Source: Candidatus Heimdallarchaeota archaeon (GTDB lineage: Archaea; Asgardarchaeota; Heimdallarchaeia; Heimdallarchaeales; Heimdallarchaeaceae). From it: a stretch of 20,808 nucleotides of DNA. The position numbers and the translations under genes are program-made. The first letter of the stretch is position 1. Each line of letters opens with the position of its first letter. The DNA lies in NCBI GenBank assembly GCA_021399395.1, contig JAAFKJ010000158.1:1-20808 (forward strand). The letters run 5' to 3'. The notes under the pieces were generated by a model. That model saw only the letters and a program-made list of their open reading frames with translations. It had not been told where the DNA came from and did not search any database. Below, piece by piece: positions 1-20,808 of this stretch.

Positions 1-406
1 CCCTTTTCTCATTTGCAATTAGCTCATTTTCTTCCTTTAGCTTAGCGAAAATCTCTTCAAGCTTTTTTACACCTTCTAAGTACTCCTCATTTTTTCCATT
101 ATCAAGCAGACACTTGGTATTACAGTAATAAGCATCAAAGATGAGAACTATATCCCCAAGTTTTTCAGTTTCTGTAATTAGATCTGTTGATAAGCTATAA
201 CTTTCATCTAGTTTCTCTGAATCAAATTCTATTTGACCTAAAAATGATATAACCTCACACTTGATTATTTTAACTCGGATTTTCTCGATTGCAGCTATTT
301 CCTTCCTTTGAAGTACTAAATCGACTTTATCTAAAATTTCGTCATATTTACCTCTAATCTTCAAATCTTCCAATTCTAAAATTATCTTGGATTGTTCATG
401 AGACAC
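1..406 (-). CDS. TPR-like helical-repeat protein, N-terminal part (runs off the window edge)
   Basis: Not in the ORF track. Hand translation from GTG at 406 gives an open frame to the edge (MSHEQSKIILELEDLKIRGKYDEILDKVD...EENELIANEKK) with amphipathic helical character. An AAGAATTTTAAATG BRE/TATA-like element lies upstream. The TPR call is by resemblance only. Confidence 0.7.
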   Translation of the reverse strand, partial: MSHEQSKIILELEDLKIRGKYDEILDKVDLVLQRKEIAAIEKIRVKIIKCEVISFLGQIEFDSEKLDESYSLSTDLITETEKLGDIVLIFDAYYCNTKCLLDNGKNEEYLEGVKKLEEIFAKLKEENELIANEKR

Positions 407-479
407 TTCTGTTTACCGAGGCCCAACATATAAGCAAAGCGAATATCATTTAAAATTCTTTCCTAGAATAAGGGTTTGA

Positions 480-1364
480 TTAGCTTGAGTAGGTTACAGA
501 AGGTTCTGGTCTTGGAACTAATCTTCTATAGTGATTCTTAGAATATCCTACTGCAAGAACTGCATAAAGATAATGATCTTCAGGTAAGTTGAGCAATTCT
601 TTTATCTCCGTTGAATTTTCCCAACTCTTCTGTACATAACCAATGAACGTTGCACCCAATCCTAGAGTTGGTGCTCCTAAAGCAATATTTTGTGCAGCTA
701 TGTTGCAATCTTCTTTAGGTGAAGAAGTATCTTTGTGAGTATGAATCAGAAATACTGTTGATGAATAATGTAGAACATGATCTATTCCTCTCTCCCAATG
801 CTCAATATGACTCTCTAATCGATAAAGGCTCTTTTTTGCTTTATCAAAGAACTTTTTCTTTCCTGCTAAAAATGCAAGAAAAGTCCAAAAAGAACTGCTC
901 ATTTGTTTCTTCAATTTTTTGAAAAGTTCTATCATTGTATCTATAAGAATTTCGAGCTCTTTTCTATCATTTATAATTGTATAACAGACGCTTCTATCAT
1001 TATGTCCTGTTGGCGCAAATCTGCCTAAAACTATCAGCTGTTCTATCTGTTGTTTAGTCACTTTTTTCTTTGAAAAACATCGGATAGATCTTCTTTGACG
1101 AATAGTCTCAAGAACCTGTTCGTAAGAAATTGTTTTTCCTTTCTTGGGGAAATCATCATCAATAGAATTTTCTATCATTCTGTGTTGAATTATTGCGTCT
1201 TCAGGACAAACTGCAACGCAATGACCACAGTCATGACAGCGAAATAAGTTTTGATTAGTTACAGCTTTTTTGTTGACAATATCAAAGATATAACGAGGAC
1301 AAACATCGGAACAACTTCCACAACCAATACAATCATCTGTTATAGTAATGATTTCAGAACTCAT
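480..1364 (-). CDS. Nitroreductase family protein with N-terminal 2x[4Fe-4S] ferredoxin domain
   Basis: Cluster motifs CIGCGSCSDVCP and CHDCGHCVAVCP, then the nitroreductase motifs RRSIRCF, APTGHN and LGLGATFIG. ATG at 1364 is preferred over TTG at 1370. Confidence 0.93.
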   Translation of the reverse strand: MSSEIITITDDCIGCGSCSDVCPRYIFDIVNKKAVTNQNLFRCHDCGHCVAVCPEDAIIQHRMIENSIDDDFPKKGKTISYEQVLETIRQRRSIRCFSKKKVTKQQIEQLIVLGRFAPTGHNDRSVCYTIINDRKELEILIDTMIELFKKLKKQMSSSFWTFLAFLAGKKKFFDKAKKSLYRLESHIEHWERGIDHVLHYSSTVFLIHTHKDTSSPKEDCNIAAQNIALGAPTLGLGATFIGYVQKSWENSTEIKELLNLPEDHYLYAVLAVGYSKNHYRRLVPRPEPSVTYSS

Positions 1365-1419
1365 TAACAAAGGTTTATAGGACTACTTCAAAAGCTTTGT
1401 GAGTAATTGTGTAGACACT

Positions 1420-2403
1420 CTATGGTATTGGAATATGCTCATCAGAAACTGCATCTTTTACTATATCTTCAAGATTCATACTGGAGGTATACCCCAATTG
1501 GTTAAGTTTTTCACAATCAAATATCCATTCTTTTCCCATCATTCTCGCATATTCTCTATTGATGAGCGGTTGTTTCCTAGGAAAGATCAACCATTGTATC
1601 TTCTCGAACAACCATACAGCTCCATAGACTATTGGAAAAGGCAGATAATACTTGAACCTCTTCTTTCCGATAAGATTTTTCTCTAACTCGAGTATCAGTT
1701 TCTTGAAAGATTCATTACAAGATACAATGTTATAATCTTCATATTTCTCTGAAGGATTAGTTGTCAAAATTTCCATAGCTTGAGCAATATCATATGGATG
1801 AACAATCGCTACTTTATGTTTCGGATTTCCTAGTACAGGCATGATGTTGACTTTAACTAATTTACTAACAACTGGATAGAAATGTCTATCATGTTTTCCC
1901 AGAATCAAAGGTATACGAAGAGTACCTCCTTTCATACCATTTTTACTACAAGTTTGTTTTATGATTTGTTCAGCTTCAAGTTTGGATTTCGCGTATAACC
2001 CCGTTGGTTTGATTCTATGTTCTTCTGTAGCAGGTGAATCAATTATCTTTCCATAAACAGCTGTTGTACTTGTAAAAACAAAATGCTTTATTCTGTTTTC
2101 AGAAGCTGATTGCATAATATTTTTTGTTCCTTCATAGTTGATCTTGAAGAAATCTTTTTTCTTTACATTTCTATGAACAGCTGCTGCTATATGCCATATG
2201 GTATCTATTTCATTTTCTTTCAGTATATTATCAAGAGATGTTTTATCTTGCAAATCAGCTGTTACATAATTAATTTCAGGAATCGGATCACTAGGAATTT
2301 TTCTAACCATACCAAAAATATCAGAATACCCTTTTGATAAGAGATATAGTAAAACGCCTCTTCCAGTGCATCCAGAGGCACCGGTGATAAGTATCCTAAC
2401 CAT
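1420..2403 (-). CDS. NAD(P)-dependent epimerase/dehydratase (extended SDR)
   Basis: ILITGASGCTG Rossmann motif, HIAA, INYEGT, FTSTTAVYG and the catalytic YAKSK (YxxxK). Confidence 0.92.
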   Translation of the reverse strand: MVRILITGASGCTGRGVLLYLLSKGYSDIFGMVRKIPSDPIPEINYVTADLQDKTSLDNILKENEIDTIWHIAAAVHRNVKKKDFFKINYEGTKNIMQSASENRIKHFVFTSTTAVYGKIIDSPATEEHRIKPTGLYAKSKLEAEQIIKQTCSKNGMKGGTLRIPLILGKHDRHFYPVVSKLVKVNIMPVLGNPKHKVAIVHPYDIAQAMEILTTNPSEKYEDYNIVSCNESFKKLILELEKNLIGKKRFKYYLPFPIVYGAVWLFEKIQWLIFPRKQPLINREYARMMGKEWIFDCEKLNQLGYTSSMNLEDIVKDAVSDEHIPIP

Positions 2404-2451
2404 GACATTAAAGAAAAAACTAGCTACTACAAAAATCTTCTGGAACTATTG

Positions 2452-2478
2452 AAGGAAAAAGAAAGAAAAAAGAGAAGG
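2452..2478 (-). terminator. T-rich archaeal terminator downstream of the CoA-disulfide reductase
   Basis: The minus strand is a pyrimidine-only run of T-tracts directly after the TAG stop. Confidence 0.6.
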
Positions 2479-2479
2479 A

Positions 2480-4189
2480 CTAACATCCTTGTGTATTATA
2501 TGGTTTAAGTTCTCCGACATGACCACCAGGTGGTAAGTTAGAGATTTGGTAGGTATTGAATCCACCAGTGAGATTCTTAACTTTATATCCATTGTGTTGA
2601 AGAATTCTATAAGCTAAGTATGAACTGAATCCTACTTGACAATAAACGAAGATTGTCTTATCTTTAGATAGCTCATCGAGTCGAGATCTGAGCTGACCGA
2701 GTGGTACATTAATGGAACCCTCTATATGTTCAGCTTCATACAAATCAGGTGCTCTGACATCAACTATCAAACCACCATCGGATTTAATTTTTTCAACCTC
2801 ATTCCAATGACACAAATCTACCTCTCCTGATTGAACATTTGAAGCAACAAAACCTGCCATGTTCACACAATCTCTAGCACAACCAAATGGAGGTGCATAA
2901 CACAATTCAAGATCTTGTAAATCATAAACAGTACCACCAAAGTAGATAGCAGTAGCAACAACATCAATTCTCTTTTCTGTACCTGGACCACCTACCGCTT
3001 GTGCGCCCAATATTTTGCCATCTTTTTTAGCAAAAATTAGTTTCATAGCAATAGGTTGTGCATCAGGATAATATCCAGCATGGTTCTTAGGATGGATATA
3101 GATTTTCTCATAATCGATATCTAAACCTTGGAGCTGTCTTTCAGTTAACCCTGTTTGAGCAGCTGTTTGGCTGAAGATTTGTAAGACAGCTGTACCTATT
3201 GCTCCTTTGTATTTGGATTCTCTTCCAGCAATGTTATCTGCAGCAATTCTGCCTTGCCTGTTAGCAGGTCCAGCGAGAGGTACAACTGTATCCTTATGAG
3301 TAATGAAATTCTGAATTTGAATGGCATCACCTACAGCGTAAATATCAGTATCAGATGTTTGCATTTGATCATTAACAATTATATAACCTCTTTCTGTAAG
3401 ATTGAGATCAGCTGCTTTTGCTAGTTCAGTTTGAGGTCTAACTCCTATGCAGAGTATTACTAAATCAGTTACAACTTTTTTACCACTTTGTGTTGTAACA
3501 ACATACTTGTTAGATCCGGAATTATTCTTTGCAAAGGATTTCACACCATCTCCAAGAATGAGCTGAATACGATTGAGTACAATTTCATTGTTGATGAATT
3601 GAGCCATATCTTTATCCAATGTTGGCATAACCTGAGTAAGTAGCTCTATCAACGAGACTCTTATACCTCGATGAGAGAGATTTTCAGCCATCTCTAAACC
3701 AACATAACCACCACCAATAACAGTAGCAGTAGTGGGGTTATTTGTTTTGATAAAATCTTCAATTTTCAATGTATCAGGAATATTCCTTAATGTAAATACT
3801 GGAACCTCATCAATTCCCTCGAAATTTGGTCGAAGACATTCAGCACCAGGAGATAAAACTAAATTATCATATTCTAATGCATATTCTTCATTTGTTTCAA
3901 GATTCTTGACCATAACCTGTTTTTTCTTTCTATCAATTGAGAGTACTTCATTATTCACTCTAACATCAATATTGAATTTAGTCTTAAAATCAACAGGTTT
4001 CACTAATTCTAAAGTGTCTTTTTCCTTGATCACTTGACCAACATAATAAGGTAAACCACAATTTGCAAAAGAAACATAAGGACCCCTATCTAGTATAATA
4101 ATTTCAGTAAATTCTTCTAATCTACGTAACCTTGCAGCAGTTGAAGCTCCTCCAGCTACTCCTCCAACAATTACAACTTTCTTAGCCAT
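2480..4189 (-). CDS. cdr: CoA-disulfide reductase with C-terminal rhodanese domain (CoADR-RHD / Npsr-like persulfide reductase)
   Basis: GGVAGGAS FAD motif, SFANCGLPY redox Cys, GGGYVGLE NAD(P)H motif, IYAVGD, YAPPF, and a rhodanese domain (VDVR...HIEGSINVP...YCQVGFSS). A GGTGA RBS lies 5 nt upstream of the ATG. Confidence 0.95.
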   Translation of the reverse strand: MAKKVVIVGGVAGGASTAARLRRLEEFTEIIILDRGPYVSFANCGLPYYVGQVIKEKDTLELVKPVDFKTKFNIDVRVNNEVLSIDRKKKQVMVKNLETNEEYALEYDNLVLSPGAECLRPNFEGIDEVPVFTLRNIPDTLKIEDFIKTNNPTTATVIGGGYVGLEMAENLSHRGIRVSLIELLTQVMPTLDKDMAQFINNEIVLNRIQLILGDGVKSFAKNNSGSNKYVVTTQSGKKVVTDLVILCIGVRPQTELAKAADLNLTERGYIIVNDQMQTSDTDIYAVGDAIQIQNFITHKDTVVPLAGPANRQGRIAADNIAGRESKYKGAIGTAVLQIFSQTAAQTGLTERQLQGLDIDYEKIYIHPKNHAGYYPDAQPIAMKLIFAKKDGKILGAQAVGGPGTEKRIDVVATAIYFGGTVYDLQDLELCYAPPFGCARDCVNMAGFVASNVQSGEVDLCHWNEVEKIKSDGGLIVDVRAPDLYEAEHIEGSINVPLGQLRSRLDELSKDKTIFVYCQVGFSSYLAYRILQHNGYKVKNLTGGFNTYQISNLPPGGHVGELKPYNTQGC

Positions 4190-4448
4190 TTTTTCACCGT
4201 TTTCGTTTAAAAACCGTTACAAACTCATAAAGTTATTTTTAAAGTGTAACTGTGTGAGCATACCTAAACAAACGTCTAACCAACTATATGTATCGAGAAA
4301 AACTAATAACTCTAGTTAAATCGTTATAATTATCAGTTTAGAAAGCATACTATAATTAATTACGTTATTTAATTAACTAAGCATAATGAATTTTAGTAAA
4401 AAGATAATGTGTATATATTAGTTTTCTTTAAAAAAAATTACTAATACA

Positions 4449-4470
4449 TTTATAGAAAATGATTTATATA
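4449..4470 (+). promoter_or_regulatory. BRE/TATA promoter of the hydrogenase operon
   Basis: TTTATAGAAAATGATTTATATA. The TATA box TTTATATA (4463-4470) lies 23 nt before the ATG at 4493, consistent with a leaderless transcript. Confidence 0.7.
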
Positions 4471-4492
4471 GTTCTTGAAAAATTTTCCACTA

Positions 4493-5536
4493 ATGAAAAC
4501 TTATACAATGGACAAGAAAGTTTTTCCTGAATTCATCAAATTAGTAAAAAGCAAAGGAAAACTTTTTGGTCCAATTAAGCAAAAGAATAAGTATTCTTTT
4601 GAAGAGATCAATGATTCTTCAGACTTAGACTTTGATTATCAAAGGACTATCATTGGTATTAAGAAATTTTTAACACCTCCTAAATACAAAACAATGATAT
4701 TCAACAAAGAAGGTACTGAAGATGTCTTTGATGGTGATGAAACTAATATTGTCATAGGCGTTCATCCTTGTGATATACATTCCGTGAAAATATTAGATAG
4801 ACTTTTCTTGGCAAACATTAAGGACCCATACTATGCTAAAAAAAGAGACAATCTAGTCATCATTGGACACTCATGTCTTCCAGATGACAACTGTCTATGT
4901 CATTCTACTGGAACAGATATGGTTGAAGATGGATTTGATCTCTTTCTTACAGATCTTGGTGACTATTATCTAGTTTGGGTAGGATCAGATAAAGGTCTTA
5001 GTCTTACAATTGCGGCTGATAATTTGCTCTCTGAAGAAACAACAGAGGAGAGCATAAGAGATTATGTAGCATGGCAACAAAAGCGATCCTCGATGTTCAA
5101 AAAAGGAATGCCTTCGTTCAAATATATGGCAGATATAATGAATTTAAATTATGACAGCGATGTTTGGGAGCAATTCGGAGAAAAATGTCTATCTTGCGGT
5201 ACATGTAGTCTAGTTTGTCCCACCTGTAATTGTTTCAATGTAGAAGATATTATTGCAATGAACACAGAAGAAGGATTTAGAGAACGACAACTAGACAGTT
5301 GTACATTACCATACTATTCTGTAGTAGCTGGAGATCACGATTTCCGACCCAATAGAACTGCAAGGTTGAAGCTTTATTATACTCATAAATTGAAGGATTA
5401 CATAGGTAGATGGGGACAACCAGGATGTGTTGGTTGTGGTCGATGTGTTACTTATTGTCCTGTTAATATTAATGTTGTAACAGTTTCTGATGCATTATTT
5501 GGTGAAGTGTGCGAAACTCAAGAGGTGTGTGAATAA
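4493..5536 (+). CDS. hydB: Group 3b [NiFe]-hydrogenase (sulfhydrogenase) beta subunit, Fe-S protein
   Basis: Motifs GVHPCDI, C..DDNCLC, CLSCGTCSLVCPTCNCF and GCVGCGRCVTYCP; first gene of the beta-gamma-delta-alpha order. Start moved to ATG 4493 based on TATA spacing. Confidence 0.93.
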   Translation: MKTYTMDKKVFPEFIKLVKSKGKLFGPIKQKNKYSFEEINDSSDLDFDYQRTIIGIKKFLTPPKYKTMIFNKEGTEDVFDGDETNIVIGVHPCDIHSVKILDRLFLANIKDPYYAKKRDNLVIIGHSCLPDDNCLCHSTGTDMVEDGFDLFLTDLGDYYLVWVGSDKGLSLTIAADNLLSEETTEESIRDYVAWQQKRSSMFKKGMPSFKYMADIMNLNYDSDVWEQFGEKCLSCGTCSLVCPTCNCFNVEDIIAMNTEEGFRERQLDSCTLPYYSVVAGDHDFRPNRTARLKLYYTHKLKDYIGRWGQPGCVGCGRCVTYCPVNINVVTVSDALFGEVCETQEVCE

Positions 5537-6396
5537 TGACAGAAGAAAATAAAATTAGAGAAGATCATTCTTACAGAGATTTCCCAGTTGAGATTATAGG
5601 ATTGAAAGATTTGACAAGCGATACAAGATATTTCAAAGTCAGATGTTTGAATGAAGATATGAAGAATAAATTCAATTACAAACCAGGTCAGTTTGTTATA
5701 TTCTCAATTCCTGGTGTAGGCGAAGCTACATTTTCCATCTCATCACCACCAACCAGAAGAGATTTTGTAGAGTTTGGTATGAGAAAAGTTGGAACGTTTA
5801 CTGAAGCGTTTTTCAAGTTAAAAGAAGGGGATGTCTTCAATATGAGAGGTCCGTACGGAAATGGCTTTGAAATGGAGAGCTTGAAAGGTAGAGATATAAT
5901 AATAGTAGCTGGAGGATTAGGCGCAGTACCTCTAAGATCTGTATTGTTATATGCCGAAGATAGAAGAGAAGAATTCAACCAAGTGTTTTTCTTAAATGGT
6001 GCTAGATCACCTGATGACATGCTATTTAGAGAAGACTTCATGGCAATGGCAGCTAGAGGAATCGTTGATACTCGTTTATCAGTTGATAAGGATCCAACAG
6101 GAGAATGGCCTTATGATGTGGGTTTTGTAACAACTTTGATACCTCAATTAGCAGAGAAGATAAAGGCTGAAAACACTACAGCTTTAATTTGTGGTCCTCC
6201 TGGAATGTATAGATTTGTTATACAAGAATTGCTGAAATTAAATGTTCCAAAAGACCAAATTTTGATGACATTAGAACGAAGAATGAAATGCGGACAAGGA
6301 CACTGTGGGCACTGCGTTGTAGGTGGTAGATATACCTGTCTAGACGGGCCAATTTTTACGTACTATGATGTTCAGCATGAGAAAGAGTTGATATAA
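5536..6396 (+). CDS. hydG: Group 3b hydrogenase gamma subunit (FAD/NAD(P)-binding, [2Fe-2S])
   Basis: Motifs KPGQF, FSISS, RGPYGNGF, AGGLGAVPLRS, ICGPPGM and ERRMKCGQGHCGHC...CLDGP. TAATG overlap with the upstream gene. Confidence 0.94.
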   Translation: MTEENKIREDHSYRDFPVEIIGLKDLTSDTRYFKVRCLNEDMKNKFNYKPGQFVIFSIPGVGEATFSISSPPTRRDFVEFGMRKVGTFTEAFFKLKEGDVFNMRGPYGNGFEMESLKGRDIIIVAGGLGAVPLRSVLLYAEDRREEFNQVFFLNGARSPDDMLFREDFMAMAARGIVDTRLSVDKDPTGEWPYDVGFVTTLIPQLAEKIKAENTTALICGPPGMYRFVIQELLKLNVPKDQILMTLERRMKCGQGHCGHCVVGGRYTCLDGPIFTYYDVQHEKELI

Positions 6397-6397
6397 A

Positions 6398-7192
6398 ATG
6401 TGGAAAAGAGATGAAAAGAAACCTGTAATTGGTATATTTGGATTTTCAGGATGTGCTGGAGATCAACTAGCAATCCTACATATGGAGGAACATACTGTTG
6501 ATTTCTTCACACAAGCTGATATCAAATTCTTCCATATGGCACAATCACATCAAGAAGTTCCTAAAGTAGATGTAGCCTTAGTTGAAGGAAGTATAAACAC
6601 TCAAAGACAATTAAAGGAATTAAAAGAAATTCGCGAAATGGCAGATGTTGTTGTTGCTCTTGGTACATGCGCTTGCTATGGTGGTATTCAATATCTTGGT
6701 GAAGATGAAGAAACCTTCAAAGAAAGAATGAAGTATGTTTATGGTAAGAATGGAGAGGTTCCTGAATTTCTAGATCTTGTTGGACAACCCAAACCAGCTC
6801 AACCTATCAGTGATTTCATTGAAGTTGATATCATGATACCTGGATGTCCTATTTCAGCAGAGAACTTTGTACCTATTTACACAAAATTGATTAGTGGATT
6901 AAAACCTCAAAAATATCCTATGCCAGTTTGTGTAGAGTGTAAATATGAAGGAAATGATTGTTTCTTATTACACGGCAAATTCTGTTTAGGTCCAGTTACT
7001 TCAGCAGGCTGTAACGCTATATGCCCAAGCTTAGATGTTTCGTGTGTTGGCTGTTTTGGTTCGTATGAAGGAGCAAACTTCCCAGCAATGATCGACAAAC
7101 TCAAAGAAATAGGTTTGACTGAAGAAGACGCAATTCGAAAACTGAAAATGTTCGGTGGAAATAGAGTTGAAGAAGCTCTAAAAGGTGATTAA
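6398..7192 (+). CDS. hydD: Group 3b hydrogenase delta (small, Fe-S) subunit
   Basis: Motifs SGCAGDQ, VEGSI, ALGTCACYGG, IPGCP, VCVEC, CLGPVTSAGCNAICP and CVGCFG. Confidence 0.94.
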   Translation: MWKRDEKKPVIGIFGFSGCAGDQLAILHMEEHTVDFFTQADIKFFHMAQSHQEVPKVDVALVEGSINTQRQLKELKEIREMADVVVALGTCACYGGIQYLGEDEETFKERMKYVYGKNGEVPEFLDLVGQPKPAQPISDFIEVDIMIPGCPISAENFVPIYTKLISGLKPQKYPMPVCVECKYEGNDCFLLHGKFCLGPVTSAGCNAICPSLDVSCVGCFGSYEGANFPAMIDKLKEIGLTEEDAIRKLKMFGGNRVEEALKGD

Positions 7193-7193
7193 A

Positions 7194-8480
7194 ATGGTAG
7201 AGAAAACAATAAGTGTTGATGTAATTTCAAGAGTAGAAGGCGATGGAGGAATTCAAGTATATACCAAAGACGGAAAAGTAGAGAAAGTACTAGTAGATAT
7301 CTTTGAAGGACCACGTATGATCGAGGCCCTTGTTAGAGGTAAAACTTACGAAGAAAACCTTTCATTAGTTGCCCGTATTTGTGCTATATGCACCGTTTCT
7401 CATAGATATGTTTCAATCAAAGCAATCGAAAAAGCTCTGAAAGTAGAAGTACCTGATAAGGTCAAATTACTTAGAGAACTAATGCATCTTGCAGAATTCC
7501 TTGAATCACATATTCTACATGTTTACTACTTAGCTCTCCCAGATTTCTTCAAACAACCTTCAGCAATAGCATTATTACCAACACATGGAGAAACAGTTGT
7601 TCAAGCTGTTACTATGAAGAAGTATGGTACAGAATTAATGCAACTTCTAATGGGAAGAAAGATACATGGTGAGAACCCTCAAATCGGTGGGTTTGGTCGT
7701 ATTCCAACAGATGAAGAATTAGATAAATTTCTTGAAAATGTTGATGAGTATAAATCTTGGGTGTCAAGTATTATTGACCTTATGGCTACTTTAGAAATTC
7801 CAGATTATGGTGTAAGAGACACTACATTTATGTGCTGTAATCCACCTGATGGCAAATTCGGTTTTGAAGGAGACACTGTTCTTATTTCAACAGGTGAAGA
7901 ATATCCTGTAGAAGAATATAAAAAATTAACCAACGAAAGGGTTGTTCCTCATAGTTATGCCAAAAGATCAAAGTATCAAGACAAACCATTTTCAGTACAT
8001 GCATTAGCACGATTATCATTGATTGGTGATAGATTAACTGGTGAAGCAAAAGATAAGTATGATAAATATTTCAGTGAATCTTGGAAATCTAACCCTATCT
8101 ACAATAACTTATGTCAAGCAATTGAAGCATTGTGGGCTTTTGAGCAAATCCCAATTTTGATTGAGAAAATAAAAGCTTTACCTGATTCAGAAATAGTCCA
8201 ACCTGAAGTCTTAGATGGAACAGCAACAGCTGCAGTAGAAGCTCCTAGAGGAATTTTATATCATACATATGAAATTAAGGATGGAAAGATTGTCAATGCA
8301 GATATCATAACTCCAACAGCTCAATTTTTGGATGATATCGAGGCTTACATCAAAGTAGCAGCTGATAAGTTGGTTGCAGAAGATCATCCTGATACAGAGC
8401 TTCATTTAGAAATGATAGCTAGAGCATATGATCCTTGTATATCATGCAGTTGTCATATGGTTAAATTGGTGAAACAATAG
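7194..8480 (+). CDS. hydA: Group 3b hydrogenase alpha (large, catalytic NiFe) subunit
   Basis: SRVEG, L1 motif RICAICTVSH, EAPRG, and L2 motif RAYDPCISCSCH followed by a 7-residue cleavable tail. GGTGA at 7184-7188 is read as the RBS for ATG 7194. Confidence 0.96.
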   Translation: MVEKTISVDVISRVEGDGGIQVYTKDGKVEKVLVDIFEGPRMIEALVRGKTYEENLSLVARICAICTVSHRYVSIKAIEKALKVEVPDKVKLLRELMHLAEFLESHILHVYYLALPDFFKQPSAIALLPTHGETVVQAVTMKKYGTELMQLLMGRKIHGENPQIGGFGRIPTDEELDKFLENVDEYKSWVSSIIDLMATLEIPDYGVRDTTFMCCNPPDGKFGFEGDTVLISTGEEYPVEEYKKLTNERVVPHSYAKRSKYQDKPFSVHALARLSLIGDRLTGEAKDKYDKYFSESWKSNPIYNNLCQAIEALWAFEQIPILIEKIKALPDSEIVQPEVLDGTATAAVEAPRGILYHTYEIKDGKIVNADIITPTAQFLDDIEAYIKVAADKLVAEDHPDTELHLEMIARAYDPCISCSCHMVKLVKQ

Positions 8481-8939
8481 TTGTCACCTTCTCTTTCTTT
8501 TTTTAAAAATAGGGATATTAGCCGTATTGCTTTTTTTTGTTTTGGTAATAGAGATAGAACAGATGATTCATTCGGTTTGTTAGTAGCTGATGAATTGGTT
8601 AAAATCTACCCTACTAGTGTTTTTTCTGAAGAAGTAGAAGATATATCTACCTTCCTTATAGATATTGTAGATACGGAAAGATATGATGGAATCGTGATTA
8701 TAGACGCAGTTGATTATGGAGCTCAACCAGGAACACTATTAATAACTTCAGACATATCCTCGTATATCAAATCAATTTCTAGTCATGCCATTCCACTTCA
8801 AGAAATATTCGAATTCGTCAGTTTAAAAAATAAAGATTTTCTCTTAATAGGATCTCAAGCAAAGTCTGTAGAATTTATGAAAACTCCTTCTGAGGAAATA
8901 CTCAAAGCAGTTGATAACGTGCTTGATTTATTGAAATAA
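8481..8939 (+). CDS. Hydrogenase maturation endopeptidase (HycI/HybD family)
   Basis: Motifs FGNRDRTDDSFG, IIDAVD and SSHAIPL. TTG start immediately follows the hydA stop. Confidence 0.88.
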   Translation: MSPSLSFFKNRDISRIAFFCFGNRDRTDDSFGLLVADELVKIYPTSVFSEEVEDISTFLIDIVDTERYDGIVIIDAVDYGAQPGTLLITSDISSYIKSISSHAIPLQEIFEFVSLKNKDFLLIGSQAKSVEFMKTPSEEILKAVDNVLDLLK

Positions 8940-8941
8940 GT

Positions 8942-9685
8942 CTAAATAAATATTAGAGGGAAGTTCAATATATTCGCTTTGTTCAAGCAGTAAAATGTTA
9001 CGAAGAGCGCTATAAAAAGTAGCCATACTAACACTCTGAACAAATCATTTAAAGCAAATCTAACACTCCTATAATGGGTTCGTTTTTGAATTCCAAATCC
9101 TTTGAAATAAAGAGATTGAGCTAGAAACTCAGATCTATAAATTATTGAAGCTATCAATATCGCTAAGACCTTAGGTAACCACCTGAAGAAACCTCCTTTC
9201 ATTTCCCCTCTTAGCCTTAAGGTTGTAAAAGTATCCTCTGCATCTCTGGCTATCCTTGGAATCATAATTAGAGCTAATGAAGGAATTAGTGCTATTTTCG
9301 AATTTATACGCATATTTTCAAAGAATCTTGTTAAATCTGATGGATTTGTTAGAGTAAAGAACAGAGAGAATCCTAGACCACCAATTAGTAGTCGAGAGAG
9401 AACTCTGAAAACCAGTATCCACCCTCCGAATACGTAAGTAATTGCTCCAAGAATAACTATCGCAGGTATTAAGGCATAAAGAATGCTCAAAGCTCCTTTG
9501 ATGTTTTTGAAAAAAATATTCTCAAAGATTACAATAATAACTAGTAACGCTAATACCCAGTTGATATTTACTACCATAAAACCAAACTGAATTAGAATAA
9601 TCAGAATCCCGATTAATGGATGAACATGTAAACTATCAGGTTTGAACATTAGACCTTGGTAAACTCTTCTAAGCATGAAAGACAT
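8942..9685 (-). CDS. ecfT: ECF transporter transmembrane T component
   Basis: HPL motif, hydrophobic helices, TLTNPSDL, IPRI and the coupling motif LRG; abuts the ATPase gene. Confidence 0.88.
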   Translation of the reverse strand: MSFMLRRVYQGLMFKPDSLHVHPLIGILIILIQFGFMVVNINWVLALLVIIVIFENIFFKNIKGALSILYALIPAIVILGAITYVFGGWILVFRVLSRLLIGGLGFSLFFTLTNPSDLTRFFENMRINSKIALIPSLALIMIPRIARDAEDTFTTLRLRGEMKGGFFRWLPKVLAILIASIIYRSEFLAQSLYFKGFGIQKRTHYRSVRFALNDLFRVLVWLLFIALFVTFYCLNKANILNFPLIFI

Positions 9686-11335
9686 TTAGAGTTCCCTCCT
9701 GAGATATTCGTTCAATTCTGATGGAGTTAGGAAGTGAGGTAATTTGTGCTGATATTGTTTTTCTAATGCTTGAATAAAACGTACAGTTTGATTTGGAATA
9801 AGATCTGTCTGATTCTCTAAAGAATAAAGTACTTTTCTGGGAGTATCCTCCATGAAAATATGGTTGTCTCTCAGAACTATCATCCTATCTAGATGTGGGA
9901 ATATTCTTGGATCATTGGATGCAATAATAACCATTTTACCTTCGGTTTTTGCTTTGTTTAGAAGTTTAAGAAGAATGTTTCTTCCATTTTTATCTAAAGC
10001 AATAGTTGGTTCATCTAATAAAATTATATCACTCTCAAATTGGAAAGAATTAACCAAAGCGATTAGCCTTCTTTCTCCTTCACTTAAATGATACAACTTT
10101 TTATCTATCAGATCTGTTAATTGCATCTCTTCGAAGATAGCTTGTGTTCTTTCTGAATCTTTCAATTCTCGTTCAAGATCTTTTCTGGGTGTTGGTCCAA
10201 TAAGAAAAAGTTTAGCGTTCTCAGGAATAAGTATAATACTTTTACTAGCACTCCTTACTGATTTGATTTTTTTATCTAAAATTGAAATTTTTCCTTTATC
10301 AGGTTTTAAAATACCAGAGATGATCTTGAATAATGTTGATTTTCCGCTACCATTTATACCTGTAAGACCAATTATCTGACCTCTTTGAAGAGTTAGAGAA
10401 ATATCCTCCAGAATAAGTGAACTTTTCTTATTATACTTAAAAGAAAGATTTTCACATTTCAGAACATCCTTATCAAATAGTTCTTCTTCTTCAAACAAGG
10501 TCTCAGATTCATTTTTAGAAATAAAGGTGCTCTTCAGCTGTTTAGATTGTATATCTATAGTATCCTCTAAGCTTAGATATGGAACATCATTTGAAGGAAA
10601 TTCTAGTAAACTTATTTCAGGAGGATCAATTTTTTCTAATAAGTGTAAATGCTTCTTAGGATCTCCATCAGCAATGAGTTTTCCCTTATCTAGAATGATT
10701 AGTCTATCTGCTTTTGATAGGATATAATCTAATCTGTGTTCAAATGCAAGAACTATGTGTCCATTTTCAGCAATGGTCTTCAGAAGATTTACCAATTCAA
10801 TTTCTGTTTTAGGATCTATTCTTGCTATAGGTTCATCGAGAATAAGTATTGATGGTGAAGCGGCTAGTGCAGATGCAAGAGACACTTTTTGAAGCTCACC
10901 AGAACTTAATTCAGTAATTAATCGATTTCTGAGATGACCTATGTTCAATTTCTCAAAAGTTTCATCAAGAAGTTTGTTTATCTTGTTTCTCGGTAAAGCA
11001 AGATTTTCAAGACTGAAAACAATTTCCTCTTCAACAAGTAAAGAAGTTGTGAAATCACTTGGATATTGAGGTACATAGCCTAATTGTTCTATCAAATCCT
11101 TTCTTGATAATGCAGATATAGATACATCATTGAAGGTTATAGATCCGCTAATTGTTGCTTTTTCAAATGATGGAATTAATCCGAGAAGTATCTTTGCTAA
11201 AGTACTTTTGCCGCTTCCACTAGGTCCTGCTACAAGTATAAATTCACCAGGCTTGGCTGAGAAACTAATAGAATTTAGTGCGAATCTTTTTGTTTTATGA
11301 TACTTAGCATTAAGATTCTCTACAACTAACATCAT
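9686..11335 (-). CDS. ecfA: ECF transporter ATPase with two fused ABC domains (A-A')
   Basis: Two Walker A motifs (GPSGSGKST, GINGSGKST), two Walker B motifs (ILDEP, LLDEP), and signatures LSSGE and LSEGE. Confidence 0.92.
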   Translation of the reverse strand: MMLVVENLNAKYHKTKRFALNSISFSAKPGEFILVAGPSGSGKSTLAKILLGLIPSFEKATISGSITFNDVSISALSRKDLIEQLGYVPQYPSDFTTSLLVEEEIVFSLENLALPRNKINKLLDETFEKLNIGHLRNRLITELSSGELQKVSLASALAASPSILILDEPIARIDPKTEIELVNLLKTIAENGHIVLAFEHRLDYILSKADRLIILDKGKLIADGDPKKHLHLLEKIDPPEISLLEFPSNDVPYLSLEDTIDIQSKQLKSTFISKNESETLFEEEELFDKDVLKCENLSFKYNKKSSLILEDISLTLQRGQIIGLTGINGSGKSTLFKIISGILKPDKGKISILDKKIKSVRSASKSIILIPENAKLFLIGPTPRKDLERELKDSERTQAIFEEMQLTDLIDKKLYHLSEGERRLIALVNSFQFESDIILLDEPTIALDKNGRNILLKLLNKAKTEGKMVIIASNDPRIFPHLDRMIVLRDNHIFMEDTPRKVLYSLENQTDLIPNQTVRFIQALEKQYQHKLPHFLTPSELNEYLRREL

Positions 11336-11361
11336 TATCGCCAGATTATTTTAACAGTACT

Positions 11362-12192
11362 TTATACTTGATCTGAGACAGTCTCTTCTTCATTTTCTAT
11401 AAGTGCTTCATCGTCATCTTCATCTGAATGAATGATTCCAAGTTGTCTCAAATATGACACTATCGGAATTGCTATCGCTGCACCAAAGAAGACTTGAGCA
11501 ATATTAAATGGTATTTCTATAGCAGCACCACCAGCTCCAACTCCAAGTATGAAAGCTTGGTAAATAAAATAACCAACAACTATAATCATCCCTCCTAGAC
11601 TGCATGATATTGCCATTTCACCCTTCTCTCCCAAGAAGAAGGTTGCAATTATCATCAAAATACATAAAACTAGAGCTATTATCAACAAAACATATCCAGG
11701 AATAGTCAATGAATAAATCTTATCTTCATTTCCATAAAAAGTAGTTTCAACATTGAAAGATTGATTTGTAAAAATAGCTGAAAAAGTTATCATAAATGCA
11801 CTAAGAATACCAACAACGGAAATCTGAATCCACTTTTTAACCCTCTTGATCAAGTAAAACAAGTATCCTACAACAAATCCTTCTACTGCTTTCAAAATGA
11901 ATGTTGCTGGAGCATAAATACCATACCCAAGAGCTAAATCCGCAAGAGCAGCTCCCACTCCACCAGCAATTGATCCAGTTACAGGTCCTCCAATCAAAGC
12001 TGCTAAGTAAATAAAAGCTTCACCAATATTGAAAAAACCAGATGAAGAGGCAATATTCAGATAGAAAATGGATGTAGATAGAAAGACCAATCCTGTGAAA
12101 GTTACGATTAATGCAATGCTTCTAATTGAATTGACTTCTTTAACTAAACGCTCCCTTAAGATAATTTCTTCCTGAATTTCTTCTGTATTCAT
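11362..12192 (-). CDS. ECF transporter S component, resembling the PdxU/HmpT (pyridoxine/HMP) family
   Basis: GFFNIGEAFIYLAALIGGP...AGGVGAALADLALGYGIYAPATFILKAVEG and C-terminal EIPFNIAQ. First gene of an S-A-T cluster. The substrate is inferred. Confidence 0.88.
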   Translation of the reverse strand: MNTEEIQEEIILRERLVKEVNSIRSIALIVTFTGLVFLSTSIFYLNIASSSGFFNIGEAFIYLAALIGGPVTGSIAGGVGAALADLALGYGIYAPATFILKAVEGFVVGYLFYLIKRVKKWIQISVVGILSAFMITFSAIFTNQSFNVETTFYGNEDKIYSLTIPGYVLLIIALVLCILMIIATFFLGEKGEMAISCSLGGMIIVVGYFIYQAFILGVGAGGAAIEIPFNIAQVFFGAAIAIPIVSYLRQLGIIHSDEDDDEALIENEEETVSDQV

Positions 12193-12199
12193 AACTATT

Positions 12200-12213
12200 C
12201 AAGTTATAACTTG
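12200..12213. promoter_or_regulatory. Perfect 14-bp palindrome CAAGTTATAACTTG, candidate operator of the ECF operon
   Basis: Lies between the minus-strand TATA-like element (TTTTATTAA, 12220-12228) and the S-component ATG at 12192. Confidence 0.65.
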
Positions 12214-12340
12214 TATATATTAATAAAACTCTTTTGGTTTGAATATGAAAGGAAGAGAAAAGTTTCTGCAAATTGGGTCTACTTTAGTTTTCTAAAGAAC
12301 AAGTTATTCATAACAACACGCATTCTCTAATTTGAATAAA

Positions 12341-12682
12341 ATGAAAGGTAAAAAGCTTTTATTCGGATTCAGTGTCGTAATGGTATTCATTTTAGCATCA
12401 CAGTTCACCACTGCAACTCAAATTACACTACCTGAGACAACTATAGCTAATGAGACACCTTTGACATGTATAGAACAATTCCAATATCGCGTCTTGAATC
12501 TTACCGCAAATCATGAATGGCTTTTCAACATGTCACGTATTTGTGATGGTGAATGTAATTGTACAAATGAAATTCCCGACGGTGATCAACTACAAATAAG
12601 AGATAGAATTCAAGAACGTCTCCAAGATTGCGAAAATGCATTTATGCAAATGTTGCTCAATTGTTTTAGACACAATGAATAG
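12341..12682 (+). CDS. Small secreted/membrane-anchored Cys-containing hypothetical protein
   Basis: Signal peptide (MKGKK + hydrophobic stretch + ATQ), six Cys including CDGECNC, and QLQIRDRIQERLQD. Has an upstream TATA-like element and a downstream terminator. Confidence 0.75.
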   Translation: MKGKKLLFGFSVVMVFILASQFTTATQITLPETTIANETPLTCIEQFQYRVLNLTANHEWLFNMSRICDGECNCTNEIPDGDQLQIRDRIQERLQDCENAFMQMLLNCFRHNE

Positions 12683-12708
12683 AATAGAATTTCTATTCTT
12701 CTTTTTTT
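12681..12708 (+). terminator. Inverted repeat plus T-tract between convergent genes
   Basis: AGAATAGAA-T-TTCTATTCT followed by TCTTTTTTT. Confidence 0.55.
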
Positions 12709-12718
12709 CATTTTGAAA

Positions 12719-14056
12719 TCAAATGAAATCAATCAGATTTCTCATTTTCTCTAGTGTTTCATATCCTTTTGTAGTTAATTCAAATTCTTTTCTTTTAGCA
12801 GTTTTAGATGAAATAATTATTCCACGAGCTTCAAGCTCATTAAGATGTTGATAAATAGACTGGAGGGATTGAACTTTACCTAAAGAAACCCAAATTGAAT
12901 ATCCGTAAACTGCTTTTGCCGCAGCTATAAGATTCAGAATTTCAAATTTTGTAGTTGAGTTTTCCGACAAACCCCAGACTACTTTTTTCTTACCTCTCAT
13001 CTGAGCAGCATAAATATTCAATGCATTGAAACCAGAACCTGATAATATGGCCACTGAACTTGAAGCAGAGATTTTATTTTTATCTAGAAGCTGTTCAGCT
13101 GCTACCAAAACAGAAGCTGATGCAGGTTCGATAAATAGGCCCTCTTTCTTGGCTAATAGCATTGCAGCTGTTATCATCTCATCTGCTTTGATTTCTATTT
13201 CACTACCTTTGGTTTTGTGTAATATTTCCTTAACCTCTTCAAGAAGGAAAGGTTTCTCAATATTCAACGATTCTGCAAGATGAGATACTTTAGATTTCTC
13301 TAATGACACCGCATAAATTTCAGGAATCTTCTCAATCCAGCCTGATTCTTGCGCATCAAGAAATCCTTTGAAGATTGAGAATATTAAAGAACCAGCACCT
13401 CTAGGAACTATTATAGCAGTGATATTTTTAAGTTGAAGCACAAGCTCCAAACTTATAGTTTTCTGTCCTTCGATAGTTAAGATATTAACATCCGGTGTTG
13501 CAAGATAATGGTCACTTTTTGAAGCAAGTTCTTGTGCCTTGAGTTTAGCATCATAATACGTATCACCAATTTCTATTACCTTACTTCCAAAAATCTTCAT
13601 CTGTTCTATCTTAGATAATTCAAGATTCTGTGGAACAACATTGATAGTTTCTAAATTAGCTTTAGCTGAATATGCTGCAAGACTTATACCAAAGGATCCA
13701 GTACTAGCTCCGACTATAGTTTTCTTTTTCTTTTGAATTGCATCTGAGACTACTAGCGAAAGAGCACGATCTCTGAAAGATCCAGTTGGATTTCTAAATT
13801 CTAATTTCAACGAGAGATTGCCGTATTTTGGGATGTTTTCTACCTTAATCACAGGAGTATTTCCTTCGAAAAGAGAAATTGGTTTTGTAAAAGAAGGCAG
13901 AAACTCAGAAAGAGACCACATTGTATCCAAGTTTATTTTACTTGAGTGAGGACCCTGAATTGTAGGTACAAAAACAAGATTGTTACATTTTGAACATCTC
14001 AAAGAAGATTCTTGTTCCTTATGACACTCAGTACAAAGTGGTTGCTGTTTCCACAT
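12719..14056 (-). CDS. Threonine-synthase-like (PLP fold type II) protein with N-terminal Zn ribbon and C-terminal winged HTH; probable pseudoenzyme regulator
   Basis: CTEC...CSKC, SLFEGNTP, LKLEFRNPTGSFRDR (catalytic K replaced by R), EGQKT and EGLFIEPASA. The last ~80 aa are PadR/ArsR-like (FEILNL..YGYSIW..SLQSIYQHLNELEARGII..FELTTKG). Confidence 0.9.
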   Translation of the reverse strand: MWKQQPLCTECHKEQESSLRCSKCNNLVFVPTIQGPHSSKINLDTMWSLSEFLPSFTKPISLFEGNTPVIKVENIPKYGNLSLKLEFRNPTGSFRDRALSLVVSDAIQKKKKTIVGASTGSFGISLAAYSAKANLETINVVPQNLELSKIEQMKIFGSKVIEIGDTYYDAKLKAQELASKSDHYLATPDVNILTIEGQKTISLELVLQLKNITAIIVPRGAGSLIFSIFKGFLDAQESGWIEKIPEIYAVSLEKSKVSHLAESLNIEKPFLLEEVKEILHKTKGSEIEIKADEMITAAMLLAKKEGLFIEPASASVLVAAEQLLDKNKISASSSVAILSGSGFNALNIYAAQMRGKKKVVWGLSENSTTKFEILNLIAAAKAVYGYSIWVSLGKVQSLQSIYQHLNELEARGIIISSKTAKRKEFELTTKGYETLEKMRNLIDFI

Positions 14057-14104
14057 TGAGAATAAATAGAACTTACAAGATATAACATTTTTGTAAAACT
14101 TACT

Positions 14105-14305
14105 TTAATAGTCAGTTAATCCGAGGGGTTCTTCACTTTTATCAACATCTATATGACACTCATAGAGCTCTTCAAAGATTTCCTCAAGCTTAAATGACAT
14201 TGGATCTTCAAAGTCAAGGAAGAAATCCACATCCATATCAGCTAAATGTCTTAACAAAACAATCAACAATTCTTTCTCTTTAGGGGAACTAACAACTATT
14301 TTCAT
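14105..14305 (-). CDS. Small acidic hypothetical protein (66 aa)
   Basis: Fills the intergenic gap. Preceded by AAAGATTTTTGT, a promoter-like element also found at similar spacing upstream of the SDR gene. Confidence 0.65.
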   Translation of the reverse strand: MKIVVSSPKEKELLIVLLRHLADMDVDFFLDFEDPMSFKLEEIFEELYECHIDVDKSEEPLGLTDY

Positions 14306-14391
14306 TAATGAGCTTAAGCATCACACCAACAAAAATCTTTCTAAACATAGGTACAAGTTAAGAAAGTTAGCACTTAAATGAACACTGTTTG

Positions 14392-14413
14392 TTTATAGAA
14401 AATATTTTATATA
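14392..14413 (+). promoter_or_regulatory. BRE/TATA promoter of the acyl-CoA ligase
   Basis: TTTATAGAAAATATTTTATATA, 20/22 identical to the hydrogenase promoter element. Confidence 0.65.
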
Positions 14414-14453
14414 AGCAGTATCCAGAATTATTCAAATTAATACAGTGATAACT

Positions 14454-16151
14454 ATGCCAGAAAAGATTTGGAGTTATTGTGAGGGTATTCCAGATGAAAT
14501 AAAAGTACCCGAAATAAGTGTTGTAGATTTATTTCGACAAACTGCTGATAAATACCCCGAAAGACAACTTACTGAATTCTTAGGAAAATTCAAAACTTAT
14601 CCAGAAATGGATGAAGAAGTAAACAGGTTTGCTAACTCTTTACAAAAATTAGGTGTAAAGAAAGGTGACAGAATAGCTTGTTTGATGCCTAATTGTCCTC
14701 AATATATTGTAGCGTTTTTTGCTACAAATTCATTAGGAGCCATTTTTACTGCAATTAGCTCATTATATACTGAACATGAAATTAGATATCAACTTCAAGA
14801 TAGTGGAGCAAAAGTAATTGTTACACTAGATCTATTCTTAGATAAGATTCGAACAGTAAAAGATGAAACTGATGTTGAACACATAATTGTATCTTCTGTA
14901 GCTGATGAAATTTCATCTGTGAAGGGTTTTCTTTATAAGAACGTAATTGCTAGAAAGAATCCTAAAATAAATAATGAAATAGTTTACAAAGATTTCATCA
15001 AAAAAGGAGAAAATAAAAGAATCTTAACAAAAGTTGATGCTAAAAAAGATATAGCTTTACTACAATATACTGGTGGAACTACCGGCATAATGAAGGGCGC
15101 AATGCTCACTAATTACAACCTTATGGCCCAAGCAACAATTCTACCATATTGGGATATTTGGTTACCTGCTAGACCAGAAGGTCAATACAAGATATCTGGA
15201 TGTTTGCCAATGTCGCATATATTTGGCTTCTCAACTTCTTTTCTATGGACAATTGCTGTAGGAGGATTACTGTATTTGGTACCCGATCCACGAAAACTTG
15301 AAGATGTTATGGCAAGCGTATCAAAGTACGGAATTCATTTCATGTTTGCAGTACCCATTCTTTATCAGAAAATCGCTGAACATCCTAATATAGGAAAATA
15401 CAATATGACTTCACTTTACATGTGTATATCTGGTGGAGAAGCATTACCAAAAACCACTTCAGAAAAATTCGAAGCTGCAAGCGATGCTCTACTTATTGAA
15501 GGTTACGGTTTGTCAGAATCTGCTCCTGTAACACATGTTAATCCGGGTAATAAGGATTTAAGAAAAGTTGGTGCAATTGGTATCCCAATACCTAATACTC
15601 TTGCAATGATTGTTGATCTTGATACTCAAGAAGAACTAACCGAGTATGGTGATATTGGTGAACTCTGGGTTAGAGGACCTAGTGTTATGAAAGGATATTG
15701 GAACAGCAAAGAAGCATCAGATGCAGTTTTAGTAAAAGGTTGGTTAAGAACTGGAGATATAGCTACTAAAGATGATCAAGGCTTCTTTTCTATTGTAGAT
15801 CGAGCTAAAGACATGATTAGTGTCTCAGGTTATAAAGTCTGGCCAAAAGATGTCGAAGAGGTATTATTTGCTCATCCAGATATCAACATGGCTGGAGTAG
15901 TACAGCAAAAGGAAGGAGACAAGGAAAAAGTTAAAGCTTTTCTAGTTGCTGAACCCGGGAGTGAAGAACTATCCCGAGAAGAAATCAAAGCTTACTGTAA
16001 GGACAAATTAGCTCCTTACAAGGTACCAACTATCATTGAATACAAAGATGATCTACCTCGTACTGTTGTTGGGAAAGTTTCTCGCAAAGACCTCAGAGTT
16101 CCAGAAACAGCTGCTCCTGATATGAAAAAAAAAGTAATTGAACAAAAATAG
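14454..16151 (+). CDS. fadD: Long-chain-fatty-acid--CoA ligase (ANL adenylate-forming family)
   Basis: LQYTGGTTGIMKGA, EGYGLSE, GELWVRGPSVMKGYW, WLRTGD, DRAKD and LPRTVVGK. The track's GTG at 14445 more likely belongs to a GTGA RBS for ATG 14454. Confidence 0.93.
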   Translation: MPEKIWSYCEGIPDEIKVPEISVVDLFRQTADKYPERQLTEFLGKFKTYPEMDEEVNRFANSLQKLGVKKGDRIACLMPNCPQYIVAFFATNSLGAIFTAISSLYTEHEIRYQLQDSGAKVIVTLDLFLDKIRTVKDETDVEHIIVSSVADEISSVKGFLYKNVIARKNPKINNEIVYKDFIKKGENKRILTKVDAKKDIALLQYTGGTTGIMKGAMLTNYNLMAQATILPYWDIWLPARPEGQYKISGCLPMSHIFGFSTSFLWTIAVGGLLYLVPDPRKLEDVMASVSKYGIHFMFAVPILYQKIAEHPNIGKYNMTSLYMCISGGEALPKTTSEKFEAASDALLIEGYGLSESAPVTHVNPGNKDLRKVGAIGIPIPNTLAMIVDLDTQEELTEYGDIGELWVRGPSVMKGYWNSKEASDAVLVKGWLRTGDIATKDDQGFFSIVDRAKDMISVSGYKVWPKDVEEVLFAHPDINMAGVVQQKEGDKEKVKAFLVAEPGSEELSREEIKAYCKDKLAPYKVPTIIEYKDDLPRTVVGKVSRKDLRVPETAAPDMKKKVIEQK

Positions 16152-16201
16152 AAGCAATAGTACAAACTTCTTTTATTTTTTCATTTAAATTTCTAAACCA
16201 A

Positions 16202-16894
16202 CTATTTTAGAAGTTTCTCTATTCTATTTCTATCTGTTTCTTCCAGTTCATCTAGACCTTTAACATTAGCTAAACTCAGTCTTTTCCAGAAAATACATTT
16301 TTCATGATTCCAACGATAGTTCAGATGGTCCTGATAATAATGTGGTTCGCCAATTCTAACAGTATTCTTCTCAATTTTCAGACCACAGCTTTTGCATGTT
16401 GCTCTACTGCTCTTAGCATACTCTGCTTTCCATTTCAGATCGTCATCATCCGAATCGGGTTCAGAGGCCGCTTGTTCTAGTATGGGATTGATAATTTCGA
16501 TTGGATTCGAGCCTCCTAAGAGACTTTTGTCTAATTGTAAGTGAAATGTATCATAATTGGACATTACGAAGCCTAATTTTGCGGGTTTGTCTAGTTGTAA
16601 TTTTTTCTCCACTACGATTTTTGGTGGTAAACTATTTTCTTTCAAGATGTATTCTGCACATGCTTTGGACATGTGTTTACTAATATCTCTCTTATTGAGT
16701 GGTTGATATTTAATTCCTTCAACTATACCATATGATGTCTGTATAATAGTTCGGTCTAGGTCTTCAATATATTCTCGTTCTTTTAAAACAACAAGGGAAC
16801 CATCTGGTATTTCTTCTGTTATTTGATAAATTTTGAAAGTTTCAGGATCGATGAAATGTCCCCACTCCTCATCGGGATCAAGTTGCATTTTCAT
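16202..16894 (-). CDS. Protein with unknown N-terminal domain and C-terminal PARP-type zinc finger
   Basis: WKAEYAKSSRATCKSCGLKIEK..VRIG...WNHEKC...VKGLDELEETDRNRI matches the zf-PARP pattern CX2C-Xn-HX2C. ATG at 16894 is preferred by TATA spacing. Confidence 0.88.
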   Translation of the reverse strand: MKMQLDPDEEWGHFIDPETFKIYQITEEIPDGSLVVLKEREYIEDLDRTIIQTSYGIVEGIKYQPLNKRDISKHMSKACAEYILKENSLPPKIVVEKKLQLDKPAKLGFVMSNYDTFHLQLDKSLLGGSNPIEIINPILEQAASEPDSDDDDLKWKAEYAKSSRATCKSCGLKIEKNTVRIGEPHYYQDHLNYRWNHEKCIFWKRLSLANVKGLDELEETDRNRIEKLLK

Positions 16895-16946
16895 AGTTAT
16901 CAACAGAGACAATATCGTTCTAGTTTTTATATTTTCTTGAAAGAAT

Positions 16947-16976
16947 GTAAAAAAGAATAGAAAAGAAATAAGGTGG
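16947..16976 (-). terminator. T-rich terminator after the ferritin-like gene
   Basis: The minus strand reads CCTTATTTCTTTTCTATTCTTTTTTAC just after the stop. Confidence 0.5.
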
Positions 16977-16977
16977 A

Positions 16978-17460
16978 TTATCCGCCTGGTGTTCCATGAC
17001 TGAAAGCGTCACTCCACATGTGATCCCAGATATCTTCCTCAATGAGTGTTTCTTTTTTAACTATGGTTTTTAAGATCCATTTCATTAACTCTGAATGTCT
17101 GAGCTCATCCTCATAAATAGCTTTGATAACAATTTTTTCTTTAGCATCTACACAACATTGACTATCCAAATAATCTTTGTATTGCTTTAAAGCAAGTGCT
17201 TCTAAGTCTACGTGTTCTTGAATAGCTTGAGCAATTTCATCAGAAACTGTTTCATCAATAGCGGGAGATGGCCCTTGTATTCTATTTAAAAGAGCTTGAA
17301 GCATAGTTTCATGTTTTTGAGAATCAAGTGCTACAGCTAAAATCATTTCTCGAACAAGAGGATTTTTTACACCTTTTACAGATTTTTGAGCTGCACTAAT
17401 TATTTTCTTTTCAACTTCAATTTGTTTGCTGTAAAATGCTATTCTTTCTTCTTTGCTCAT
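16978..17460 (-). CDS. Ferritin-like/rubrerythrin-like four-helix-bundle protein
   Basis: E...DSQKH and E...DELRH repeats. The real start is probably ATG 17460 (GGTG RBS, TATA-like CTTAAATA upstream), which removes the overlap with the divergent permease. Confidence 0.85.
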   Translation of the reverse strand: MSKEERIAFYSKQIEVEKKIISAAQKSVKGVKNPLVREMILAVALDSQKHETMLQALLNRIQGPSPAIDETVSDEIAQAIQEHVDLEALALKQYKDYLDSQCCVDAKEKIVIKAIYEDELRHSELMKWILKTIVKKETLIEEDIWDHMWSDAFSHGTPGG

Positions 17461-17588
17461 AAATGAACACCTAATTAGTTGCTCATTTGAATATATGATA
17501 TTTAAGTCTTTACAAGAATCTAAAGGAATTGAAGTTAACTGGGCTTTTCCTAGCAAATCTTATTAACTCCTTTCAATTTCCTCATCTC

Positions 17589-19313
17589 ATGCATCTGGCC
17601 ATCAGTGTTTTGTTGATTCTTCTTCCATTTGCACTAGGCATACTCTTGCTAATCGTCTTTAAACTTAAAGCTGATATGGTAGGAACTATTCTCTTCATGC
17701 TTATGCTCATTATAGGTATATATGCTTTCAAAACAGACTGGAGAGTAGCTACATTAGCTTCAATCGCTGGAATAATTAAGTCATTTCCAATTTCTTTGAT
17801 GGTTTTGACGTCTATACTTATGATCACATATCAACAAAAAACTGGTTCGTTAGATAAGATAATTGTATCCTTCAAGAAAATAGGTGGAGGAAATAAAGCT
17901 TTTCAAATCATGATCATCAATTTAGCATTAGGATGCTTCTTAGTTTCAATTGGTGCAACTCCAGTAACAATGCTACCCCCAGTATTGATGGCAATGGGAT
18001 ACTCAGCTTTTGCAGCTGTTGCTTTACCTGCAATTGGTTATGATCCTCTAACAACCTATGCATTATTAGCAGTTCCTGCTGAGTTCTTTGCTTCCTTCAT
18101 GAAGGACTCATTGCTCGTTTCTAATATAGCTGATTTAGCTTTGTTAGGACACAATACATTAGAACCTCAGCTTCTTGCAGCTGGTATAGCCTTCTCATTC
18201 TATATGCCGCTAGTTACTCTTGGAATAGCTTTTGGAATGCTTTGGTTAGGAGGAGGTAAGAAACTTCTCTTCAGTAAAGATGGTTTAGTCTTTGGTTTGA
18301 CTGGAGGGATAGTTTGTGGAGGAACAGCAATACTGGCTAATTTTCTAGGAATGGTAAAACTAACAGGGGTTATTGCAGGAATCTTCACAGCTTCAGCTCT
18401 CATAGTTGTAGCAAAATTGAAGAAAATTACTATCATCGATGAAACGACCTTAACTGATAAAGAAAAAGAAATCGATCGAAATATGCCTCTATGGAAGGCT
18501 CTCACACCTTGGATCTTTCTAATCTTCTTTGTAAGTCTAATAAATTTTATTCCTCTAATCTATGAACTTTTCAATGTAAAATTGCTCTTCACTATCACTA
18601 TTGGAGAAATAATTATTAACACAAAATTCCTTTCCCATGCATATTTCTGGGTGTTTATAGCGACCCTTTGCTCTATCCCTTTTCTAGGATTAGGGAAGAA
18701 CAAGACTTTAGATACACTAAAAACTTGGGGAAAAAGATCATTGAGACCAGTATATGCTGCAGCTATTTTCTTTGCAATTGCATACATAATGCTCTACTCA
18801 GGAATTAATATTGTGAATGAAGCTTGGATAAGATATGATTGGAATTATATGATCAACTCTTTAGCCACGGCTGCAAGTTATGTTTTTAGAGGTTTTTATC
18901 CTCTGATTGTTCCTTTTATTGGTTTATTTGGTGGTTTCATTAGTGGGTCTGAAACATCGTCTATTGCGATGTTCACTACTTTCCATGAACAAACAGCTCT
19001 AGCTCTAGGGATGAGTCCTGTAGCTGTTGGTACTGCAAACGGAGTAGGGGGTGGCTTAGCATCAGTATTATCTCCAGCAAAGATTCAGAATGCAGCTGCC
19101 GTAATTGATAAAGTGGGCATAGAGGGTGAAGTAATTAAGAGATCTGCCCCTATAGCTTTGTTAATGACTCTCTCCGTTTCAGCTATTTGCTTGTGCTGGG
19201 CCAATAGTTATGCTTGGTGGCAATGGATGATTGTTATGAGTATTTACGCGCTAATAATTACACTAACAGCTTTGCTGATATATTTCAAAAAAGATAAATC
19301 AGAAGAAAGATAA
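17589..19313 (+). CDS. lctP: L-lactate permease (LctP family)
   Basis: Many TM helices, GGFISGSETSSIAMF and ASVLSPAKIQNAAA..GIEGEVIK. ATG 17589 lies about 23 nt after a TATA-like CTTATTAA. Confidence 0.88.
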   Translation: MHLAISVLLILLPFALGILLLIVFKLKADMVGTILFMLMLIIGIYAFKTDWRVATLASIAGIIKSFPISLMVLTSILMITYQQKTGSLDKIIVSFKKIGGGNKAFQIMIINLALGCFLVSIGATPVTMLPPVLMAMGYSAFAAVALPAIGYDPLTTYALLAVPAEFFASFMKDSLLVSNIADLALLGHNTLEPQLLAAGIAFSFYMPLVTLGIAFGMLWLGGGKKLLFSKDGLVFGLTGGIVCGGTAILANFLGMVKLTGVIAGIFTASALIVVAKLKKITIIDETTLTDKEKEIDRNMPLWKALTPWIFLIFFVSLINFIPLIYELFNVKLLFTITIGEIIINTKFLSHAYFWVFIATLCSIPFLGLGKNKTLDTLKTWGKRSLRPVYAAAIFFAIAYIMLYSGINIVNEAWIRYDWNYMINSLATAASYVFRGFYPLIVPFIGLFGGFISGSETSSIAMFTTFHEQTALALGMSPVAVGTANGVGGGLASVLSPAKIQNAAAVIDKVGIEGEVIKRSAPIALLMTLSVSAICLCWANSYAWWQWMIVMSIYALIITLTALLIYFKKDKSEER

Positions 19314-19320
19314 ATTTTCT

Positions 19321-19938
19321 CTATAATATCCAACCATATAATCCTCTGATTAGTAGTAGTAACAATAGAACGCTTGCAATTGCCACACCTAAATAAAGTA
19401 ATGGTACAAATACTAGAATTATCCCCGCTTTTACATCATCAATCGGTAAAACCGTGAAGAAAAGTATTCCTGCAATTAAGCCTAATATAGTTGAGATCAA
19501 CCCAAATGATGATGAAGCAGCACCTAGATAAACTATCTTTATGATGCTAGTAGCTAGAGAGAACGCGAATAAATTACCTATTCCAGTTACAAGTAAAACT
19601 TTCCAAATTATGGAAGTAGATTTAGTTCTTATTGCTAGCCCAATTAGTATTACCGAAAATATACCAAGGAGACTAATAAAGAATGTAATTAAATGTATTG
19701 TAAAAACTAGTCTGTTATAAATAGGAGCAATTAATTCTTCAACTTGTTGTAGAACTAAACTTGATGAAAGGATCTGTCCTGATGATATATTTGTGAGATC
19801 TACTATAAAAGCATCAATGAACAAGATTACAGCGCTGATTATCCACGAAGAGCCTGTAATAACTCCTAGAATGATTTTAGCTTTTGGTTTTTCTACACCT
19901 TCAGCTGAAAAGCGATTGCTGTCTTTAAACATTCCCAT
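19321..19938 (-). CDS. Hypothetical integral membrane protein (~5 TM)
   Basis: Hydrophobic ORF with an upstream AAAGATTTTATATT BRE/TATA element. Confidence 0.75.
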   Translation of the reverse strand: MGMFKDSNRFSAEGVEKPKAKIILGVITGSSWIISAVILFIDAFIVDLTNISSGQILSSSLVLQQVEELIAPIYNRLVFTIHLITFFISLLGIFSVILIGLAIRTKSTSIIWKVLLVTGIGNLFAFSLATSIIKIVYLGAASSSFGLISTILGLIAGILFFTVLPIDDVKAGIILVFVPLLYLGVAIASVLLLLLLIRGLYGWIL

Positions 19939-20080
19939 GTCATAAACTGACTTAGACCTAATATAAAATCTTTATGCATGGAAATTGAAAAGAAGTCTCA
20001 GATATTTTAACATTCTCGAACAAATATGAAATGAATGTTTGAAGCAAAAAATATACATATGCATTGAAAACCTTTCAATT

Positions 20081-20632
20081 ATGAAACTTTCCAGAGTTGA
20101 TTTAAAACTTACTCTAAACCAAGAAACTGAAGAATTATTCGCATCAGCATATTTGACAATTAATAATCCGGAAAGTATCATTGAATTCTACTTAAATAAC
20201 GAGTTAGAAATAAGAGAAGTGTCAACTGAAATTAAATGGAAGAGAACTGATTTCGAAGTTAAGGAAAAAAATGTTTCTGAAGATTTCTTTCTTAAAAATT
20301 GCAAAATTTATAGGATAGAGCTTCCAGAAACTCTACAAGATAATGAAGAGCTTAATCTATCTATTAACTACAAGGGTTCAATTGAAGTAGATTCTTGGGG
20401 AACTAATTACTATGAAAAAACGCGTGTCGAATTAGGGTTATATGCAGTTTATTATCCTATTTTAAACTTTGAAGATAAGATAAGTTTCTCATTAGTTCTA
20501 CAAACTTCTGAAGAATGGGATTGGGATGTTAATGCTAGTAGATTAGAAGATTGTGATTGTGATATTTGGATTTCTGAAGAAAAAAGAATCGATATTCATA
20601 TTGTAGGTATTCCAGGAGTAAGCAATAATTGA
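20081..20632 (+). pseudogene. Apparently truncated M1-aminopeptidase-like protein (N-terminal beta domain only)
   Basis: Beta-rich pattern (F.LN..L.I..V, LSINYKG, YYP, F.L) resembles the N-terminal domain of M1 peptidases. There is no HEXXH, and all three forward frames stop between about 20618 and 20632. Confidence 0.5.
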
Positions 20633-20808
20633 AGATGAATCAAATTCAATAATCTGAAATAGTCATGATGTGTATTTGTCATGTTGTCATGTTAACATCG
20701 CAGTCGAACATGGTTGAGTATATTATATAGACAATGTATGTGTCATTCCTGGTGGGTCTACACACACTCTATGTGGGTACATCACATACCCTCCTACCCC
20801 GTTCACCA

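Follow-up and report, generated by a model that had tools for sequence, protein, structure and literature searches.

A conserved promoter element and a ThrC-derived winged-helix protein suggest a vitamin B6-responsive module at an ECF transporter operon of a Heimdallarchaeota archaeon

A 20-bp near-palindrome at 12197-12216 is found in the promoter of an ECF transporter operon in the window (the whole 20,808-nt stretch of DNA analyzed here). The element is conserved among genomes of the genus and gives a single strong match in its own genome, and the operon adjoins the gene of a threonine synthase-like (ThrC) protein which carries an Arg for Lys replacement in its active site and a winged helix (wHTH) at its C-terminus. 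In sister genomes without the transporter the same element precedes pdxS-pdxT. We propose, with a probability of about 0.65, that the module is a B6-responsive repressor-operator-transporter system in which the ThrC-wHTH protein acts at 12197-12216 and the target is the B6 supply route of the species. The operon and its promoter consist of the following features.

8942..9685, minus strand: candidate T (transmembrane coupling) component, 247 aa, weak match to CbiQ (E 0.0022, 18.1 bits, cut-off 25)
9686..11335, minus strand: fused A-A' double ABC ATPase, 549 aa, two ABC_tran domains (8.5e-58)
11362..12192, minus strand: ECF S component, 276 aa, PF07155/COG4720 type (PF07155 9.5e-20, 71.7 bits, cut-off 26.7)
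12197..12216, no strand assigned: candidate operator, 20-bp near-palindrome ATTCAAGTTATAACTTGTAT, its core being the 14-mer at 12200-12213
12217..12238, minus strand: BRE/TATA-like core promoter of the S-AA'-T operon, ccaaaagagttttattaatat on the minus strand, with the conserved block ccaaaaRagttWtaWt

An earlier note on this DNA had placed a perfect palindrome between the TATA element and the start codon of the operon, and this was confirmed. CAAGTTATAACTTG is found exactly at 12200-12213, 7 nt 5' of the S-gene ATG (12192-12190, minus strand) and downstream of the BRE/TATA-like stretch. The assignment of 12217-12238 as BRE/TATA is a probable one made by the archaeal promoter consensus; in the alignment of the genus promoters the ccaaaaRagttWtaWt block is immediately 5' of the element. 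A scan for bacterial-type promoters and terminators gave 7 promoter-like matches (13.4 expected) and 0 terminators, which is uninformative for an archaeon. The palindromy of 12200-12213 alone is unremarkable, and it is position and conservation that make the site significant. The DNA is AT-rich and the whole genome contains 246 perfect 14-nt palindromes. The window has five (mean of 2.3 in a first-order Markov simulation, with at least one in 89% of the simulated windows). Allowing up to three mismatches, the 14-mer matched the window three times, with 2.0 matches expected and at least three in 34 of 100 shuffles. Allowing up to two mismatches, it matched 23 sites in the whole genome (29 for a reversed control pattern).

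The 20-bp element (genus consensus ATWCAAGTTRYAACTTGWAT) is present 5' of the S gene in 16/16 genus genomes. It is the best-conserved block of the S promoters, with a mean pairwise identity of 0.88 in the element and 0.33 to 0.42 in the flanks. The genus genomes are close kin and not independent, and counts at the genus level overstate the support. In the 2.8-Mb genome a 20-bp PWM scan found a single strong match of 30.6 bits (runner-up 20.0). The 14-mer search and the PWM scan found no further promoter site in this genome, and the five runners-up examined are all inside ORFs. Most copies of the element have G/C at the centre, unlike TATA. Across Archaea, 33 of 55 regulator-S intergenic regions (loci with an S homolog directly downstream of the regulator on the same strand) contain an exact AGTT-NN-AACT core, as compared with 0.24 expected from shuffles. 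The Loki-type sites are half-palindromic only. Tandem operator-like sites are also found ahead of S genes that are not linked to the regulator, both in Heimdallarchaeum endolithica (complete genome) and in G047, and in an S-pdxS cluster of Baldrarchaeota. A search for extra sites in four Bathyarchaeia genomes returned only the known S-gene site in three and none in the fourth at the stringency used; the other matches were in ORFs or unremarkable. By these alignments and scans the palindrome shows the behavior expected of a conserved operator of the ECF operon.

The S component, two ABC ATPase domains and the weakly matched T candidate are encoded together, which is the arrangement of a group I (dedicated) ECF transporter. 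The best NCBIfam matches of the fused ATPase are ECF ATPase models, below their cut-offs. The T candidate gene directly follows the ATPase gene and the gene order is the same in three relatives (L062-L064). COG4720/PF07155 takes in PdxU and PdxU2/HmpT, as described in PMC9997740. Among PDB entries the S protein is best matched by 4HZU chain S, the PdxU2/HmpT of Lactobacillus brevis (E 2.6e-7, a weak similarity), for which pyridoxamine is the substrate reported in PMC4860826. The pocket residues given there for HmpT are Glu41, His84, Gln87, Tyr120, Asn140, and Gln143. By phmmer alignment four of the six (Glu41, Tyr120, Asn140, and Gln143) have kept equivalents in the S protein, whereas His84 is replaced by Lys and Gln87 by Glu. 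The two proteins also differ in size (276 aa versus 166 aa), the S protein being extended at its N-terminus, carrying an insertion of ~80 residues and ending in an acidic tail, and in that the S protein has a dedicated AA'-T module in its own operon. The likeness to the pyridoxine/HMP family suggested earlier holds at the level of the best solved relative. HMP as substrate is disfavored by the exchange with pdxST described below. The S protein is a candidate B6-vitamer-binding subunit.

Upstream of the operon are the proposed regulator gene and a small ORF.

12719..14056, minus strand: ThrC-like pseudoenzyme with C-terminal winged helix, 445 aa, proposed regulator (PALP 2.1e-57)
14105..14305, minus strand: conserved acidic ORF of 66 aa, directly 5' of the regulator gene, no Pfam or NCBIfam match

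The regulator has a fold-type II PLP-enzyme fold by its PALP match, its AF2 model (mean pLDDT 86.8) and Foldseek, in which threonine synthases (6NMX, 2ZSJ, and 1UIM) came out on top with a TM to target of about 0.8. The model shows a ThrC fold at residues 1-352, a disordered linker at 353-365 and the wHTH at 365-444 (helices 365-378, 385-391, and 398-410, strands 414-419 and 422-427, helix 429-444). Residues 373-444 gave sub-threshold matches to the PadR-like family PF03551 (24.6 bits, cut-off 27) and HTH_45 (21.3 bits, cut-off 25.5), and many relatives have a precomputed PF03551 assignment. The wHTH is modeled with confidence, and His404 in its recognition helix is invariant. The protein retains the N-terminal Cys4 ribbon, a phosphate loop rich in glycine and further residues that are invariant in ThrC. 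The regulator reads NPTGSFRDR where threonine synthases have SFKDR, and the Arg aligns with the Lys of 2D1F and 6CGQ. Arg is found at the PLP-lysine position in 114 of 115 non-canonical relatives, P0113 being one wHTH-bearing relative that retains lysine; the canonical ThrC proteins P0117-P0121 keep K. We rejected an assignment as active threonine synthase, given the loss of the Schiff-base lysine of NPTGSFKDR and scores below the NCBIfam equivalog cut-offs (PRK05638, 277.9 bits, cut-off 421; TIGR00260, 125.8, cut-off 167.1). Separate canonical ThrC-like genes, C41 and C161, are found in the genome. The Arg in place of the Schiff-base lysine makes the protein a likely sensor and not an enzyme. 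In the genus genomes listed, the coding sequence of the 66-aa ORF lies ahead of the regulator gene, and the two are possibly co-transcribed. The ORF is also found in six named Heimdall loci.

Relatives of the regulator are found in at least 589 genome loci. Of 80 loci examined across Archaea, 62 have an S homolog adjoining the regulator gene, in 55 cases directly downstream on the same strand. The remaining 18 loci have no S gene nearby, and eight of these have the full 6-kb downstream flank. The synteny check that the earlier note had called for came out in its favor, the linkage of the ThrC-wHTH gene to this S-component family being both close and ancient.

The same note had suggested a search for sites at pdx genes. 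In the genus, pdxS is found in 4 of 25 genomes, all four lacking S, and in 0 of 17 S-bearing genomes; no genome has both and four have neither. Since the genomes are 63 to 94% complete, "no pdxS" means that it was not found. The element precedes pdxS in all four pdxS-bearing genomes, of which G007 and G022 have two exact copies, G004 one exact and one degenerate copy, and G015 a single degenerate copy. The PWM scores of these promoters are 31.3, 24.6, 19.5, and 7.4. The pdxS-pdxT pair in G022 was confirmed by Pfam. In two of the four sister genomes the regulator gene is upstream of pdxS, at about 180 bp (G015) and 1.3 kb (G022). Against the 4/4 genomes with the regulator, 0 of 15 pdxS upstream regions from 14 same-order genomes without the regulator carry the element (best PWM scores -1.2 to -15.9, no core motif). 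In another lineage (L093) the order is regulator, TAGTATAGCTGCAACTATACTA, pdxS-pdxT, and TAGTATAGCTGCAACTATACTA is the same element as that before S in Bathyarchaeia. The S component is linked to B6 genes by the shared element, by mutual exclusion with pdxS and by its clustering with pdxS in Baldrarchaeota. The B6 reading is strongly supported because the same element and regulator precede pdxS-pdxT where the transporter is absent. A search of the window's own genome did not find pdxS, pdxT or PF08543. Nor did pdxS turn up in any of 5 other genomes with regulator plus S, among them the complete Promethearchaeum syntrophicum genome. A PF08543 pyridoxal kinase above cut-off was found in 0 of 25 genus genomes, which leaves the simple import-then-phosphorylate salvage route incomplete.

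The regulator's own promoter gave a different result. The earlier note had listed a second operator there, a half-site further upstream, and autoregulation through the motif.

14076..14089, no strand assigned: second site of the earlier note, CAAGATATAACATT, with three mismatches to the 14-mer, in the TATA region of the regulator's promoter

The sequence is present with its three mismatches, but its status as a shared operator did not hold up: it is a chance-level TATA match, and in the regulator promoters of the genus genomes listed aRAGTTATAT is conserved while the CTTG of the site is not. The half-site CAAGTTA is likewise present at 14354-14360, but is not conserved and is a chance or TATA-box match. 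A PWM scan of the 700 nt 5' of the regulator gene found no operator-like match of at least 6 bits in any of the 21 genus genomes. A conserved operator at 14076-14089 is not supported by these results. Autoregulation through the motif was not borne out, since the aligned and PWM-scanned upstream regions held nothing beyond the TATA box.

In the proposed mechanism, the operator at 12197-12216 would fill the space from the TATA box to where the transcript of the S-AA'-T operon is expected to start. A dimer of the ThrC-like/winged-helix protein, which probably binds the 20-bp element, would block polymerase recruitment and so repress the operon. The protein retains the threonine-synthase PLP pocket with Arg for the Schiff-base lysine. 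Its most likely ligand is PLP or a B6 vitamer related to it, bound non-covalently, and it would repress when B6 is plentiful. Its target would be the B6 supply route of each species. In the window's genome, where a PLP synthase was not found, this would be the ECF importer, whose S subunit appears to be a distant PdxU/PdxU2 relative; in the sister species it would be pdxS-pdxT. Binding of this site by this protein is inferred, as are the ligand, the direction of the control and which vitamer is transported. The importer may take up a phosphorylated vitamer, because no pyridoxal kinase was found.

The main reading was weighed against four others. A true operator of a B6 regulon could also serve a ThrC-wHTH protein that activates or has a dual role, or whose ligand-free form binds DNA. 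The bacterial PdxR at pdxST is a precedent, being a positive regulator by the titles cited in PMC9997740, and the tandem sites at pdxS promoters could serve cooperative or architectural roles. Activation does not sit well with a site downstream of the TATA-like element and reaching the expected start site, and we consider this reading rather unlikely. In archaeal promoters a site past the TATA box is the usual repressor position, and activators usually bind upstream of the BRE. It is also conceivable, at quite low probability, that another transcription factor binds the operator and that the ThrC-wHTH protein is tied to S otherwise, as a chaperone or sensor on the transporter or at another promoter. 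Operators at unlinked S genes and the missing site at the regulator's own promoter would fit such a factor. It would have to account for an element that occurs at pdxS only with the regulator present (4/4 versus 0/15 regions), for a regulator-S pair that is adjacent in 62/80 loci across phyla, and for a conserved recognition helix that parallels the conserved AGTT-NN-AACT core.

A module that senses or imports a non-B6 compound (HMP, riboflavin or an O-phosphohomoserine-like amino-acid derivative), with the pdxST association secondary, appears distinctly improbable. PF07155 takes its name from riboflavin S components and includes HmpT-type proteins as well, the sensor derives from threonine synthase with its substrate O-phosphohomoserine, and PF08543 was not found in the own genome or the genus genomes. 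These points are outweighed by the same operator element and regulator at pdxS-pdxT in two independent lineages, by the mutual exclusion of S and pdxS in the genus, by the lack of pdxS in the other S-bearing genomes searched, by the S-pdxS cluster in Baldrarchaeota, and by the binding of pyridoxamine by the best solved S relative (PMC4860826). A chance origin of the palindrome, or a generic role in the core promoter, would agree with the abundance of such palindromes (five in the window and 246 genome-wide) and with a centre resembling the local TATA consensus AGTTATAA. This reading is extremely improbable and is largely refuted: the element is conserved in 16/16 S and 4/4 pdxS promoters while the flanks diverge, it is unique in the genome, neither the regulator's own promoter nor any of the 15 outgroup pdxS promoters carries it, and most copies have a G/C centre that is not TATA-like.

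The preferred reading, a B6-responsive repressor at the ECF operon, has its closest parallel in PdxR. PdxR (MocR subfamily of GntR regulators), which goes with pdxST or pdxK-pdxU in Firmicutes and Actinobacteria, is described as a PLP-enzyme fold with a winged helix which controls pdxST and/or the ECF S gene pdxU, often as a neighboring gene, by way of DNA boxes that are repeated or inverted (PMC5320631, PMC11619246). In PdxR a GntR-type wHTH at the N-terminus is joined to a fold-type I aminotransferase domain; the protein is reported to bind PLP, and MocR-type B6 regulators are given as absent from Archaea (PMC5320631). The module described here is alike in its PLP-enzyme fold plus winged helix, its neighboring B6 synthesis or ECF S genes and its inverted DNA element, but it has a fold-type II ThrC domain, the Lys to Arg change and a C-terminal wHTH of probable PadR-like type. 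Membership in MocR/PdxR was rejected by this domain order and by the lack of a GntR or aminotransferase match. The ThrC-wHTH module is analogous to PdxR, not homologous, and built from different parts. RbkR, an archaeal riboflavin kinase with a wHTH, is reported to control synthesis and transport genes of its vitamin and to be bifunctional, with enzyme activity kept (PMC5397151). It too is an archaeal regulator with an enzyme fold fused to a DNA-binding domain, but the vitamin and the enzyme fold are different and the catalytic lysine is lost in ThrC-wHTH. The regulator shares the fold, the Cys4 ribbon and most invariant pocket residues with archaeal ThrC enzymes carrying an N-terminal zinc ribbon, but differs by the Lys to Arg change, a GSG-type loop in place of the GNAGN phosphate loop, and ~90 extra C-terminal residues that form the wHTH. 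ThrC enzymes are generally homodimers. Another ThrC fusion, CysH-ThrC, is found in PMC11237513. No paper about a ThrC-wHTH regulator, or about a B6 regulator in Archaea, came up in our literature search.

Only three B6/PLP transporters are counted as characterized in prokaryotes in PMC9997740, which calls the area poorly studied. We lean slightly towards a wider proposal, in which the B6 sensor-repressors of Archaea would be pan-archaeal ThrC-derived pseudoenzymes, the one-gene regulon would mark an unrecognized B6 importer, and many Asgard and Bathyarchaeia lineages, the cultured Promethearchaeum syntrophicum among them, would be B6 auxotrophs dependent on their neighbors. If true, ThrC-derived pseudoenzymes would fill the place of MocR/PdxR, which Archaea lack, and the B6 regulator of Archaea, its operator and its transporter could all be defined from a single protein. 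It would be a clean case of an enzyme becoming a sensor by one catalytic-residue change and a domain fusion. Asgard archaea, which are hard to grow, would moreover be marked as dependent on B6, and this would offer a concrete medium supplement.

The palindrome CAAGTTATAACTTG is found exactly at 12200-12213, 7 nt from the start codon of the ECF substrate component (S), and a BRE/TATA-like stretch flanks it upstream. The genes of this region are:

8942-9685, minus strand, T-like protein of the ECF operon
9686-11335, minus strand, fused double ABC ATPase of the ECF operon
11362-12192, minus strand, ECF S component (PF07155, 9.5e-20)
12332-12682 (ATG at 12343), plus strand, small ORF of 116 aa between the regulator gene and the ECF operon
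12719-14056, minus strand, ThrC-like protein of 445 aa with a C-terminal winged helix (ThrC-wHTH, the regulator)
14105-14305, minus strand, acidic ORF of 66 aa, no family match

Taken alone, the palindrome is no more than expected by chance. The region is AT-rich (genome-wide G+C of 34%), and five perfect 14-nt palindromes are present in the window versus 2.3 per window in a first-order Markov simulation. The pattern with up to three mismatches gave 3 window matches (2.0 expected), and with up to two mismatches 23 genome matches versus 29 with a reversed control. Relatives were then compared: 24 genomes from the genus and 16 others from the order. CAAG-N6-CTTG occurs upstream of S in 16/16 S-bearing relatives, immediately after a conserved block (ccaaaaRagttWtaWt). 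In full, the element spans 20 bp as the near-palindrome ATWCAAGTTRYAACTTGWAT; the window copy is at 12197-12216. When the promoters are aligned in register, pairwise identity averages 0.88 for the element, falling to 0.68-0.71 in the BRE/TATA block and to 0.33-0.42 in more distant sequence. A PWM derived from the 16 genus sites scored the window site at 30.6 bits and the next best site in the window genome at 20.0 bits; the five runners-up examined there are all within ORFs. Judged by this conservation, the first site, which the earlier note had placed between the TATA element and the S start, is real and looks functional.

The earlier note also proposed a second operator at 14076-14089 (11/14 match), a half-site at 14354-14360 and autoregulation through the shared operator. 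Since the palindrome pattern is at chance level in the window and genome, neither additional site carries statistical weight. In the regulator-gene upstream regions of the genus, only the TATA-like aRAGTTATAT is conserved and the CTTG of 14076-14089 is not. The PWM found no match of 6 bits or more within 700 nt upstream of the regulator gene in 21/21 genomes. The second site and autoregulation were rejected on these grounds.

Several other features of the window were recorded. The 66-aa acidic ORF lies upstream of the regulator gene in the listed genus genomes and at six named Heimdall loci, and was not found at the Loki or Bathyarchaeia loci examined; it may be part of the regulator module. 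The 116-aa ORF encodes a Cys-rich protein with a signal-like N-terminus and had no match in a Pfam search. Another conserved inverted repeat, CTTTAG-TTTT-CTAAAG (12282-12297), is located about 45 nt 5' of its ATG; it was seen again as ctttagaaaactaaag in at least nine genus genomes, and a variant adjoins pdxS in G022, a genus genome. A 236-aa protein (16202-16912, minus strand) carries a PARP/DNA-ligase-type zinc finger (PF00645, 5.5e-15, above cut-off) in this Asgard archaeon. The cluster at 4475-8939 (plus strand) encodes a Fer4_22 protein, an FAD/NAD-binding protein, an Oxidored_q6 small subunit, a NiFe large subunit and a HycI-type maturation protease, which we take to resemble a cytosolic group-3-type NiFe hydrogenase.

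The regulator gene, full length or cut by a contig end alone, is present in 22/24 genus genomes versus 0/16 of the others in the order, and the S gene in 16/24 versus 0/16. In 14 of the 17 S-bearing genomes (window genome included) the regulator gene is closely followed by S on one contig and one strand; in the remaining three the two genes are split at contig ends. Second partial regulator copies on other contigs of G012 (C101, C46) and G019 (C255, C37) are either strain mixtures, assembly splits or duplications.

PdxS, PdxT and a PF08543 kinase were searched for in the window genome (81.8% complete) and not found. Within the genus PdxS was found only in G004, G007, G015 and G022, all four without S, and in 0/17 S-bearing genomes. 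Downstream of the regulator gene, pdxS starts at a distance of about 180 bp in G015 and of about 1.3 kb in G022 (Pfam E-values for pdxS-pdxT, 2e-94 and 1.4e-50); in G004 one contig carries both genes, 10 kb apart. A scan upstream of pdxS/pdxT, suggested in the earlier note, located the element at 4/4 genus pdxS promoters, again behind the BRE/TATA block: two exact tandem copies in G007 and in G022, one exact and one degenerate copy in G004, and one degenerate copy in G015. Fourteen same-order genomes lacking the regulator supplied 15 pdxS upstream regions, in which the best PWM scores were below 0 and the core motif was absent. The element thus accompanies the regulator and precedes whichever B6 supply genes are present. 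No PF08543 (PdxK/ThiD-type) kinase scored above cut-off in the 25 genus genomes, a gap in B6 salvage and also in HMP phosphorylation for thiamine.

The best solved relative of the window S protein is 4HZU chain S (PdxU2/HmpT; E 2.6e-7). PMC4860826 reports pyridoxamine as the PdxU2/HmpT substrate, and four of the six HmpT pocket residues named there are retained. PdxU and PdxU2/HmpT are assigned to PF07155/COG4720 in PMC9997740.

Residues 50-348 of the regulator align with solved threonine synthases, with SFRDR in place of their SFKDR. Among 120 homologs, five short canonical ThrC retain the Lys; the other 115 comprise 114 with Arg and one with Lys. This last protein, P0113 (NPTNSFKDR), is the sole wHTH-bearing member examined that kept Lys, possibly an intermediate or still-active form. 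Most other pocket invariants and the glycine-rich loop are kept. In the AF2 model (mean pLDDT 86.8) a disordered linker (353-365) joins a ThrC fold to a winged helix that has a C-terminal helix; threonine synthases are its top Foldseek matches. In the recognition helix His404 is invariant and Tyr402 and Gln403 are near-invariant, in keeping with a conserved DNA core.

A scan of species-representative genomes confirmed at least 589 regulator loci, most in Bathyarchaeia, with others in Desulfurococcales, Asgard groups and Methanomicrobia. The synteny test proposed in the earlier note was positive: among the best 80 of these loci, 62 have an adjacent S homolog (in 55 it follows directly on the same strand, in 6 it is convergent and in 1 divergent), and contig ends truncate several of the remaining 18. 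The regulator-S intergenic palindromes are lineage-specific (TAGTATAGTTATAACTATACTA in Bathyarchaeia, AAAGTTTAAACTTT in Desulfurococcales) and share with the Heimdall element the core AGTT-NN-AACT, exact in 33 of the 55 same-strand intergenic regions versus 0.24 expected in shuffles. At locus L093, on a Bathy-type contig, the Bathyarchaeia palindrome is followed by pdxS-pdxT where S would stand. L093 is filed as Candidatus Limnocylindrales bacterium and bears an archaeal ThrC-wHTH gene with this operator and pdxS-pdxT; either the contig is archaeal and was mis-binned, or the genes were transferred into a bacterium. Where the regulator is unlinked, tandem elements are still found 5' of S (the complete Heimdallarchaeum endolithica genome and a further genome, G047) or 5' of an S-pdxS cluster (a Baldrarchaeota genome). 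PdxS was found in 0/5 further regulator-plus-S genomes, including the complete Promethearchaeum syntrophicum genome.

The vitamin B6 assignment of the putative module proposed earlier is well supported by comparative genomics, the same element and regulator accompanying pdxS-pdxT, and is retained without the shared second site and autoregulation. The regulator has another fold type and domain order than MocR, as well as the Lys-to-Arg change, and PMC5320631 states that Archaea lack MocR factors; it is therefore not a MocR member. No description of a ThrC-wHTH B6 module was found in the openly accessible full-text literature.

The comparisons establish the site and where it lies, that it is conserved, that it co-occurs with the regulator and that it is linked to B6 genes. 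We propose that a ThrC-wHTH dimer would repress by occupying the inverted repeat, which lies between TATA and the start site. The co-repressor would be PLP or another B6 vitamer held without a Schiff base, and the ECF system would import a B6 vitamer. The archaeal module would then work much as bacterial PdxR does with pdxST or pdxKU.

Follow-up and report, generated by a model that had tools for sequence, protein, structure and literature searches.

MocR proteins retain the lysine that forms the Schiff base with PLP. Among the archaeal vitamin regulators, ThiR is composed of a ThiN domain and an HTH. In excerpts from the literature, the PdxR regulons of Bacteria are described as comprising pdxST, pdxK and pdxU, and Archaea as devoid of MocR (PMC5320631). 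RbkR is presented, again in part of the source, as an archaeal fusion of riboflavin kinase and an HTH (PMC5397151), and ThiR as an archaeal regulator of vitamin genes (PMC10746257, excerpt). Regarding transport, the sections of PMC9997740 concerned place PdxU and PdxU2/HmpT in Pfam family PF07155, call B6 transporters a knowledge gap, and warn that annotations of B6 transporters do not propagate easily. HmpT carries pyridoxamine according to a passage of PMC4860826. In the main texts of the open-access literature, we found no account of archaeal B6 sensing or regulation, nor of the protein family described below.

The protein considered here has 445 residues and is encoded in a window of 20,808 nucleotides, i.e., the whole stretch of DNA that was analysed, from Candidatus Heimdallarchaeota archaeon (contig JAAFKJ010000158.1). 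It probably acts as a repressor that senses PLP/B6, analogous in Archaea to the PdxR of Bacteria, and is commonly named "threonine synthase". That it binds DNA, which ligand it senses and that this ligand brings about repression are inferences from comparative genomics. The features of the locus are collected in Table 1.

Table 1. Features of the regulator locus and of the neighbouring ECF operon, numbered from the first nucleotide of the window.
Feature	Position	Strand	Evidence or remark
ThrC-fold/winged-helix protein gene, candidate B6-responsive regulator	12719..14056	-	open ORF, 445 aa, coordinates include the stop codon
N-terminal Cys4 zinc-ribbon-like motif, C8xxC11...C21xxC24	13985..14035	-	sequence
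Fold-type II PLP-enzyme (threonine synthase) domain, residues 60-340, presumed sensor	13037..13879	-	Pfam, Foldseek, pocket motifs
AGA codon, Arg95, at the Schiff-base Lys position	13772..13774	-	sequence; homologue counts
C-terminal PadR-like winged helix-turn-helix, residues 365-445	12722..12964	-	Pfam PadR, structure model, Foldseek
Conserved 66-aa ORF directly upstream of the regulator gene	14105..14305	-	tblastn
A+T-rich BRE/TATA-like stretch, AAAAGAGTTTTATTAATATATA	12214..12235	-	directly upstream of the palindrome; sequence
Candidate operator, perfect 14-bp palindrome, CAAGTTATAACTTG	12200..12213	.	8 nt upstream of the S-component start codon
ECF transporter S component (PF07155, PdxU/HmpT family), presumed target	11362..12192	-	Pfam E 9.5e-20
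Fused double ECF ATPase (EcfA-A')	9686..11335	-	two ABC_tran domains
Probable ECF T component	8942..9685	-	weak CbiQ match, E 0.0022, below cut-off; operon-end position

The central domain is that of a threonine synthase. Pfam assigns residues 60-340 to PALP (E 2.1e-57), and the AlphaFold2 model of the whole protein (pLDDT 89.5) matches solved threonine synthases in Foldseek (E 1e-23, TM 0.80-0.82 on the target), in line with the otherwise intact fold-type II fold claimed in the original prediction. The N-terminal ribbon, also part of that claim, is found as well, with C8, C11 and C24 nearly invariant in an alignment of 69 relatives. A ribbon of the same kind begins both lysine-type ThrC paralogues of the same genome. 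At the Schiff-base position, the motif is EFRNPTGSFRDR; Arg95 aligns with the Schiff-base lysine of 2d1f and 6cgq. The ORF translation and a codon check agree on NPTGSFRDR with AGA at 13772-13774, and the two other variants pointed out beforehand are located at residues 118-121 (STGS) and 217-223 (VPRGAGS).

The C-terminal domain matches PadR (PF03551) over residues 373-436 with E 2.5e-05; its 24.6 bits lie just below the 27-bit gathering cut-off, and relatives score above it (35.6, 43.2 and 47.5 bits). The G, Y and H of its recognition-helix motif, ..YQHL.EL..GLI, are invariant in 46 relatives. A PDB sequence search with this domain alone yields only weak matches (PadR 4esb, E 0.26), and the fold search was therefore used to identify the winged helix. 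The model of the C-terminal 88 residues (pLDDT 90.7) shows an H-H-H-E-E-H succession and matches MepR/PadR-type winged-helix regulators in Foldseek with TM 0.7-0.76, i.e., a winged helix fold, as had been proposed. The protein is predicted to dimerise, with an ipSAE of 0.87 vs 0.00 for the best control and a partner pLDDT of 85. The ipSAE mark is attained by 20 of the 30 proteins solved as pairs and by 1 of the 23 solved as single chains, and the prediction runs agree on at least 54% of the contacts. The predicted interface is confined to the ThrC domain, and the prediction may echo memory of solved ThrC dimers.

The protein falls below the curated cut-offs of the equivalog models TIGR00260 (125.8 vs 167.1 bits), NF005035 (153 vs 301 bits) and NF004170, which it matches over its full length (277.9 vs 421 bits). 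Five genomes hold NF004170 matches above the cut-off, the top match being full length in all five, and the two top matches examined (G170; G005, identical to L054) carry Arg or the FRD pattern. NF004170 thus seems to model the lysine-less fused family itself. Two lysine-bearing ThrC paralogues are encoded elsewhere in the window's genome, one of them above the TIGR00260 cut-off, so that the regulator copy is dispensable for threonine synthesis.

Loss of the Schiff-base lysine extends well beyond this genome. Among the matches listed, 114 of 120 homologues have Arg in that column; the listed Arg homologues reach ~30% identity and come from Asgard archaea, Bathyarchaeia, Desulfurococcales, Thermococcus and Methanomicrobia. 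The change from Lys to Arg is far above what chance or error would give. Further counts were made on representatives at 50% identity (n=151, the window protein plus 150 listed matches). The co-occurrence of lysine loss with the HTH, a check set beforehand, is found in both directions: 87 of the 89 PadR-type fusions covering the site are devoid of Lys, and all 59 proteins classed as lysine-type ThrC are devoid of the winged helix (57 without extension, two with a LeuA-type extension). The remaining three rows are a fragment with Arg and two sequences truncated at the N-terminus. As counter-examples, three winged-helix fusions keep Lys. In the 87, the site is occupied by R (23), L (20), I (19), V (8), T (5), M (4) or F (3), and by Y, S, H, A and N once each. 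Arg is present in 23/23 Arg-clade representatives; the tree of the family was built with FastTree only. The other pocket motifs (NPTGSF-x-DR, S-x-G-N, EG-x-KT, the P-x-G-x-G loop and T-G-x-G-L) are conserved alike in the fusions and in the lysine-type ThrCs of the representative set. These results support, at the level of sequence comparison, a catalytically dead fold-type II ligand sensor fused to a wHTH, as originally predicted.

Downstream of the regulator gene, the S component, the ATPase and the T component form one ECF operon headed by the S component. The double ATPase scores 278 and 260 bits with the ECF ATPase models TIGR04520 and TIGR04521, below their cut-offs, and the assignment of the T component is supported by its place at the operon end. 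At E <= 0.01, the only PDB match of the S component is 4hzu_S (E 2.6e-07), a weak one of 33.7 bits over ~77 residues. PF07155 is a broad family, and B6 is the presumed substrate of this importer.

The candidate operator has the form CAAGTT-N2-AACTTG in the window's genus. In relatives, palindromes of the same type precede the S-component gene; in a same-genus genome they precede pdxS, with two near-copies between a TATA-like element and the ATG. Searched from -100 to +30 of the start, the core AGTT-N2-AACT is present in 39/59 S-component promoters vs 4/698 other ORFs. In the window's genome, 12200-12213 is the sole exact site between genes; a second exact site was dismissed as an operator, being inside a coding region. 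One-mismatch CAAGTTNNAACTTG sites are no commoner in this genome than those of the reversed control (13 per strand vs 18) and were left unused. Relatives have a comparable AAAA(G)GTT(T)TATA ahead of their palindrome, and the A+T-rich stretch of the window would act as a promoter. In Heimdall-group loci, the regulator gene itself shows no palindrome upstream, which leaves autoregulation unsupported. The palindrome beside pdxS in the hydrophobic clade, CCTATATATAGG, is unlike the Arg-clade operator and may merely be a TATA box. It has no match in the window with up to two mismatches allowed, so that this motif is inapplicable here.

Gene neighbourhoods point to presumed B6 genes of two types. 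Of 81 loci, 59 have a PF07155 S component in the vicinity of the regulator gene (45 of them at a distance of no more than 1.5 kb), and 22 show none. Eighty of the loci were drawn with a pattern containing FRD, and the Arg clade is therefore over-represented among them. In seven genomes among the matches listed (three Asgard, four Thermoproteota), the regulator gene adjoins pdxS-pdxT instead. These adjacencies span two phyla and two clades of the family, the four Thermoproteota loci being close kin, and one of the seven genomes belongs to the window's own genus, with otherwise the same synteny. Again among the matches listed, the regulator lies beside pdxS-pdxT in 3/9 Asgard and 4/8 Thermoproteota genomes holding both; it is not beside pdxS in 6/9 and 4/8, respectively, one of these cases, on short contigs, being uncertain. 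Thermococcus and Methanomicrobia loci display housekeeping neighbours only, and some Heimdall loci are likewise uninformative.

No PdxS was detected in the window's genome, which is 82% complete, or in any of five other carrier genomes; among the matches listed, it occurs in 22 of 121 sampled Asgard genomes. From the same matches, the regulator is present in 9/22 PdxS-positive vs 59/99 PdxS-negative Asgard genomes, and in 8/67 PdxS-positive vs 37/84 PdxS-negative Thermoproteota genomes. This trend fits the B6 reading, but kinship among the genomes, their incompleteness and the restriction of the counts to the matches listed keep it from being used as a test. For the 66-residue ORF, tblastn finds ORFs with 50-59% identity at the same place in seven Heimdall-group loci. 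The plus-strand ORF between the regulator and the S component (12332-12682) has no relative in other loci and was rejected as a part of the system.

In the proposed mechanism, a one-component transcription regulator would have been made from a duplicated archaeal threonine synthase. Having lost the Schiff-base lysine, the ThrC domain would be incapable of PLP catalysis. As the rest of the pocket is kept, reversible binding of a B6 vitamer (PLP or PMP) is most likely. Dimerisation via the ThrC domain would place the two C-terminal PadR-like winged helices on the palindromic operator. The latter lies immediately next to the TATA-like element of the ECF operon downstream, where it is expected to overlap the start of transcription. 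Under ample B6, the ligand-bound dimer would turn off expression of the importer, from the S component through the ATPase to the T component. In PLP-making relatives, family members beside pdxS-pdxT would control synthesis instead. Extended to the pan-archaeal "threonine synthase" family (Asgard, Bathyarchaeia, Desulfurococcales, Thermococcales and others), the proposal becomes, somewhat more guardedly and on balance, that of an archaeal master B6 regulator: a ThrC-derived pseudoenzyme that would sense free PLP non-covalently and switch pdxST or an ECF B6 importer via a conserved palindromic operator.

It is unlikely, yet worth weighing, that the regulator responds to a metabolite related to amino acids (O-phosphohomoserine, threonine, phosphoserine or an adduct of PLP with an amino acid) and that the ECF cargo is other than B6. 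The sensor domain descends from threonine synthase, and in three Thermoproteota genomes a lysine-type ThrC gene is divergent from or near the regulator gene, which could indicate threonine or phosphohomoserine. Moreover, PF07155 bears the Pfam name "riboflavin transporter S component". Where ThrC has the arginine that holds the substrate phosphate, the fusions have Thr/Ser or a hydrophobic residue, which shows that the substrate site was remodelled. Against this reading, the PLP-phosphate loop and the ring-contact motifs are conserved and the substrate-phosphate site is not. The pdxS-pdxT adjacencies, in two phyla and two clades, and the operator-like palindrome common to the ECF and pdxS promoters of one genus also argue for B6 as the signal.

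A second possibility, quite improbable, is that the protein is still an enzyme, performing ThrC-like catalysis without an internal aldimine or without PLP, its winged helix serving only in dimerisation, partner binding or autoregulation. The active-site scaffold besides Lys is strongly conserved as a whole, Arg is strictly retained in one clade, and Archaea have bifunctional enzyme/regulators such as RbkR, according to part of PMC5397151. However, the residues found at the lysine site are chemically unrelated, and no common catalytic role fits such a spread. The lysine-type paralogues of the same genome speak against this reading too, and the conserved promoter palindromes beside the gene favour a DNA-binding role.

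Even less probably, the protein would be a carrier or buffer of PLP and not a ligand-switched regulator, tethered by its winged helix to DNA or to another protein. A conserved pocket without covalent link would permit reversible PLP storage, and how cells hold free PLP low is named as an open question in an excerpt of PMC9997740; a sequence-specific palindrome at the target promoters and a gene order like that of known vitamin regulators point instead to regulation. Finally, the possibility of an ordinary threonine synthase altered by a strain-specific mutation or by a sequencing error, which the original prediction had considered as a possible refutation and for which one base change (AAA/AAG to AGA/AGG) would suffice, is rejected by the homologue census, with Arg recurring, among the matches listed, across distant archaeal groups.

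If the B6-regulator reading is true, the gaps in archaeal B6 regulation and B6 transport would both be filled, an archaeal B6 transporter being identified too, with a protein, an operator and targets that are directly testable. The AIR-synthase-like gene of the same Bathyarchaeia operons would become a candidate for the missing salvage kinase, and the family would be a clear example, found in nature, of a PLP enzyme that became a cofactor sensor by losing its Schiff-base lysine. The name "threonine synthase", which the original prediction suspected among homologues, is indeed given to the family by sources, and the family matches a curated equivalog model of that name. Because of this name, an extra threonine synthase may be counted when the metabolism of Asgard and other uncultured archaea is reconstructed, and a likely B6 auxotrophy may also be overlooked.

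Compared with known systems, the protein shares with archaeal ThrC the fold and the N-terminal Cys4 ribbon, with ~27% identity to solved ThrC. It differs from the proteins described as threonine synthase by TIGR00260 and NF004170/PRK05638 in lacking the Schiff-base lysine, in scoring below both cut-offs and in its additional winged helix. PadR proteins are ~100-190 residues long and sense their ligands at the dimer interface. Their winged-helix fold and Y-x-x-L-x-x-L-E-x-x-G-L-I type motif (B. cereus BC4206/BCE3449, LmrR) are common to the 445-residue protein, in which the wHTH is appended to a 360-residue enzyme-like sensor that holds the predicted dimer contacts. RbkR and ThiR, as far as the excerpts on them go, offer a parallel to the proposed regulator, with an enzyme-derived ligand domain and a DNA-binding domain controlling synthesis and transport genes of the vitamin concerned. 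They differ from it in vitamin, sensor fold and HTH class; furthermore, their sensor derives from an enzyme of the vitamin's own pathway, whereas here it derives from a cofactor-using enzyme.

A functional parallel would be MocR/PdxR, one-component regulators with a PLP-enzyme fold as sensor, a role that is presumed for the archaeal protein. Their operators are palindromic or repeated, as is the candidate operator, and the PdxR regulon genes pdxST and the PdxU transporter gene, as listed in part of PMC5320631, are of the types that neighbour the archaeal regulator. Control of pdxST/pdxU by the latter is suggested by gene adjacency and by palindromes at both gene types. In contrast, the MocR/PdxR sensor is of fold type I (aminotransferase-like) and that of the 445-residue protein of fold type II (PALP, ThrC), and the MocR/PdxR wHTH is N-terminal and of GntR type, whereas the archaeal one is C-terminal and PadR-like, with no GntR match listed by Pfam. 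The convergence with the MocR family that had been proposed holds as an analogy, one sharpened by the neighbours, pdxST or a PdxU-family ECF importer. The proposed archaeal regulator, whose Schiff-base lysine is lost, is an analogue of MocR/PdxR and not a member.

The putative regulator gene encodes a protein of 445 residues whose Schiff-base motif reads EFRNPTGSFRDR; its Arg95 codon, at 13774-13772, is AGA. Residues 118-121 are STGS, residues 217-223 are VPRGAGS, and the N-terminus carries two cysteine pairs (C8xxC11 and C21xxC24). Pfam assigns a full PALP domain to residues 60-340 (E 2.1e-57) and a PadR-like winged helix to residues 373-436 (E 2.5e-05, 24.6 bits, slightly below the 27-bit cut-off). 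Among NCBIfam models, NF004170 (PRK05638, "threonine synthase", 442 positions) aligns end to end with 277.9 bits, below its cut-off of 421, and the thrC model TIGR00260 gives 125.8 bits, below its cut-off of 167.1. The AlphaFold2 model (mean pLDDT 89.5) has a floppy linker at residues 355-365 and is matched by solved threonine synthases (Foldseek E 1e-23); the Schiff-base lysine of 2d1f and 6cgq aligns exactly with Arg95. Modelled alone (pLDDT 90.7), the last 88 residues resemble MepR and PadR-like transcription factors (TM 0.70-0.76). Structure prediction, as called for in the original prediction, thus returned a ThrC fold with a MepR/PadR-like winged helix; the otherwise intact fold and C-terminal PadR/ArsR-like domain proposed there were both recovered, and its sequence details (NPTGSFRDR, AGA codon, STGS, VPRGAGS, CxxC ribbon) are all present in the ORF. 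The winged helix contains a motif, (A/S)(V/I)YQHL-x-EL-x-x-GLI, of which Gly, Tyr, and His are invariant in 46 relatives from both clades described below.

A two-copy prediction of the regulator, PLP included, reached an ipSAE of 0.87 versus 0.00 for the best control, with at least 54% of contacts shared between runs and a partner pLDDT of 85. Of 30 proteins solved as pairs, 20 attain this ipSAE, as does one of 23 solved as single chains; these counts hold roughly here, as a custom alignment and a ligand were used. The confident contacts are confined to the ThrC domain, the winged helices and the ligand not being informed by the prediction, and the result may reflect solved ThrC dimers already known to the predictor.

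Loss of the Schiff-base lysine is a property of the family. Word-based searching gave a list of 120 proteins. Most belong to Asgard archaea of the Heimdall, Loki, Thor, and Odin types, and those of Thermococcus and Methanomicrobia are more distant. Once aligned with MAFFT, 114/120 have Arg in the lysine column and 6/120 have Lys; five of these six are 391-408 residues long and end without a C-terminal extension, the sixth (P0112) being a Lys-bearing fusion. A profile of 69 family members was then run against 1.84 billion cluster representatives. Among the window protein and the 150 matches listed, 91 proteins extend at least 60 residues beyond the ThrC domain, and two N-terminally truncated ones do not reach the lysine site. 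Lys is absent from 87 of the 89 site-covering winged-helix fusions listed (R 23, L 20, I 19, V 8, T 5, M 4, F 3, and one each of Y, S, H, A, and N, hence 64 other than R or K); P0128 and P0130 combine a PadR domain with a retained Lys. Proteins devoid of the extension have Lys in 57 of 58 cases, the single Arg belonging to a 247-residue fragment. Lysine loss therefore goes with the HTH, clearly the co-occurrence that the original prediction had proposed to look for. The remaining two extended proteins, P0240 and P0248 (~610 residues), keep the Lys and carry a LeuA allosteric/dimerisation domain (PF08502) instead of the winged helix, a different and apparently catalytic kind of ThrC fusion.

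Apart from the lysine site, the pocket is as strongly conserved in the fusions as in ordinary Lys-type ThrC: N89-P-T-G-S-F94, D96-R97, S118-x-G120-N, E196-G-x-K199-T200, the glycine loop P218-x-G220-x-G222, E305-G306-x-F308-x-E310, and T339-G-x-G342-L. It is through these motifs that fold-type II enzymes bind the phosphate, ring, and N1 of PLP. The Asn-to-Ser change of STGS is peculiar to the Heimdall/Loki subgroup, the Arg clade as a whole having N 19 and S 4. A quick, unrooted FastTree was built from the ThrC domain only, the lysine column being masked; in it, the Lys-type enzymes group together (support 93), and the fusions split into an Arg-rich group of 33 proteins (the Arg clade) and a hydrophobic group totalling 57 over several open branches (the hydrophobic clade). 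Two of the three Lys-bearing PadR-like fusions (P0128, P0130, P0112) nest inside the Arg clade; these three could represent revertants, or else covalent PLP sensors of the MocR kind. Two more ThrC-like genes occur in the window's genome (201 contigs, 82% complete); both have Lys and share the N-terminal ribbon, and one exceeds the thrC cut-off. The ribbon is thus ancestral and the Arg copy a spare paralogue.

On the same strand, the regulator gene is followed by genes for an ECF S component, an ATPase, and a probable T component. Neighbourhoods were clustered using all ORFs of at least 70 residues from the window and 80 related loci of species-representative genomes, which were picked by a peptide pattern containing FRD and so represent the Arg clade. 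An S-component homologue occurs in 59/81 loci, a lower bound because several contigs are short; in 45 the distance is no more than 1.5 kb, and most often the homologue is encoded 40-130 bp downstream on the regulator's strand. The loci in question belong to Heimdall, Loki/Hod/Hermod, Odin, Bathyarchaeia, and Desulfurococcales; in the Thermoproteota sample, an S component again follows the Arg-type genes (genomes G145, G225, G209, and G170). Three sources tie the S component to B6. The only significant solved relative (E <= 0.01) of the window's S component is chain S of 4hzu (E 2.6e-07, 33.7 bits), which we take to be the HmpT transporter. According to PMC4860826, crystallised HmpT carries pyridoxamine. 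PMC9997740 assigns PdxU and PdxU2/HmpT, transporters of B6 vitamers, to COG4720/PF07155, and adds that such annotations are hard to propagate.

Features of the window and of related loci (L numbers)
Feature	Position	Strand	Remarks
[NiFe]-hydrogenase cluster	4475-8939	+	Fe-S protein, FAD/NAD-binding subunit, small subunit-like Oxidored_q6, large subunit, HycI maturation protease
Probable T component	8942-9685	-	Weak CbiQ match
Fused double ECF ATPase	9686-11335	-	
ECF S component	11362-12192	-	PF07155, E 9.5e-20
Perfect palindrome	12200-12213		CAAGTTATAACTTG
116-aa ORF	12332-12682	+	Between regulator and S component; hydrophobic N-terminus, many Cys
Regulator gene	12719-14056	-	Open reading frame, 445 aa
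66-aa ORF	14105-14305	-	Directly upstream of regulator gene
Acyl-CoA synthetase (AMP-binding) gene	14445-16151	+	Divergent from regulator
236-aa ORF	16202-16912	-	C-terminal PARP-type zinc finger (PF00645, E 5.5e-15)
AIR-synthase-like protein	e.g. L041:8087-9109	+	PF00586/PF02769; L021, L022, L025, L027, L036, L037, L041, L044, L048, L051, L052, L061, L063, others
Lys-type ThrC	L099:4543-5802	-	Near Arg-type regulator
Lys-type ThrC	L100:6516-7751	+	Near Arg-type regulator
Lys-type ThrC	L101:3782-5059	-	Near Arg-type regulator
G170 family member	L102:5618-6925	-	PTGSFRDR

Several other genes surround the regulator. The 66-aa ORF has no Pfam match, recurs at the same position in seven Heimdall-group loci (L012-L016, L018, L092; 50-59% identity), and could be co-transcribed with the regulator. 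The acyl-CoA synthetase pairing is found in seven clustered Heimdall-group loci (the window, L012-L016, and L018) and in L092. The 116-aa ORF has no relatives in the other loci and is therefore perhaps not a gene. The hydrogenase cluster borders the ECF operon, and the regulator of L018 is likewise flanked by a similar pair of hydrogenase and HycI genes. The PARP-type zinc finger, a domain known above all from eukaryotic PARP and DNA ligase III, is notable for an Asgard-type genome. In 17 loci, mostly of Bathyarchaeia, an AIR-synthase-like protein is encoded nearby, usually after the S component; its nearest models (HypE, ThiL, SelD) all score below cut-off. Since its fold is that of ATP-dependent phosphorylating enzymes and the operon putatively serves B6 uptake, the protein is a candidate for a salvage kinase; the window's genome gave no Phos_pyr_kin (PdxK) match.

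PdxS (PF01680) was looked for in the window's genome without success, and it is absent from five of five further carriers, among them the complete chromosomes of Promethearchaeum syntrophicum and Heimdallarchaeum endolithica. The organism seems unable to make PLP. Of 121 sampled Asgard genomes that are at least 80% complete, 22 encode PdxS, 68 a full-length family member, and nine both, the genes adjoining in three of the nine. In one (G092, from the window's own genus), an Arg-type regulator is followed on the same strand by pdxS-pdxT, which replaces the window's ECF operon, the divergent acyl-CoA synthetase and small upstream ORF being shared. In another (G012), the regulator (Leu at the site), pdxS, and pdxT lie in order on one strand, and in the third (G025), pdxS-pdxT is divergent from the regulator (Ile at the site). 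The 151 Thermoproteota genomes include about 45 with a full-length match, 67 with PdxS over cut-off, and eight with both; in four of these eight, all close relatives, a Leu-type regulator (PTGSYLDR) is divergent from pdxS-pdxT across a 9-61 bp gap. According to PMC5320631, bacterial PdxR regulons comprise pdxST, pdxK, and pdxU. With an ECF S component or pdxS-pdxT adjoining, the neighbours of the archaeal family are the same two gene sets.

A candidate operator accompanies these genes. The window's palindrome lies 8 nt upstream of the S-component ATG, immediately preceded by a BRE/TATA-like A+T-rich stretch. Heimdall-group relatives have CAAGTTGTAACTTG at the corresponding place, Bathyarchaeia have TAGTATAGTTATAACTATACTA-like palindromes in the regulator/S-component gap, and the Desulfurococcales version is TAAAGTT-N2-AACTTTA. 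The core AGTT-N2-AACT is found within -100 to +30 of 39/59 S-component starts, versus 4/698 other ORFs and 1/88 regulator-family ORFs, with 69 occurrences in total in the 890 kb of the same loci; several of the other 20 S-component starts have one-mismatch versions. The G092 pdxS promoter has two sites, CAAGATTTAACTTG and CAAGTTTCGACTTG, between a TATA-like element and the ATG. The window's genome contains two copies of the exact 14-mer pattern, the palindrome itself and one within a coding region. Abutting the TATA element over the expected start site, the palindrome is placed as an archaeal repressor's site would be. In the hydrophobic clade, CCTATATATAGG, absent from the window, is found in gaps adjoining pdxS; it may be an operator or merely a symmetric TATA box.

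The regulator is very probably a non-catalytic sensor and DNA-binding regulator. The fuller statement, a ligand-switched transcription regulator with B6 as its signal, is the reading we favour with some reserve: a catalytically dead threonine synthase would still bind a B6 vitamer and, in this organism, would control an ECF importer of the PdxU/HmpT family. Sensing of an amino-acid-related metabolite is the main alternative, though an unlikely one; a Lys-type ThrC gene beside the regulator in three Thermoproteota genomes favours it, while the pdxST neighbours and shared operator argue the other way. These ThrC genes are divergent from, or a few kb from, an Arg-type regulator, a proximity that could be the trace of a founding duplication or hint at co-regulation with threonine synthesis. 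Less likely than amino-acid sensing are a residual enzyme, which is improbable, a PLP buffer protein, slightly more so, and an artefact, whose chance is negligible.

Source annotations name family members "threonine synthase" or "pyridoxal-phosphate dependent enzyme", as had been suspected from the sequence. NF004170, a curated equivalog that spans the winged helix, scores Lys-less, ECF-linked members above cut-off. Its best match among the 151 Thermoproteota genomes is the G170 protein (700 bits), in which Arg replaces the Schiff-base Lys and which is followed by ECF S and ATPase genes; the model's name thus looks wrong for the family it describes. A full-text literature search, with supplements and subscription journals outside its scope, returned no published description of a ThrC/winged-helix family.

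An enzyme-derived sensor joined to a winged helix and controlling a vitamin's genes is a known kind of regulator, represented by PdxR/MocR in Bacteria and by RbkR and ThiR in Archaea. PMC5320631 describes the MocR family as "not present in Archaea". The hallmarks of that family, a GntR domain and fold type I, are both missing from the regulator, which likewise fails the two hallmarks of threonine synthase, the lysine and the curated cut-offs. By this comparison, it belongs to a new family that would work like PdxR and is no member of it.
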